Assembly: GCA_944389505.1 (NCBI GenBank)
Contig: CALXMP010000010.1
Span: 4,267 to 68,266 of the forward strand
Direction: 5' to 3'
Source of the DNA: an uncultured Spirochaetaceae bacterium
Lineage (GTDB): Bacteria; Spirochaetota; Spirochaetia; Sphaerochaetales; Sphaerochaetaceae
Length of the DNA stretch: 64,000 nucleotides
A program made the position numbers and the translations under genes. Positions 1-64,000 of this stretch are shown one piece after another. The notes below the pieces were generated by a model that saw only the letters and a program-made list of their open reading frames with translations, searched no databases and was not told where the DNA came from. Each line of letters opens with the position of its first letter. Position 1 is the first letter of the stretch.

Positions 1-100
1 ATCCTTGAATAACCTTTCACTTTAGTAATACCTCCTGGTACTTATACTGGAAATATAGCACATAGGAGTGCTTTTCTGTAAAGACAAATACCATCTAGAA

Positions 101-128
101 AGAAAAAAGCCCATGCAAATGCATGAGC
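101..128 (-). terminator. Rho-independent terminator of the small basic-protein gene
   Basis: On the minus strand: GCTCATGC-ATTT-GCATGGGC stem-loop (109-128, one G-U pair) followed directly by TTTTTTCTTTC. It lies about 20 nt after the TAA at 151-153. Confidence 0.6.
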
Positions 129-150
129 TCTCCACAAAACCGCATTGCGA

Positions 151-321
151 TTACATGAGATCCTTAGGCTTTCTTGCTGTATTGCCTGTCTTCTCACAGT
201 ATGCAATATGTCTGAGCTTGCCATTCTCGAAGACACTCTTCATCTTGATAGCTCCGCCCCATCTGCTTGTAAGGACCTTTGCACCTTCACGGTGAGCGTT
301 CTTTGAAACATTGCCTGCCAT
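151..321 (-). CDS. Small basic protein, 56 aa (MAGNVSKNAHREGAKVLTSRWGGAIKMKSVFENGKLRHIAYCEKTGNTARKPKDLM), function unknown. Absent from the supplied ORF track because it is under 60 aa.
   Basis: ATG at 321 preceded by GGAGGA with a 7-nt spacing. Upstream TTGACA-17nt-TATCAT promoter. Canonical terminator downstream. TAA at 151-153. Confidence 0.6.
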   Translation of the reverse strand: MAGNVSKNAHREGAKVLTSRWGGAIKMKSVFENGKLRHIAYCEKTGNTARKPKDLM

Positions 322-359
322 ATCTATATCCTCCGGATTTCGATTTCAATTTCTGTATG

Positions 360-388
360 ATGATACTCATCAACAGTTCTATTGTCAA
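360..388 (-). promoter_or_regulatory. Sigma70-like promoter for the 56-aa protein gene
   Basis: Minus strand: TTGACA (383-388), a 17-nt spacer, then TATCAT (360-365), about 40 nt upstream of the ATG at 321. Confidence 0.5.
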
Positions 389-565
389 ACGGCATGGACA
401 TGATACCAACGAAAGGCATTCAGGGCAAGTATTGCGCTATGCTTCTCTGCTTTTCCCCCAGAAAAGAGGTTTTCTGCCTCTTTTGCATCAAAAAAGAGGT
501 GTGTATGCGGGAAAACCCTAATATAATCTTATTTATAAACTGAAAGGGAGAAGAGGTCATTATTT

Positions 566-2023
566 ATGAAGAAGATCCTTTTTGCGGCATCCGAATGCGT
601 GCCATTTGTGAAAACGGGAGGACTGGCGGATGTCGTAGGAAGTCTGCCTCAGGCTTTTGATAAAGATGAATACGATGTGCGTGTAATAATACCATGCTAT
701 CATGCTATCCGTCCTGACTGGAGGGAGAAGATGGAGACCATCTACTACTTCCAGATGGATAACAGAATCTATGTCGGTGTAAAGCGCCTTGTCCATGATG
801 GCATCACCTATTACTTCATCGACAATGAGCAGTATTTCTCGGGAATCGTCCCCTACTATGATATGTTCCAGGATCTTGAGAGATTCGCATATTTTTCAAA
901 GGCGATTCTCTCGGCGCTTCCTCTCATAGGTTTCCGCCCTGATATCATCCACTGCCACGACTGGCAGACATCGCTCGTGCCTGTCTATCTCAATACAGTG
1001 TTCCAGGGCGATCCGTTCTTCAGGGGAATCAGGACCGTATTCACAATCCACAACATAAGATTCAAAGGCGAATGGGATGTAGGACATATCAAATGGGTAT
1101 CAGGACTTCCTGATGAGTGCTTCGAGCCAGGGCTCCTTGTAAGCCCATACCAGAACAGATCCATTCCGCGCAATGACTGGAACTGCACGATGATGAGAGG
1201 AGGCCTTGTTTATTCCGACTACATCACGACTGTCAGCAACAGCTATGCGTGGGAAATCCAGACTCCGGCTTTCGGCGAAGGTCTTGATGATATCCTGAAA
1301 TGGCGTCATGAAAGGCTCTGGGGCATCATCAATGGAATCGACTACAAGGTCTGGGATCCAAAGACAGATAAGAAGATACCGAACAACTACGGAATCAACA
1401 ACTTCGTATCGAACAGGAAGAAGAACAAGACAGCTCTACAGAAGGAGCTTGGCATGCCTGTCGATGACAAGAAGTTCATGATTGCGATTGTCTCACGTCT
1501 CACCGACCAGAAAGGTCTTGATCTTGTCGATCAGGTCATGGACAGGATCTGCTCGATGAACGTAAGCATGGTAGTCCTCGGCACAGGTGCGGAGCATTAT
1601 GAGAACATGTTCAGGTATTATCAGGGGAAGTATCCTGATAAAGTCGCTGCATGCATCTGCTACTCCGATGATCTTGCACACAAGATCTATGCTTCCTGCG
1701 ATGCGATCCTCGTTCCTTCAGCATTCGAGCCATGCGGACTGACACAGCTTATCGCTCTCAGATACGGAATGGTCCCGATCGTGCATGAGATCGGCGGACT
1801 GAAGGATACGGTAAAGCCATTCAACGAATTCGATGATGAGGGAACCGGCTTCTCCTTCTACAACTATACTTCCTCGGATCTTATCGACAGGATCAAGCAT
1901 GCGGAATACATATTCTATGAGAAGAATGATCTCTGGAAGCACATGCAGAAGAGAGGCATGGCCGAGGACTGGTCATGGAAGAAATCAATGGAGATCTACA
2001 AGGATCTCTATTCGAGGATGTAA
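566..2023 (+). CDS. glgA: Glycogen synthase (ADP-glucose type, GT5)
   Basis: N-terminal ECVPFVKTGGLADVVGSLP motif, length 485 aa, GGAGAAGAGG upstream of the ATG. Confidence 0.95.
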   Translation: MKKILFAASECVPFVKTGGLADVVGSLPQAFDKDEYDVRVIIPCYHAIRPDWREKMETIYYFQMDNRIYVGVKRLVHDGITYYFIDNEQYFSGIVPYYDMFQDLERFAYFSKAILSALPLIGFRPDIIHCHDWQTSLVPVYLNTVFQGDPFFRGIRTVFTIHNIRFKGEWDVGHIKWVSGLPDECFEPGLLVSPYQNRSIPRNDWNCTMMRGGLVYSDYITTVSNSYAWEIQTPAFGEGLDDILKWRHERLWGIINGIDYKVWDPKTDKKIPNNYGINNFVSNRKKNKTALQKELGMPVDDKKFMIAIVSRLTDQKGLDLVDQVMDRICSMNVSMVVLGTGAEHYENMFRYYQGKYPDKVAACICYSDDLAHKIYASCDAILVPSAFEPCGLTQLIALRYGMVPIVHEIGGLKDTVKPFNEFDDEGTGFSFYNYTSSDLIDRIKHAEYIFYEKNDLWKHMQKRGMAEDWSWKKSMEIYKDLYSRM

Positions 2024-2313
2024 TGATGCTGAAGTTCGCATTCATGCTTATGGGTCCCTATGACCCTGAAAAGGATGATGTGCTATTCGTGGATGGCTGC
2101 ACCAGGATGATCGGCGTCCCCGATATAGAGACAGCAGCACAGACTGCAAAGAAGCTGGCCGATGAGGGATATGGAGCCATCGAGCTCTGCGGAGCTTTTG
2201 GCGAGGCCGGCGCAAGAAGAATCATCGAAGCAACCGGGCATAGCATCGCGATAGGCTTTGTCACCCATTTCCCAGAAGATGACGGCCTTTTCCAGAAAGC
2301 ATTCGGAAACTGA
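2023..2313 (+). CDS. Small conserved protein of unknown function (resembles the DUF6506 family from memory; unverified)
   Basis: ATG overlaps the glgA TAA (TAATG at 2021-2025). The 96-aa product MMLKFAFMLMGPYDP...AIELCGAFG has coding-like composition. Confidence 0.55.
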   Translation: MMLKFAFMLMGPYDPEKDDVLFVDGCTRMIGVPDIETAAQTAKKLADEGYGAIELCGAFGEAGARRIIEATGHSIAIGFVTHFPEDDGLFQKAFGN

Positions 2314-2323
2314 TTCAATCGAT

Positions 2324-2348
2324 GAAGAGCCCTGCAGAAGGGCTCTTC
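2324..2348 (+). terminator. GC-rich hairpin after the glgA operon; possible terminator lacking a U-tract
   Basis: GAAGAGCCC-tgcagaa-GGGCTCTTC, a perfect 9-bp stem 11 nt after the stop at 2313. No T-run follows. Confidence 0.35.
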
Positions 2349-2440
2349 CCATACAGATCTACTGCAGCGTATATCAGCCTGGAATATCAGGAAGATATTC
2401 TTCCGGTATTTCAATCGGAGTGCCATCAATCTTCATTGAA

Positions 2441-2472
2441 TAATAAAAAGGGGAGTGCATCACGCACTCCCC
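2441..2472 (-). terminator. Rho-independent terminator of the cysS / ECF sigma / anti-sigma operon
   Basis: Minus strand: GGGGAGTGC-gtgat-GCACTCCCC (perfect 9 bp) followed by TTTTTATTA, about 20 nt after the stop at 2494. Confidence 0.7.
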
Positions 2473-2493
2473 TGTATCATCTTGTTATCATTC

Positions 2494-3057
2494 TCACTCA
2501 GCGCTTTCAGCAGCAGGAATCGATGTATCAAGCGGCTTGAGTCCCTTTATCGATATATCGACATTGTAGCCCTTGCTATCGAGGTAATGGAGTATCTCCT
2601 CGAGCGTGAAGTTATCAAGGGATGCTGCATCGGATACATATCTCACGCTTCCATTCCCTGCCTGGACAGCAAATGATGGAAGGATCTCGCCAGTCTGCTC
2701 ATCGGATGTGCCGAAGAACATGAAGCTTCCTATGAAGATGAAGACCACTGCAGCAGCTGCGGTGACAAGCGAAGGAAGGGATACCTCAAGACGGCGGCGG
2801 AAGAAACCGACCTTGCGCCCGTTCTGGAAGTACTTGGCATCAAGGACTGAGAGAATCCTGTCCTTATTCCTGTCAAGCATCTGGCTAGGATACTCGGTAC
2901 TGCGGATCCTGTCTCCGATCTCCCTCATATCCTCAAGATGGTGGCGGCATGCTGGACAGTGCTCCAGATGCTCCTTTACCTGTGTTCTATATGGCTCCGC
3001 AAGCTCACCATCAAGATAAGCTGAGAGCATCTGGGCATCAATACACATCCCTCTCAT
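2494..3057 (-). CDS. Anti-sigma factor (zf-HC2 type, single transmembrane segment)
   Basis: N-terminal LDGEL...HLEHCPACRHHLEDM zinc-finger motif, a central hydrophobic helix, and overlap with the upstream ECF sigma gene. Confidence 0.8.
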   Translation of the reverse strand: MRGMCIDAQMLSAYLDGELAEPYRTQVKEHLEHCPACRHHLEDMREIGDRIRSTEYPSQMLDRNKDRILSVLDAKYFQNGRKVGFFRRRLEVSLPSLVTAAAAVVFIFIGSFMFFGTSDEQTGEILPSFAVQAGNGSVRYVSDAASLDNFTLEEILHYLDSKGYNVDISIKGLKPLDTSIPAAESAE

Positions 3058-3571
3058 CTCCTCTAAGGACTTCCTCGAGCTTCTTTCTGGCTCTGAAAAC
3101 CCTCACCTTCACATTAGTCTCCGAGATGCCAAGCACCTTCGCTATCGACTTGTAATCAAGTCCGGAGAACTCCTTCAGCTGTATCACAAGCCTGAGATTC
3201 TCAGGAAGGGCATCTATCGCCCTCCTGACCTCCTCACGGTTCTCCCGCTCGATAGCCTCGCTGGCTCCATCCTTCTCATCAGCTGCGGCGGAAGGCATTC
3301 TCTTCACCTTCTCAACCATCTCTATCTCACGCTTGTTGCGCCTGATATGGTTGAGGGCAAGATTCTTCGCCACCCTGATAAGCCAGTACCGGGCATCTTC
3401 CTCAGAAGGAAAGGTCATGTTCTTCACATAGAACCTTTCGAATGCCTCCTGGGTAAGATCCTCCGCAATCTCAAGGTTGTACACGATATGCATTATCACC
3501 TGTACAAGCAGATGATAGTCCGCATCATATACTCGCCTGAAATCATCACGGTCAGTGCTCTTTATCTCCAT
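3038..3571 (-). CDS. ECF-family RNA polymerase sigma factor
   Basis: Region 2 (DLTQEAFERFY) and region 4 (LPENLRLVIQLKEFSGLDYKSIAKVLGISETNVKVRVFRARKKL) motifs. Confidence 0.9.
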   Translation of the reverse strand: MEIKSTDRDDFRRVYDADYHLLVQVIMHIVYNLEIAEDLTQEAFERFYVKNMTFPSEEDARYWLIRVAKNLALNHIRRNKREIEMVEKVKRMPSAAADEKDGASEAIERENREEVRRAIDALPENLRLVIQLKEFSGLDYKSIAKVLGISETNVKVRVFRARKKLEEVLRGDERDVY

Positions 3572-3599
3572 CTCTTTAACACATCACCTATTCTGAAGG

Positions 3600-5000
3600 T
3601 TACACATTTTTCTCAAGAACCGGGCCCTTAGGTGTATCCTTCACAGTATAGCCCCTCTGCAGAAGCTCAGCGCGGATTTCATCGGCTCTCTGGTAATTCT
3701 TTTCCTTCTTTGCCTTTGCGCGCTCTTCTACAAGAGCCCATTCCTCATCTCCGCCGATTCTCTCTTCCTTATATGGCTCAATCGACTCAAAGCCAAGACC
3801 GAGTATACCATCCATATGGTACAGAGCGGCAAGCTTATCAGCAGCAGGAAGGGAGGATTTCAGAAGAAGATGAACGACAGAGAGCGCCTGCGGAGCTGAG
3901 AGATCATTCTCCATCGCTCTATCGAAGTCATCCATATACTTCCTGGCCTCTGAGGACGGCTCTGCAGCAGGCTCTGCCTCTGCCTTGTACTCCCCTATCT
4001 TCTGCACAAGTCCCTTTCTCGCGCTTCTGGCATGGTCAAGAGCCTCATAAGAGAACATAAGCTGGCTCCTATAGTGGCCTGAGAGGCAGAAATACCTGTA
4101 ATCAAGAGGATCGTATCCCTTCTCTTTGAGAAGCGACAGCGTGAGGAATTCACCTGTGGACTTGCTCATCTTGCCTTTGTCATTGACGAGGAACTCGCCA
4201 TGGCACCAGTAATTGACCCATGTATGGCCTGTCGCAGCCTCGGACTGCGCTATCTCATTCGTATGATGGACAGGGATTGCATCGATACCGCCGCAGTGGA
4301 TATCGAACTGCTCACCGAGATACTTCATGGACATAGCAGAGCACTCGATGTGCCAGCCCGGGTATCCTCTACCCCACGGGGAATCCCAGGTCATAGCCTG
4401 ATCCTTGAACTTCGAATTCGTGAACCAGAGCACGAAATCCTTTGGATTCCTTTTGTTTGAATCGACCTCGATCCTTGCTCCGCTCCTGAGATCATCGAGA
4501 TTCAGGCGCGCAAGCTTGCCATAGTCATCGATCGTATCGATCGAGAAGTAGACATTGCCGCCAGCTGTATATGTATGGCCCCTGTCCTCGAGGCGCTTGA
4601 TCAGATCTATCATGTCCTGGATATGATCTGTAGCCTTGCATACGATATCAGGGCGGATGATGTTGAGATCCTTCTCATCGGCAAAGAATGCCTTCGTATA
4701 GAAATCCGCAATCTCCCATACCGACTTCCCTGTCTCCCTTGATCTCTTGCCAAGCTTGTCCTCGCCATCATCTCCATCGCCTGTAAGATGGCCGACATCT
4801 GTTATATTCATGACATGGCAGAGGTCATATCCTGCACGGCGGAGCGTACGATGGAGAAGATCCTCGAATATATATGTTCTCAGGTTTCCGATATGAGCAT
4901 AGTTGTATACAGTAGGTCCGCAGCAGTACATAGACACCTTGCCCGGTACAATAGGGACAAATTCCTCAACGCTTCTGGACATCGTATTGTATAGCTTCAT
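3600..5000 (-). CDS. cysS: Cysteine--tRNA ligase
   Basis: CGPTVYNYAHIGNLRTY (HIGH region) and KMSKS motif, 466 aa. Confidence 0.97.
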   Translation of the reverse strand: MKLYNTMSRSVEEFVPIVPGKVSMYCCGPTVYNYAHIGNLRTYIFEDLLHRTLRRAGYDLCHVMNITDVGHLTGDGDDGEDKLGKRSRETGKSVWEIADFYTKAFFADEKDLNIIRPDIVCKATDHIQDMIDLIKRLEDRGHTYTAGGNVYFSIDTIDDYGKLARLNLDDLRSGARIEVDSNKRNPKDFVLWFTNSKFKDQAMTWDSPWGRGYPGWHIECSAMSMKYLGEQFDIHCGGIDAIPVHHTNEIAQSEAATGHTWVNYWCHGEFLVNDKGKMSKSTGEFLTLSLLKEKGYDPLDYRYFCLSGHYRSQLMFSYEALDHARSARKGLVQKIGEYKAEAEPAAEPSSEARKYMDDFDRAMENDLSAPQALSVVHLLLKSSLPAADKLAALYHMDGILGLGFESIEPYKEERIGGDEEWALVEERAKAKKEKNYQRADEIRAELLQRGYTVKDTPKGPVLEKNV

Positions 5001-5114
5001 AAAACCCTCCTATAGGGGAAAGACAGCCAGCTGTCTGCTGATTTCTGCTTATCAGATATTATAGTCAAATGATGCTGTCAAAGACCAGAGGCCTGTTCCA
5101 TTTAGCTGATTCTC

Positions 5115-6065
5115 GTGTATCATTTTCGTATGCGGAACATAAATGGCGGAGGAATCGCGCTCGCTGAGAACTTCAGCATGAAGGAGATAAGCCTTTTCAG
5201 AGCCGGCGGAATGGCTGAGCTTTATGCCGAGCCACGCACATTCGATGAGCTCCTCGCCGTCCTTGATCTCGCATCAAGAAGGAATCTGCATATCGAGGTA
5301 ATCGGAGCAGGCTCCCATATTCTCGCTCCGGAATCGGGAATAGAAGGACTGCTGATCTCCACCAGGAGCATGAAGGGAATAACGATAAGAGGCGATCTCC
5401 TTACCGCCGGCCCCGGCGAGATGTTCGATGGGATAATCAACATTGCAATCGACCATAACCTTATAGGCCTTGAGGAGCTTGGAGGAATCCCGGGGACAAT
5501 CGCTGGTGCCATATCCGTGAATGCATCCGCTAATGGACGCTCCATCTCCGATGCATTCTTCTATGCTGACTCGGTGACACCGGACGGAAGAATACACAGA
5601 CGCACATTCTATCCTGATACCTTCTCCCATCAGGGATCCGCTTTCTCAGATGATGAGATCATTGTCAACGTTGCCCTCCGCCTGAGGCCATCAAAGGCTA
5701 CTGCCGAAGCAAGGCTGAGAAAGGAGAAATTCGTCGAGCTCATGTTCATCCCCCCTTGCAGACGCTGCGCAGGAGAGGTCTTCCATGATCTAGCTGATAC
5801 AAAAGCCGCAGACCTGATCAGGCAGGCAGGGTTCATCAGGGAAGAGGGAATAAGGGCAGAGTTCTCCGACTACCAGAGCAACTGTATATTCACGTATGAA
5901 GGATGCACTTCCGATGAGATATTCACTCTTCTCTGCAAAACAGCGGAGAAGGTCTATGAGACCTCTGGCATACTGCTCGAGCCATCGATCACCCTCCTTG
6001 GATCCTTCAGAGAGAGATGGAAAGAGCTGTCTCAACGGTACCATCAGAGCTCAGTCTTAGCCTGA
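5115..6065 (+). CDS. murB: UDP-N-acetylenolpyruvoylglucosamine reductase
   Basis: FAD-binding N-terminus (FRAGGMAELY, VIGAGSHIL, GGIPGTIAGAISVNA) and MurB C-terminal domain. The start could be 5115 or 5130. Confidence 0.85.
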   Translation: MYHFRMRNINGGGIALAENFSMKEISLFRAGGMAELYAEPRTFDELLAVLDLASRRNLHIEVIGAGSHILAPESGIEGLLISTRSMKGITIRGDLLTAGPGEMFDGIINIAIDHNLIGLEELGGIPGTIAGAISVNASANGRSISDAFFYADSVTPDGRIHRRTFYPDTFSHQGSAFSDDEIIVNVALRLRPSKATAEARLRKEKFVELMFIPPCRRCAGEVFHDLADTKAADLIRQAGFIREEGIRAEFSDYQSNCIFTYEGCTSDEIFTLLCKTAEKVYETSGILLEPSITLLGSFRERWKELSQRYHQSSVLA

Positions 6066-7047
6066 TGCTCCTGCCTTCTTCGCCTATATCCATCTCTATC
6101 TCCGCATAGATGCTTCTATCTTCATACCCTATCTCAAACATCCTGTGCTTATAGGAAGCGATGGGACCAGACGACGTATCATAACCAATGGAGAATCCTT
6201 CATAGCTGAATATGATTCTGTCCCGCTTATGCGCATTGCCCTTACCTGAGAATGAGTACTCCATTGAGGAGTATATCCTGATGCCATGGATATCAAGCTC
6301 GGAGCGGATTGATGCCCTGAAAGGAAGGTAATCGGCAGAATAGACAGGAGGCGCGCCGAACTGGAACGCTATGTCGGAACGGAAGCCCGTTTCTCCTATC
6401 GATACTCTGATGCCCCATGAACGTGCGCTCCGTTCATTGTAAAGAGGCATTGTATCGCCCGCCATGAGATAGATTGAGTACTTCTCCCAGTACAGTCCTG
6501 CCGCACCAAAAAGCTCAATCCCTTCATCCGGAGAGAATGAGAGGATGCCTGCAATGTCGAAGAAACGCCACCCTCCTCTGACTGAGGCATACAGCACCGG
6601 GATATCAACAGGGGCAGCCGCATCTGCAAGATAGCCATGCTCTCCGGATTCTCCCGGGAAGGCAAATAGAAGAGCACCCTCTATGTAGTCCTTCCATCCG
6701 GACTGGATAAATATAATGGGTCTTCCTGAAAGAGAGGCTCCGGCTATGAATCCATCCAGACCCGCGGCAAAACCGCTCTGCCTGCTGTATCGCTGGTGAA
6801 GAGAGACCTCGGGACGGAGGCTGAATGCGGATGAGTATGGATCGGCTATCGTACGCAGCAGCCCGAACCGCCCTATATCCCCCGCCTTGAAATACGGGCT
6901 TCTTATCGTAATGCGTCCGGAAGAGAATGACACGGAGCAGCCATCTCCGGAAACAGTGAGCCCATCGTGGCGGGCAGATACCTCCTCCGCCATGATAGCG
7001 GAACAGGAGAGTAATGCTGTGAATACGAGAATCAGCAATATGCGCAT
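6007..7047 (-). CDS. Hypothetical secreted, beta-rich protein (possible outer-membrane protein)
   Basis: ATG at 7047 gives MRILLILVFTALLSCSAIMAEE, a signal peptide. The body is rich in aromatic and Gly residues. I recognised no family. Confidence 0.55.
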   Translation of the reverse strand: MRILLILVFTALLSCSAIMAEEVSARHDGLTVSGDGCSVSFSSGRITIRSPYFKAGDIGRFGLLRTIADPYSSAFSLRPEVSLHQRYSRQSGFAAGLDGFIAGASLSGRPIIFIQSGWKDYIEGALLFAFPGESGEHGYLADAAAPVDIPVLYASVRGGWRFFDIAGILSFSPDEGIELFGAAGLYWEKYSIYLMAGDTMPLYNERSARSWGIRVSIGETGFRSDIAFQFGAPPVYSADYLPFRASIRSELDIHGIRIYSSMEYSFSGKGNAHKRDRIIFSYEGFSIGYDTSSGPIASYKHRMFEIGYEDRSIYAEIEMDIGEEGRSIRLRLSSDGTVETALSISL

Positions 7048-7166
7048 ATAGAATATACGCCCCAGACCACCTTTTCTGACATACCTGCTCTGCAGAATAT
7101 GTACTTTTAGCAACTTTGGTGATAATCTTTATTCCTGCATTATTTCTGTTACAGGAGAAAAACAGC

Positions 7167-8531
7167 ATGGTTATTCTGACACTGAATTGCGGCAGCTCAT
7201 CTGCCAAATACCAGGTATATGACTGGGAAGAGAAGGACGTTCTATCTGTTGGTGTTGTAGAACGCATCGGACTTGACTACTCGACTATCGAGCAGAAATC
7301 CGCGGGCAAGCCCGTCTATGAAGCACGCTTCTCATCTCCTACCCACAAGGAAGCTATCGAGCTCATACTCAAGATGCTCGTTGATCCTGAATATGGATGC
7401 ATCAAGTCTCTTGATGAGATCGGAGCTGTCGGGCACAGGGTTCTCCATGGCGGTGAGCTTTTCAAGAAATCCACTCTTGTAACAGATGAGGTCGTCGAGC
7501 AGCTCAAGACCCTTATCCCGCTCGGACCGCTTCACATGCCAGCCAACATCATGGGAATCGAGGCTGCCAGAAAGCTCATGCCGGGCGTCCCCAATGCCAT
7601 TGTCATGGATACTGCATTCCACCAGACAATGCCTGAGGAGGCATTCATGTATGCCGTTCCATATGAGTGGTATGAGAAGTACAACGTGCGCCGCTATGGC
7701 TTCCACGGAACAAGCCATCTCTACTGCTCAAAGAGAGCTGCTCTCCTTCTTGGCAAGGAAAGCAAGGATACGAACGTCATCGTCCTCCATATCGGCAATG
7801 GTGCATCGGCATGCGCTGTAAAGAACGGTGTCTGCGTTGAGACATCGATGGGACTTACCCCGCTTGAAGGCCTTGTGATGGGGACAAGATCTGGAGATCT
7901 CGATCCTGCAATCATCCCGTATATCTGCAACAGCACAGGACTTACAGCAAAGGAGATGGATACATACCTCAACAAGAAGTCAGGTCTTGTAGGCATCTGC
8001 GGCAAGTCAGACAGGCGCGATGTGCACGAAGCTGCGAACAATGGTGACAAGAGAGCTGCCCTTGGCGTTGCGATGGAGACACACAGGATCAAGAAGTATA
8101 TCGGTGCATATGCAGCTCTTCTCGGACGTGTTGATGCTATCGTATTCACAGCAGGAGTCGGCGAGATGGGCGAGCACATCAGAAGAGGTGCATGCGAAGG
8201 ACTCGAGAACCTTGGCATCATGCTCGATGAGGAGAAGAACAACCTCTCCCACTGCCGCAATGCTGAGACATGCATCTCCAAGGATGAAAGCCCTGTGAAG
8301 ATCTTCGTCATCCCGACAGATGAGGAGCTTGTCATCACAGAGGATGCATATGCTCTCATGAATGGCACATATGATATCCACACGAACTTCCACTACACAT
8401 TCGAGAGCCCTGATTACGTCAACAAGGCAAGGGCAAGAGGTCTCAAGGAGAACCTGAAGAAGAAGCCTGAGCTTGAAAGAATCATTGCTCTTCCTCCAGG
8501 GAAGACATCATGCTCGGTATCGGGCTGCTGA
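7167..8531 (+). CDS. ackA: Acetate kinase, with a C-terminal extension of about 56 aa
   Basis: MVILTLNCGSSSAKYQVY N-terminus, HRVLHGG, FHGTSH, IPTDEELVI motifs. AGGAGA upstream of the ATG at 7167. Confidence 0.95.
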   Translation: MVILTLNCGSSSAKYQVYDWEEKDVLSVGVVERIGLDYSTIEQKSAGKPVYEARFSSPTHKEAIELILKMLVDPEYGCIKSLDEIGAVGHRVLHGGELFKKSTLVTDEVVEQLKTLIPLGPLHMPANIMGIEAARKLMPGVPNAIVMDTAFHQTMPEEAFMYAVPYEWYEKYNVRRYGFHGTSHLYCSKRAALLLGKESKDTNVIVLHIGNGASACAVKNGVCVETSMGLTPLEGLVMGTRSGDLDPAIIPYICNSTGLTAKEMDTYLNKKSGLVGICGKSDRRDVHEAANNGDKRAALGVAMETHRIKKYIGAYAALLGRVDAIVFTAGVGEMGEHIRRGACEGLENLGIMLDEEKNNLSHCRNAETCISKDESPVKIFVIPTDEELVITEDAYALMNGTYDIHTNFHYTFESPDYVNKARARGLKENLKKKPELERIIALPPGKTSCSVSGC

Positions 8532-8551
8532 TGATATAAGCAGTGAATATG

Positions 8552-8583
8552 CAGGGAACTCGGAAGGGTTCCCTGTTTTCATT
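8552..8583 (+). terminator. Rho-independent terminator of ackA
   Basis: CAGGGAAC-tcggaagg-GTTCCCTG followed by TTTTCATTTC. Confidence 0.7.
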
Positions 8584-9351
8584 TCATCGGTAACAGAAGA
8601 AGCTTCTCAATGCCATAAGGGCATCTTTTCTGTTTCCATCGACTGTCTCATAGGAGATATTCACATCATAGCCTTCATCCTTCAGAATGGATAATGCAGA
8701 GGAAACGTATTCAGAGAACCCATCTGAGGGCAATGCCCTTCCCTTCTCCGCTATATGGATGTGCTTTATATACGGAAGAGCTTTTTCAAGCACTCCCAGA
8801 TCCTCACCATTGTTCATCATGTGGAAGACATCGGCCATCAGCGAGAAAGACGGATGGGCGACATCCCTGACTAAATCATAGCCTTCCTTAACCGTGTTGA
8901 TGATATTGCACTCCCCATATGACAGTGGCTCGATGAGGATTTCACTGCCATTGGCATCTGCCATCGGAGCGATTATCTCTGAAATAAGATTGCACAGAAT
9001 ACTATATGCATCGAAAAAGGACATAGTATCAGGATAGGTTCTTGCCTTGCCGCTGCCGAAGACAATGTATCTGACACCGAGTCTGGAAGCGCGGGGAAGC
9101 ATCTTCGAAAGATACTCCACAATAGGCTTTCTATCAGAGAAAAGAGAGAGCCTGCCAGGGAAAAGATTGCACATCACAGGCGCAGAGAACCAGGAGGATA
9201 GCAACTCGATATCGCCATCCCCGAGGTTCTCTAGAGATATCAGCGGAAGTTCCGCATAGTCATAGCCGGAATCCGCGATGCCCCGTATAAGCTCAGGGCT
9301 TAATGCAAAGAGCGGGGATGTCGCGAATCCGGTACAGAAGCCATACCTCAC
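8584..9351 (-). CDS. Sugar phosphate isomerase/epimerase (xylose-isomerase-like TIM barrel)
   Basis: Typical family layout (YDYAELP..., HIHIAEKGR metal-site region). GTG start overlaps the upstream stop (GTGA). Confidence 0.8.
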   Translation of the reverse strand: MRYGFCTGFATSPLFALSPELIRGIADSGYDYAELPLISLENLGDGDIELLSSWFSAPVMCNLFPGRLSLFSDRKPIVEYLSKMLPRASRLGVRYIVFGSGKARTYPDTMSFFDAYSILCNLISEIIAPMADANGSEILIEPLSYGECNIINTVKEGYDLVRDVAHPSFSLMADVFHMMNNGEDLGVLEKALPYIKHIHIAEKGRALPSDGFSEYVSSALSILKDEGYDVNISYETVDGNRKDALMALRSFFCYR

Positions 9352-10397
9352 AGCTTTACTGTCTTTCCTTCTCTGGAGCTTCTGTATACAGCCTCGATCA
9401 GCTCCACAGCCTTCCTGGCTTCAGTTCCTGTGATCTCCGGCTCTCTGCCAGTATCGAGAGCATCCATCACATCGGCAAAGACACGGGCATGACCATGGGC
9501 ACCGATAGCCTTCGGATCGGCAGCTCCGCCTCCGGTCGAAGTGAAATCGGAGTACTTTTCCCTTATCATGGCATCCTCTGGACGCTCATCCTTGAACTGC
9601 CAGAACTTGAGGCTTTCCTCCTCGATGATTGCAGAGCCTTCGCTGCCGCATATCTCAATGCGCTTCAGGAATCCAGGATACGCAGCGGTGGATCCTTCGA
9701 TTATCCCGATAGCACCGTTTGCGAATGAAAGCACGGCACCTGCGGTATCCTCCACCTCGATCCGCTCATGGGCAAGCGTCGCTGTGCGGGAAGAAACGTC
9801 AACGACATCGCCACCGAACCACCTGAGAAGATCGATAGCATGGATCCCCTGATTCATAAGAGCGCCGCCACCATCCATCTTCCATGTTCCATGCCAGCTT
9901 ATATCATCATAGTATGCCTGTGTGCGGAACCATTTGATCTGGGCATCGATAAGCGTTATCCGGCCGAACCTGCCCTCATCGATAGCCTTTCTCACAAGCC
10001 TTGGAGCATCATGGAAGCGTGACTGGAATACGCATGAAAGCATTACGCCATTATCCTTGGCAGTATTTATCAGCTGATCGCAGCGCTCCGTGGTTATCTC
10101 GATAGGCTTCTCGATGATTACAGCCTTCTTCCTTGCCTTTATGGCAGCAAGAGCAGGCTCCAGGTGGGCGCCCGACGGCGTTGTGACCGTAACGATGTCT
10201 ACATCGGGATCGGCAAGGAAGCTGTCGATATCATGATAGCTTTTAATGCCATACTCCGAAGCAAACGCATCTGAGCGCTCACCGCTGAGGTCATAGCATG
10301 CAGCAAGCCTGGCATTCTTCAAAGAAGTCACAGCAGCTGCATGGACCTTAGCGATCGATCCTGTGCCTATTATCCCGAAACCATACGTTCCAGCCAT
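9348..10397 (-). CDS. Gfo/Idh/MocA family NAD(P)-dependent oxidoreductase
   Basis: FGIIGTGSIAKVHAAAV Rossmann N-terminus and EKP motif (IIEKPI). Start overlaps the upstream stop (TAATG). Confidence 0.9.
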   Translation of the reverse strand: MAGTYGFGIIGTGSIAKVHAAAVTSLKNARLAACYDLSGERSDAFASEYGIKSYHDIDSFLADPDVDIVTVTTPSGAHLEPALAAIKARKKAVIIEKPIEITTERCDQLINTAKDNGVMLSCVFQSRFHDAPRLVRKAIDEGRFGRITLIDAQIKWFRTQAYYDDISWHGTWKMDGGGALMNQGIHAIDLLRWFGGDVVDVSSRTATLAHERIEVEDTAGAVLSFANGAIGIIEGSTAAYPGFLKRIEICGSEGSAIIEEESLKFWQFKDERPEDAMIREKYSDFTSTGGGAADPKAIGAHGHARVFADVMDALDTGREPEITGTEARKAVELIEAVYRSSREGKTVKL

Positions 10398-11485
10398 TAT
10401 CTTCCTCCTAATATCTCCGCCTTGCTGTCAGCCTCGATAGCGAGTCTCATGCTTTCAAGGACATGTTCCTCAGTCATAGCATTATCGGAACCATGAAGGC
10501 AATCGAGTATGAATTCACCAAAGAACGGGAAACCGATCCTGCCAGTGACCTGCTCATGGTATTCCCCTGTCCCATCGACTATGAAGACATGATCGCCAGA
10601 GCTGTCCTCAGCGACATTTATGTACTTTCTGATCTCAATAGTCCCTTTGGTACCGATGATGAATACCCTGCCATCACCCCATGCTCTAAGGCCATCCGGA
10701 GTGAACCAATCTACACGGACAAAGCATGAAGCGCCGCTGTCTGTCTCGATTACGGCCTCACCGAAATCCTGGAATCCAGGATGGTCCTTCGCGGATATAT
10801 TGCCTTTGGCGCTATACCGCACAGACGCTGTACGGGAACCTGTGTATGCTAGAAGCTGCTCGAACTGATGTGAACCGATATCACCAAGGATACCGCCATT
10901 CTTCTTCGGATCGAAGAACCAGTCAGGGCGGGTAGAGGCATTGAGACGATGGGGTGCCATGATATTTATCGCCACGACATTCCCGATACGGCCTTCCTTT
11001 ATAAGCTTCTCGGCATAGACAGCACCTTCAACATGGACACGCTCCCCGAAGTAGACCATGTACTTCTTTCCAGTACGCGCATGAGCGGATCTGACAGCCT
11101 CAAGCTCATCATAAGTCAGCATTCCCGGCTTATCGCAGAAATAGTGCTTCCCGTTCTCCATGACCTCGATTCCAAGCGATGCCCGCCTGTCCGGCCTGAT
11201 AGCGCTTGCAACGAGCTGGATCGAACTGTCGGAGAGGATGTCCTCCCTTGCCATGATCCTGCAGCCAGGATAGCGCTTCACGAAATCCTCAGCCTTCTTC
11301 TGGTCGTCATCATATACACCGGCTATCTCCGCCCCTGCTTCCAGCAATCCATTCGTCATAGCGAATATATGGCCATGATCAAGTCCAATCACTGAGAAGC
11401 GGAACTCCCCCGGTCCCACAGCCTTGGCTGCGGTTCCGGAGAATACCGGTGCATAGTTCATTCCATCCATCTTATCAGTCTGCAA
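10397..11485 (-). CDS. Gfo/Idh/MocA family oxidoreductase (second paralogue)
   Basis: FSVIGLDHGHI...AGVYDDD N-terminus and CDKPG motif. The start is uncertain (11485, 11470 or 11461). Confidence 0.85.
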   Translation of the reverse strand: MQTDKMDGMNYAPVFSGTAAKAVGPGEFRFSVIGLDHGHIFAMTNGLLEAGAEIAGVYDDDQKKAEDFVKRYPGCRIMAREDILSDSSIQLVASAIRPDRRASLGIEVMENGKHYFCDKPGMLTYDELEAVRSAHARTGKKYMVYFGERVHVEGAVYAEKLIKEGRIGNVVAINIMAPHRLNASTRPDWFFDPKKNGGILGDIGSHQFEQLLAYTGSRTASVRYSAKGNISAKDHPGFQDFGEAVIETDSGASCFVRVDWFTPDGLRAWGDGRVFIIGTKGTIEIRKYINVAEDSSGDHVFIVDGTGEYHEQVTGRIGFPFFGEFILDCLHGSDNAMTEEHVLESMRLAIEADSKAEILGGR

Positions 11486-12977
11486 TTCTCTTCCCCTTTA
11501 AGATCTTGAAAACTCCAAGCTGTGCAAGAATAAGGAAAATGATGAGAGCAAGGAAGAAAAGACAGATCGGACGCGTAAAGAGCGGAGCGAACGATCCATC
11601 GGAGAGCTTCAGAGCTCTTCTGAGGTTCGAATCAAGCATCGGACCAAGGATGACTCCAAGCAGGAATGGTGCTGGAGGGAACTTCATTGCTGTAAGAACA
11701 ACACCCAGAAGTCCGAATACGAACATGACCTTCACATCAAACAGATTGTAGTTGATGAGATACGAGCCAATCACGCAGAGCACATAGACAATCGGCATGA
11801 GATACTTCTTGTTGACTCCGAGTATGCGTACTGTTGCCTTCGAGAGAATGAGCGCGATAACCCACATCGTAATTGATGCAAGCGCAAGATATACACAGAC
11901 GTTGTAGAGGAACTCCGGAGACTCTGTCATGAGAAGCGGACCAGGGCGGTAGCCGTGCATCAGGAACGCAGCGAGAAGAACGGCCGCAGGTGCGGATCCA
12001 GGGACAGCCAGGGAGAGAACAGGTATGATTGCACCTCCGATACATGCATTGTTTCCAGTCTCTACAGCAATGACGCCATGAGGATTACCCTTTCCGAATG
12101 TATCCTTCTCTTCCTTAGGAGCAAGGCTTCTTGTTGCCCAGTATGAGAGCCAGCCTGCAGTATCCTCGCCTACGCCGGGGATGATACCTACGCCTACTCC
12201 GATGAAAGCGCTTCTAATTACTGTGAAGATCCTCTGCCCGATAAGCTTGAATCCTGTTTTAACTTCAAACTTCGATGCCTTGGTGACCTCCTCATCAGCC
12301 TGTCTCTTGAAGACTCTCACAATCTCTGGGAAACCAAAGAGTCCGATCATTACAGGGATGAGCTGTATGCCTGACATGAGGTTGACATTACCGTAGCTGA
12401 AGCGCGGGATCGTATCGACAGTATCGAGTCCGACCATAGCCACGATAAGACCAAGTATGCCGCTTATCCAGCCCTTGATAGGCTCTGCCTGGGCAGTGAT
12501 CGTACCGCAGATGAGGATTCCGAAGATCGAAAGGAGGAAGAACTCCCAGCTTGTGAACTTCAGCGCAAGCGATGTGAGAAGAGGTGTAAGCGTAAGAACG
12601 AATACGACGCTGAGAAGTGTACCGATGCAGCTTACAGTCGTTGCAAGGAAGATCGCAAGGCCACCCTTCCCCTGCACAGCCATCGGATGTCCATCAAGGG
12701 CAGTAGCTGCCGAAGCTGGTGTTCCCGGGATGTTCAGGAGGATAGCAGACTGGCATCCTCCGGAAATCGATCCGACATAGATCGAAAGGAGGGACAGAAT
12801 AGCTGTCTGTGTAGGGAAGTTATATGTTAATCCAGTCAGCAGCGCGATAGCCATCGTCGCTGAAAGTCCCGGAAGAACACCCATTACAAGTCCTACCAGC
12901 GTGGATAGGAACATAACAAGTATATTGAACGGCTGCAGAGCCGTCATAAAGGCAATGCCTATATATTCCAAAGCCAT
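11475..12977 (-). CDS. tctA: Tripartite tricarboxylate transporter, large permease
   Basis: 500-aa polytopic membrane protein with a typical TctA N-terminus (GVLPGLSATMAIALL). Confidence 0.9.
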   Translation of the reverse strand: MALEYIGIAFMTALQPFNILVMFLSTLVGLVMGVLPGLSATMAIALLTGLTYNFPTQTAILSLLSIYVGSISGGCQSAILLNIPGTPASAATALDGHPMAVQGKGGLAIFLATTVSCIGTLLSVVFVLTLTPLLTSLALKFTSWEFFLLSIFGILICGTITAQAEPIKGWISGILGLIVAMVGLDTVDTIPRFSYGNVNLMSGIQLIPVMIGLFGFPEIVRVFKRQADEEVTKASKFEVKTGFKLIGQRIFTVIRSAFIGVGVGIIPGVGEDTAGWLSYWATRSLAPKEEKDTFGKGNPHGVIAVETGNNACIGGAIIPVLSLAVPGSAPAAVLLAAFLMHGYRPGPLLMTESPEFLYNVCVYLALASITMWVIALILSKATVRILGVNKKYLMPIVYVLCVIGSYLINYNLFDVKVMFVFGLLGVVLTAMKFPPAPFLLGVILGPMLDSNLRRALKLSDGSFAPLFTRPICLFFLALIIFLILAQLGVFKILKGKRIAD

Positions 12978-12994
12978 TTATCCAATCCTCCTTA

Positions 12995-13507
12995 TCATGG
13001 CAGTGCGGCGTTGAAGCAGTACTGGAAGACGATTACGATTGCTATTACCCCAACTACTGCAACGATGAGATTCTTCCACCACTTATCGGCGCGGAGGTAG
13101 CAGAACAGCGCGATAAGGAAAATCATGGAAGCTGCCCAGAACGGGAGAAGCTCCATAAGGACATATGTATAGATGCCCATGATGATCACAGCACCGATCG
13201 TGAATGCGATATCCATATTCTTCGAATTCGCCTTAACCCACGAAGCGAACTCGCTCCAGCGCATCTTAAGAACCTCTGCCCTGCCCTTGCCTTCTTCTTT
13301 GAGGCACTGGAAGAGGAACAGCGTACTGAAGATGATCAATGCGATTCCGATTATGAACGGAATGAACCCCGGAGAGATTGAGAATGTAGTTATGAAATAC
13401 GGTGCGCTGGCAGCTCTCAGGTAGATCCTGAAACCCTCTATTGCAACATATATGCCCGTAATTACCAGCGCAAATGAGAATACCATCTCTTTTGTCTTGC
13501 TTTCCAT
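12995..13507 (-). CDS. tctB: Tripartite tricarboxylate transporter, small membrane subunit
   Basis: 170 aa, four predicted transmembrane segments, positioned between tctC and tctA. Confidence 0.7.
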   Translation of the reverse strand: MESKTKEMVFSFALVITGIYVAIEGFRIYLRAASAPYFITTFSISPGFIPFIIGIALIIFSTLFLFQCLKEEGKGRAEVLKMRWSEFASWVKANSKNMDIAFTIGAVIIMGIYTYVLMELLPFWAASMIFLIALFCYLRADKWWKNLIVAVVGVIAIVIVFQYCFNAALP

Positions 13508-13559
13508 ATACCTGACCTTGTTTATGGAGTCCCCCGGAAGGAGGACCCCGGATTAATGA

Positions 13560-14570
13560 TTACAGTCTTTCGATGCCGAATTCTGCCGGATCGATAGGTG
13601 CAGCGCCTGCATCATAGAGAATGTAGCAGACCTTTGATGCGAATTCCTCGAGATAAGCCTGGCTGTCAGCTCTGCCGACAGGTGTGACCTCGAAGCTTCT
13701 GGAATCACAGAAGTCAAGGAATGCCTGATCCTGGATAGCGACTTCGAAAGCATGATCAAGCTTCTGGAGAGCAGCCTCATCAAGTCCCTTCGGGATGAGG
13801 ATACCTGTAACCTCTCCCATCGGAAGCAGCGGTGCAACCTCAGGATAGAACTCCTTTATCGATGGAATCGTGATTCCCTCTGCGATTGTGATAGGCTCAT
13901 CAGAGAGTGTGCAGAGAGCCTTTACATCGCCAGAGATGATAGCATCCTTATACTCAGCAAGAAGCTGCGGGCAGAAATCAACCTCACCGGAAAGCGTTGC
14001 GGTGAATGCCGGGCCGCCGCCTGCGTATGTGATGTGCTTGTAGTCAACGCCAGCAACCTGCTTGATGATCTCAGCGCCGAAGTGTCCGCCAGAACCAATT
14101 CCAGCTGTTCCTGCTGTGATCTGTCCCGGATTTGCCCTCATCGCTTCAATAAGATCTGTGATTGTATTGTATGGGGAATCCTTTGGAACAACAATTACAT
14201 TTGGAGCATATGTTGCAATCCATGCATCCCAATCACGGAACGTCTTATCTGTATAACCATTGATAGGCATAGTAACAAACGCGAGCATACCGTTTGCAAG
14301 GAGCGAATAGCCATCGACCTTGGCATTCTGGACATTCAGGGTACCTGCGCTGCCACCAGCACCGGCTGTGTTGACGATATTGATCGTTACTCCAAGATCC
14401 TTGCCCATAGCATTAGCAAGCGCTCTTGCTGTAAGATCGGTCGTTCCGCCGGCTCCGTATGGAACAGTCATGTTGATGTTCTTGTTCGGATATGCTTCCT
14501 GCTGCCCCTGAGCGAATACAACAGAAGAGACAACAACGAGAACAAGCAGAATCGATAATGCTTTCTTCAT
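13560..14570 (-). CDS. tctC: Tripartite tricarboxylate transporter substrate-binding protein (Bug family)
   Basis: ATG at 14570 after GAAGGAGGAAGG gives signal peptide MKKALSILLVLVVVSSVVFAQG. PYGAGGTTDLTARALA motif. Confidence 0.9.
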   Translation of the reverse strand: MKKALSILLVLVVVSSVVFAQGQQEAYPNKNINMTVPYGAGGTTDLTARALANAMGKDLGVTINIVNTAGAGGSAGTLNVQNAKVDGYSLLANGMLAFVTMPINGYTDKTFRDWDAWIATYAPNVIVVPKDSPYNTITDLIEAMRANPGQITAGTAGIGSGGHFGAEIIKQVAGVDYKHITYAGGGPAFTATLSGEVDFCPQLLAEYKDAIISGDVKALCTLSDEPITIAEGITIPSIKEFYPEVAPLLPMGEVTGILIPKGLDEAALQKLDHAFEVAIQDQAFLDFCDSRSFEVTPVGRADSQAYLEEFASKVCYILYDAGAAPIDPAEFGIERL

Positions 14571-14583
14571 TATCCTTCCTCCT

Positions 14584-15588
14584 TCATATTTTCCTGACTG
14601 AGGATCCTTCGATAAGGACACAGTCTTGGATTACCCTATTTGGCTCTGCAGAGCCCTTCTTTATCAGATCGAGAAGGAGACTTGCTGCTTTCCTTCCAAG
14701 CTCAAGCTCCTCCATATCGAGACGGGAGAAATCATTGCTGCCGGTATAGGCCCACTCCGGAGAGCCGATAAGCATCACCGAGATATCCTCGCCAATCCTC
14801 AGCCCCCGTTTTCTGAAGACATTCACACCGCCCTTTGCCTGAATATTGAAGCCATAGAAGACCGCTGTGGCATCGGGGTGATCATCAAGAGCCTTCTCCG
14901 TTTCAGCGAATCCTGATTCAGGAGAGAATTCTGCATAATATGAGTAGATTTCGGCATCGGGCGCAGAAGCATCGCGAAGCCCGGTCTCTCTTGACTCAAG
15001 ATCGGCAATACCGGACTTCCAGCCGATGTAGATGATCTTCCTATGTCCGCAGCCCCTGAGGTATCGTCCGCCCTCAAATCCGCATCCATAGTTATTGGTA
15101 GTCACCCAATGATAGCCCTCAAGCCCTTCAAGAGGTCTGTCGACAACAACCATATTCATGCCGACATCGCGGGCAATCCGGGTATTCTCAGCTCCATCTA
15201 CAGTCGGTGTGATGATTATCCCATCCACTCTCTGGGAAAGAAGCCTGTGGATAATCGCCTTCTCGCGCTCAGGTTCATCGAATGTATCGCAGATGATCAG
15301 ATCGTAGCCATGCTGTACGAAGACCTCCTCCGCAGCAAGACATATTCTCGTAAAGAACTGGTTCTCGAACTGCGGGATGAGTATGCCGATAAGCTTCCTG
15401 TCCATTCCCTTGAGGGAAGATGCTCCGTTGCACTTTATGTAGTTGAGCTCTGATGCCGCCAGCAGCACTCTCTGCCTCAGTTCATCGCTTATGTAACGCC
15501 CTTTCTTATTGTTGAGAACATAGCTGACAGTACCGACCGTTGTACCGGCCTTCTCTGCTACATCCTTCAGCGTCACAAAACGGGACAT
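14584..15588 (-). CDS. LacI-family transcriptional regulator
   Basis: ATG at 15588 after AAGGAGG gives MSRFVTLKDVAEKAGTTVGTVSYVLNN (HTH), followed by a periplasmic-binding-like sugar domain. Confidence 0.9.
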   Translation of the reverse strand: MSRFVTLKDVAEKAGTTVGTVSYVLNNKKGRYISDELRQRVLLAASELNYIKCNGASSLKGMDRKLIGILIPQFENQFFTRICLAAEEVFVQHGYDLIICDTFDEPEREKAIIHRLLSQRVDGIIITPTVDGAENTRIARDVGMNMVVVDRPLEGLEGYHWVTTNNYGCGFEGGRYLRGCGHRKIIYIGWKSGIADLESRETGLRDASAPDAEIYSYYAEFSPESGFAETEKALDDHPDATAVFYGFNIQAKGGVNVFRKRGLRIGEDISVMLIGSPEWAYTGSNDFSRLDMEELELGRKAASLLLDLIKKGSAEPNRVIQDCVLIEGSSVRKI

Positions 15589-15603
15589 CAGAACCTCCTT
15601 ACG

Positions 15604-15623
15604 ATATGCAAACGTTTGCATAT
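15604..15623. promoter_or_regulatory. Perfect 20-bp palindromic LacI-type operator
   Basis: ATATGCAAACGTTTGCATAT with a central CG, located 16 nt upstream of the lacI-family ATG. Confidence 0.7.
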
Positions 15624-15648
15624 ATCTCCAAAAAAGAGAAAGAAAGAC

Positions 15649-15665
15649 ATGCAAACGTTTCTCAT
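15649..15665. promoter_or_regulatory. Second, imperfect copy of the operator
   Basis: ATGCAAACGTTTCTCAT shares the 12-nt string ATGCAAACGTTT with the perfect palindrome. It lies just downstream of the predicted -10 box. Confidence 0.45.
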
Positions 15666-15681
15666 ATCCTTCTTACCTCTC

Positions 15682-15710
15682 ATATAACCACGAGAATGCC
15701 GTGCTGTCAA
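15682..15710 (-). promoter_or_regulatory. Sigma70-like promoter of the lacI-tctCBA-oxidoreductase operon
   Basis: Minus strand: TTGACA (15705-15710), a 17-nt spacer, then TTATAT (15682-15687). Confidence 0.55.
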
Positions 15711-15756
15711 TAAAAATTTATCGGATGAACAAATTCCGCTGTGCTATCATCAGAGC

Positions 15757-16533
15757 ATGAAATATACGAAAGCGAACAGCAGGGCATGGGACTGGGAAGC
15801 AGAGCATGGGAGCGGCTGGGCACGGATTGTCGGGAAGGAGAAGATAGAGAAGGCCAAGGCAGGCCATCCTGAGATCTGCATAACCGTGAACAAGCTTGTT
15901 CCGGAAAAATGGCTTCTGCCTCTCAGAGGCGGTCATGTGCTGTCTCTTGGCGGAGGCGGCGGCCAGCAGACACCTACGCTTGCGGCTTTTGGCTGCATCA
16001 CAGAATCTGCAGATATAAGCAAGGTCATGATTGACCGTGACAACGAAGCTCTGAGAATGTATGGACTCAATGCGAAGACGCATATCATGGATATGAATGA
16101 TCTCTCTGCGTTCCCCGAGCGCTCATTCGATGGGGTTATCTGCCCTGTATCGATGAATTTCGTTGAGGATATTGCAAAGGTATATAGGGAGGTGGCGAGG
16201 ATACTCAGACCTGACGGCGCTTTCATATTCGGCATCGCAAACCCTGCCTTGTATATCTTCGACGATGAGAAGCTTGCAGAAGGCAAGATGAAAGTGAAGT
16301 ATACTCTCCCCTTCTCCGACCCGATAAGCTTGTCGAAAAAGGAGCTGAAGAAACGTCTGAAGAATAATGATACAATCGAATATTCCCATACACTTGAAAG
16401 GATTATCGGAGGGCTTACAGATAACGGATTCATTGTATCGGGATTCTACTCCGACGGTTCGGACTTTGAGCCGATAGATTCATTCCTCCAGGACTGCTAC
16501 CTCGCCTTCCGCGCTATCCGTATCGATGACTGA
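15757..16533 (+). CDS. Class I SAM-dependent methyltransferase
   Basis: VLSLGGGGGQQ glycine-rich SAM motif and FDGVICPVSMNF post-I/II motifs. Confidence 0.85.
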   Translation: MKYTKANSRAWDWEAEHGSGWARIVGKEKIEKAKAGHPEICITVNKLVPEKWLLPLRGGHVLSLGGGGGQQTPTLAAFGCITESADISKVMIDRDNEALRMYGLNAKTHIMDMNDLSAFPERSFDGVICPVSMNFVEDIAKVYREVARILRPDGAFIFGIANPALYIFDDEKLAEGKMKVKYTLPFSDPISLSKKELKKRLKNNDTIEYSHTLERIIGGLTDNGFIVSGFYSDGSDFEPIDSFLQDCYLAFRAIRIDD

Positions 16534-17520
16534 GAGATCATCAGTAAGGACAACGGCACGGATGCCATAAGCTCTGGCAAGGTCGTAGACAGAATCGCTG
16601 CCAGAGGCGAAGATGGTGGTTGAGAGCATATCGGCAAGCGTCCCGTCAGGGGAGATGACCGTCGCTGAGATGATGTCTGTCTCCGCAGGGTAGCCTGTCT
16701 CGGATGAGAGGATATGATGGTAAATCACCCCATCTTCCTCTATATACCGCTGATACCCCCCGCTTGTAACGATTGCAGTGTCCTCTGCCTCAATGAGCAT
16801 GAAGTACGAGCCTGATTCTGCCCCAGGTCTCTGTATGCCTATCTTCCAGGGCTTTCCATTGTTATCCCCCATCACAACGATATTCCCACCCAGGTTTATA
16901 AGGGCATTCTCAACACCTTCTGAGGAGAGGTAATCGCGCACAAGATCGGAGGCCCAGCCCTTTCCCACAGCCCCTAGGTCCAGCGACATTCCCTTCTCTG
17001 GAAGGTAGACAGTACGGGCATTATCATCGAGGACGGCCTTGCGGTAATCAAGGAGGAGAAGCACTGCCATTATCTCCTCATCATCGGGAACCCTTGCATC
17101 CTCTGTACCCATTCCCCAGAGCGATGACAGCGGTCCGATCATCGGATTGAAGACACCATTGGTTGCATATGCCATATCGAATGAACGCTTTATCAATGTG
17201 TAGATATCATCGGGAACGGCAACGGGCTGTATGCCCGCATTCTCATTGATTTCCCAGATCCATGATCCCTCTGTGAACCGTGATATCGCTCTATCTGCAT
17301 CATAGATGACGTCGAATGCACCGGAAAGGACATCCTCATCCCCTGCAACCCTGATATACACAGCAGTTCCGAGCGCAATCCGCGAATCAGATACAAAGCG
17401 CTGGGAGCATGAGGCAAGAAGAAAGACCAGAACTAGCATATTCACGATTAGGCCGAGCTTTGCTAGAATCCTGGTATGTACTCCATCATTCTCACGGATA
17501 TCGACGGAACGCTTCTTCAT
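16480..17520 (-). CDS. apbE: FAD:protein FMN transferase (ApbE family) lipoprotein
   Basis: LLASC lipobox and LGAVGKGWASD motif. Start is either 17520 (GAGG upstream) or 17439. Confidence 0.85.
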   Translation of the reverse strand: MKKRSVDIRENDGVHTRILAKLGLIVNMLVLVFLLASCSQRFVSDSRIALGTAVYIRVAGDEDVLSGAFDVIYDADRAISRFTEGSWIWEINENAGIQPVAVPDDIYTLIKRSFDMAYATNGVFNPMIGPLSSLWGMGTEDARVPDDEEIMAVLLLLDYRKAVLDDNARTVYLPEKGMSLDLGAVGKGWASDLVRDYLSSEGVENALINLGGNIVVMGDNNGKPWKIGIQRPGAESGSYFMLIEAEDTAIVTSGGYQRYIEEDGVIYHHILSSETGYPAETDIISATVISPDGTLADMLSTTIFASGSDSVYDLARAYGIRAVVLTDDLSVIDTDSAEGEVAVLEE

Positions 17521-18279
17521 GATGACCTCACAATCGGAAAAGATACCATTTCAGCGCTTGCAAGGGCAACAGAGAAAGGTCTTCTGACAGCCCTCTGCTC
17601 CGGCCGCTATATGAAATCATTGGATGCGATTGAGAGGATGACAGGGCTGAAGATGATGAAGATAGCATTCAATGGTGCGCTGATTGAGCATAACGGGAAG
17701 CTCATCAGGGATGTGAGGCTATCGAGAGAGGCATTCATAAAAGCGATAGAGTTCCTGAAGGGAAAGGCGTCCGCGCTGATTGCTTTCACGCCAGACAGCT
17801 ATGCAATCATGGCCGATGATTTCTGGCTTGAGGAGCAGGACAGGATACTCGGAGAACCAGGGATTGCGATGGATCTATCCGATTACGATGAAGTTGCGAG
17901 AGCAGCTGGCAGCGTTCCATGCAAGCTGCTTGCGAAGGATAACGATACAGCGAAAATCAGAAAGCTGCGCGATGAACTTATCAATATTCTTGGAAATGAG
18001 GCTGAGGTATTCAGCTCCTACCCTAACAATATCGAAATAATCCCGAAAAACATCGACAAAGGCACTGCCCTTGAAGCCGTATCGGAGCTTCTTTCAATCC
18101 CGCTTTCGGAGATGATTGCCTTCGGGGACTGGGACAATGACATAGGGATGCTGAGGACTGCAGGCATGGGAGTATGCATGGCAAACGGCTCGGAAGGAGC
18201 CAAACGCGCTGCCAACATGATAACAGCATCAAACAACGATGATGGTATCGACAAGGCCCTTAAGAAACTCGGGATATAA
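17476..18279 (+). CDS. Cof-type HAD-IIB phosphatase
   Basis: LTDIDGTLL (motif I) and GDWDNDIGML (motif IV). Confidence 0.9.
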   Translation: MYSIILTDIDGTLLHDDLTIGKDTISALARATEKGLLTALCSGRYMKSLDAIERMTGLKMMKIAFNGALIEHNGKLIRDVRLSREAFIKAIEFLKGKASALIAFTPDSYAIMADDFWLEEQDRILGEPGIAMDLSDYDEVARAAGSVPCKLLAKDNDTAKIRKLRDELINILGNEAEVFSSYPNNIEIIPKNIDKGTALEAVSELLSIPLSEMIAFGDWDNDIGMLRTAGMGVCMANGSEGAKRAANMITASNNDDGIDKALKKLGI

Positions 18280-18799
18280 ATGCAAGTATCTCATCCCTGC
18301 TATCTGATACGAGAACAGGCCGTCCTGCATCACCAAGCATTCTGACCACCCTCTCATATATCGCCCCACCATATCTTTCGGCACCTGTATAGATCGCAAT
18401 CCGCTTTATACCCGGAGCGAATGAGACAGCGTCGGCTATTGCATCGGCAGAGGGATTCACAGAGAGAAGCGGAGCGGAGAGCACTGCTCCATCAATCTCC
18501 GGGTGGCGTGAGAGCACATCGACAAGGTCCTCCGTCCTTATCCCAGAGGGGGCGCTGAGATTCAGGAGGACATCATCGCCTGCGATGAATGCAGAGTGGA
18601 GCATGGATGGGATTATCTCCATCTTTCTTCCGCACGATCCGAGCATTTCCTTCATCGCGCGTCCAGCAGCATCATCTGAGAGCGCAGTAATGAGAAACAG
18701 ATCAGGGAAATCCATGCCTGTGCCTGTGAATGAGTGGGTGTACAACCCATTATCCGTCTTCCGATATGATGAGAAAATCTCTCCGATTACAGCCTGCAT
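18260..18799 (-). CDS. Hypothetical protein, 179 aa
   Basis: Only an ORF with coding-like composition. No diagnostic motif recognised. Confidence 0.4.
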   Translation of the reverse strand: MQAVIGEIFSSYRKTDNGLYTHSFTGTGMDFPDLFLITALSDDAAGRAMKEMLGSCGRKMEIIPSMLHSAFIAGDDVLLNLSAPSGIRTEDLVDVLSRHPEIDGAVLSAPLLSVNPSADAIADAVSFAPGIKRIAIYTGAERYGGAIYERVVRMLGDAGRPVLVSDSRDEILAFISRVS

Positions 18800-18833
18800 G
18801 GATTGAGCATAGCAGATTGTCTATAATGAATCC

Positions 18834-19247
18834 ATGAATACGAAGAAAGCGGTATGGATAGGAAGGCCTGGAAAGCTCAGGACTACCCTGCACTCATTCG
18901 AGTTTGATGCTGAAAGCAGCAATTCGGTATTCTTCACTCTCGGAGAGGAAGGTACGATAGATCTTACGAAGAAAGGCAATGCAGAGAGCGCCTTCATGCT
19001 TCTCCATACGCCATCAGACTTTGTGCTGTTCAGAAGCGAAAGCATAAAGCTATCATTCTCCGGAATCGAAGCTGTCATCCCATGCAGCATCGGAAACCAT
19101 CTCGCAATGGAGAAAAACGGGACAAAGCTGGCTTTCAGGGATGGGGACAGAACCATACTAGAGCTCAATAAGGAAGCATTCTCATCCTCGGCATCATTCG
19201 GAATAGCAGCAGAAGGCCCCGGATCGGTATATATTGAGGTTTTCTAG
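18834..19247 (+). CDS. Hypothetical protein, 137 aa
   Basis: ORF only. No motif recognised. Confidence 0.4.
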   Translation: MNTKKAVWIGRPGKLRTTLHSFEFDAESSNSVFFTLGEEGTIDLTKKGNAESAFMLLHTPSDFVLFRSESIKLSFSGIEAVIPCSIGNHLAMEKNGTKLAFRDGDRTILELNKEAFSSSASFGIAAEGPGSVYIEVF

Positions 19248-19312
19248 AATCGATTCGAGTGATATAGTTCCTGTATCTTAAATCCCCTTTGGAAGGGACG
19301 GAAGGAAATATT

Positions 19313-21004
19313 ATGGAAAACAAAGAAGAAAGACCTCTCAATTTCATTGAGAAGATCGTAGAGGAAGATCTCCGGGAAGGACGTGTACCGGACAACACGG
19401 TCGTTACACGGTTTCCTCCAGAGCCCAATGGATACCTCCACATCGGACATATCAAATCGATATGCATCAACTTCGGGATCGCTGCCAAGTACGGCGGAAG
19501 ATGCCATCTCAGGCTTGATGACACCAATCCTGAGAAAGAGGATCAGGAGTATATCGATTCAATCAAGAGCGATATCCATTGGCTTGGCTTCGACTGGGGC
19601 AAGTATGAGTTCTATGCTTCAGACTACTATGATCAGCTTTTTGACATCGCTGTGAATCTCATTAAGGAGGGAAAGGCATATGTTGATTCCCTCACTCCTG
19701 AGGAGATGAAGGAATACAGAGGAACGCTCACAGAGCCTGGGAAGAACTCCCCTGACCGTGACAGATCCATCGAGGAGAACCTCGACCTCTTCATGAGAAT
19801 GAAGAACGGGGAATTCCCTGAGGGAAAGTACACGCTCCGCGCGAAGATCAATATGGCAAGCCCGAACATCAATCTCCGCGATCCGGCTCTATATAGAATC
19901 AAGTACGCAGAGCATCCAAGGACGGGAAAGAAGTGGTGCATATATCCGATGTATGACTTCACCCACCCCATCTCCGATGCTATCGAGGGAATCACCCACT
20001 CAATCTGTACGCTTGAGTTCGAGGATCACAGACCGGCATATGACTGGGCAACATCGATTGATGGAATCGAGCATGCGCCGCATCAGTATGAGTTCGCGAG
20101 GCTGAATATCAACTACCTCCTGATGAGCAAGAGAAAGCTCCTCTACCTTGTGAACAACCATCTCGTCGATGGCTGGGATGACCCGAGAATGCCCACAATA
20201 GCAGGTATCAGGAGAAGAGGATACTCACCTGAGGCTATGAAGGACTTCGTGCAGCGCGTAGGTGTCGCGAAGGTCGAATCCGTCGTCGATTATTCGCTCA
20301 TGGAATTCTGCGTCAGGGAAGATCTTAATAAGAGAGCAAAGAGACTGATGGCTGTCCTCGATCCGCTTAAAATCATCATTGACAACTATCCTGAGGATAA
20401 GGTCGAGTACTTCGATGCGGAGAACAACCCTGAGGATGAGAATTCCGGAACGCACAAGATTGCATTCACAAAGGAGCTCTACATCGAGAGAGAGGACTTC
20501 ATGGAGGTCCCTGTGAAGGGCTATCACAGGCTCTATCCGGGAAATGAGATCAGGCTCAAGCATGCATACTATGTGACAGCAGTATCCGTAGATAAGGATG
20601 AGAACGGAAATATAACCGCGGTGCACTGCACATATGATCCTGAGTCCAGAGGCGGTACGACAGCCGATGGAAGGAAGGTCAAGGGAACAAGCCACTGGGT
20701 ATCAGCTACGGAATCGGTCCCATGCGAGGTAAGGCAGTATGACAAGCTCTTCAAGGCAGAGAATCCGGGAGCAGCGACAGGCAATTACCTCGATGATCTC
20801 AATCCTGACTCGCTTGTGGTAATAAAGAACGCAAGGATCGAGAAGGAAGGAGAGAGCGCAAAGCCTGGCGACTATCTCCAGTTCATCCGCAACGGATACT
20901 ATATGGCAGACAGCCATGACAGCTCCCCTGAGCATCTTGTCTTCAACCGCACAGTCACTCTCAAGGACTCATGGTCGAAGATGAAAGCGAAAATGGGAAT
21001 CTGA
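19313..21004 (+). CDS. glnS: Glutamine--tRNA ligase
   Basis: PEPNGYLHIGH (HIGH) and LMSKRKL (KMSKS-like). ATG at 19313 after GGAAGG; the track start at 19289 is a TTG. Confidence 0.97.
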   Translation: MENKEERPLNFIEKIVEEDLREGRVPDNTVVTRFPPEPNGYLHIGHIKSICINFGIAAKYGGRCHLRLDDTNPEKEDQEYIDSIKSDIHWLGFDWGKYEFYASDYYDQLFDIAVNLIKEGKAYVDSLTPEEMKEYRGTLTEPGKNSPDRDRSIEENLDLFMRMKNGEFPEGKYTLRAKINMASPNINLRDPALYRIKYAEHPRTGKKWCIYPMYDFTHPISDAIEGITHSICTLEFEDHRPAYDWATSIDGIEHAPHQYEFARLNINYLLMSKRKLLYLVNNHLVDGWDDPRMPTIAGIRRRGYSPEAMKDFVQRVGVAKVESVVDYSLMEFCVREDLNKRAKRLMAVLDPLKIIIDNYPEDKVEYFDAENNPEDENSGTHKIAFTKELYIEREDFMEVPVKGYHRLYPGNEIRLKHAYYVTAVSVDKDENGNITAVHCTYDPESRGGTTADGRKVKGTSHWVSATESVPCEVRQYDKLFKAENPGAATGNYLDDLNPDSLVVIKNARIEKEGESAKPGDYLQFIRNGYYMADSHDSSPEHLVFNRTVTLKDSWSKMKAKMGI

Positions 21005-21640
21005 TCATCTCATGACAGCGGCGGATACCAACGCGATATTCGCCGCTATATACGTCCACATGATGATGAAATCCGAAGTATCGGCATGATGGGCCCTGTT
21101 GTATGCGATGCGGGAGTCCGAATAGCCGAAAAGAATGACTCCAATGATAGAGAGAAGAGATGCAAGAGGGGCTGAAACGGAGAATGAGGCCCCTATTCCT
21201 GTCCCGAAGATATATATCATCGAACCATAGAGGACGAATCCCCAGAAATCATCCGCACCGCTTCTCCTGATCTTCCATATATAGACAGCAAAAGGAAGAG
21301 CGAAGACTGCTGCCGATATAACCATGAATGGAACGGAGAATGAACAACCCGCGAAATATGATATGTAGAAGATATGCCCTGCCATGAAGGAGAATATCCC
21401 AGCAAGGAATACCCTGCGGTATCTCTTGAATATCAAGCAGATATCGCCAAGCGTATAGAATGCGGCAGCCATAGCAATCAGCTGCATGCGGGGAACGGGA
21501 TGCAGGGAAAGCACTGCATAGTAAAGCAGCGGCATAAGAAATGGCTTTGTGATAGCCGCAGCGGCAAGCTTATCTGCCCACCTTGCATAGAGGTGGATTA
21601 TCGCAATGGAAACGAAGAACAGCAGCGCGATGCTTCCCAT
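21005..21640 (-). CDS. YhhN-family (lysoplasmalogenase-like) membrane protein
   Basis: Polytopic, 211 aa, with LGDICL and AGHIFY motifs. Confidence 0.75.
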   Translation of the reverse strand: MGSIALLFFVSIAIIHLYARWADKLAAAAITKPFLMPLLYYAVLSLHPVPRMQLIAMAAAFYTLGDICLIFKRYRRVFLAGIFSFMAGHIFYISYFAGCSFSVPFMVISAAVFALPFAVYIWKIRRSGADDFWGFVLYGSMIYIFGTGIGASFSVSAPLASLLSIIGVILFGYSDSRIAYNRAHHADTSDFIIMWTYIAANIALVSAAVMR

Positions 21641-21697
21641 AGAGGTATTCTAGCATATAGGCTTCCCAAATCCTAATAGGCTGGAATACAATACGAT

Positions 21698-22993
21698 ATG
21701 CGCTATTTCTCTGATTGCCACTTCCATGTGATGACGCTTGAGCAGCCCAATTTCGCCTCATTCTTCAACTCTTTCTATGATTCAGCCGGCGGACTGATCA
21801 CCGCCAACATGACAGAGAACTACATTCTCACTGCAGACAAGCTCAAGGGTGATACCTTCCTCAGAACACTCACGAACACGCTCATGGCCTTTGACAGGCC
21901 CATCGGGGATACGTTCACGATGATGGAGGATGACCTGAGAGGCGTATTCACTTCAAAGGAGAAGGACAGCTACGCTCCGATTGAGCCATACATACATGAC
22001 GGGAAGCTTCATATCAGGGGAATGGAGTTCGATAAGATGATAATGATTCCCCTCGTGATGGACTTCTCCCAGGATCAGAAGGAGCTCGACAAGCTATACT
22101 ACTCCTTCCCCGCTGAGGATAAGATCACGCCGTATCTCCATGATACAGTTGAGGGGATGAATGCTTATTACAGGAAGAATCCTGACGGGCTCTTTGAGTT
22201 CTATCCATTCGCGGGGATAGATCCAAGGCTCCATTCGATGCGCTTTCTGGAGGACTTCCTCGATAAATACATAAACACCTCCCACAGGATGCATAAGCCC
22301 CATACCATTCCTTCAAAGCCATTCTATGGTATCAAGATATATCCGCCACTTGGCTTCAGGCCATGGCCGGATGACAAGGAAACGCTTGAGAAGCACAGAT
22401 ACCTCTATTCATTCTGCGAGAAGAACCGTGTACCGATAATCACCCACTGCGATGACCAGGGATTCAGAGGCGTCTCCGCAGAGGAAGCATGGAGGAATAC
22501 AGATCCGGCAGCATGGAGAACGGTGCTGGAGAACTACCCTTCCCTCATCATCGACTTCGCCCATTTCGGCAAGCAGTATGCATTCTCCGAGCGCAACAAC
22601 ATCGCAAGCATGGCGATGAGGCTCAAAAAGCAGCCTGACAGCCCCTGGTTTGCATCGCTGGTGAAGCTCATAAGCGAATTCAGCAATGTCTATGCGGATC
22701 TCTCCTTCTCGGGTTGTACCGATGAATTCTACATTGAGCTCATGAACTTCATCGATGGCGAGAGCAGGGAGGCTCGTGAGAAGCTTCTTTCGAGGATACT
22801 CTTCGGCTCGGATTTCTCCGTCAACCTCCTGAAGGTCGAGTCATATACGAAGTACTGGTCGATATTCGAGAAATCACCATTCACCGATGATGAGATCATG
22901 AGAATCGGAGGGGAGAACGCCCTCCGGTTCCTCGGATTCGATCTAAAGGAAATTGAAGAGAAGAGCAACAGACACCCTGGAATCCGTCCATGA
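21698..22993 (+). CDS. Metal-dependent amidohydrolase-fold (TIM barrel) protein, specific function unknown
   Basis: N-terminal DCHFHV (HxH), then ITHCDD, DFAHFG and GSDF: the metal-ligand pattern of the amidohydrolase_2-type fold. Confidence 0.7.
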   Translation: MRYFSDCHFHVMTLEQPNFASFFNSFYDSAGGLITANMTENYILTADKLKGDTFLRTLTNTLMAFDRPIGDTFTMMEDDLRGVFTSKEKDSYAPIEPYIHDGKLHIRGMEFDKMIMIPLVMDFSQDQKELDKLYYSFPAEDKITPYLHDTVEGMNAYYRKNPDGLFEFYPFAGIDPRLHSMRFLEDFLDKYINTSHRMHKPHTIPSKPFYGIKIYPPLGFRPWPDDKETLEKHRYLYSFCEKNRVPIITHCDDQGFRGVSAEEAWRNTDPAAWRTVLENYPSLIIDFAHFGKQYAFSERNNIASMAMRLKKQPDSPWFASLVKLISEFSNVYADLSFSGCTDEFYIELMNFIDGESREAREKLLSRILFGSDFSVNLLKVESYTKYWSIFEKSPFTDDEIMRIGGENALRFLGFDLKEIEEKSNRHPGIRP

Positions 22994-23509
22994 CGGGATG
23001 GCATTGAAGTTCTGGAAGCAGCCCTCCATTGGTACTGCGGCTGCCGCACTGACGCTTATTATGCCGAAATTCAGGGTAAGAGCCAGTCTATAGGCCATCG
23101 TTGCTCCCATAAAGGCATTGCTGAACTCATCAACAGGCCTTCCGTTCACATACCATGCATTCGTCCCCTGATCGAACTGGAAATCGAGATCGAGGGCAAG
23201 GCCGATTGCTATATCAAGAAAGCTTGCCGCAGGTATATTCAGATTCAATGAGGGATTGGTGCCCACGGTATGGACTCCACCGCCATAGGAGTATGTTGCC
23301 GGGATATCTATAGATACCCAGTTGAACAGATTCAGCCTCGCATCGGCTCCGAATCCATAGCTGTTGATATCAGTAAGCTTCTCCGTATCCGCGAGGTCCA
23401 GGGCACTGTGCCTGTAAAGCACCATCGGGCCCACCTGGAAAAACGGCGTAGAATAAACCGCGGATGCAGTCAGAACCATGATTGCTGCAATGAGTATTCT
23501 CTTCTTCAT
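22943..23509 (-). CDS. Small beta-barrel outer-membrane-like protein
   Basis: ATG at 23509 gives MKKRILIAAIMVLTASAVYS, a signal peptide. Alternating hydrophobic pattern and an aromatic-rich C-terminus (LLFNFL). Confidence 0.55.
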   Translation of the reverse strand: MKKRILIAAIMVLTASAVYSTPFFQVGPMVLYRHSALDLADTEKLTDINSYGFGADARLNLFNWVSIDIPATYSYGGGVHTVGTNPSLNLNIPAASFLDIAIGLALDLDFQFDQGTNAWYVNGRPVDEFSNAFMGATMAYRLALTLNFGIISVSAAAAVPMEGCFQNFNAIPSWTDSRVSVALLFNFL

Positions 23510-23585
23510 ATGGCACCTCACGGCAAGAGTATATCACAGCTTCTTAACGCCACCTATGTTGATGATTATGTATTTTAAGTGCATT

Positions 23586-24767
23586 ATGTCTTCCATGTTC
23601 TCACTACTTCTGGCTGCAATCATATACATAGCATTCATCTCGCTCGGTCTGCCAGATTCAATGCTCGGGGCAGCATGGCCGATGATGTATGCAGATCTTA
23701 ATGTACCAATCTCATACGCAGGGTTCATAAGCATGACAGTCTGCGGAGGAACCGTAGTAAGCTCCATAATGTATTCAAGGCTTGCAAGACGCATCCCGAC
23801 AGGAATAGTAACCGCAGTCTCCGTAGCGATGACAGCCCTAGCTCTCATGGGGTTCTCATTCGCATCCTCATTCCCTATGATTATTGCCCTTGCGGTAATC
23901 CTTGGCCTCGGTGCAGGCGCAGTCGATGCTGGTCTGAACAATTACGTCGCAATACATTTCAAGGCGAGAGCAATGAGCTTCCTCCATGCATCATGGGGAA
24001 TAGGAACAACGGTCGGCCCATTCCTCCTCTCCTACCTTATCTCCATAGGCCTCGGCTGGCAGGAAGGTTACAGGATACTGAGTACAGTGCAGTTCACCAT
24101 CTGCATAATGCTCTTTGCCTCGCTACCTCTGTGGAAGAAAGCAGAGAATGCGGAAAAAGGCGATACAACTGCTCCGGTACCGGAGTACAGAAGATTCTGC
24201 AAAGGCGCAGTAATTCCCGCAATCCTTGCCTTCTTCGCATACTGCTCGATGGAGAATACCGCCATGATATGGTCGGCAACATTCCTTGTAGAGGCCAGAG
24301 GCTTCTCAGAGGGCCTTGCAGCTGTATCGGCAGGAGTGCTCTTCTGGGGAATGACAGCAGGCAGGCTGTTCTCAGGCTTCATCAGCGACAGGCTTGGAGA
24401 CAGGAAGATGCTTGCAATCGGCGAGACAGCATCACTCATAGCAATCCTCCTGATTGCATTCATTCCAGGAAAGCTCTCCGTAGCGGCACTCTTCCTGCTC
24501 GGATTCGGATTCGGCCCGATATATCCGTCGATGATACACCAGACTCCGGAATACTTCGGCGTTGAAAGATCATCGGAAATCATGGGGCTTGAGATGGCCT
24601 CCGCATATGTCGGCTCGATGTTCATGCCCCCTGTATTCGGACTTATCGGAAGAAGGATATCAATGGATGTCTTCCCATTGTTCGCACTCTTCTTCCTGAT
24701 ACTCCATACCGCAGCCATAATCCTCAAGAGAAGAGCGCTGGAGAAGGATCAGAGAACCGCTTCCTGA
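23586..24767 (+). CDS. MFS transporter
   Basis: About 12 transmembrane segments. The start is taken at ATG 23586; the track start at 23478 would overlap the divergent gene. Confidence 0.85.
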   Translation: MSSMFSLLLAAIIYIAFISLGLPDSMLGAAWPMMYADLNVPISYAGFISMTVCGGTVVSSIMYSRLARRIPTGIVTAVSVAMTALALMGFSFASSFPMIIALAVILGLGAGAVDAGLNNYVAIHFKARAMSFLHASWGIGTTVGPFLLSYLISIGLGWQEGYRILSTVQFTICIMLFASLPLWKKAENAEKGDTTAPVPEYRRFCKGAVIPAILAFFAYCSMENTAMIWSATFLVEARGFSEGLAAVSAGVLFWGMTAGRLFSGFISDRLGDRKMLAIGETASLIAILLIAFIPGKLSVAALFLLGFGFGPIYPSMIHQTPEYFGVERSSEIMGLEMASAYVGSMFMPPVFGLIGRRISMDVFPLFALFFLILHTAAIILKRRALEKDQRTAS

Positions 24768-26116
24768 ACCGATGGGATAAGGGAGGAATAGATGGATGAA
24801 AGCCTTCCCATCTCCCCTTCCACTCTTTCGCTAAGCTCAGCAAGCCATGCCTCATCCTTCTCTATCATGAGATTGCCGGCAGTCCCCACTGATGTCCTCT
24901 TTCCAAGCGACGCCACAGGATCCTCGCCCTGGACCTTATCGAGATTGAGGCCCACATCCTTATAGCTGTCGCGGAAATTGCCTCCGGAAAGAACCTTCTC
25001 CATGACCCTGTCTGTAGCATAGAGCTCAGGAGTGCAGGCTGCTATGAGGTTATCTGGATGGACCTCCAGCCCCTGTATCATCTCATCTGTTATCATGACA
25101 AGCTCAAGAGCCGAGCGGAAGCCCTCTATGAACGGCTCCTTCGTGTCCTGGAAATCCCTGTTGTATCCGGAAGGCAGAGCACGGATGATCGATTTGACGC
25201 GCATTGAGCATGAACCGATCAGCGATGTGCGGGACCTTGCCAGCTCAAGACCATCGGGATTCTTCTTCTGAGGCATTATCGAAGAGCCTGTGCAGAGCTC
25301 GCGCGGAAGGGAGAAATACCCGAACTCAGGCAGCGTGAAGAGCATCAGATCCTGTGCCAGCTTCGATATCGTGAGCGCAATGTACTCCGCATGATCCAGG
25401 AAGAAGGCCTCGAACTTACCCCTCGAGTTGTTCGCATAGAGGACATTGTTCTGCACCTTCCTGAAGCCCATGAGCGAGGCTGTATACTCCCTATCAAGCG
25501 GCAGTGTGACACCATATGAAGCGGCAGATCCAAGCGGTGACTGGTCAATGACATCGTACAGGGAGAGGAGCATTCCTGTCTCCTCAAGGATCTCCTCTGC
25601 GAATGACAGGGCCCAGAGCGCAACAGAGGAAGGCATCGCTATCTGCATATGCGTACGTCCAGGCATCGGAACATCCTTGTTCTGCTCCGCGAGCTTAATA
25701 AGGGATGCTGATAAACCCAGCGATGCAGAGGAAAGCTTCAGTGCAGCCTCACGCATATAGATTCGGAGAGCAGTCTGAACCTGATCATTCCTGCTCCTTC
25801 CTGTATGGATTTTCTTGCCTGTATCCCCTAGTTCATTAGTAAGGAATCCTTCTATAGCCGTATGGCAGTCCTCATCGGAGACTGTTATCGGAAAGGAATC
25901 CGACTGTCTCAGCTGGACGATGCGGTCAAGCCCTGCAAGCAGCTTCCTGCACTCCTCATCGGAAAGGATCCCTATCTTATTAAGCCCTTTCGCATGGGCA
26001 GCCGAGCCTATAGCATCGGATACGACGAGCTCCTCGTCATATATATAATCATTGCGGACTGTGAAATGCTCCATCATGGAGTCAAGCGTGTAATTCTTCT
26101 GCCAGAGTTTTGCCAT
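24749..26116 (-). CDS. argH: Argininosuccinate lyase
   Basis: TGRSRNDQV and GSSIMPQKKNPD signature motifs. Confidence 0.95.
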   Translation of the reverse strand: MAKLWQKNYTLDSMMEHFTVRNDYIYDEELVVSDAIGSAAHAKGLNKIGILSDEECRKLLAGLDRIVQLRQSDSFPITVSDEDCHTAIEGFLTNELGDTGKKIHTGRSRNDQVQTALRIYMREAALKLSSASLGLSASLIKLAEQNKDVPMPGRTHMQIAMPSSVALWALSFAEEILEETGMLLSLYDVIDQSPLGSAASYGVTLPLDREYTASLMGFRKVQNNVLYANNSRGKFEAFFLDHAEYIALTISKLAQDLMLFTLPEFGYFSLPRELCTGSSIMPQKKNPDGLELARSRTSLIGSCSMRVKSIIRALPSGYNRDFQDTKEPFIEGFRSALELVMITDEMIQGLEVHPDNLIAACTPELYATDRVMEKVLSGGNFRDSYKDVGLNLDKVQGEDPVASLGKRTSVGTAGNLMIEKDEAWLAELSERVEGEMGRLSSIYSSLIPSVQEAVL

Positions 26117-26183
26117 GGATAGAAGATTATCAGAATCGCGGGAGATTGTCGTCAGTGAAGGCCATCCAAGGCGTATATATTAT

Positions 26184-27131
26184 ATGAAAGCTTTATATCT
26201 TGTATTCATCACAGTCCTTATCCTTTCCTCCTGCCCCGGACGCGGAGGAAGGATCTATGACTCATTCCAGGGCAGGGACAGGATACCGCCGAAGGTAATC
26301 AGCTACAATCTTGTCTCATCGAAAGAATTCAGGCTGGTCTACGATGAGAGCGTTGCTCTTATGGACATGGAACTTAACGGTAAGAAGTTCGGGAAGCTGA
26401 TCGAGGGCTCGATATTCATGATAACCTTCCCCGAACCGCTCAAGCGCGGGGAAAGCGCTGTACTGTCTGTGACGGCAGAGGATCTTGCGGGGAACACATC
26501 GAGGGCATCGTTCGCTCTCACAGGGCCCAATGATGATATCCCTCTCACACTCATAAATGAGGTATCGATCAAGGGAACGGCTGCATCCCCTGATAGGATT
26601 GAGCTACTGATCCTCGAGGAAGGGAACACTGCTGGCATTACAGTCAAGGATGGAAGCAGGGAGCACTATGACCATGAATGGATACTTCCTGAGCTGGACG
26701 TCATAAGCGGGGATATAATCCTCTTATACTGGGATACGGATATATCAGGAAATGCTGTCGAGAAGCGGGACGAGAACTTCACATACAGCTTCTCTGCAGG
26801 AAGCGATACGACGCTTTCAGGGACAAATGGCGCAATAGCTGTATATACCTCTCCCGAGGGGGAGATCCTCGATGGGATAATCTACACGACAGGCACTTCC
26901 GAGCTCTGCAATGGATACGGCAATACGAAAACAGAGGAAGCGGCATTCATGCTTATAAAGGAGGGAGAATGGACAAGCGAACCAATCTCCTCTCTCGATG
27001 TGACTTCAAGCCGTGTCATAGCAAGGTACCCTGGAGGAATCGACAGCAACTCAGCCGATGATTTCTTCATCACAGCCGCAAGGAAATCGACATTTGGAGA
27101 GCCTAATCAGTTCATACCTTATGAAGAATAA
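26184..27131 (+). CDS. Lipoprotein with an Ig-like N-terminal region and a lamin-tail-domain-like segment
   Basis: ATG at 26184 gives MKALYLVFITVLILSSC (lipobox). LINEVSIKG...DRIELLILEEGN resembles the LTD signature. Confidence 0.6.
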   Translation: MKALYLVFITVLILSSCPGRGGRIYDSFQGRDRIPPKVISYNLVSSKEFRLVYDESVALMDMELNGKKFGKLIEGSIFMITFPEPLKRGESAVLSVTAEDLAGNTSRASFALTGPNDDIPLTLINEVSIKGTAASPDRIELLILEEGNTAGITVKDGSREHYDHEWILPELDVISGDIILLYWDTDISGNAVEKRDENFTYSFSAGSDTTLSGTNGAIAVYTSPEGEILDGIIYTTGTSELCNGYGNTKTEEAAFMLIKEGEWTSEPISSLDVTSSRVIARYPGGIDSNSADDFFITAARKSTFGEPNQFIPYEE

Positions 27132-27213
27132 ATATATTCTTAATTCGGTATATTAATATCTTTATTATATCCGATAAAGGATATGGAAGCATCAGCAACA
27201 TCCCTGAATTGGA

Positions 27214-27378
27214 TTACTGCTTGTCTGGGACAGAAGAATCATCCTTCTGTTCCGGCTGTTTTCTATTCCTCAGGTAGAATCCGGAGAAATCCTCAATCTC
27301 CGGAATATCACTAAGATCAATTGGCCTGTTCCGGAGCTCTTTTATCTGCTCCTCGGTAAAATGTTTCTTTTCTGGCAT
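27214..27378 (-). CDS. Small acidic protein with a DUF4415/BrnA-like IDLSDIPE motif
   Basis: ATG at 27378 (the track start at 27396 is a CTG). MPEKKHFTEEQIKELRNRPIDLSDIPEIEDF. The RBS is weak. Confidence 0.4.
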   Translation of the reverse strand: MPEKKHFTEEQIKELRNRPIDLSDIPEIEDFSGFYLRNRKQPEQKDDSSVPDKQ

Positions 27379-27454
27379 GTTATTCCCAGACAGCAACTCT
27401 GCCTGGCAGGATTATTATATTGCGTACATCGCACTTAGGCCACAGGAATCTTCC

Positions 27455-27480
27455 AAGGCAGGAGGACAACCTCCCGCCTT
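27455..27480 (-). other. GC-rich hairpin immediately after the ssb-like stop
   Basis: AAGGCAGGAGG-acaa-CCTCCCGCCTT, 11 bp with one mismatch. No U-tract on either strand. Confidence 0.45.
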
Positions 27481-27484
27481 GCTT

Positions 27485-27919
27485 TCAGAACGTATATAGA
27501 ACCTCTGGTTCTCCCATACGTTCCCGTTCGTCCTCTGCGTTCTCGAGAATCTCCAGAGCGGGATCAGGACGCCCTTTGGATCTTGGCCGTCTGAACTCCA
27601 CATGGTCTGCAACAAGCTCGATGGATTTACGGCTCCCTCCATCGGAGGACTGCCATCTGCAGAGTCTGAGACGACCTACGACTCTCGCAGTCATGCCCTT
27701 GCTCATCTTCTCGATGCATCTGTCGCCGAGACTTCCCCAGCACTGCACGGCAATGAACAATGTCTCCACAGCCTTCTTCCCTCCCCTGTCCACATAGTAG
27801 CGGTCAGAGGCCATATCGAACTTGACGAGGCGGCATCCCTCGGGCGCATCCGAGAGATCAATCCGTTTCGGATCTGCTACAAGAATACCTTCCAGCAGTG
27901 AGTTATTGAGATGATTCAT
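27485..27919 (-). CDS. ssb: Single-stranded DNA-binding protein paralogue
   Basis: OB-fold pattern (NSLLEGILVADP...ETLFIAVQCWGSLGD...ARVVGRL) and an acidic tail ending EPEVLYTF. AAGGAGG lies 6 nt before the ATG at 27919. Confidence 0.8.
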   Translation of the reverse strand: MNHLNNSLLEGILVADPKRIDLSDAPEGCRLVKFDMASDRYYVDRGGKKAVETLFIAVQCWGSLGDRCIEKMSKGMTARVVGRLRLCRWQSSDGGSRKSIELVADHVEFRRPRSKGRPDPALEILENAEDERERMGEPEVLYTF

Positions 27920-27997
27920 CTTCATCCTCCTTTATATCTATACGCGCTAGGTAGGCTTTTCTGCCAATGGCATGCTAAAATATTTCCGGAGGAAGCA

Positions 27998-28690
27998 ATG
28001 GCAATAACAGTAATATCGGCTGGTGGTTCGATAATAGTACCGGACAGACCCGACTCAGGATTTCTCTTGCTCTTCAGGGATAGCATGAAAGAGTACCTCT
28101 CACGCCATGAAGACGATAAGCTTATATTCGTAATAGGCGGCGGAGCAACCGCAAGGATATATCAGGAAGCGCTCAGGGCATCGCTGGATGATGCAGATCC
28201 GGACATGCTCGACTGGATAGGAATACGGACAACACACCTTAATGCAACGCTCGTCAAAGCAGCATTCTCTTCCCTCGCTCCCGATGATATTGTTACGGAC
28301 CCAACTGCAGAAGATCTGAGGTTTACAGGCAGAGTCCTCATCGCCGGTGGATGGAAGCCCGGTTTCTCAACAGATACCGATGCTGTCTATCTTGCCAAGA
28401 GATTCGGAGCGCAGCGTGTCATAAACCTCTCGAACATAAAGAAGGTCTACACGGATGACCCGAGGAAGAATCCCGATGCAAAGCCGATTGATTCCATTTC
28501 ATGGAAAGAATTCAGGAAAATTGTCGGGGATGAATGGGTTCCAGGAAAGAACACTCCATTCGATCCGATTGCATCCAAGCTTGCTGATGAAAGCTCCATT
28601 CAGGTCATATGCGCAGATGGACGCAATATAGAGAACACAATCGCAGTACTCGAAGGGAAGCCATTCGAAGGGACTATCATCGGTGCTTAA
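27998..28690 (+). CDS. Amino-acid-kinase-fold protein resembling archaeal-type UMP kinase
   Basis: ITVISAGGS, VIGGGATAR, AGGWKPGFSTDTDA and YTDDPRKNPDA motifs. GGAGGA precedes the ATG at 27998. Confidence 0.7.
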   Translation: MAITVISAGGSIIVPDRPDSGFLLLFRDSMKEYLSRHEDDKLIFVIGGGATARIYQEALRASLDDADPDMLDWIGIRTTHLNATLVKAAFSSLAPDDIVTDPTAEDLRFTGRVLIAGGWKPGFSTDTDAVYLAKRFGAQRVINLSNIKKVYTDDPRKNPDAKPIDSISWKEFRKIVGDEWVPGKNTPFDPIASKLADESSIQVICADGRNIENTIAVLEGKPFEGTIIGA

Positions 28691-29609
28691 TTGACAGGAA
28701 TACAGGATCAGGGTCGGAAAATGGCTCGGGGAATGGGATATCCTTCCTGAAGTCAGGTATCCAGAGGATATCATCATCGCTCTGATCCTGCATGAATCCA
28801 TCCTCTATCCCCAGGTCCTCCATCAGATACACGAGGCTATCATACTCATCTTCCGTGAGCTTCGGGAAATCGACATCCCCAAGCGGCGGAACGAACTGAG
28901 TCATGAGGGAAAGGAAGAAACTATCCTTATAGTGCTTTGCGAAGTACCTAAGGAAATCATAGGTGCTCTCAAGCTCCCCTGGGAAGACAAGATGGCGCAG
29001 GAGCGTACCCTTGAGGTGTGGGATGTCCGTATACGGATGGCGCTTCTTTATCCAGTCCATCACAGGTATTATCGCATCGGCATAACGCGGAGTACGACAG
29101 AATGCCTTTGCAGTTGAATGGGAGAGCGTCTTGCAGTCAAGAAGATAGAGATCGATATACGGATCAATAAGCTCAAGGCCATGGATGCTCTCGAATCCGG
29201 AGCTGTTCCAGACCACAGGGAGCGAGAAGCCCTCCTTCCTCGCCATCTCAAGCGAATTGATTATGGAAGGAATGAAGTGCGTGCCGGTGACAAGATTCAG
29301 GCTATGTGCCCCGATTGACTCCAGCGACAGCATTATGCTGGCCATATCGGAGTCTGAAACAGTGATACCATAGTTCTCCCCATCGCTTCCTGATATCTGC
29401 CGATTCTGGCAGAACTGGCAATGAAGCGGACAGCCGGTGAAGAATATCATTCCGGAACCTTTCTCCCCTGATACAGGAGGCTCCTCTCCACGGTGAAGGC
29501 CTGCCCATGCAATCCTTGTATCGCTTCCCTGGCGGCATACGCCTGTAGCATTGTATCGATCGATACGGCAATCATTCGGACATAGTCTGCAGCACTTATA
29601 CTCATCCAT
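28677..29609 (-). CDS. Radical SAM protein of the PflX-like (pyruvate-formate-lyase-activase-related) family
   Basis: CRLCPNDC N-terminal cluster, HRGEEPPVSG, and the CPLHCQFCQN CxxxCxxC motif. Confidence 0.85.
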   Translation of the reverse strand: MDEYKCCRLCPNDCRIDRYNATGVCRQGSDTRIAWAGLHRGEEPPVSGEKGSGMIFFTGCPLHCQFCQNRQISGSDGENYGITVSDSDMASIMLSLESIGAHSLNLVTGTHFIPSIINSLEMARKEGFSLPVVWNSSGFESIHGLELIDPYIDLYLLDCKTLSHSTAKAFCRTPRYADAIIPVMDWIKKRHPYTDIPHLKGTLLRHLVFPGELESTYDFLRYFAKHYKDSFFLSLMTQFVPPLGDVDFPKLTEDEYDSLVYLMEDLGIEDGFMQDQSDDDILWIPDFRKDIPFPEPFSDPDPVFLSIKHR

Positions 29610-29644
29610 AACGAAGACTATACCCTTTTACCTTCTGCTTGGAA

Positions 29645-30814
29645 ATGATTATCTTTCAAGACATGGGACTGTTCCGCAGAGACGAGAGAAAGAAGGAGAT
29701 ACGCTATATCCTCTCCATTGATGGAGGAGGAATACGGGGAATCATACCGGGATACATATTAGGTATGATGAATCAGATCATCAGAGAGAGCGGTACAGAC
29801 CGCCCTCTGTACTCCTGCTTTGACCTCGCGATAGGTACCAGCACAGGAGCGCTCCTGGCATTCGCACTTACGGCAGATCCTGAGAATACTGCACTATCAA
29901 GAGAGGAAGGGAAGCCCTTTCCTGCCATGAAGGCGGAAACGCGGGGAATCATAAGAAGACGCACGGTATATACGGAAATGGGTGTCCTTGACCGTGGTAC
30001 CGATCCGATGACGCTGGAAGATCTTTACATAAGCCACCGCAGTGAGATATTCCCGCAGAGGAATACCGTAAAGAGCATTCTCTATCCGCTCTTTCAGGAT
30101 AAATACAGCGCAGAGGCAATCGAGGGATTTCTGGACAGGATGATAGGAGACAAGGAACTATCCGATACATTCATCCCGACAGCAGCTGTAAGCTACTCGC
30201 TTGATATGGGCGGCATATATCTTCTCCGAAGCTGGGAGAGCCATGGCCTATTAATGAAACAGGCGCTCAGGGCAACAACCGCAGCCCCAATGTATTTCCC
30301 TTCTGCGCATATCAAGGAGAAGGATACAGGAGCTGAGCATACGCTCGCAGATGGAGGTCTTGCGGCTAATAACCCCGCGCTCTGGGGCTACATGGAAGCG
30401 AGGAAGCTCTATCCCGATGCCGATGAGTTCAGGATTCTGAGTCTCTCAACATGCAAGATGCAGTACAGCTCACAGCTTTCAGGCGCACAGGGCGGACTTG
30501 CCGCATGGGCAAAGGAATACACGAAGATTGCCGATGATGCACAGCTCTGTACCGTAGATAGCATGCTTGAAGCGATTCCCGGCGTGAAATATACGAGGAT
30601 ATGGGCACCTGTACTGACAGAGAGGATAAAGCTTGATGCAACCGCTGAGCCTTCCATCGGCCAGCTTCAGAAAGCCGCAAGGGAAGCATACTCAATCGAG
30701 GAAGGAAAGATACGCGGATTCATCAGCGACATGCTTGAGGAGGAGATACACAGCTCTGTAAGAATCAGAGAGAGGAAACGGCTTCCAGGACCTTCTCAGG
30801 CAATGCTCCCCTGA
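29645..30814 (+). CDS. Patatin-like phospholipase
   Basis: DGGGIRG oxyanion motif, GTSTGA nucleophile elbow and DGGLAANNP catalytic Asp. The start is uncertain (29639 TTG, 29645 or 29663). Confidence 0.85.
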   Translation: MIIFQDMGLFRRDERKKEIRYILSIDGGGIRGIIPGYILGMMNQIIRESGTDRPLYSCFDLAIGTSTGALLAFALTADPENTALSREEGKPFPAMKAETRGIIRRRTVYTEMGVLDRGTDPMTLEDLYISHRSEIFPQRNTVKSILYPLFQDKYSAEAIEGFLDRMIGDKELSDTFIPTAAVSYSLDMGGIYLLRSWESHGLLMKQALRATTAAPMYFPSAHIKEKDTGAEHTLADGGLAANNPALWGYMEARKLYPDADEFRILSLSTCKMQYSSQLSGAQGGLAAWAKEYTKIADDAQLCTVDSMLEAIPGVKYTRIWAPVLTERIKLDATAEPSIGQLQKAAREAYSIEEGKIRGFISDMLEEEIHSSVRIRERKRLPGPSQAMLP

Positions 30815-31334
30815 TCTCTTTCAGCCTCTTACGGTAATCACCAAGCGCAGGCTTTTCCCCAACTATATCGGTGATGGCCTTAACTGCAATGCACGGAATG
30901 GATGCAAGGTATGCGGAATATGCAACACCATATGCCTCCATATCAGCAGCGGAGGCATGGAATGGCAGGTAGCGGGTCTTATCTGAAGCGAAGACCGCGG
31001 ACGAAGCAAGGATATGCTCGGACGATGATGCAAGGCGTATGCTGGAGAATGTCCTCCTGTCCGGAGCAAGCGATGTCCCGAGAAGGAGGTGGTATGCGCT
31101 GAGATCCATATCAGCATAGACTACAGACCCGAAAGAGACGCAGTCTCCCATCTCAAGCGGGCCAAGGCTTCCGGCACTGCCAGCTGATACAACGACATCG
31201 GGATGGTATTCGGCAATGGCCGCAGCAGAGGCGGCAGCTGCAAATACAGGACCGATACCTGATACAACCCCTATGAATCTATCATCGAAAGCCGCAAGCT
31301 CAGCCCTGTCGGATACAACGACCAGAATCTTCAA
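30765..31334 (-). CDS. Short nucleoside phosphorylase-I family protein (MTA/SAH-nucleosidase-like or futalosine-hydrolase-like)
   Basis: SAGSAGSLG and DMEAYGVAY motifs. At 189 aa it is shorter than the 232-aa E. coli MtnN. Confidence 0.65.
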   Translation of the reverse strand: MKILVVVSDRAELAAFDDRFIGVVSGIGPVFAAAASAAAIAEYHPDVVVSAGSAGSLGPLEMGDCVSFGSVVYADMDLSAYHLLLGTSLAPDRRTFSSIRLASSSEHILASSAVFASDKTRYLPFHASAADMEAYGVAYSAYLASIPCIAVKAITDIVGEKPALGDYRKRLKEIRGALPEKVLEAVSSL

Positions 31335-32149
31335 AGCATCCTCCGCGACATCTCTTTCAGAGCAGGATAGAGCTCGATGCCTAACCGCCTCTCACGGCCA
31401 GATTTCAGGCTTTCCTCTATCGCCCTGCAGGCAATCTCCTCAGCATGGAGCGCAGAGCCAAAGAAGCTATCGCCGCGGAGCGTCAGCCCATAGAGGACGG
31501 AAGCGAAGAGATCTCCAGCTCCGGGGAATGAGACACCAAGATCCTCATAGCTGAAAAGCCTGATCTCTTTCCCTTTCCATGCGGCATTGCCAAGCCCTCC
31601 GGAGACAAGCGGAATCGATGTGATGACACCCTTTTCCGGACCGAATGACCTAAGTACATCGATCAGATCATGGATATCCCTCTGTCCGAGCTTCCGTATT
31701 CCATCATCGAGACCTGTGAGCATCATGGCCTCCGTCAGATTCGGCGTTATGATATCAGCGCGTTTGACGAGGCGGATCATCTGCTGTGGAAGATCATTGG
31801 AAAGAGAGGGATAGAGCTTCCCATCATCACCCATCACCGGATCTACAAGAACAGGTCCCGATGATGAATCAATTGCCCTTATTGCGATATCGATGCGGCG
31901 GCTATCCCCAAGATACCCTGTATAGACACCATCGAATGAAATACCAAGACGATTGTATGCCGACAGGATATGCTCCATTCCCTCTGTGTTATCAACAGCC
32001 GCTATATCATCAAAACCATCGGTCTGCGTGGAGAGTATGGAGACGGGGAGGACTGCCGTCTCTATGCCCAAAGCCTCCAGCACCGGAATCACCACAGTGA
32101 GGGAGGACTTTGAATAGCAGGAAAGATCGTGTATCGCGAGAATGGCCAT
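31331..32149 (-). CDS. pdxK: Pyridoxal/pyridoxamine kinase
   Basis: Ribokinase-like fold with PNLTEA and GAGDLFAS motifs. Start overlaps the upstream stop. Confidence 0.85.
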   Translation of the reverse strand: MAILAIHDLSCYSKSSLTVVIPVLEALGIETAVLPVSILSTQTDGFDDIAAVDNTEGMEHILSAYNRLGISFDGVYTGYLGDSRRIDIAIRAIDSSSGPVLVDPVMGDDGKLYPSLSNDLPQQMIRLVKRADIITPNLTEAMMLTGLDDGIRKLGQRDIHDLIDVLRSFGPEKGVITSIPLVSGGLGNAAWKGKEIRLFSYEDLGVSFPGAGDLFASVLYGLTLRGDSFFGSALHAEEIACRAIEESLKSGRERRLGIELYPALKEMSRRML

Positions 32150-33438
32150 CAGACGGAAAGCCCTGCAATAGCAGCACCGAGGACCGGGGATGAATCGCAG
32201 CTGACGATGCTGAAATAGCGTCCGTGCTTCTTCTCGAGGATAAGATCGAGATACTGCCTTGTATAGAACTCAAGGAATTCCGTCTTATAGAACGTTGTGC
32301 CATCGGCATTGATTACAGCAGGATACCTGGGCTCTGTGCCGCCGCCTGAGCGTATAACAGCAGCAGCGAGATTTATAGCCGTGAGCTTTCCAGCCCTCTC
32401 GATTATCGCCTTGAGAATCCTGTAAAGCGCAGTGGCATCATCCTCAAGCCCGTCTACGCACTTCACGAGGTCATAATCCATATTATGGCACATCTCAAGG
32501 TAGTGGCTCATTCTGGTCGTATTGAGCTTCTCGATGCCATGATAGCGCTCGGAAAAAGATGCGGAGAGGACTCCTTCCTCGATAGCCTTCTCTATGACAG
32601 CCGCGGAGAAGAGTCCAAGATACGCTCCTGATATCATCTTCTCAAACCAGTATGAACCAGGATCCTTCGTCGATGCGATGAATTCCTTATCGATATCGCC
32701 AAGGGAGAAAGCAAAGCCGCCGGACTCTACATTCACAATCTGGCGCTCACTGCCCTTTCCTCCTATCTTTGCGATATTCCCATTCTCCTCAGCATATGCG
32801 GTATTCGTACCCGTTCCGAGAATGAATCCTATATATGACGATGCATTCTCAGGATAAGCAGCCTTAGCTGCAAGGAGTGTTGCAACGGTATCATTAACGA
32901 TAGATACCTTCTTCTGTGAGACATCGTGGCCACGCCTGCCAAGCTCCGCAAGAAGCTCCTTTCCAAGTCTTTTCCCGAGCACCTCCGGAGCCTTGATCTC
33001 CTTTGAAAATATGAGAGGAATACCATCATGGTCCTCGGTTATTGAGGCTGCATAGGAGAAGCAGAACCCAATCCTGTCGCTCTTATCGATAAGACGCTCC
33101 GTATTATCCGCAAGAATAGAGAAGAACTCCGCAGCGCTCACTTCCCTATCAGAGCCTGGCATCGGGACCTTCCTGAAATCGGTAATCTCAGGCTTTCCCT
33201 GCCTGAATGTCACAAGGCATGTACGGAAATTCGTTCCGCCCGCATCAAGGACAATAACGCTCTTGCCATCCTCAATCAGGGCATCGGTTCCGATATACGT
33301 GGGAATCATCTGAAGGGAACTGTCCTTTCCATCCAGGCCTTTGTCCATCTCGCTCATGAAGAACGACAGTACTTTATCATCTTCGATTTCCGCTGCATTG
33401 AGCATGTGGCGCTCAAGAAATGCGCTGCATTTGTCCAT
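32149..33438 (-). CDS. Hexokinase (eukaryote-type hexokinase family)
   Basis: LDAGGTNFR phosphate-1 motif, two-domain length of 429 aa, GGAGGAG before the ATG at 33438. Confidence 0.85.
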   Translation of the reverse strand: MDKCSAFLERHMLNAAEIEDDKVLSFFMSEMDKGLDGKDSSLQMIPTYIGTDALIEDGKSVIVLDAGGTNFRTCLVTFRQGKPEITDFRKVPMPGSDREVSAAEFFSILADNTERLIDKSDRIGFCFSYAASITEDHDGIPLIFSKEIKAPEVLGKRLGKELLAELGRRGHDVSQKKVSIVNDTVATLLAAKAAYPENASSYIGFILGTGTNTAYAEENGNIAKIGGKGSERQIVNVESGGFAFSLGDIDKEFIASTKDPGSYWFEKMISGAYLGLFSAAVIEKAIEEGVLSASFSERYHGIEKLNTTRMSHYLEMCHNMDYDLVKCVDGLEDDATALYRILKAIIERAGKLTAINLAAAVIRSGGGTEPRYPAVINADGTTFYKTEFLEFYTRQYLDLILEKKHGRYFSIVSCDSSPVLGAAIAGLSV

Positions 33439-34066
33439 ATTCTCCTCCGATCATCGCTATGGTGAATACAAGAGGATCAACCTCTGTCGCAACACCATCG
33501 ATCATTATAGTACTTCCAGGGGCGATGGAAACAGTGCGTCCTTCCCCGCCTGTAAGAATAATATCACCTTCAAGGATCACACCATCCCCTGCAAGATTTC
33601 CCGTCACAATCAGCGAGATAGCAAGGGATACGCTAGCTCCTGTCAGATCACTCCTGTCATCAAAATACTCAGGATCCTTCTCCGAAAGCCAGGTAAAGCG
33701 CACAGTGCCATCAACAATCAGATCCTCCGCATTGATCTGCGATGAGAAGACGTGCTCCAGAATATGCTCAGGCATCAGAAGCCTGAATAATGCCTCAGCC
33801 TTCGACCCCGATGAGAAGAACTGGAACGACATCGGATACGTAGAGATGTCAGAACGGGAGAACGAAATCATCGAAGGAAATACTCCCAGCCCACCTGAAT
33901 AGCTTACTCCCTGCAATGCAGGACGGCCTGCCGAGACATATGATGCAAAAGCCGCAGCTGTAGCGGCATATGCCCCCTCTGCGGCAATCGCTGGCTCTGC
34001 CGCAAGCGGAAAAAGCGACAAAGCGACTATAACAGCGGATAGTACTTTAAGAAGCTTTCTGAGCAT
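33413..34066 (-). CDS. Hypothetical secreted protein
   Basis: ATG at 34066 gives MLRKLLKVLSAVIVALSLFPLAAEP, a signal peptide. No family recognised. Confidence 0.5.
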   Translation of the reverse strand: MLRKLLKVLSAVIVALSLFPLAAEPAIAAEGAYAATAAAFASYVSAGRPALQGVSYSGGLGVFPSMISFSRSDISTYPMSFQFFSSGSKAEALFRLLMPEHILEHVFSSQINAEDLIVDGTVRFTWLSEKDPEYFDDRSDLTGASVSLAISLIVTGNLAGDGVILEGDIILTGGEGRTVSIAPGSTIMIDGVATEVDPLVFTIAMIGGEYGQMQRIS

Positions 34067-34166
34067 AGTATGGATTTTAGCAATCCGTAAGCATGGATTC
34101 AAGGAAATTCCAAATACGCCGCCAAACACAGCAAAAGCTGAATGCAAAAACAGACATAAATGAGAA

Positions 34167-35552
34167 TCACCTATACATCTCATCTAGGGTTATGAGTCTT
34201 ATATCATCAGCAGGCTTCAGTTCTTCAGAGAATCCCGATTTAGAGAACATCCAGTAATATCTCTTTCGGATCAAACACATCGCATCGCCATATTCCTTCA
34301 TCAGATCAAGCTCCTCAGGATCCATTTTCCTGTTCCTGTATTTGCAGGAAGCGATTATGCCTTCATCTGGATTCTCTGCTGATAACGCGACGATATCGAT
34401 CTCTGCCTCTTTGCCTGTCTTCGGATTTCCTCCCCACCAGCGCCCTATTTCCTTTATCAGAAATGGCACATCGGCATATTTCAGAACATAATCATATGCC
34501 ATCCGCTCAAAGACGAATCCCATATACTCAGATAGCCTAGGGACTATTATCTTATCGTAAAGCTCTGCTCCTTTACGGGACGCCACGACCGATGAAAAGC
34601 GGTAAACGAATCTATACCAGAACATCAGGAAGAAATCATCAAGACGGTACAGCGTCTTTCTTGAGGAGGAACTACCCACAGGGCACTCCTTTCTGATGAA
34701 CCCGAGATTCATCAGCGCTTTCATATATGCATTGCAGGCTCCTGTCTCTATTCCGACCTTTGACGCTATCTCAGAAAGCCGTGTATTGCCTTCCGCTATC
34801 GCAGTAAGGATCGAATCATATAGATGCGAATCCTTCAGCTCCTCTCGCAGAAGGAAGGATGGCTCTGCATATAACAGCCCATTTGAGCTGAGTATGGATT
34901 TCACGGTAGCATCCTTGATGGACGAGCACCCAAGGAAACATTCCATATAATATGGAACTCCCCCGGTTATGCCATAAATCAGGGCCTTATCTTCTGAAGA
35001 ATAGGAAGGAAACCATTCAGCAGTCTCACGATAATCAAAGGGAACAAGCTTTATCTGCCCTGTCCGACGGCCATATACAGGACTCTTCTCTGATAGCACC
35101 CCTTCTTCCATGAAGCTGATCGAGGAACCGCTGAGTATTATAAAGAGCCCAGCATTCTTTGCTTCATAATCGAGGAAATGCTGAAGTACAGACATAGCAG
35201 AAGGAATGGATTCAGCAAGGTATGGAAGCTCATCGATGCAGAATACAAAGCGTTTTCCATCCGCGAGGCTGCATACAGCATTAAGAGCAGACCTGAGATC
35301 GGAGAATGAGAATGAGATATCATTATCCAACCCATATTTATACTCCATTACCACCCTGGATAATTCAGCAAGATTATCCTGTGCATTTCCCTTTACCGCA
35401 CTGAATATTATTGAAGGCTTATCTTTACAGAATTCATTTATAAGAGCAGTCTTTCCTACCCGGCGCCTGCCATACAGTATTATGCATTCAGCTTTATTAT
35501 CCTCATATCTTTCATTCAGGAATGCCAATTCACCCTTTCGGCCTATGAACAT
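34167..35552 (-). CDS. ATP-binding protein of the archaeal-ATPase / DUF234 type
   Basis: Walker A GRRRVGKT, Walker B FVFCIDE, C-terminal DUF234-like region. GGGAGG lies 5 nt before the ATG. Confidence 0.8.
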   Translation of the reverse strand: MFIGRKGELAFLNERYEDNKAECIILYGRRRVGKTALINEFCKDKPSIIFSAVKGNAQDNLAELSRVVMEYKYGLDNDISFSFSDLRSALNAVCSLADGKRFVFCIDELPYLAESIPSAMSVLQHFLDYEAKNAGLFIILSGSSISFMEEGVLSEKSPVYGRRTGQIKLVPFDYRETAEWFPSYSSEDKALIYGITGGVPYYMECFLGCSSIKDATVKSILSSNGLLYAEPSFLLREELKDSHLYDSILTAIAEGNTRLSEIASKVGIETGACNAYMKALMNLGFIRKECPVGSSSSRKTLYRLDDFFLMFWYRFVYRFSSVVASRKGAELYDKIIVPRLSEYMGFVFERMAYDYVLKYADVPFLIKEIGRWWGGNPKTGKEAEIDIVALSAENPDEGIIASCKYRNRKMDPEELDLMKEYGDAMCLIRKRYYWMFSKSGFSEELKPADDIRLITLDEMYR

Positions 35553-35571
35553 ATGTTCCTCCCAAATTTAG

Positions 35572-35610
35572 TATAATTGATTTTACTAAAATTGAAACTA
35601 CTAAAATTGA
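35572..35610. repeat. Direct repeats TACTAAAATTGA x2 plus a degenerate third copy
   Basis: Exact 12-mers at 35584-35595 and 35599-35610 (15-bp period), plus TATAATTGA at 35572-35580. They lie 20-58 nt upstream of the ATPase ATG. Confidence 0.8.
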
Positions 35611-35658
35611 TTATACCAAATCATGAGGAGATGCAGGCTTTTAGGCTGAAAGCTTTCA

Positions 35659-36939
35659 TTATCTATGCTTAGAGGCAAAAGCTTCAGCTTCCTCCCTAGC
35701 CTTCCTGTCATCGACTTTCCTCAGGAGGACGAAGCCCAGCACAAAGAGGATTATCAGGGAAAGAATTCCATACCTCTGCTCTCCCGTTATGACGGACATG
35801 ATGCCGACAAGCACAGGACCGACAATAGCAGCGAACTTGCCAAGCATATTGAAGAAGCCATAGAACTGGGAGGAATGACCTTCAGGGATAAGGCGTGAGA
35901 AATAGGATCTTGAAAGCGCCTGGATACCGCCCTGGAAGAGCCCGATGCAGACAGCGAGAAGATAGAAATGGATCTCCTTGGTCATGAAGAATCCCAGGAT
36001 CGCTATCACGATATATGCCCCGATAGCAGTAAGAAGAGCCTTCCTAACCCCGCATTTCCTGCCGAACATTCCATAAAGGATAGCTGATGGGAATGCAACA
36101 AACTGCGTTATGAGAAGAGCCACGATGAGGCTTGATGATGAGAATCCGAGCGATGTGCCGTAATCGGTTGCCATTCTGATGATCGTATCAACGCCATCGA
36201 TATAACACCAGTATGCGACAAGGAACATCGCAGCATTCCTGAGACTGCCAAGCGCTGAGAGCGTACTGGCTATATCAGAAAAACCCTCCCGGACCGCACG
36301 CCCAAGCGTTATTCTCTCCCCCTGCGGCTCCTCAACAAAGAATGCAAGAGGAAGCGTGAATACGACCCACCATATACCTACCATTATGTAGGAAGTCTTG
36401 ACGGCAGCCACCCCATCAGCCAGTCCAAACACCTGAGGGAAGAGATACATGACCACATTAACGAGGAAAAGAAGCCCTCCGCCTATGTACCCAAGGGCGT
36501 AGCCCAGGGACGAGACCGCATCAATCTTCTTCTCCGATGCTATCGATGGCAGAAGCGAGTCATAGAGCGTCGTTGAACCAGAGAATCCGATGTTCGCAAA
36601 GATGTACAGGAGAATCGCTACAGGCCACATTCCCATCTGGACAAATGCCAGGGAGAATGTCATTGCGGCTCCCAGAAACGCAAAGAGAATCAAAAGCTTC
36701 TTGCGGTAGCTTCCTTTATCAGCGATTGCTCCGATGACAGGAGCAATGACAGCGAGAATCACCGAGGCAAGCGAATTGCCAAGCCCCAGATAGAACGTGC
36801 TGGTTGTGCTCTGCGCTCCATAAGACCAATACTGGGAAAAGAATATCGGAAAGAATGCAGCCATAACTGTTGTCGCGAATGAGCTGTTTGCCCAGTCATA
36901 CAATGCCCATGATAGTATTTCTTTCTTTGAATCCTGCAT
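35659..36939 (-). CDS. MFS transporter (UMF1/Atg22-like)
   Basis: ATG at 36939 gives MQDSKKEILSWALYDWANSSFATT, the typical UMF1 N-terminus. 12 transmembrane segments. Confidence 0.85.
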   Translation of the reverse strand: MQDSKKEILSWALYDWANSSFATTVMAAFFPIFFSQYWSYGAQSTTSTFYLGLGNSLASVILAVIAPVIGAIADKGSYRKKLLILFAFLGAAMTFSLAFVQMGMWPVAILLYIFANIGFSGSTTLYDSLLPSIASEKKIDAVSSLGYALGYIGGGLLFLVNVVMYLFPQVFGLADGVAAVKTSYIMVGIWWVVFTLPLAFFVEEPQGERITLGRAVREGFSDIASTLSALGSLRNAAMFLVAYWCYIDGVDTIIRMATDYGTSLGFSSSSLIVALLITQFVAFPSAILYGMFGRKCGVRKALLTAIGAYIVIAILGFFMTKEIHFYLLAVCIGLFQGGIQALSRSYFSRLIPEGHSSQFYGFFNMLGKFAAIVGPVLVGIMSVITGEQRYGILSLIILFVLGFVLLRKVDDRKAREEAEAFASKHR

Positions 36940-37080
36940 ATTCCGCAATTCTCCCTTAGTGCTGTGAACTCCTGATTGCCAGGATGTTAACAGCTCAACA
37001 ATACAGCAAAACAGCAAAAGACAACAGAGACCTTTTCCCTTATTAGCCGGGGTGCTATATTCATAGTATAGGAGAATATT

Positions 37081-37485
37081 ATGGTTATTGCTGTAACATA
37101 CAATAATGCTGATGGCACGATATTCGGCCATTTCGGAAGAACAGAGGCTTTCAAGCTCTACACTGTTGAAAACGGGAAAGTTGTCTCCAGTGAGGTTGTA
37201 TCATCTGCAGAGACAGGTGGTCATAGCGCCCTCGCTCCATTCCTGAAGGAGAGAGGTGTTGAGATGCTTATCGCAGGCGGCATGGGCATGGGAGCAAGGA
37301 ATGCGCTCGATGCTATGGGAATCAAGGTATATCCTGGAGCAGAGGGCGATGCGGATGCTGCCGTTGAGGCCTTCCTCTCAGGTTCCCTGAGCTATGATCC
37401 GGATGCGACATGCCATCATCATGACCATGAGCACGGCGAAGGCTGCGGACATCACCACGAAGACGGACATCACTGCTGCCATTGA
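37081..37485 (+). CDS. NifX/NifB-C-terminal-like (dinitrogenase FeMo-cofactor-binding fold) protein with a His/Cys-rich tail
   Basis: FGHFGRTEAFKLY...LIAGGMGMGARNAL core, tail HHHDHEHGEGCGHHHEDGHHCCH, GGAGA before the ATG. Confidence 0.8.
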   Translation: MVIAVTYNNADGTIFGHFGRTEAFKLYTVENGKVVSSEVVSSAETGGHSALAPFLKERGVEMLIAGGMGMGARNALDAMGIKVYPGAEGDADAAVEAFLSGSLSYDPDATCHHHDHEHGEGCGHHHEDGHHCCH

Positions 37486-37496
37486 CCGGAGATAAG

Positions 37497-38891
37497 ATGA
37501 GAACGATTCTATGGTATGATCTCGAGACATTCGGCCTCAATCCTCGCTATGACAGGATAGCGCAGGCTGCCGCAATCCGCACCGATATGGACCTGAATCC
37601 TATCGGCGAGCCGATTGTGCTCTACGCAAAGCTCTCCCAGGACTATCTTCCAACCCCATCCTCCTGCCTTATAACTGGAATAACACCGCAGGAAGTGAAT
37701 GAGAAAGGCATATGCGAAGCGGAATTCATAAAGAAGCTCCGGGCTGAGTTCATGATGCCAGGGACGATCGCAGCAGGATACAACTCCATAGGATTCGATG
37801 ATGAAGTGATCCGCAATACGCTCTACCGCAATCTCTATGATCCATATGAGCGGGAATACAGGAACGGCTGCTCCCGCTGGGATATCATAAACCTTGTGAG
37901 AGCCACACGTGATCTCAGACCGGAAGGCCTTGTATTCACCACGCTCAATGAGGAGACAGGCGCCCCATCCTTCAAGCTCACAGATCTGACAGCGGAGAAC
38001 AATATCGAGCAGGTAGGTGCGCATGATGCGCTTGTCGATGTGCGGGCGACAATAGCTATCGCAAAGCTCATAAAGGAAAAGCAGCCCAATCTCTATGCAT
38101 GGGCCATCGGGCATAGGACAAAGAATGAGATAACCAAGGAAATCAATGTGCTTGCCCACCAGCCATTCCTGAATACGCAGCCCATATTCGTATCGGAAAA
38201 GGGCAATACACATCCCCTGCTCCCGTTGTTCTATGAGGCAGAGAAATCCTCTGCCCTATATTGCTTCGACCTCACAAGGGATATCCCGGAGAGTGCGGCC
38301 GGTGGTTATCAGGAGACGGGAATCGTAAGGCTGATGGTCAACCGCTGTCCGTTCGTTGCCCCGATAAGCGTACTCGACAGCGAGAGCGAGAAGAGGCTCG
38401 GATTCACGAAGGAAGAAATAAGGAGAAAAGCGGCGAAGGCTATCGTAGCTCCCGTCCTCTCCAGAAAGTCGATACTCGAAGCAAGGGAAGAGAGGACCGA
38501 CGCAGACACCGATCCCGATCTCACCATCTACCAGAGCTTCCCTTCAGACCATGACAAGGGAGTTATGGAGAGCATCAGGGCGATGAAGCCTGAGGACAGA
38601 CTCCGCAAAGGTGAGCACCTCTTCGACAACGATAAATACCACAAGCTTCTTTGGAGGCAGGTTGCAAGAAACTGGCCTGAGGCCCTATCAGAGAAAGACA
38701 GGGCAAGCTGGAAGAACTTCTCAGCCCTGCGCCTCATAAATCCCCCTGCTGAGGGAGCCCTCTCCTACGAGCACTACATGCGCACAGTCGATGAGCTTCT
38801 CCAGTCGCTCGATACGACAGGCAAGGAGAAAGAGATACTGATGAAGCTCAAGGAATACGGCCAGAAACTCTATGATGAAGTGATTGCATGA
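37497..38891 (+). CDS. sbcB: Exodeoxyribonuclease I
   Basis: ILWYDLETFG (Exo I motif), GYNSIGFDDEV, HDALVDV. ATG at 37497 after GGAGA; the track start at 37482 is a TTG. Confidence 0.9.
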   Translation: MRTILWYDLETFGLNPRYDRIAQAAAIRTDMDLNPIGEPIVLYAKLSQDYLPTPSSCLITGITPQEVNEKGICEAEFIKKLRAEFMMPGTIAAGYNSIGFDDEVIRNTLYRNLYDPYEREYRNGCSRWDIINLVRATRDLRPEGLVFTTLNEETGAPSFKLTDLTAENNIEQVGAHDALVDVRATIAIAKLIKEKQPNLYAWAIGHRTKNEITKEINVLAHQPFLNTQPIFVSEKGNTHPLLPLFYEAEKSSALYCFDLTRDIPESAAGGYQETGIVRLMVNRCPFVAPISVLDSESEKRLGFTKEEIRRKAAKAIVAPVLSRKSILEAREERTDADTDPDLTIYQSFPSDHDKGVMESIRAMKPEDRLRKGEHLFDNDKYHKLLWRQVARNWPEALSEKDRASWKNFSALRLINPPAEGALSYEHYMRTVDELLQSLDTTGKEKEILMKLKEYGQKLYDEVIA

Positions 38892-39137
38892 CATCCGCAC
38901 GCGGATGCATCCAAGCTTCTCTGATATTCTTGCTGATTATCGCTAATAATCTTGCTAATAATAAAATTATCAGCGGTAATTAGTGAGAATATGCCTTAGA
39001 CAGAAATTTGGAATTGCGGAAAGAAAAGATAATGATGCCTATTTTGTGAGAAGCGGCAGTACATTGAACCTTAGGACATCTGAAACATCGGAACCTATAG
39101 ATCTGAATAGCTAAGACGTTATCATCTTAATTCATTC

Positions 39138-39173
39138 AAAGACGCTGCTTTGCATACCGCTGGCAGCGTCTTT
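39138..39173 (+). other. Perfect 11-bp hairpin in the sbcB-prfA intergenic region
   Basis: AAAGACGCTGC, a 14-nt loop, then GCAGCGTCTTT, followed by GTCTTTGTCTG. It lies about 60 nt upstream of the prfA ATG. Confidence 0.5.
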
Positions 39174-39234
39174 GTCTTTGTCTGCCTTAATGCACCTGAT
39201 GGAAAGAAAATCCCCGTATTGATATACTACCTCT

Positions 39235-40299
39235 ATGACAGAGAAACTCCCTGAATATAAAAAGCAGCTTGAAGAGCTCGATGCAAAGCTTGCATCGGAA
39301 GCTGTGCTCTCCGATATGAAGCAGTATAAGGCGCTGATGCAGGAGAGATCGCATCTTGCACCGGTTATCGAGAAGATGGAGGAAATCATCAAGCTCGAGG
39401 AGGAGATCGAAGGCTCGAAGGAGATGATCAAGAGCGAGTCCGACCCGGAGCTGGTGGAGATGGCGAAGGAGGAGATAGCGGAGCTTGAGGAGAAGCATGC
39501 TAAGGCAGAGAAGGAATGCCGTATGCTTCTTATTCCGCCAGATCCTCTTGAAGGGAAGAACATAATCATGGAAATCCGTGCAGGAACAGGCGGCGAGGAA
39601 GCTGCCCTCTTCGCTGCGGATATTTTCCGCATGTATACGCGCTATGCGGAGAAGATGCACTGGAAAATGGAGATAATGAATCTCAATGAGACAGGCATCG
39701 GGGGATACAAGGAAATCGTCGTCTCTATCTCCGGCAAGGATGTCTATGGATCGCTGAGATTCGAGTCGGGCGTGCATAGAGTTCAGAGAGTTCCTGAAAC
39801 GGAATCAGGCGGAAGGATACATACATCGGCTGTTACTGTAGCCGTTCTTCCTGAAGCTGAGGAGACAGATATCGAGATAAAGCAGGAAGATCTCAGGATT
39901 GATGTGATGAGAGCAGGAGGTCCTGGCGGCCAGTGCGTCAACACAACCGATTCCGCTGTCAGAATCACTCATATCCCATCCGGCATTGTCGTAATCTGCC
40001 AGGATGAGAAATCACAGATAAAGAACAGGGCAAAGGCGATGAGGGTACTCCGCTCAAGGCTTTATGAGGCAGAGGAATCCAGAAAGAGGCAGGAAAGAGC
40101 TGATGCGAGGAAGAATATGGTCGGATCAGGAGACCGCTCAGAAAGGATCAGGACATACAACTTTCCTCAGAACAGGCTTACGGATCATAGGATCAATCTC
40201 ACCCTCTATAAGCTTGACCTCATAATGGAAGGAGAGCTCGGAGAGGTAATCGATGCACTGAAGCTTGCGGCGGGCGAGAAGGCGCTTGAGGAAGCGTGA
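39235..40299 (+). CDS. prfA: Peptide chain release factor 1
   Basis: GGQ motif ([17 protein letters not shown]), RF1-type domain order, 354 aa. Confidence 0.97.
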
Positions 40300-41120
40300 G
40301 GATAAAGGATGCGAGGAGACTTCTCCTCGGAAAGCTCGACAGCACAGATGCAAGGATAATCCTCAGGCTTGCAACCGGTCTCGATGATATCCACCAGATA
40401 ACAGAGGGAGAATCGGAGCTCTCGCCGGAGGCAGAGTCCATTATCCAGGAACTGATGGAAAAGCGTCTTTCAGGAACTCCCATGGCATATATCATGGGAG
40501 AGAAGGAGTTCTATGGACTGCCATTCCATGTTTCTGGAAGCGTTTTGATTCCACGCCCCGATACAGAGACTCTCGTCGATACAGCGATAGAACTTGCAGG
40601 AAGATTCAGTAATCCGAGGATTCTAGACCTCTGCACAGGAAGCGGAGCGATAGGCACAGCTATAGCGTATACGCTCTCGATTCCCGTTGCTATCTCAGAT
40701 ATATCCAGCGAAGCGATTGCGATAGCCTCGGAAAATTACCGTTCGAATACGGGAAAGGAACCCGATGCAAGGACAGGCGATCTCTTCGAACCATGGGCAG
40801 GTTCCGTCTTTGATATCATAGCGACAAACCCACCCTATCTTACCGATGCCTGGTACGAAGAGACGGAAAGGGATGTGAAGGCAGAGCCTATGAATGCCCT
40901 TGTAGGTGGAGGCCAGGATGGGCTTGATATAATCCGCAGGATAATATCACAGGCTCCGGATTATTTATCCCCTGATGGCTATTTAGCCATCGAGTGCGAC
41001 TATCGGCAGATTGAGATATGTGGTAGACTTCTCGAAACGGAAGGTTTTTCTGATATCGCATCCAGAAAGGATCTTGCGGGTAAGGAACGGGTAGTCTATG
41101 GCAGAAGAAATTCCAAATAA
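40296..41120 (+). CDS. prmC: Release-factor glutamine N5-methyltransferase
   Basis: NPPY motif (IATNPPYL), [14 protein letters not shown] motif. GTG start overlaps the prfA stop (GTGA). Confidence 0.9.
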
Positions 41121-43116
41121 AGAACTTGTAGACAAATTCGTCAAGAAGATCATCAAGTACTCCGATGAGGACAAGGCAAAGATATCGGCAGCAGCGGTCT
41201 TTGCTGCGAAGAAACACGGAGACCAGAGACGCAAGACGAACCAGCCATATATCACCCACCCTATCGCAGTTGCTGAGATACTCATGCAGATCGGAATGGA
41301 TGCGGATACAGTTGCCGCAGGCCTTCTCCATGACACAATCGAAGACACGGATACAACCGAGGAGGAGATCTCCACCATATTCGGACGCGAAGTCGGGGAG
41401 ATGGTGCAGGCTGTAACAAAGATATCCAGGATTACCGATGAGAAATCCATCCAGGAAGCGGAGACCATCAAGAAGATGTTCTTCGCCATGTCACGCGACC
41501 TCAGGGTTATCCTCATCAAACTCGCTGATAAGCTCCATAACATGAGGACAATCGCGGGACTGTCCCCAGAGAGAAGGCGCTCTTTCGCGCAGGACTGCCT
41601 CGACATCTTCGCGCCTATCGCGGACAGTCTCGGTATGCAAACGATAAAGAGCGAGCTCGAAGATCTCTCGCTGAAGGCTCTCAAGCCGGAGTCATATGAC
41701 TACATAAACAGCTACCTGCTTGAGAAGAAGGGTGAATATACCGCATACATAAAACAGGTATCAAGGGCGATAGCTGAAGCCTGCAGGAAGGCAGGAATCA
41801 CCGATATAGAGATCACAGGAAGGGTAAAGCACGCCTACTCGATATACCAGAAGATCAAGAAGAGGAAGAAGGAGATCGATGAGATCTATGATATCCTCGG
41901 TATCAGGGTAATATGCCAGACGACCGTTGAATGCTATACGATCCTCGGAATAATCCACTCCACATGGATTCCTATCGAAGGCCGCTTCAAGGACTATATA
42001 GCGATGCCCAAGGCGAACAACTACCAGTCCCTCCATACGACGGTCCTCGGTCCGCAGAACAGGCATCTTGAAATCCAGATAAGAACACAGGAGATGCATA
42101 AGACCGCAGAGGAAGGTGTTGCAGCGCACTGGGCGTACAAAGCGGCATCGGGCTCTGAGTCAGGCACATGGAAGGCTGTTGATTCAATCAACTACCAGAA
42201 GATCATCAAGAAGATCAAGTCATGGTCCAAGGAGATTCAGGAATCCGAGGACTTCATGGATGAGATCAAGAATGAGCTCCTGAAGGACTCGATTGTCGTA
42301 TTCACCCCGCAGGGCCATGTCATCGAGCTCCCTGTTGGATCGACTGCCCTTGATTTCGCATACAAGGTCCATACGGAGATCGGCAACCATTGCTCAGGAG
42401 CAAGGGCCGATGGCTCTATAATCCCTCTCAACAAGCCACTTGGGAATACGCAGATCGTGGAGATCATGACGAGCCCCAATGCCCATCCGAATCAGCAGTG
42501 GCTTGATTATGCCCAGACGACATCAGCGAAGAAGAAGATCAGGGCATGGCTGAACAAGAATGCGGCCTCGAATATCCCGATAGCGCAGGAAGCCGCTCCA
42601 GAGAAGAAAAAGCCGCAGACACCGATGGAGAGCACCCGAGCGATAATCCCGCTGATGCAGGGGCTCAAGTTCACATCGAATGATAAGAAAGGCTCCGTCG
42701 TCATAGGCGACAACAGCAATATACTCTTCGACTTCGCAAAGTGCTGCAACCCAGTCCATGGGGATAAGATCGTTGCCTACATCACAAGAGGAAGGGGCTA
42801 CGTGATCCACAGGGCTGACTGCCCCAACCTGAAGAATATGAGCGAGGCAGATGAGCGCATCGTTCCTGTCGAATGGGATAACCAGGAGCTCGTGAGGCGC
42901 TTCTCCGTCGTTGCAAAGTTCAACTCCGAGCTCTTCGGAGAGATCGACAAAGCGGTCAGGAAGCACGGAGGCCATCTCATACAGGGTGCGCTCGATGTCG
43001 CCCCCGAAGGACTTGTCGGAACATTCACAATCAGCGCTGACAGCGATGATGACATGAAGAAGACAACGCAGGCTATCAGGCAAATACCTTCGATAATAAG
43101 GATCCAGGGAGTCTGA
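41098..43116 (+). CDS. relA: Bifunctional (p)ppGpp synthetase/hydrolase (RSH)
   Basis: HD hydrolase domain (HPIAVAEIL...LLHDTIEDT), synthetase domain (YQSLHTTV), TGS and ACT-like C-terminus. Confidence 0.95.
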   Translation: MAEEIPNKELVDKFVKKIIKYSDEDKAKISAAAVFAAKKHGDQRRKTNQPYITHPIAVAEILMQIGMDADTVAAGLLHDTIEDTDTTEEEISTIFGREVGEMVQAVTKISRITDEKSIQEAETIKKMFFAMSRDLRVILIKLADKLHNMRTIAGLSPERRRSFAQDCLDIFAPIADSLGMQTIKSELEDLSLKALKPESYDYINSYLLEKKGEYTAYIKQVSRAIAEACRKAGITDIEITGRVKHAYSIYQKIKKRKKEIDEIYDILGIRVICQTTVECYTILGIIHSTWIPIEGRFKDYIAMPKANNYQSLHTTVLGPQNRHLEIQIRTQEMHKTAEEGVAAHWAYKAASGSESGTWKAVDSINYQKIIKKIKSWSKEIQESEDFMDEIKNELLKDSIVVFTPQGHVIELPVGSTALDFAYKVHTEIGNHCSGARADGSIIPLNKPLGNTQIVEIMTSPNAHPNQQWLDYAQTTSAKKKIRAWLNKNAASNIPIAQEAAPEKKKPQTPMESTRAIIPLMQGLKFTSNDKKGSVVIGDNSNILFDFAKCCNPVHGDKIVAYITRGRGYVIHRADCPNLKNMSEADERIVPVEWDNQELVRRFSVVAKFNSELFGEIDKAVRKHGGHLIQGALDVAPEGLVGTFTISADSDDDMKKTTQAIRQIPSIIRIQGV

Positions 43117-44742
43117 TTACTCCCCGGATACAACCCTGAGTATCTCAGGCAGAAGCTGCTTTTTCCTCGATAGAACTCCAGGTAGGCTGAGCATGCCATC
43201 TGAGAGCTTGTCATATGCAAGCTTCTGGACAAGTGGATAGTCAGAGGAAAGAAGAACCGAGGAGCCGCGTATCACATCGGTTATAAGCAGCATGCACCAG
43301 TCCAGACCGTCACGCTTCCGGACAATCTCCAGCGCCTCGATGTATTTATCCCTTATCTCCTCCGCTTCCGCGATATTCGTCACCTCGACCTGCCCTATCG
43401 CGAATCTTACCTTCCCTTCCTTGTATGTCTTCATATCGGAGCGTATCACACTCTCGGCATTCTTCTCCGCAAGAGAGACATCGCCTGAGAAGAGCGCTTC
43501 GGAGAACACCGCTATATCAACACCGGCAATGGCTGCAAGCTTATTGGCAACGTGCCTGTCATAATCGGTGGTCGTAGGACTCTTAAGCATGACCGTATCG
43601 GAGACAAGACCAGCAAGGAGCACCTTTGCCGTCATCGGATCGATATCCACGCCCCATTTTCTGAACTGCTCATAGACAATCGTGCACGTCGATCCGAGCG
43701 GCTCCGAGCAGATGTAGATAGGCGTCCTCATGCGCGGGGCAGCAAGCCTGTGATGGTCAAGGATCTCCACGATTTCCGCATCATCGAGTCCCGTTATCGA
43801 CTGCTCTATCTCATTGTGATCGACAAGGATGAACTTCTTCCTCGGCTTATCGAGAAAGCAGCGCCGTGTGACGAATCCTGACCATCTATCATCGGTATAG
43901 ACCGACAGCCCTCTGTATTCGCTCTCCTGAAGCGTCTTCTTCGCCTCATCGAAGAGCATGTCGGAATCGAGATGGACATCCTCGCTCCGGAGGATATCGG
44001 AAAGAGGCGTTGAAAGGCGCATCAGCCTGAGCGTCTCTGCGGTATCGAGAGCCGAGACATAGACAAATCCACTGAATGATGAGAAATCGAAATCGAACTC
44101 ATCAAGGCGCTCTATGCCGGTAAGGACGATACCTGGAAGCGAGCGTTGTATCGCAGCCTCAAGATGCTTCCTTCTGTCACCTATGATGAGCACAGGCTTC
44201 ACCTGGCATTTATCCAGACGGGACAGGAAGACTCCGTATTCCATCGCACCAACCATATAGGGGGCCTGGACATCGACGCCCTTGCCGTGCTTGAGGAATG
44301 TGCCTTTTATCACCCTGCCTATATTCTCCTCAGAGAGCGTATAGCTCATCCTCTCGCCATGGCGGCTCTCACGCAGGAAGAAATTGTTTATATCATCGGA
44401 AGACAGAAGGCACCTGAACTCCCCGTCATCTATAACGGGAACGACCGTCGGACGCATCCTTGAATAGAGATCCATGAGAAGATATATCGGATCGGAGGAG
44501 GTCATCGAATACGTAGGGGATTTCTTTACCTCCCCTACACGCGGCCGTGCATCATGCATGAACTCCGGCAGATCTATCGAATTCGATGAGAAGAACTCCC
44601 TTGTATTGCCATTGGCAGGTCCAAGCATGATCGGCTTGTATGTATTGCCATCATCCAGCCGGTTCTTGAGCACTGCATACGCCCATGCAGAGCAAACTGA
44701 ATCCATATCCGGATTGCGGTGTCCTGTAATGTAGATTTCCAT
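43117..44742 (-). CDS. CBS-domain-containing family II (DHH) inorganic pyrophosphatase
   Basis: GHRNPDMDS, VDHNE and DHHR DHH/DHHA2 motifs, with a CBS/DRTGG insertion. 541 aa. Confidence 0.85.
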   Translation of the reverse strand: MEIYITGHRNPDMDSVCSAWAYAVLKNRLDDGNTYKPIMLGPANGNTREFFSSNSIDLPEFMHDARPRVGEVKKSPTYSMTSSDPIYLLMDLYSRMRPTVVPVIDDGEFRCLLSSDDINNFFLRESRHGERMSYTLSEENIGRVIKGTFLKHGKGVDVQAPYMVGAMEYGVFLSRLDKCQVKPVLIIGDRRKHLEAAIQRSLPGIVLTGIERLDEFDFDFSSFSGFVYVSALDTAETLRLMRLSTPLSDILRSEDVHLDSDMLFDEAKKTLQESEYRGLSVYTDDRWSGFVTRRCFLDKPRKKFILVDHNEIEQSITGLDDAEIVEILDHHRLAAPRMRTPIYICSEPLGSTCTIVYEQFRKWGVDIDPMTAKVLLAGLVSDTVMLKSPTTTDYDRHVANKLAAIAGVDIAVFSEALFSGDVSLAEKNAESVIRSDMKTYKEGKVRFAIGQVEVTNIAEAEEIRDKYIEALEIVRKRDGLDWCMLLITDVIRGSSVLLSSDYPLVQKLAYDKLSDGMLSLPGVLSRKKQLLPEILRVVSGE

Positions 44743-44779
44743 ACTCTAGATGATATAATGGGAGCAAGGAGTTTTAAAG

Positions 44780-45223
44780 ATGGCAAAAGCGGTCATGGCG
44801 AATGATCATGGTGCTGTTGAGCTCGCAGCAAAGCTCAGGAAGCATCTTGAGGATAGAGGGATTGAGGTCGTTTACCTCGGAACGGATAAGGAAGAGAGCG
44901 TTGACTACCCTGACAAGGCAGAGGAAGCTGTGAAGGAGTTCCGCAAGGGCGGATATGATTTCGGGGTCCTCCTCTGTGGCACAGGCATCGGAATCTCGAT
45001 AGCGGCGAACAAGATGGATGGGATAAGGTGCGCGCTCCCGCAGACTGCATACTCAGCGGAGATGACAAGAAGGCACAACAATCCTCAGTTCATCGCATTC
45101 GGAGGCAGGGTCGATTACGCTGAGAATCCGGAGAAGATTCTCGATGCATTCATCGATGCTGAGTTCGAAGGCGGCAGGCATCAGAGAAGAATAGATAAGA
45201 TGATGGCGCTTGCAGGAAAGTAA
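44780..45223 (+). CDS. rpiB: Ribose-5-phosphate isomerase B
   Basis: RpiB/LacAB family motifs (GVLLCGTGIGISIAANK, GGRHQRRI). Confidence 0.9.
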   Translation: MAKAVMANDHGAVELAAKLRKHLEDRGIEVVYLGTDKEESVDYPDKAEEAVKEFRKGGYDFGVLLCGTGIGISIAANKMDGIRCALPQTAYSAEMTRRHNNPQFIAFGGRVDYAENPEKILDAFIDAEFEGGRHQRRIDKMMALAGK

Positions 45224-45231
45224 GCAGCAAT

Positions 45232-45264
45232 GAGGGCTTCGGAAAGAGGCCCTCGCTTATTTTC
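45232..45264 (+). terminator. Rho-independent terminator of rpiB
   Basis: GAGGGCTTC-ggaaa-GAGGCCCTC (9 bp, one G-U pair) followed by GCTTATTTTC. Confidence 0.7.
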
Positions 45265-45345
45265 TGGGGGCCATCACAGCATAGAAGATACATCATCACT
45301 TTCCCAACATGGACACAGTATTCCAGAGGGATTAGAATCCAGGAT

Positions 45346-46104
45346 GTGAATATCACATGGGATGCAGAGAAATACACGAAGGAATTCTCCTTCGTTCATC
45401 AGTATGGAAACGGAGTACTGGAACTCATCGACCGGGAAAAGGCAAAGACAGCCATCGACCTCGGATGCGGCAACGGAGCGCTTTCCAGGAAACTGAAGGA
45501 TATGGGGCTGGATGTCATCGGCATCGACTCATCCCCTGAACAGCTTGGAATAGCAAGGAAGGACTATCCTGACATCCCATTCATCGAGGCTGATGCAACA
45601 TCATTCTCAGTCGATGATCCTGTGGATATCATATTCTCCAACGCCGTATTCCACTGGATTGACAAGGACAGGCAGCCCGATATGCTGAAACACGTCTCCG
45701 AGGCGCTTACCCCTGGCGGGCAGTTCGTATTCGAGATGGGAGGCTATGGCAACAACAGGCTCATACACAGAGAGCTGAGGAAAGCATTCGAGCGCCATGG
45801 ATACAGCTACAGGATGCCATTCTACTTCCCTTCCATAGGAGAGTACTCCGCGATGATCGAATCAGCGGGGATGCTCGTCACATACGCCTTCCTCTTTGAC
45901 CGCCCGACAGAGCTCAGAGGGGATGATGGACTTGGCAGCTGGATCCGGATGTTCATACGCACGCCTTTCATAGTCGTCAATGATGCGGACAAGGAAGCTG
46001 CCATCATCAGCGAGGCTGTGGAGAATCTCAGACCGGACCTCTATCATGATGGCAGATGGTATTCCGATTATGTACGTCTCAGGATTAAGGCCGTGAAGCC
46101 ATAA
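45346..46104 (+). CDS. Class I SAM-dependent methyltransferase (trans-aconitate-methyltransferase-like)
   Basis: WDAEKY N-terminus, IDLGCGNG SAM motif. GTG start. Confidence 0.8.
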   Translation: MNITWDAEKYTKEFSFVHQYGNGVLELIDREKAKTAIDLGCGNGALSRKLKDMGLDVIGIDSSPEQLGIARKDYPDIPFIEADATSFSVDDPVDIIFSNAVFHWIDKDRQPDMLKHVSEALTPGGQFVFEMGGYGNNRLIHRELRKAFERHGYSYRMPFYFPSIGEYSAMIESAGMLVTYAFLFDRPTELRGDDGLGSWIRMFIRTPFIVVNDADKEAAIISEAVENLRPDLYHDGRWYSDYVRLRIKAVKP

Positions 46105-46106
46105 GC

Positions 46107-47471
46107 TCACTGCCTTATTGCTTTCCTGTATATCGCTATGGAAGCGGCCGCTGCAATGATCTCTGTAATCCAGAAAGCCGACCAAACACCATCAGGCCCC
46201 ATTCCAAGCCCGAAGCAGAGCAGGAAGGCTACAGGGATTATCACAACGATATAGCGCAGCAGGGAGATCATAAGGGATGATATCCCCTTCCCGAGCCCTT
46301 CCAGCGCACCGGATGATGCCACTGAAACAGAGGAGAAGATAAATCCGATGCTGATTGTCCTCAGCGCTGTGACACCGATGCTGATCGTATCGGGGTTCTC
46401 CGTGAAAATACCTACCAGTGAAGCTGGGAATGCCGCCGATAGTATTGTACCGGCAAGCATTATGACTGCGCACATGATGAGAACAACTGTGAATATACGC
46501 TTCACCCTGCCCATATCGCCGGCACCATAGTTGTAGCCGATAACAGGCCTCATCCCCTGTACGAATCCGCTTGCAGGCAGATACAGGAAGGTCTGGAGCT
46601 TATAATAGATGCCAAGGACAAGCGTATACACGCCAGAGAACGATGCGAGCATCGCATTAAGCGCCGATACAAGCACGGAAGGAAGCGCAAGGTTCAGCGT
46701 TGCAGGAATACCTATCAGATAGAGCCTTGAAGCCATCTTCAGGCCTGGAGTCATCATATCCTTCCTGATTCTTACCTTCATCGGGGAAATGAAGTAGACA
46801 GCGATGTATATCACGAGCGTAAGGAGCTGTCCCAGTCCTGTCGCAAGCGCCGCACCTTCAATTCCCATAGCCGGAACGGGCCCCGCCCCGAATATAAATA
46901 CAGGATCAAGGATTATATTCGATATACATCCTGCCATCATTGCAGCCATGGAGACCTTCATCCGCCCAACTGACTGGAATATCTTCTCAAATGTTATCCC
47001 GAGGATATTCACCAGAGAAAAGGCGAATACGACAACCGAATAACGTATGCCGTAATCGATTATTGCCTCAGAAGACGTAAACATTCTGAGAAACATCGGA
47101 GAAAAGGCAATGCAGAAGACCGTAAGGATGATTCCATGGATAGCAGAGAACAGAAGCCCTCCCGTCGCAGCAGCATTGGCCTTATCGCGCTCACCTGCCC
47201 CGGAATGGAATGCTATGACGGCATTAATTCCAACACCGAAGCCAACAGCAACCGAATGCACAAGATTCTGCATCGGGAACACGAGTGAAAGAGCCGTCAT
47301 CGAATCCTCGCTGATCATGGCGACGAAGTAACTGTCGACGATGTTGTACAGAGAGCTTACAAGCATGGACAGGACCATCGGAAGGGACATCGAGAGAAGC
47401 AGAGGGAATACATTGCGCTCCCTCATCGGATCATAAGAGGACACTGAAGCTGAAGATCTTGTCTCAGACAT
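46107..47471 (-). CDS. MATE-family efflux transporter
   Basis: 12 transmembrane segments, typical MATE N-terminus (LLLSMSLPMVLSMLVSSLYNIVDSYFV). ATG at 47471. Confidence 0.9.
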   Translation of the reverse strand: MSETRSSASVSSYDPMRERNVFPLLLSMSLPMVLSMLVSSLYNIVDSYFVAMISEDSMTALSLVFPMQNLVHSVAVGFGVGINAVIAFHSGAGERDKANAAATGGLLFSAIHGIILTVFCIAFSPMFLRMFTSSEAIIDYGIRYSVVVFAFSLVNILGITFEKIFQSVGRMKVSMAAMMAGCISNIILDPVFIFGAGPVPAMGIEGAALATGLGQLLTLVIYIAVYFISPMKVRIRKDMMTPGLKMASRLYLIGIPATLNLALPSVLVSALNAMLASFSGVYTLVLGIYYKLQTFLYLPASGFVQGMRPVIGYNYGAGDMGRVKRIFTVVLIMCAVIMLAGTILSAAFPASLVGIFTENPDTISIGVTALRTISIGFIFSSVSVASSGALEGLGKGISSLMISLLRYIVVIIPVAFLLCFGLGMGPDGVWSAFWITEIIAAAASIAIYRKAIRQ

Positions 47472-47577
47472 GAATACCACCTTTTCATTACCGCAGAGCG
47501 GAAGTCTATGAGTGGTGAAAAGATGATCGGATCAGGAAAAAAACCACTCCTATTTTCAGATTCTTCGTAAATGTTAC

Positions 47578-47605
47578 CGAAAACACCCGGAGTGTCAATC
47601 CGGAT
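47578..47605 (-). terminator. Candidate terminator of the glycoside operon
   Basis: Minus strand: ATCCGGA-ttgacac-TCCGGGT (7 bp, one G-U pair) followed by GTTTTC. Confidence 0.45.
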
Positions 47606-47619
47606 GCATTCGTCCTGTA

Positions 47620-48978
47620 TTATCTTCCAAGATAGGAATATACAGCTTTATTGGCACACCGGTAGATCTCATCTTCATCGGCAAGAACCAGATGACCATC
47701 CTCTGCCACTATCCGGCCATTGATGATTGTAAAATCAACAGGCCTTGATAGACCGACAGTTGCGAGCATCGACCCAGGTCCGAATGCAGCTCCGGCAAGC
47801 TCGATACAGTCGGTTCTGACAGCGAAGAGATCTGCTCTCATACCTTCCTTAAGGTATCCGATATCCTTCCGTCCGAGGACCTTTGCGCCTCCTGCTGTCG
47901 CCATCTTCAGGATATCATAGCCAGATGGGGCATCATAGCTTGATACAAGCCTATGCAGGAGATAGCAGGCCCTCATCTCAGCCATCAGGTCAGAGCCATC
48001 ATTGCTTGCACTCCCATCGACACCAAGAGAGACATCTATACCGAGCTGAAGCATCTCAGGAATCCTGCACACTCCGGATCCGAGCTTCATATTGGAAACC
48101 GGGCAGTGCGCAATCCCGGTACCTGTCGATGCAATGACCTTGAGCTCCTCATCATTGAAATGGATGCCATGGGCATACCATACATCCGGCCCTGTCCAGC
48201 CAAGCTTCTCAAGGTACTCCAGAGGCCTCATGCCCTTGCTTTTCAGCACATAGTCATTCTCATCCTTCGTCTCTGCAAGATGGGTATGGAGTCTTACGCC
48301 AAGCTCTCTGGCAAGGATCGCCGACTCACGGAGAAGGTCCTCGGTGACGCTGAATGGAGAGCAAGGCGCGAGCGCTACCTGTACCATTGCCCCTTCCGAA
48401 GGATCATGAAAGCGCCTGACAGCTTCTTCCGAATCCCTGAGGATTGCATCGATCGGCTGGACAACGCTGTCAGGAGGAAGCCCTCCATCCTTGCGGCTGA
48501 GGTCCATCGATCCGCGTGATACATGGACTCTCATTCCAAGCGCCTCCGCAGCCTCTATCTCGGCTGAGAGCATATCGAGGGAGGAAGAGCCGGGGAAGAC
48601 ATAGTGATGGTCAAAGCTTGTCGTGCAACCATGCTTTATAAGCTCCCCCATCGCAGCCATCGCACTATAGCGCACAGTCTCAGGCGTAAGGCCTGCCCAT
48701 ATGCCGTAGAGTGCCGTAAGCCAGTCGAAGAGCTCCATGTTCTGCACTTCAGGAAGATTCCTCGAGAAGTACTGATAGTAATGGTGATGGGTATTTATGA
48801 GCCCTGGATAGATGAACATGTTCTGCCCATCGATCACTCTGGAAGCATCACCTCGGAACTCCCCTATCGATTCAATCCTGCCATCCTTTATCGCGATATC
48901 CGCATCATAGTAGATGGTATCGGAGGAATCGCAGCTGACAACCGCAGCCGCGTTCTTTATAAGAATATCCACACTCAT
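47620..48978 (-). CDS. Amidohydrolase of the deaminase/chlorohydrolase group (8-oxoguanine-deaminase/SsnA-like)
   Basis: PGLINTHHHYYQ metal motif, HLAET and a DGSASND-type C-terminal motif. Start overlaps the GH13 stop (ATGA). Confidence 0.85.
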   Translation of the reverse strand: MSVDILIKNAAAVVSCDSSDTIYYDADIAIKDGRIESIGEFRGDASRVIDGQNMFIYPGLINTHHHYYQYFSRNLPEVQNMELFDWLTALYGIWAGLTPETVRYSAMAAMGELIKHGCTTSFDHHYVFPGSSSLDMLSAEIEAAEALGMRVHVSRGSMDLSRKDGGLPPDSVVQPIDAILRDSEEAVRRFHDPSEGAMVQVALAPCSPFSVTEDLLRESAILARELGVRLHTHLAETKDENDYVLKSKGMRPLEYLEKLGWTGPDVWYAHGIHFNDEELKVIASTGTGIAHCPVSNMKLGSGVCRIPEMLQLGIDVSLGVDGSASNDGSDLMAEMRACYLLHRLVSSYDAPSGYDILKMATAGGAKVLGRKDIGYLKEGMRADLFAVRTDCIELAGAAFGPGSMLATVGLSRPVDFTIINGRIVAEDGHLVLADEDEIYRCANKAVYSYLGR

Positions 48979-50624
48979 TGCTTCACCTTCACGATAACTG
49001 CCTCATAGGGCTCGAGATCCATATCCGACGAGGCAGATGCCCTGCCGTAATTCGACATTATGACATCGCACGATGGCACATCGGCATGGCAGTGCCTCCT
49101 CGCATTAGAGAAGTTCGCGATAACCATATAGCTCTCATCTCCAAAAGTCCTTGAGAAGACAAAGAGATAGGGATCATCCTCGAGCTGGAATGAGAGATTG
49201 CCACGCCTTATGCACTCCGAATCACGTCTCAGATGGATCAGCTCCCTGTAGAAGGACAGTACGGAATCTGGATCATCAAGCTCCTTCTCCACATTCACAT
49301 CCTTATAGTCAGGATTGACGCCAAGCCATGGAGTGCCTTCCGAGAATCCGGCATTCCTCTCTGCAGACCACTGCATCGGAGTCCTGGCATTGTCACGGCT
49401 GACAGCTGCAGCTATATCCAGAGCCTCCGCCTCGCTCTTGCCGCTGAGGATCATCTCCCTGTAGACGTTCTTCGTATCGATATCATCATAGTCATCGATC
49501 GAATCGTACCGGATATCCGCCATGGCAAGCTCCTCGCCCTGGAAGACGAACGGGGTTCCCGGAAGCATGTGCATGATTGACGCAAGCATCTTCGCAGACT
49601 CTTTCCTATACTCCCTGTCATTGCCATAGAGCGATACCTGCCTTGGCTTATCGTGGTTGCTGAGGAACCTTGCCCACCACCCATCGGCTTTGAGCTCTGC
49701 ATACGTGTCTATGATGTTCTTCTTCATCGACAGAGGAGACCATGAGGAAATCTCGACAATCGGAGAGATGAACGGTATGCACATATCGAACTCATGCCTG
49801 GACTGGCTTGCATAGTCATGGTAGTCGGAGAGCTTCATGCAGTTCACTTCCCCGACAGACATGATCGATGCGGGCTCAAGGAGACTCTGCTTGATACAGC
49901 TTATGATCCTGTGCGTTCCCTCCCTGTTGCTGCACTCATTCATCGCAAGCGAATACCCGTCCGGCATCGGAGGCTCGGGGGAATCGGCAAAGCCTGGATA
50001 CTTCTCCATGTAGCTTATAGCATCAACACGGAAGCCATCGACGCCATTGTCTATCCACCACTTTATCATGCCGAAGACCTCATTCCTCAGCGCTTCGCAC
50101 TCCCAGTTCAGGTCTGGCTGCTCCTTCGCAAAGAGATGGAGATAGTACTGTCCCCTCTCCGGGCACCACTCCCAGGCGCTCCCGCCGAAGCAGGACGCCC
50201 AGTTGTTCGGCTCATGACCATCGACAGGATCCTTCCAGATATAGTAATCGCTGTACTCTCCGGTCCTCGAAGCCGATGATGCCTTGAACCATCTGTGCAT
50301 ATGCGAGGTATGGTTTATGACCAGATCCATGATCACAGCGATTCCCCGCTCATGGCAGCCATCGCGGAATGCGATGAAATCATCGAACGTACCGTACATC
50401 GGATCGATCGACTGGTAATCCGAGATATCATAGCCATTGTCATAGCACGGCGACTCATAGATTGGGGAAAGCCAGATAGCATTCACGCCGAGCGATGCTA
50501 TGTAATCAAGGCGGCTGATGATGCCTTTGAGATCACCAATGCCATCACCATTGGAATCCATGAAGCTTCTTGGATATATCTGATAGACCACAAGATCCTT
50601 GAACCAGTCCTTGCTTCTCTTCAT
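48975..50624 (-). CDS. GH13 alpha-glucosidase (oligo-1,6-glucosidase / sucrose-isomerase-like)
   Basis: VVYQIYPRSF, DLVINHTS, GFRVDAI, GEV and SNHD conserved GH13 regions. Confidence 0.93.
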   Translation of the reverse strand: MKRSKDWFKDLVVYQIYPRSFMDSNGDGIGDLKGIISRLDYIASLGVNAIWLSPIYESPCYDNGYDISDYQSIDPMYGTFDDFIAFRDGCHERGIAVIMDLVINHTSHMHRWFKASSASRTGEYSDYYIWKDPVDGHEPNNWASCFGGSAWEWCPERGQYYLHLFAKEQPDLNWECEALRNEVFGMIKWWIDNGVDGFRVDAISYMEKYPGFADSPEPPMPDGYSLAMNECSNREGTHRIISCIKQSLLEPASIMSVGEVNCMKLSDYHDYASQSRHEFDMCIPFISPIVEISSWSPLSMKKNIIDTYAELKADGWWARFLSNHDKPRQVSLYGNDREYRKESAKMLASIMHMLPGTPFVFQGEELAMADIRYDSIDDYDDIDTKNVYREMILSGKSEAEALDIAAAVSRDNARTPMQWSAERNAGFSEGTPWLGVNPDYKDVNVEKELDDPDSVLSFYRELIHLRRDSECIRRGNLSFQLEDDPYLFVFSRTFGDESYMVIANFSNARRHCHADVPSCDVIMSNYGRASASSDMDLEPYEAVIVKVKQ

Positions 50625-51115
50625 CGGACATCCTCCATGCTGGCCTTCACAGGCCCGCCTATGATCTCTCTCCAGTAGAGCTCCTCGTCCCGCACCTTAT
50701 ACATGAAGAAGTAGTGTCCGCTGCTCCTTACAGGATAGCAGCCGGAGTGCCAGACATGCTCATCAAGCACCAGGATATCCCCTGGATGTATCGCGATAAG
50801 CACCACATCCTCCGCATTGGGATGCTCCTCCATATCATGGATATCACGAGGAAGAGCAAGAGCAATCACGAAGTCTGTATTTCCCGGGATCACAACCTCC
50901 TTTGACAGTCTATGCTGCTCAAGCTTATCGATCGAGATCACGGGCGATGGATCTGCATCCTCGACCCCGAAGCGCATCTGGCCCATCGGAAGAGTGTATT
51001 CCTGTCCCCAGCACCTGCTGTGATCCGTGACCAATCCAGGTGCCTTATCGGGAACAGCAAGGTATCTGCCATAGGGAGAGAAATCGAAATCCCTTATATC
51101 AACAACCCTGCTCAT
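50621..51115 (-). CDS. Ureidoglycolate-lyase-family cupin-like protein
   Basis: FSPYG, LEQHRLSKEVVIPG and HVWH segments match the remembered family pattern. Translationally coupled on both sides. Confidence 0.55.
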   Translation of the reverse strand: MSRVVDIRDFDFSPYGRYLAVPDKAPGLVTDHSRCWGQEYTLPMGQMRFGVEDADPSPVISIDKLEQHRLSKEVVIPGNTDFVIALALPRDIHDMEEHPNAEDVVLIAIHPGDILVLDEHVWHSGCYPVRSSGHYFFMYKVRDEELYWREIIGGPVKASMEDVR

Positions 51116-53259
51116 CAATCCTCCTCATAGAAGAGACGCATTCCAAGCTCGTTATCAAGTTCCTGTGAGTGTCCCTTGATATGGTGCATCTCCTCGAATG
51201 CCTTTCTGTAGCTGTTCTCTGAGATAACCTCTCCATCCTCTCCGATGAATCTCAGCTTGATATCATACGAGCCATCTGCCTTGAAGACTGCCTTCCCGAT
51301 CTGGGTAAGGGAGTCCGGGGCGCAGGATGCATCGAATGAGGCCGAGTATATGGAGATGCCATTCTGCATCACGGAGCATACAACCTTTCCGGAGAGTTTC
51401 CTGAGAAGATCGTTTGCGATATATATGCCGAAGCCGTCATCTGTCTTCCTTGCCATGACAGCTACAGGCATTCCCGATTCAAGGACAGCCTCAAGGCCTC
51501 TCTTCGGATATCCATAGTAGTCATAGATGCCATAGAAGCTCTGCGGGCAGAGATCGATGAACATGAACTGGAAATAGCCAGCGCACGGTGAGTACTTCTG
51601 CATTCTGTAGTGCTCGATATAGTACTTTATCAGCTTGTACTGGTACTCATGGATCTCATCGATATTCTCCCATGCGGGCATGATTCTTCTGAATACACGC
51701 TTATCGCGGTAGAGGCTCTCAGGAGCTCCCGGAATATCCATACCAAATTCGGTATTTAGCTTCTCTTTTGTATTAGCTATAGCTGTATACTCCGTTCCTG
51801 TAGCAAGCGAACCGGTGTATGTGTGCGTATCGCCGCTCTCCGGGTCATCCTCCTCCCTCGATGCCTTGATATAAGGCCTGTCTGGATCCTTCTCCCTGAG
51901 AACATCAAGAAGCCGGCCGGAAAGGAGGAGAGCCTCATCGGAGATCTTCATATCCTCAGTTCCCGCAAGACCGCTGAATATCTTCCAGACATCAGGCTCA
52001 TTGAGCGCAATCCAGCAGATGATTGAAGGATGACTCTTGAGAAAGTCTATCATCGAGGAGAACACTTTAGCGCCATGAGCGAACCATTCCTCGGAAACCG
52101 GATGCTCCCAGTTGAAGTCGGAGTCCTGTATGACAAGGAGTCCAAGCTCATCGCAGACGGAATAAAAATCCTCCTTTTCGACATGCACATGGACGCGGAC
52201 AGCATTGAATCCAGCTTCCTTTATCAGACGGAGATCCCTGAGATAGCGGTCCCTGAACATCTCAGACATATAGACATCGGCGAAATAGGATGTGCCGCGC
52301 ATGAAGATACGCTCGCCATTGAGATAGAACTCTGTCCTCGTCTTGTCTCTTTCAAGCCTAATCGAGCGGAATCCGATACGCTTTGATGCAGCATCAAGCA
52401 CATTGCCTTTACCATCGACGAGCTCTGCGCGGATTGTATAGAGCGTAGGCTTGCCGCGCTCTGGGATGCTCCATATAGCCGGATTGTCAATCTCTGAGGA
52501 GACAGAGAATGAACCATTCTCAGGGACAGTCTCGCCCGAAGCGGCAGGGATCCCCATATCATCTGTAAGCGTCCATCTGACCTTCACTGGCTCTGAGCCC
52601 TGGATTGTCCTGCCGGAGATTGTGAAAGTTCCCTTTCCATCATCAGAGAGACTTGATACAGCATTGAAGCCATTTGCGATGATGCTCCTGCCGCTATGGA
52701 TGGTGACAGGTCCCATGATGCCGATTGGATTGACATCGCGCTGGATAAAGCCATCGGCATGCTCGTATGTACCCTTGACCATCTCCCTTATCACAGAGTA
52801 GCAGCGCATGCTCTCTGCACCCTCGAGGACCTGGCTGTCCCATGGAGCATGGACACGTACGGCAAGGTGGTTCTTCTCCCTGAGAAGCCCTGTGACATCG
52901 AATGAGAACGGATCGAAGTATCCTTCATGCTCTCCAAGGTACGTTCCATTGAGCCAGACCTTGGCATAGTAATCGACGGAGGAGAAGACAAGCTCCGCAG
53001 CATCATCAGGATTGCCATTGAATGTGAAATCGATCGCATACCACCATGGGGCCTGATTGAAGTACCTCAGCTCCCTTCCATAGTACGGATGATCCGAGAA
53101 GAGGACCTGAAGAGCAGCAAGCCTGTCGATGCTCTCCCAGTCAGAGAAGAGATGGGCGCATCTGTCCATGACCATTTTCCCATCCCAGAGATGGAGCTTC
53201 TCTCCGAGATCCGATACATCCTGTGTTACTTTCCATCCTGAAGAAAGATCAATAATCAT
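51115..53259 (-). CDS. Glycoside hydrolase family 2 (beta-mannosidase / exo-glucosaminidase-like)
   Basis: VWLNGTYLGEHEGYFDPFSFDVT sugar-binding domain. TIM barrel with NAVRVHVH and WIALNEPD (acid/base NE). Confidence 0.85.
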   Translation of the reverse strand: MIIDLSSGWKVTQDVSDLGEKLHLWDGKMVMDRCAHLFSDWESIDRLAALQVLFSDHPYYGRELRYFNQAPWWYAIDFTFNGNPDDAAELVFSSVDYYAKVWLNGTYLGEHEGYFDPFSFDVTGLLREKNHLAVRVHAPWDSQVLEGAESMRCYSVIREMVKGTYEHADGFIQRDVNPIGIMGPVTIHSGRSIIANGFNAVSSLSDDGKGTFTISGRTIQGSEPVKVRWTLTDDMGIPAASGETVPENGSFSVSSEIDNPAIWSIPERGKPTLYTIRAELVDGKGNVLDAASKRIGFRSIRLERDKTRTEFYLNGERIFMRGTSYFADVYMSEMFRDRYLRDLRLIKEAGFNAVRVHVHVEKEDFYSVCDELGLLVIQDSDFNWEHPVSEEWFAHGAKVFSSMIDFLKSHPSIICWIALNEPDVWKIFSGLAGTEDMKISDEALLLSGRLLDVLREKDPDRPYIKASREEDDPESGDTHTYTGSLATGTEYTAIANTKEKLNTEFGMDIPGAPESLYRDKRVFRRIMPAWENIDEIHEYQYKLIKYYIEHYRMQKYSPCAGYFQFMFIDLCPQSFYGIYDYYGYPKRGLEAVLESGMPVAVMARKTDDGFGIYIANDLLRKLSGKVVCSVMQNGISIYSASFDASCAPDSLTQIGKAVFKADGSYDIKLRFIGEDGEVISENSYRKAFEEMHHIKGHSQELDNELGMRLFYEED

Positions 53260-53263
53260 ATGT

Positions 53264-54085
53264 TCACCCCTTTAGTGCACCTTCGGACATTCCAGCCACG
53301 AAGTATTTCTGCAGCGCTATGAAGATTATCGAGAGAGGAAGGATTGCGATGAGAATACCAGCGGTCATCCTCTCATAGTTCTGTGCATACTGCTCTACGA
53401 ATCTCAGAAGACCCGCGTTTACAGGCAGCTTCGCATCATCCGTTGCGTATGTGATCGCAAGGACAAGATCGTTCCATACATTCATGAAGTTCATGACTAT
53501 CGACACGATGATTATCGGGGCCGAGAGCGGGAGGATGATCCTGAAGAAGATCATGTATGAAGGACAGCCATCGATCTTGGCAGCTTCCTCTATCTCGCGG
53601 CTGATGCCAAGGAAGTGGCCTCTTGTCAGGAAGAACGTGAACGAAATGTTCAGCGAGATATAGACGAGCACCATTCCAAGCCTTGTATTCAGCAGATCCG
53701 CGGCCTTCAGCGTCATATAGTTAGGCAGAAGCGTTATGTGCTGAGGCAGGAGCATTCCCAGCATCAGGTAGCCTATGATGAAGACAGAAGCCTTGAAGCT
53801 GAAGCGCGAGAGCGAGTATGCAGCCATCGTCGACAGCAGGATTATGAAAGGAAGCGATACAGCGACAAGGAACAGGCTGTTCCAGAAGTAGCTCTTGATC
53901 GTGTTCCATGCTATCACGAAGTTGCCAAGCGTCGGATTCTCCGGCCAGGCGAACATTCCATTCATATAGAACTCATTGGCAGGCTTCACTGCGACTATGA
54001 AGAGATAGAAGATCGGAAGCAGCCAGATGATTATATAGATGGAGGCAACGATATAGATGATTGTTCTCTTGATTTTATGGTTCAT
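53264..54085 (-). CDS. ABC sugar transporter permease (MalG-like)
   Basis: ATG at 54085 after GAGGAGG. EAA loop (EEAAKIDGCPSYMIFFRIILP). Six transmembrane segments. Confidence 0.9.
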   Translation of the reverse strand: MNHKIKRTIIYIVASIYIIIWLLPIFYLFIVAVKPANEFYMNGMFAWPENPTLGNFVIAWNTIKSYFWNSLFLVAVSLPFIILLSTMAAYSLSRFSFKASVFIIGYLMLGMLLPQHITLLPNYMTLKAADLLNTRLGMVLVYISLNISFTFFLTRGHFLGISREIEEAAKIDGCPSYMIFFRIILPLSAPIIIVSIVMNFMNVWNDLVLAITYATDDAKLPVNAGLLRFVEQYAQNYERMTAGILIAILPLSIIFIALQKYFVAGMSEGALKG

Positions 54086-54096
54086 TGCGTTCCTCC

Positions 54097-54972
54097 TCAG
54101 TTCTTCTGCATCCGCACTATCTTGTTGATGATCAGCGATCCGACAACGAGGATGATCGCCATGATGATCGACATAGCGCTTCCCGGGCCGTATTCGTAGT
54201 AGCGGAATATCGAATAGTAGGACCATGTAGCCATAACGTTCGTCATTCTTCCAGGTCCTCCGGCTGTCATTACATAGATCAGATCGAAAACCTTGAATGA
54301 GTTGATCAGTGTAAAAGTCAGGACAATGTTTATGGAGTTCTTCATCTGTGGAAGGATCACATAGAAAATGCGCTGCATCCTTGTCGCACCATCAAGGTAA
54401 GCTGCCTCGATTGTTCCTTCAGGCACGGATTTGATACCGCCCATGAAGAGTATCATACAGAGCCCGGAATAGGCCCATGAACCTGCAATAATAAGGTAGT
54501 AGATCGTATGCTCAGGATTGGCGAACCAATTGAATGAGACCCGGCCGCCTGTGACTATCCTGACAATCTCGGGAAGAAGTCCGAGATTAGGATCATAAAG
54601 CCATCTCCAGATGAGTCCTATCGTGCTTATAGAAAGAACGGACGGAAAGAAGATAGCGCTTCTATAGAAACCAAATCCTTTCATCTTTGAGTTGAATACG
54701 AAGGCCATGACAAGACCAAGCACAATCGGGATTATCTCAGACAGGATAGCCCATCTTACGTTATTGGCTATGGAAACCTTGAAAATCTCATCCTCGGTGA
54801 GGACTTCGACATAATTATCAAGCCCAATGAATTCCCTGACACCGCTCAGGCCATCCCAGTTATGAAGCGAGATGAAGAACGAATAAACGGTCGGGAATAT
54901 CATGAAAATGGTGTAAAGCGCCAAAGGCGCAATCAGGAACACGTATGGTGTCCAGTCTGTTTTTCTGCGCAT
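54097..54972 (-). CDS. ABC sugar transporter permease (MalF-like)
   Basis: EAA loop (IEAAYLDGATRMQRIFYVILP). ATG at 54972. Confidence 0.9.
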   Translation of the reverse strand: MRRKTDWTPYVFLIAPLALYTIFMIFPTVYSFFISLHNWDGLSGVREFIGLDNYVEVLTEDEIFKVSIANNVRWAILSEIIPIVLGLVMAFVFNSKMKGFGFYRSAIFFPSVLSISTIGLIWRWLYDPNLGLLPEIVRIVTGGRVSFNWFANPEHTIYYLIIAGSWAYSGLCMILFMGGIKSVPEGTIEAAYLDGATRMQRIFYVILPQMKNSINIVLTFTLINSFKVFDLIYVMTAGGPGRMTNVMATWSYYSIFRYYEYGPGSAMSIIMAIILVVGSLIINKIVRMQKN

Positions 54973-55024
54973 AATGATATCCAATGAGCAGGCCGGAGGC
55001 TTCCGGCCTGCATGTCAGAGCGAA

Positions 55025-56317
55025 TCAGAATCTGTAGAAACCGATCTCCGCGGCAAGCTCATCAAGCTGTGCAGCACCCTCTTCCGGTGTCATGAGGTTC
55101 ATGATTACCTGGTCGAGAACCTCAAACAGCTCATCGGTCAGGCGAGGAGGCCAGCACATCTCATTGGATGGCATGTAGGAACCGTCCGGGTTGTTAACAT
55201 CAGCGATGAGTTCCTGGCGGAGAGGATCAAGCTTGGAAAGATCGAATACATCCGGGCGTGATCCGACAATCGATGTCTTCTCATCGAAAGCTGTCTGGAA
55301 TGCCCTATCAGATGCGAAAGCCTTGAGAAGATCCTCTACGAGATCCTTGTTAGGTGTATTCTCATTGATATATACGCCGTAGCAGAAGCTATTGGATCTC
55401 CATGGCGTCTGGTCGGTCGGGAATCTGAAGTATCCATAGAGCGAGATATCCTGTCCCTGTGTCTCGAGGGTATCAGCCTGCCATGATGCTGTATAGAAAT
55501 GGCATGCCTTTCCTGGATACCAGAGCATGTATACCTCGGACTCCTCTGCAGAGAGGTGGCCTTCCTGGAAGAATCTGGAGAGATCCTTCAGATCATAGAG
55601 AGATTCAATGACTTCAGGGCAATTGAGGGAAGTGTCTCCATTAAGGAGGGCATCATGAAGCTCTGGGCCGCAATTCTTCTCAAGAAAAGCATCGAACCAT
55701 CTGTTCGTGACGGCAGGAAGCTTTCCTGCATTTCCGATAGCTACGATGCCATTCTCCTGGAGGACTTCGCAGTTATGGATGAACTCCTCATATGTCTTAG
55801 GTACTTCAAGACCGAACTTCTCATAGAGATCCTTGCGGTAGTAGACACCCATTGCCGTGTGTTCGATAGGGAGGGCATATCGGTGATCGCCCCAGAGCTG
55901 CTGCTCCATATCCCAGGAAGCCTTGACCATCTGCTTATCCCAGCCGTTCTTCTCGATTATCGGCCTGAGGTCCATGAGCTTGCCGCTCTCGATGAATGGG
56001 TCCATAAGCGAACCTACGCTGTAACCGAAGGCATCAGGACCATCGTCGGAGCTGAATGCGATGGTAAGAGCATCGATCTGCTGCTCCGGTCTGCCCTTCG
56101 TTATGATCTGCAGCTCAACATCCGGATGCATCTCCTCGAAGACTTCCTTCACAGTCCTCAGGTATGCATTCGCATTGAGATCGGTCTTGAAGATCGAATC
56201 CCAGAAAGTGAATACGCGCTTTCCGCTATCCTGGGCCTCGGACTCACCTGAGCCACCTGCCGATACAGGAATAGCGATTGCCAGCAGCAGTGCAAGAATG
56301 ATACAGAGTTTCTTCAT
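55025..56317 (-). CDS. ABC transporter extracellular sugar-binding protein
   Basis: Signal peptide MKKLCIILALLLAIAIPVSAGGSG. Family-1 SBP length and composition. Confidence 0.9.
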   Translation of the reverse strand: MKKLCIILALLLAIAIPVSAGGSGESEAQDSGKRVFTFWDSIFKTDLNANAYLRTVKEVFEEMHPDVELQIITKGRPEQQIDALTIAFSSDDGPDAFGYSVGSLMDPFIESGKLMDLRPIIEKNGWDKQMVKASWDMEQQLWGDHRYALPIEHTAMGVYYRKDLYEKFGLEVPKTYEEFIHNCEVLQENGIVAIGNAGKLPAVTNRWFDAFLEKNCGPELHDALLNGDTSLNCPEVIESLYDLKDLSRFFQEGHLSAEESEVYMLWYPGKACHFYTASWQADTLETQGQDISLYGYFRFPTDQTPWRSNSFCYGVYINENTPNKDLVEDLLKAFASDRAFQTAFDEKTSIVGSRPDVFDLSKLDPLRQELIADVNNPDGSYMPSNEMCWPPRLTDELFEVLDQVIMNLMTPEEGAAQLDELAAEIGFYRF

Positions 56318-57312
56318 TTTACCCTCCTCCTTTCCCTAATCTCTATCTTATACGGGAGCATAACCTTCTGCTTCCGTGCGGGATCCTTGATTGTATCAAG
56401 CATCAGTCCCGCTGCAGTCTTTCCTACAGTCCTGTAGTCAAGATCCAGCGAGGATATGCCGAGATAGCTGTTTATCCAGCTGTCCTCTATAGCGAATATC
56501 TCGGTTCTGTCAACGTCCATATCACGCATTACAGAAAGAAGCGTGCGGACAATGGTCTCATCTGCGGCTATTATGACCTCGGGGATATGCCCGGAAGCCA
56601 CGATATCACTGAAAGCTGAGGCGATAAGCTCCTCGGTATTCAGCCCCTGCCTCACGATTGCTTTATCGGGATCGGCACCGGAAAGCGCAAGCGCCATCCT
56701 GAAGCCTTCCAGTAACTTGATATTGCCGGAGAATTCCTTATCCGCAGAGAAGAATGCGATATCCGAGAAACCACGCCCACGATAGTAGCCTATGACCTCG
56801 CGCATTATCTGCCGGCCATCGAACTCGACGATATTCTTCCCCTCTTCATTGCAGTATGGCCCGATCAGCACATACGGAAGTCCCCTATCCTCAAGAACGT
56901 GGATATTAGGATCATCGGGAATCGAATAGAGAAGCATTATGCCCTCTACCCTGTTCTTGTATATGAATCTGCGTATGGCATCATCCTCATTGCCCTTTCC
57001 GGAAGCTATGAGAAGGTCGTAATCCTCCCCTGCGAAGGACTCCCTCATTCCCATGAATATCTCACGGAAGAACTCATTGCGGAAGAATGATGTCATCTGG
57101 AATGGTGTTATGAATCCTATCGTCCTGGACTGGCTTGAGCGCAGCGCCCTTGCATTCTCGCTAGCAATGAAGTTCGTATCATCAAGCACTTTCTGGACTT
57201 TGATGCGGTTCTTCTCCGTCACTGTCGGATCATTATTGATGACTCGGGACACAGTTGTCTTGGATACTCCTGCCTGTGCCGCTATATCAATAATCGTCAG
57301 CATCTTCTTCAT
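56314..57312 (-). CDS. LacI-family transcriptional regulator
   Basis: MKKMLTIIDIAAQAGVSKTTVSRVINN HTH. Stop overlaps the SBP start. Confidence 0.9.
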   Translation of the reverse strand: MKKMLTIIDIAAQAGVSKTTVSRVINNDPTVTEKNRIKVQKVLDDTNFIASENARALRSSQSRTIGFITPFQMTSFFRNEFFREIFMGMRESFAGEDYDLLIASGKGNEDDAIRRFIYKNRVEGIMLLYSIPDDPNIHVLEDRGLPYVLIGPYCNEEGKNIVEFDGRQIMREVIGYYRGRGFSDIAFFSADKEFSGNIKLLEGFRMALALSGADPDKAIVRQGLNTEELIASAFSDIVASGHIPEVIIAADETIVRTLLSVMRDMDVDRTEIFAIEDSWINSYLGISSLDLDYRTVGKTAAGLMLDTIKDPARKQKVMLPYKIEIRERRRVK

Positions 57313-57371
57313 AGCCCACCATAGGAACGATATTTTATCTCTTTTTCTTGCAATAAAAGAATAAGTACCAA

Positions 57372-57393
57372 GAAAAAGGAACGTTCCTTTTTC
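57372..57393. promoter_or_regulatory. Perfect 22-bp palindrome, candidate LacI-type operator
   Basis: GAAAAAGGAACGTTCCTTTTTC with a central CG, 60-80 nt upstream of the lacI-family ATG at 57312. Confidence 0.6.
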
Positions 57394-57480
57394 AGGATAA
57401 CCTATAAACCGATATTTGCAAGACTAAACTTTAACTCAAAGTTAAAACATATGCACAGATTTTGCAACTGTTGGCGCAGT

Positions 57481-57504
57481 ATTGTTGCAGAATGGTGCAA
57501 CAAT
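57481..57504. promoter_or_regulatory. Inverted repeat ATTGTTGCA-n6-TGCAACAAT
   Basis: Perfect 9-bp arms in a 290-bp ORF-free spacer. Related TTGCAAC half-sites lie nearby. Confidence 0.3.
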
Positions 57505-57682
57505 GACTAATGAATAATTATGAGGCATGCATAAATGAACAGAGCCTTCTCCGCACAGGCTAAGAGAAGGCCCTCATCATTAATCTAGGAATCGAGGAAT
57601 ACTCCCGATCCTCATAGCAATGCACCACAATGCATTCCCATCAGTAACGGAAGGGCACTGGCCTAGGCCAGCACCCGCATAT

Positions 57683-57889
57683 TCAGACGGAAACCATGTT
57701 CCCGCCCCTGTCTGCCCAGGAGTTATCTCCTGAGGCATAGCGCCTCTTGTAGTCCCGGACCGTATATAGATTCAGTCCTGCAAGCTGCGCCGTCTTCTTA
57801 TAACCGTAACCCTCTTCAAAGAGCTTTAAGCATTCCTTACGTTTCTCAGCTGGAATCCTGTGCCGGAGGGACGTATTCTTATCTTCCAT
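57683..57889 (-). CDS. Orphan helix-turn-helix protein resembling the N-terminal (OrfA) HTH of IS3-type transposases
   Basis: 68 aa, KRKECLKLFEEGYGYKKTAQLAGLNLYTVRDYKRRY. AGGAGG lies 5 nt before the ATG. No catalytic ORF follows. Confidence 0.55.
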   Translation of the reverse strand: MEDKNTSLRHRIPAEKRKECLKLFEEGYGYKKTAQLAGLNLYTVRDYKRRYASGDNSWADRGGNMVSV

Positions 57890-57903
57890 AGCGTCCTCCT
57901 AAC

Positions 57904-57928
57904 CCCACCCAGTCTGCTGCTGGGTGGG
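57904..57928 (-). other. Strong intercistronic hairpin between the lipoprotein and HTH genes
   Basis: CCCACCCAG, a 7-nt loop, then CTGGGTGGG (perfect 9 bp). On the coding (minus) strand the T-run precedes the stem, so it is not a canonical terminator. Confidence 0.6.
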
Positions 57929-57945
57929 AAAAACAAGCATTCTGA

Positions 57946-59244
57946 TTAAGCGTCCTGACCAGCCGAATACTGAAGAGTTACTGTCTTGTAAAGTCTTACA
58001 GGCTCATATCCCTGGTAAGAAATATAGCAATATACATCTACAGTCTTAGTCTCAGCATCCTGAGCAGGAATCTCGAAATCCATAACTGTATCTGTTGTTA
58101 CTGTATATTCCACCTTTGCCTCTCCATTCAGATTCTTAAGACCATTTGTTTCATCAAGTTTTACATATGGAGTGAGATCTGCAGGAACGCTACCTGAAGC
58201 GAGTGCAACATCCATATTCTGCTTAATTGCGAGAGCGGTTTCTGATGTCATTGGAACAACAGCATTCTTTCCAGTTCCAATATTGATGGTAGCTTTCTGG
58301 GTCTGTGAGAGTTCAGGATCATTTACAAAGATATTTGCCTCAAATGACTTTGCCTTATCAACAGTAATCTTAATGGTTCCATCTGATTCTGCGCTAACAG
58401 CACCATATTTATCGCCTGTCTTTGCCTGAATTACGTATCCACCATTTGCTACAGGAGTGAGGGATTCCTTTCCATCCTTCTCGTAAACCTTATTGACAGT
58501 AATAGTTACTACATCATCAATAAAGAGAGAAGAAGGAAGTTCTGTCAGTGCTTCATCATAAGCCTCTCCTGTTACAGAGTATGTAAGACGAATACCCTTG
58601 AGCTCACTCTTTGACTCTGTTGCAGGTACAACATTGATTGTAGCTACAGATTCTGTTTCTACTTCGTCACCATCATATGTAACCTCAAAAGGAATCTGAT
58701 ATGTGCCTGCTGTCGTTCTCTGCTCAACAGAGATATTTGCTTTAACTGTTACACCACTAGTAGCTGTAAACGATGCATCCCCATTTGAAAGCACTACAGA
58801 ATCAACTGTGATATAAGTCTTCGCTGGGCTAGAATCCTTAATTACCTCTGTTACAAGATCCTTTTCGGAAAGACCGGCGCCAGTGACAACAGTATAATCA
58901 GCATTTACAGTAGCATTAACTACAGCAGATGTCGGATCAACAACATTTGCCTTAAATGTAGCCTGAAGATCTTCGTTGATTTTAGCTGTAACCGTGTAAT
59001 CTCCAGTAGACCAATTAGGAGCCGATACAATTCCTGTGGAACCAACTGTAGATGTGCTTCCATCTGTGTAGTGAAGTGTGACAGTAAAATAGTTTGCGTC
59101 AAACGGCTGACCTGAAATAAATGCTGTCGTCTGATTTACTGAAATAAAGTCCGCGTTCTTGTAAGTAGGCATCTGCTGCTCACAAGCTGTGAATGCAACA
59201 AGCATCATAGCCGCGACCATGATTGTAAGAATCGTTTTCTTCAT
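57946..59244 (-). CDS. Surface lipoprotein, Thr/Val-rich, probably Ig-like beta-sandwich repeats
   Basis: MKKTILTIMVAAMMLVAFTAC lipobox, 432 aa, AGGAG RBS. Visibly lower GC than its neighbours. Confidence 0.8.
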   Translation of the reverse strand: MKKTILTIMVAAMMLVAFTACEQQMPTYKNADFISVNQTTAFISGQPFDANYFTVTLHYTDGSTSTVGSTGIVSAPNWSTGDYTVTAKINEDLQATFKANVVDPTSAVVNATVNADYTVVTGAGLSEKDLVTEVIKDSSPAKTYITVDSVVLSNGDASFTATSGVTVKANISVEQRTTAGTYQIPFEVTYDGDEVETESVATINVVPATESKSELKGIRLTYSVTGEAYDEALTELPSSLFIDDVVTITVNKVYEKDGKESLTPVANGGYVIQAKTGDKYGAVSAESDGTIKITVDKAKSFEANIFVNDPELSQTQKATINIGTGKNAVVPMTSETALAIKQNMDVALASGSVPADLTPYVKLDETNGLKNLNGEAKVEYTVTTDTVMDFEIPAQDAETKTVDVYCYISYQGYEPVRLYKTVTLQYSAGQDA

Positions 59245-59276
59245 TTGATTCTACTCCTCTGATTAATATCACGGAT

Positions 59277-59343
59277 AGGCTACCCCCCCCCCGGTTGTGT
59301 TTTGTCAAGGAGTTTTTTGAAGATTTTTGATTCTTTTTGAAAA
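59277..59343 (-). promoter_or_regulatory. Promoter region of the lipoprotein gene: phased A-tracts, a consensus -35 box and a G-tract spacer
   Basis: Minus strand: TCAAAAAgaaTCAAAAAtctTCAAAAAact (10-bp phasing), TTGACA (59303-59308), aaacacaacc, G10, then TAGCCT / TGaTATTAA -10 candidates. Confidence 0.55.
59283..59292 (-). repeat. Homopolymeric G10 tract (C10 on the plus strand)
   Basis: Counted directly: c x10 at 59283-59292, 39-48 nt upstream of the lipoprotein ATG. Confidence 0.95.
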
Positions 59344-59353
59344 TTGTACCGAA

Positions 59354-60208
59354 TCAGTAAAGCTCCAGCTTGGATAGATAGCTGTTAAGCAGCTGCAAGC
59401 GTTCGCCAGTATGAGTATCTGAATATCTATTCAATTCATTGCTTATAGCCTCAATCAGGAAAAATATGCCTAGATATGAATTGAATGCAGTGGGACTTGA
59501 TACATCCGCAACCAGTACCTCATCGGCATGGTATGCCAATGGGGATGTGAGCTTATCGACAATAGCGATAAGCCTGCATCCTGCATTGCGTGCCATATCG
59601 GCTAATGTGCATGTCATCTTCGAGTAGCGTTCTGTTCCAATCAGGATGGCACAATCCTTCTCACCATAGCCAAGGAATGTCTCTATGCATCCTGAATCAG
59701 CACTGACAGCGTATTCTACATGAGGGATATACTGCGAGAGCAGGACTCCAAGATAGCATGCGGCAGAGGCAGATCCTCTGAAGCCCGCAACGAATATATG
59801 CTCACTTGCAAGAAGCAGTTCGACAACGTGCTGGATTGACCTGTTACTATTCTTCGATAATGTATTCGCCAGATTCTGCTGTATCTTCTCAAGGAACTGG
59901 AAGCTCCCGATATCCTTTGAAGTCTCAGTCTTCTCCGGAAGCTTCTGATACGGCAGGACATACTTGTCATTATCCAATGTCTCAGAAAGATCCTTCTGCA
60001 GACGCTGCTGCAGATCCTTGAATCCGCTGTAGCCAAGTGTCCTGCAAAGCCTGATCACAGATGTATCGCTGACATGTAGTGCAAGAGCAATATCCTTAGA
60101 GGTCATGAAGTACAGAGAGCCTCTGTTATCCAGAAAGAAATCCGCGATCTGACGCTCTGTCTTAGTCATCCTTGCGTTCTTTATCCGTTCCTCAAGATCC
60201 AGGCCCAT
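59354..60208 (-). CDS. MurR/RpiR-family transcriptional regulator (HTH plus SIS domain)
   Basis: N-terminal HTH_6-like (MTKTERQIADFFLDN...SDTSVIRLCRTLGYSGF) and SIS domain. AGGAGA before the ATG. Confidence 0.9.
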   Translation of the reverse strand: MGLDLEERIKNARMTKTERQIADFFLDNRGSLYFMTSKDIALALHVSDTSVIRLCRTLGYSGFKDLQQRLQKDLSETLDNDKYVLPYQKLPEKTETSKDIGSFQFLEKIQQNLANTLSKNSNRSIQHVVELLLASEHIFVAGFRGSASAACYLGVLLSQYIPHVEYAVSADSGCIETFLGYGEKDCAILIGTERYSKMTCTLADMARNAGCRLIAIVDKLTSPLAYHADEVLVADVSSPTAFNSYLGIFFLIEAISNELNRYSDTHTGERLQLLNSYLSKLELY

Positions 60209-60253
60209 AACTATCTCCTATACAAGCAATTCCGCGAGAATTATCAGCGCAGC

Positions 60254-60272
60254 AACAACAAATATTGTTGTT
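60254..60272. promoter_or_regulatory. Inverted repeat AACAACAA-ata-TTGTTGTT in the rpiR/nhaC divergent region
   Basis: Perfect 8-bp arms, 46 nt upstream of the rpiR-family ATG. A candidate operator. Confidence 0.4.
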
Positions 60273-60436
60273 ACGGCAATATTCTAATTCTCGATTGCAG
60301 AAATTGCAATAAAATCATTGAAATGCCCTATTCACGCTATTGACGGTTGCATTCAGGCGTTTTGAAAATACACACAAGATAGGAAATCTGTGTATTTCTA
60401 TCTGCATCTCTGACTTGGAAATGGAGGATTTATCCT

Positions 60437-61810
60437 ATGGAAAAACCGCAGAAACGCATGGAATTCTATGGCGGACTTTTCGGGGCATGCTTACCACTGC
60501 TGGTATTCCTGGCCCTTATGGTAGTCATTGCAGTGACAGGAAGGGTATCGCTTGTTCTATTCTGCATGGCAGGGCTTGCAGGAATGTGCACGGCATTCCT
60601 TCTGGCAAAGAGCAAGAAGGAATTTGAGGAAGCCGTAATCAAGAGCATCCAGAATGATACGCTTTGCGTTATCGTATTCGCTTTCCTTCTCGCAGGCGTC
60701 CTTTCGCAGGAGCTTCGCCAGAGTGGGCTTGTCGAAGGCCTTACATGGCTGATGACAGCGGTCAATCTGCATGCAGGCTTTCTGCCTCTTATCGCATTCC
60801 TCACCTGCTGTCTGATCTCGACCGCTACAGGAACATCGAATGGAGCAATTGTCGCAGTGCTTCCAGTGCTTCTTCCAGTATCCGTCAGTCTTGGTGCTGA
60901 ACCTGCGGTAATGGTTGGTGCTATCGTCAGCGGATCTGTATTCGGCGACAACCTCGCACCGATCTCCGATACAACAATCGCATCAGCGCTGACTCAGGGC
61001 GCAGAGGTCCGTGATGTCGTGCGCACACGTCTTCCCTACTCGCTCATCGGCGGCGTAGTATCCGCAATCCTCTTCGTCATCATTGGATTCAGCACAACTG
61101 ACGGTGGTATGGTCACAGAGCTTGTCGATGCATCATATGCGAAGTCGCTTGTGCTCCTGATCATCCCTGTCATCATGATTGTCCTCATGCTCAAGGGCTG
61201 GAACCTGATCTCTACGCTTATCATCTGTGATCTTGCAGGTTTCATACTCTGCCTGGTAATGGGACTTATCACACCATCGGCAATGTTCTCCGCAGCAGGT
61301 CCGATCGGAGGTGGAATAACAAGCATGCTGAATGTAATCTGCTTCAGCTTCTTCATCTTCGTGCTCCTTGAGATGCTCACAAGAAGCGGCGTATTCGAGA
61401 TGCTTCTTGAAAAGGCCTCAAGCATCAGCAAGTCCCCTCGCTCAGCAGAGCTTACATGCGTGCTCATCTGTATTGTTGCCAGCATAGCAACAGGAGCTGC
61501 CTCGATCTCAATCCTTGTCATAGGACCAATCGTGAAGAAGCTCTTCAGACCTTATAATCTGGAAATCACACGTGCATCGAACATCATGGATGGATTCTGC
61601 ACGGGACTTGGCGGATGCGTACCTTACAACCCGATCAGCATGAATGCTGTAAGCCTTGCTATCGCAAGCGGCGTTGTCGGCGAGTCATTCTCATTCCTTG
61701 ATTATCTCCCGTACAATTTCCACAGCATGATGCTTTTCATTCTGTTCCTTATCAGTATCCTGACAGGTATCGGAAGACGCTTTGAGAAAACAAATGGAGA
61801 GGCAAAATAA
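60437..61810 (+). CDS. NhaC-family transporter (Na+/H+ antiporter-like; the family also includes amino-acid and organic-acid carriers)
   Basis: 457-aa polytopic protein with NhaC-like topology. GGAGGA before the ATG. Confidence 0.75.
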   Translation: MEKPQKRMEFYGGLFGACLPLLVFLALMVVIAVTGRVSLVLFCMAGLAGMCTAFLLAKSKKEFEEAVIKSIQNDTLCVIVFAFLLAGVLSQELRQSGLVEGLTWLMTAVNLHAGFLPLIAFLTCCLISTATGTSNGAIVAVLPVLLPVSVSLGAEPAVMVGAIVSGSVFGDNLAPISDTTIASALTQGAEVRDVVRTRLPYSLIGGVVSAILFVIIGFSTTDGGMVTELVDASYAKSLVLLIIPVIMIVLMLKGWNLISTLIICDLAGFILCLVMGLITPSAMFSAAGPIGGGITSMLNVICFSFFIFVLLEMLTRSGVFEMLLEKASSISKSPRSAELTCVLICIVASIATGAASISILVIGPIVKKLFRPYNLEITRASNIMDGFCTGLGGCVPYNPISMNAVSLAIASGVVGESFSFLDYLPYNFHSMMLFILFLISILTGIGRRFEKTNGEAK

Positions 61811-62991
61811 TGGAATATCGTTTCAACGAAACACTCAAGACAATCCCGCCTTCGGCATCTCTCGCAATCGGAGAGAAGGCAAAGGCTCTTAAGGCCGCGG
61901 GCGTTGATCTTATCACGCTTGCTACAGGCGAACCCGACTTCGATACTCCAGATGCTGCACGTATCGCAGGCATCAAGGCTATCGCAGAGGGGCATACACA
62001 TTACACGGAATCAAGGGGTATCAAGCCACTGAGGGAAGGAATCGCACGCATGCTTAAGGAAGACTGCGGCATTGCATGCGATGCCAGCAATATCCTTATG
62101 GCCCCCGGTGGAAAATACGCAATATACGAGACAGTACGCACACTTATTAACCCGAATGCTGGCGAAGAGGTAATGATTCTCAATCCATGCTGGGTTTCAT
62201 ATGCTCCTATTGTAATGGCAGCAGGTGGTGTACCAGTTGGTGTAGGGCTCTCATTCAAGGACAACTACCGCATCAACCGTGATGTCCTTGAATCTTGCGT
62301 AACAGATAAGACAAGACTTCTCATCATCAACTACCCCACCAATCCTACAGGCTGTGTACTCTCACGCGAGGAAGCAGAGATCCTTGCGGATTTCGCGCTC
62401 GCACATGACGTGCTTGTCCTTGCTGATGAGGTCTATGGAAGAATCGTCTATGACGGCGCAGAGAATGTAAGCCTTGCAAGCATCGAGCGTGCCGCAGACC
62501 ATGTTATTACCATCAACGGCTTCTCGAAGTGTGTTGCAATGACAGGCTGGAGGCTCGGATACCTTTGCGCTCCGAAGGAAATCGTGGACATGGTGCAGAT
62601 GCTGAACCAGCATACGATCAGCTGCCTCAGCGATATATCCATGGAAGCAGCCCTCGCTGCCCTCGACTGCAAAGAGGAGATGGATGAGATGGTTGAAAGC
62701 TACCGCCGCCGCAGGGACTTCTTCGTAGAGGGACTCAACTCTATCCCAGGAGTCACCTGCCATCTCCCCAAAGGCGCATTCTACGCATGGGCAAAGATGG
62801 ATATCGGAGGCAGAAGCAGCCAGGAAGTCGCTTCATATCTTCTTGAAGAAGCACGGGTAGCAACAGTTCCCGGCGATGCCTATGGCCTTGGCGGTGAAAG
62901 CTGCGTAAGGATGTCATTCGCAACAGCTGAGAAGGATCTCAGGGAAGCTCTGAGAAGAATGGATGAGGCCATCCGCAAGATCAATAAATAA
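61810..62991 (+). CDS. Class I/II PLP-dependent aminotransferase (aspartate-aminotransferase-like)
   Basis: NGFSKCVAMTGWRLGY PLP-lysine motif and NYPTNPTG. ATG overlaps the upstream TAA (TAATG). Confidence 0.93.
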   Translation: MEYRFNETLKTIPPSASLAIGEKAKALKAAGVDLITLATGEPDFDTPDAARIAGIKAIAEGHTHYTESRGIKPLREGIARMLKEDCGIACDASNILMAPGGKYAIYETVRTLINPNAGEEVMILNPCWVSYAPIVMAAGGVPVGVGLSFKDNYRINRDVLESCVTDKTRLLIINYPTNPTGCVLSREEAEILADFALAHDVLVLADEVYGRIVYDGAENVSLASIERAADHVITINGFSKCVAMTGWRLGYLCAPKEIVDMVQMLNQHTISCLSDISMEAALAALDCKEEMDEMVESYRRRRDFFVEGLNSIPGVTCHLPKGAFYAWAKMDIGGRSSQEVASYLLEEARVATVPGDAYGLGGESCVRMSFATAEKDLREALRRMDEAIRKINK

Positions 62992-63002
62992 GGACAAAGG
63001 AT

Positions 63003-63683
63003 ATGGCAAATTCGGTAAACAAAAGAATACGCACTGATTTCAAACGCCCAGCAGCAGAGCTGATCGGCAAGTTCAAAGGTATTCCCGCAGCGAACATCGA
63101 TGATGCAATGCAGCGCATGGCATCCATGAATAGCCGCATCCGTCCATTCGCAAAGCATGAAATGCTCGGACCGGCTTTCACGGTAAAGGTGCCCTATGGC
63201 GATAACCTGATGCTTCACAAGGCCATGTCACTCGCAAAGCCTGGTGACATACTCGTGATCCAGTGCGAAGAGAGCACGGAGCGTGCTATCTTCGGCGGGC
63301 TCATGGTCAGGGAGATGCTTGGCCTTGGTCTTGGCGGCATAGTTGTGGATGGAGCAATCAGGGATGCTGATGAAATCGCAAGAATCGCTGATTTCCCTGT
63401 CTACGCAACAAGCACAAGCCCGAATGGCCCCTACAAGAATGGACCGGGAGAAATCAATTACCCCGTCTCTGTAGGAGGACAGGTTGTATGTCCAGGGGAC
63501 ATAATCTGCGGAGATGGCGATGACGTGATCGTAATCCCTCAGGATGTTGCTGAGGATGTCGCAGCAGCTGCCCAGCAGGTTGTTGCAAAGGAAGAGGTGA
63601 TGCTTGACCAGATTGTGAACAGCCATCTCGACCGCTCATGGGTTGACCCGAAGCTTGACGAGCTGAAGGTTGAAATCAACTGA
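63003..63683 (+). CDS. RraA-family protein (HMG/CHA-aldolase / oxaloacetate-decarboxylase-like)
   Basis: FGGLMVREMLGLGLGGIVVDGAIRD signature, 226 aa. Confidence 0.9.
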   Translation: MANSVNKRIRTDFKRPAAELIGKFKGIPAANIDDAMQRMASMNSRIRPFAKHEMLGPAFTVKVPYGDNLMLHKAMSLAKPGDILVIQCEESTERAIFGGLMVREMLGLGLGGIVVDGAIRDADEIARIADFPVYATSTSPNGPYKNGPGEINYPVSVGGQVVCPGDIICGDGDDVIVIPQDVAEDVAAAAQQVVAKEEVMLDQIVNSHLDRSWVDPKLDELKVEIN

Positions 63684-63718
63684 GGCAATCGTAACCCAAC
63701 GATAGCATAGATCTGCAT

Positions 63719-63746
63719 CGGGGAATCATATTCCCCGGTGCTTTTA
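63719..63746 (+). terminator. Rho-independent terminator of the nhaC-aminotransferase-rraA operon
   Basis: CGGGGAAT-cat-ATTCCCCG followed by GTGCTTTTAC. Confidence 0.65.
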
Positions 63747-63874
63747 CTCTGCGGGCAGCTGGGGATTTTAAAAAAAAACTACTCTGCGTGTAGCTGATAC
63801 ATAATGCAGTATCCGCATATATAATATAGAATTAGCTCAGAATCATAAAAACCAGGTTAAAAAGCAATCAAATT

Positions 63875-63911
63875 CAAAGAAAAGAGCCCTTGGATATTGT
63901 TCCAAGAGCCC
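63875..63911 (-). terminator. Terminator for a minus-strand gene that starts beyond the window end
   Basis: Minus strand: GGGCTCTTGG-aacaatat-CCAAGGGCTC (10 bp, two G-U pairs) followed by TTTTCTTTG. Confidence 0.5.
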
Positions 63912-64000
63912 GAGATCGCATACGGAATCCACTTATTCCATATTACCTGTAGGTACAAGATTTGAGGAATTATCATCGATACGGATGATGAGTGTGCTAC

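Follow-up and report, generated by a model that had tools for sequence, protein, structure and literature searches.

An uninterrupted run of ten guanines lies in the short gap between a regulator gene and a lipoprotein gene of an uncultured Spirochaetaceae bacterium, and its position raises the question of whether the length of the run determines how strongly the lipoprotein gene is transcribed. The locus belongs to a stretch of 64,000 nt, which is referred to here in its whole length as the window. Comparison with related loci makes it probable that the G10 supplies the variable length in the spacer of a sigma-70-type promoter, in which slippage would alter how far apart the -35 and -10 elements lie and set promoter strength.

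Architecture of the predicted promoter at the lipoprotein locus

The intergenic region occupies positions 59245-59353 of the minus strand and comprises 109 nt between two genes of the same orientation. On its upstream side lies the gene of an RpiR-family regulator with HTH_6 and SIS domains (59354-60208, minus strand), which provides the genomic context and stands outside the promoter cassette. Read on the minus strand, the region contains three phased A-tracts of the form TCAAAAA (59340-59334, 59330-59324 and 59320-59314), which recur with a 10-bp period and resemble an UP element; Tandem Repeats Finder describes the unit as 3.2 copies of period 10 at 59314-59345. The A-tracts are followed by a perfect TTGACA as -35 hexamer (59308-59303), a fixed spacer part of 10 nt, AAACACAACC (59302-59293), and the uninterrupted G10 homopolymer (59292-59283, C10 on the plus strand), which makes up the part of the spacer that varies and is the proposed site of slipped-strand switching. 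Directly adjoining the tract is the candidate -10 hexamer TAGCCT (59282-59277), in which T1, A2 and T6 of TATAAT are kept. Farther downstream come TGaTATTAA (TGATATTAA, 59271-59263), an alternative extended -10 that most likely belongs to the 5' UTR, then a ribosome-binding site, GAGGAG (59259-59254), located 9 nt 5' of the ATG, and the lipoprotein start codon itself at 59244. The first-pass annotation, made from the letters of the window alone, had described this succession from the A-tracts to TGaTATTAA, with a spacer of 20 nt between TTGACA and TAGCCT; every element was found where that reading had placed it, and the coordinates confirm the spacer length. Transcription is predicted to start at about 59269-59271.

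The region is regarded as a promoter on the strength of its motifs and their conservation in the family. A consensus promoter scan, which accepts spacers of 16-18 nt, called no promoter in the intergenic region. Because the 20-nt spacer falls outside this rule, the result is not evidence against a promoter, and the absent call is consistent with an allele in an off-length state. A search of Rfam over positions 57000-60500 returned nothing credible, which excludes a known riboswitch or leader. A poly-G artefact of two-colour sequencing chemistry was considered and rejected, as the tract is internal, has conserved and unique flanks, and is found in independent assemblies.

Conservation of the promoter in a lipoprotein gene family

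The lipoprotein gene belongs to a family for which a scan of GTDB species representatives yielded 23 loci, all of them in MAGs labelled uncultured Spirochaetaceae, Spirochaetales or Candidatus Ornithospirochaeta, with up to five family copies in one MAG. The window locus shows about 95% nucleotide identity to MAG GCA_949297485.1, which carries a second member of the family at another locus.

Thirty-one promoters from several MAG species, that of the window included, have in common the layout TTGACA-~N10-G(8-12)-TAGNCT-~17-25 nt-GGAGG-ATG; since this set includes near-identical contigs from different samples, its members are not independent. TTGACA is kept in every one of the 31, the fixed part of the spacer has a length of about 10 nt with ACC or ACT as its usual ending, and an A/T-rich region with A-tracts is present 5' of the -35 element in paralogues as well. 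The -10 element reads TAGNCT in 28 promoters, the others having TAACCT, TAAATT or TAATCT. A TA...T hexamer is kept throughout (31/31), the tract adjoins it in 30 of 31 cases, and the ribosome-binding site, GGAGG or GGAGA, is kept across the family. Three more promoters outside the set fit the same layout (L159 and L160 with G9, L163 with G8). The tract itself comprises G8 in seven promoters, G9 in 17, G10 in four, G11 in one and G12 in two, and the spacers measure 18 nt (four promoters), 19 nt (11), 20 nt (six), 21 nt (five) or 22 nt (five). G9 is strongly modal, and the canonical spacer of 17 nt occurs in none of the 31. The reading of TTGACA, the G-tract and TAGCCT as a spacer-length switch, put forward in the first-pass annotation, is backed by this conservation.

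Individual promoters depart from the common form. L031 carries two G9 tracts (2927-2959), one directly 5' of the -35 element and one in the spacer, which is 18 nt long and is followed by the -10 hexamer TAATCT. In L030 (1300-4281), two family genes stand in tandem with an HTH gene between them, and the second lacks a separate promoter. Apart from the second tandem gene in L030 and L014, all copies examined carry a promoter and tract of their own. The ACC kept before the tract also gave rise to the idea of an ECF-sigma-type promoter, which was discarded because a CGT-like -10 does not fit the spacing and because unrelated metagenome examples occur without ACC.

Conservation across paralogues also bears on a second way of reading the window promoter, proposed earlier as an option, in which the arrangement resembles that of opc. 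The true promoter would then be the extended -10 TGaTATTAA, and the G-tract, located at the -35 position, would modulate contact with RNA polymerase or an activator. The window does contain TG-N-TATTAA with the tract 17 nt upstream, but neither TG nor TATTAA is kept in the paralogues, which show CAGATAAAA, CAGTTAACA and CAGATTAAT, whereas TTGACA and the tract-adjoining TAGNCT are retained. In addition, a start site about 7 nt past TATTAA would leave the mRNA with its Shine-Dalgarno sequence right at the 5' end. Such an arrangement is judged highly improbable, and the promoter formed by TTGACA and TAGCCT is preferred.

Another possibility is that most transcription of the lipoprotein gene comes from rpiR by read-through, the tract being intercistronic RNA with no role in initiation. 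It is favoured by the close spacing of the two genes, which lie 109 nt apart on the same strand with no terminator-like site between rpiR and the cassette. The identical cassette, however, also stands behind unrelated genes or terminator-like hairpins (L015, L016, L018, L159 and L163), which is the pattern expected of a self-contained promoter and leaves read-through as the main source of transcription with very little likelihood. Alongside a self-contained promoter, read-through from rpiR could still blunt an OFF state.

Variation of tract length between alleles and strains

A switch based on slippage would be contradicted by an invariant tract, which the first-pass annotation had named as the observation to look for in related genomes. 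What these genomes contain is a series of variants, with G8 to G12, GGT-G8/9, T-G9/10 and broken tracts. In one comparison, L035 and L036 (G10) and L037 and L038 (G9) show no mismatches over about 1955 nt, and a single G is the sole gap; these four loci come from four different samples and encode an identical protein. At the RpiR-linked locus, the window allele has CC-G10, while other alleles have CC-G9 (L001, L007, L009 and L012), CT-G9 (L008), CC-GGT-G9 (L004-6), CC-GGT-G8 (L010 and L011), CCT-G10 (L035 and L036) or CCT-G9 (L037 and L038), with flanks that are 94-100% identical. L015, a paralogous locus with a different upstream gene, has an otherwise identical promoter cassette with CC-G8. 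The 10-bp A-tract unit varies in number as well, being present in three copies in the window, L002, L004-L009 and L015 and in two copies in L001, L010-L012 and L035-L038, a change of exactly one helical turn.

Some tracts are interrupted. L013 has G5TG3 with a 19-nt spacer, L026, which is outside the 31 counted promoters, has GGTG5 with a 19-nt spacer and TTGATA as -35 element, and the first tandem gene of L030 has TTGACA-CC-G6-AATA-G6-TAGGAT with an 18-nt spacer. Judged by their sequence, they have the appearance expected if a mutable tract had decayed or become locked; provided that such locked promoters function, they hint at 18-19 nt as a working spacing. In L002 (663-680), the G9 is followed by an 18-bp deletion (TAGCCTATCCGTGATATT), and both candidate -10 elements are gone; the allele may be promoter-dead, or the deletion may have arisen as an artefact of scaffolding.

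The distribution of homopolymers outside these promoters sets the tract further apart. In the window, the G10 is the sole G/C run of at least 7 nt, the next longest being two C6, with no G6. An iid model predicts 0.09 G/C runs of at least 10 nt for the window, and a G10 was reached in 6 of 100 dinucleotide-preserving shuffles; a G10 in one window alone is only mildly unlikely, and it is the comparative data, not the window alone, that make the case against chance. The 38 related loci, 159,879 nt in total, contain 33 G/C runs of at least 7 nt, all of them in family promoters, 32 in the spacer and one just 5' of a -35 box. Over the combined length of about 224 kb, the iid model predicts about 20 such runs, and none lies outside family promoters. 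This confinement indicates that these genomes avoid G/C homopolymers elsewhere. Long A/T runs are also rare in the window, the longest being one A9 at 63770-63778.

The same length data can be approached from the opposite side, with the G-tract taken as fixed, whether as a structural spacer or as a regulator site, at a selected length of about nine, and with the differences in length as neutral drift or miscounts. This is consistent with the predominance of G9, which accounts for 17 of 31 family promoters and 41 of 86 among the metagenome matches listed (see the next section). The lack of any family promoter with a 17-nt spacer could likewise mean that a fixed length is selected. Some contigs, moreover, have a coverage of 2.5-7x according to their names, at which a homopolymer miscount of one base is possible in single contigs. 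On the other hand, lengths are reproduced across samples (GGT-G9 in L004-6, GGT-G8 in L010/11, G10 in L035/36 and G9 in L037/38), and the same length in independent samples of one allele group argues against random miscounting. The wide range, from G8 to G12 with spacers of 18-22 nt, is hard to fit to one required geometry, and the tract persists in genomes that otherwise purge G/C runs. Tracts of this length have also been found experimentally to be unstable in T. pallidum (PMC7864442). A fixed element is consequently considered improbable, and a length-variable spacer is the preferred interpretation.

Occurrence of the promoter design in metagenomes

Metagenome contigs were scanned for TTGACAA-N7-11-G8-N0-5-TAGNCT, which returned at least 120 matches; TAGNCT is imposed by this pattern and was the single hexamer scanned. 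None of the 80 loci read among the matches listed belongs to the lipoprotein family. The G-run adjoins the hexamer in 77 of the 86 matches listed, compared with an expectation of 22% (p = 2e-40), and G9 and G10 dominate among the matches listed, within a polymorphic range of G8-G16. Downstream of these promoters, a signal-peptide-like N-terminus is encoded by 36 of 62 ORFs among the matches listed, as opposed to 80 of 312 ORFs in the same-strand background (odds ratio 4.0, p = 1.7e-6). Genes found there, again among the matches listed, include ESPR-type autotransporter adhesins at nine loci with G9 or G10, an 875-aa lipoprotein behind the same promoter with G8, G10 or G11, and pilin-like genes. 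Near-identical metagenome promoters were also observed to differ in their tracts, with G8 in L093, G10 in L049 and G11 in L071, and with G9 in L068 and G8 in L096. As far as can be judged from such motif matches, the poly-G spacer design is widespread and serves secreted or surface genes of unrelated organisms.

The lipoprotein and its variable body

The gene behind the window promoter (57946-59244, minus strand) encodes a lipoprotein of 432 aa, whose N-terminus is MKKTILTIMVAAMMLVAFTAC, with Cys21 as the lipobox cysteine. Its locus can be divided into a conserved 5' cassette (about 59347-59170, minus strand), consisting of the promoter together with the initial ~25-28 codons, among them those of the signal peptide with the lipobox (aa 1-21), and a variable body (about 59170-57906, minus strand). 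The mature protein contains 13.1% Thr and 11.4% Val, and an AlphaFold2 model with a mean pLDDT of 70.6 depicts an all-beta string of Ig-like sandwiches. A Thr/Val-rich lipoprotein had been anticipated as the target of the switch, an assignment that agrees with the lipobox, the composition and the tandem Ig-like model. The protein is presumably exposed on the cell surface. Foldseek against the PDB produced weak and generic matches to Ig, FN3 and Big domains (e.g. the adhesin LigA), the best with E = 1e-4 and a TM score below 0.2, so a specific function is not assignable.

Pfam and NCBIfam contain no family for the window lipoprotein, and exact-sequence look-ups of this protein and of P0046 gave no match. 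A search of 5.8 billion proteins identified 42 relatives, all unnamed, three of which are close (93-97% identity), the remainder being 22-42% identical. In the alignment of these relatives, the N-terminus is almost invariant, MKKTILTIMVAAMMLVAFTACEQQMPTYKNA, and Cys21 is invariant, whereas the mature bodies across the family are only 22-40% identical.

The same division is evident at the nucleotide level. The window was compared by blastn with L012 and L035, which have the same RpiR neighbour and lipoproteins only about 23-24% identical to that of the window. Identity of 94-95% covers rpiR, the promoter and ~75-85 nt at the start of the coding sequence, down to 59162-59173; the body has no nucleotide similarity, and identity returns at 57906-57900. 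Conserved arms around a dissimilar body at one locus indicate that the body has been replaced between strains. Comparison with L012, L035, L015 and L019 distinguishes three unrelated bodies at the RpiR-linked locus, of 432, 415 and 401 aa, and the flanks of the replaced bodies are 92-100% identical. This pattern suggests cassette exchange via the conserved 5' and 3' arms.

The hairpin and the HTH gene downstream

Between the lipoprotein stop codon and the ribosome-binding site of the next gene lies a GC-rich hairpin, CCCACCCA-N9-TGGGTGGG (57904-57928, minus strand), which has no U-run. A hairpin of different sequence, likewise without a U-run, is present at the same place in every paralogue examined, and it could act as a partial terminator, a processing site or a stabiliser. 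The gene that follows (57683-57889, minus strand) encodes an HTH_23 protein of 68 aa (Pfam E = 1.6e-5), for which NCBIfam has no family, and constitutes the 3' homology block. Of 38 loci, 37 have it behind the lipoprotein gene, with amino-acid identities of 60-100%, and a median dN/dS of 0.08 over 55 paralogue pairs (pS ~0.72) points to strong purifying selection. The protein collection contains 168 unnamed clusters of this protein at 90% identity. Co-transcription of the HTH_23 gene with the lipoprotein gene is plausible, which would place it under the same switch.

The start of the HTH gene has a folding potential of its own. In the window (about 57861-57899, minus strand), a stem that encloses the start codon can form between its Shine-Dalgarno sequence GGAGGACG and CGTCCCTCC, which lies in codons 7-9. 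Eight paralogues contain this stem when folded as single sequences, with energies of -11 to -14 kcal/mol; no covariation was detected by RNAalifold in support of it, because the core GGAGG/CCTCC is invariant.

Assemblies are frequently interrupted at the module. Numerous contigs have their start either at the G-run or 21-25 nt 5' of the ATG, or terminate within the HTH gene, and breaks at the module occur in L003, L019, L161, L162, L164 and L165 and at many 3' contig ends. The module breaks short-read assemblies either as a repeat or by heterogeneity of the tract, and its copy numbers in MAGs are probably underestimated.

Proposed mechanism and comparison with known systems

The locus combines a slip-prone tract, a position between the -35 and -10 elements, and length polymorphism at the level of strains, the features of a promoter-spacer repeat switch. 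According to the proposed mechanism, replication slippage within populations would add or remove G residues and shift the distance between the two hexamers, which is 20 nt in the window and 18-22 nt in its relatives, thereby setting promoter strength. With a perfect -35 element and an UP-like element combined with a weak -10, activity would be expected to depend strongly on spacing. The window allele, with its 20-nt spacer, is predicted to be weak or OFF, and the ON state probably corresponds to G7-G9, i.e. a spacer of 17-19 nt. The switched promoter would drive the gene of the Ig-like lipoprotein and probably also the small HTH gene behind it. As several paralogues per genome each have their own tract, a population may display different subsets of the lipoproteins.

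Switches of this kind are already known from T. pallidum tp0126, N. meningitidis porA and Mycoplasma vlp. The gene tp0126, encoding an OmpW homologue, has a poly-G between its -35 and -10 elements, and experiments established an optimum of 17 nt (PMC7864442). The resemblance to the present locus is close, since both concern a spirochaete, a poly-G between the boxes of a sigma-70-type promoter and a gene for an envelope protein. They differ in that tp0126 is a single gene for a beta-barrel outer membrane protein, whereas the cassette described here belongs to a multigene family of Ig-like lipoproteins, and in that the evidence is experimental for tp0126 and comparative here, with spacers of 18-22 nt and never 17. 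In the same organism, transcription of tprE/G/J is permissive only with at most 8 G's, the tprL tract comprises 7-11 G's in vivo, mostly 9, and 76% of 17 genomic poly-G tracts varied (PMC7864442). As in tprE/G/J/L, each paralogue of an envelope family has its own poly-G near the -10 element or the start site; unlike in those genes, the tract described here lies cleanly between both hexamers, and the proteins are unrelated. Homology to Tpr or OmpW was not found, as Pfam and NCBIfam give no match and the modelled fold consists of tandem Ig-like beta-sandwiches, not a beta-barrel.

In N. meningitidis, a homopolymer in the -35/-10 spacer of porA leads to graded expression of a surface protein according to spacing (PMC7864442). 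This gene comes from a different phylum and is a single locus without a cassette common to a gene family. The lipoprotein genes vlp, maa2 and vmm of mycoplasmas are switched by insertions and deletions in the -35/-10 spacer (PMC2268961). The vlp system of M. hyorhinis is similar in being a lipoprotein multigene family in which each gene has its own spacer homopolymer. It differs in that the homopolymer is poly-A in Mycoplasma and poly-G here, in the lack of any sequence relationship, and in the HTH gene that follows the family members here. The vlp genes of Mycoplasma have a conserved 5' region and signal peptide and a divergent mature part, a division that the family described here also displays. 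Vlp proteins vary in size through in-frame tandem repeats, whereas the window lipoprotein gene has no such repeats; Tandem Repeats Finder detected none in its coding sequence, the sole repeat being the 10-bp A-tract unit of the promoter.

The replacement of bodies recalls a different system. In Borrelia hermsii, the variable lipoprotein body of vsp/vlp genes is exchanged between a conserved upstream block, which includes the 5' end of the gene, and a conserved downstream block, and there is one expression site together with promoterless silent copies. As with the Borrelia UHS and DHS, conserved blocks flank a variable body in the family described here, with the exchange seen between strains. 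Unlike the single expression site of Borrelia, nearly every copy here has a complete promoter of its own.

Novelty and significance

The kind of switch is not new, and in the literature searched, repeat-driven (poly-G) phase variation in spirochaetes was found for T. pallidum only, while the gut-microbiome literature found concerns invertible promoters. What is new is a gene family with a nearly invariant cassette of promoter and signal peptide, the replacement of the lipoprotein body between strains at the same locus, and a conserved 68-aa HTH gene behind the lipoprotein gene at nearly every locus.

A more far-reaching proposal, tentative and on balance doubtful, is that these parts form a modular and combinatorial system of surface variation in uncultured host-associated spirochaetes. 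One module would comprise a promoter switched by poly-G, an invariant signal peptide, a swappable Ig-like body, a hairpin and the conserved 68-aa HTH protein. The 5' cassette and the 3' HTH gene would serve as homology arms that shift bodies between loci and strains, and the HTH protein, being switched along with its lipoprotein, would be a phase-variable transcription factor that cross-regulates modules. If this were true, switching of the Mycoplasma vlp type, cassette exchange of the Borrelia type and a co-switched regulator would be united in one unit.

The poly-G spacer, as a putative switch, is a family-wide conserved feature of previously unannotated lipoproteins in uncultured Spirochaetaceae, including Candidatus Ornithospirochaeta, and can be recognised by a simple sequence signature, TTGACA-N~10-G(8 or more)-TAGNCT. 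If the switch proves real, it would allow predictions of which surface proteins are displayed stochastically by unculturable commensal spirochaetes, and the tract would provide a marker of expression state that can be counted in the reads of metagenomes.
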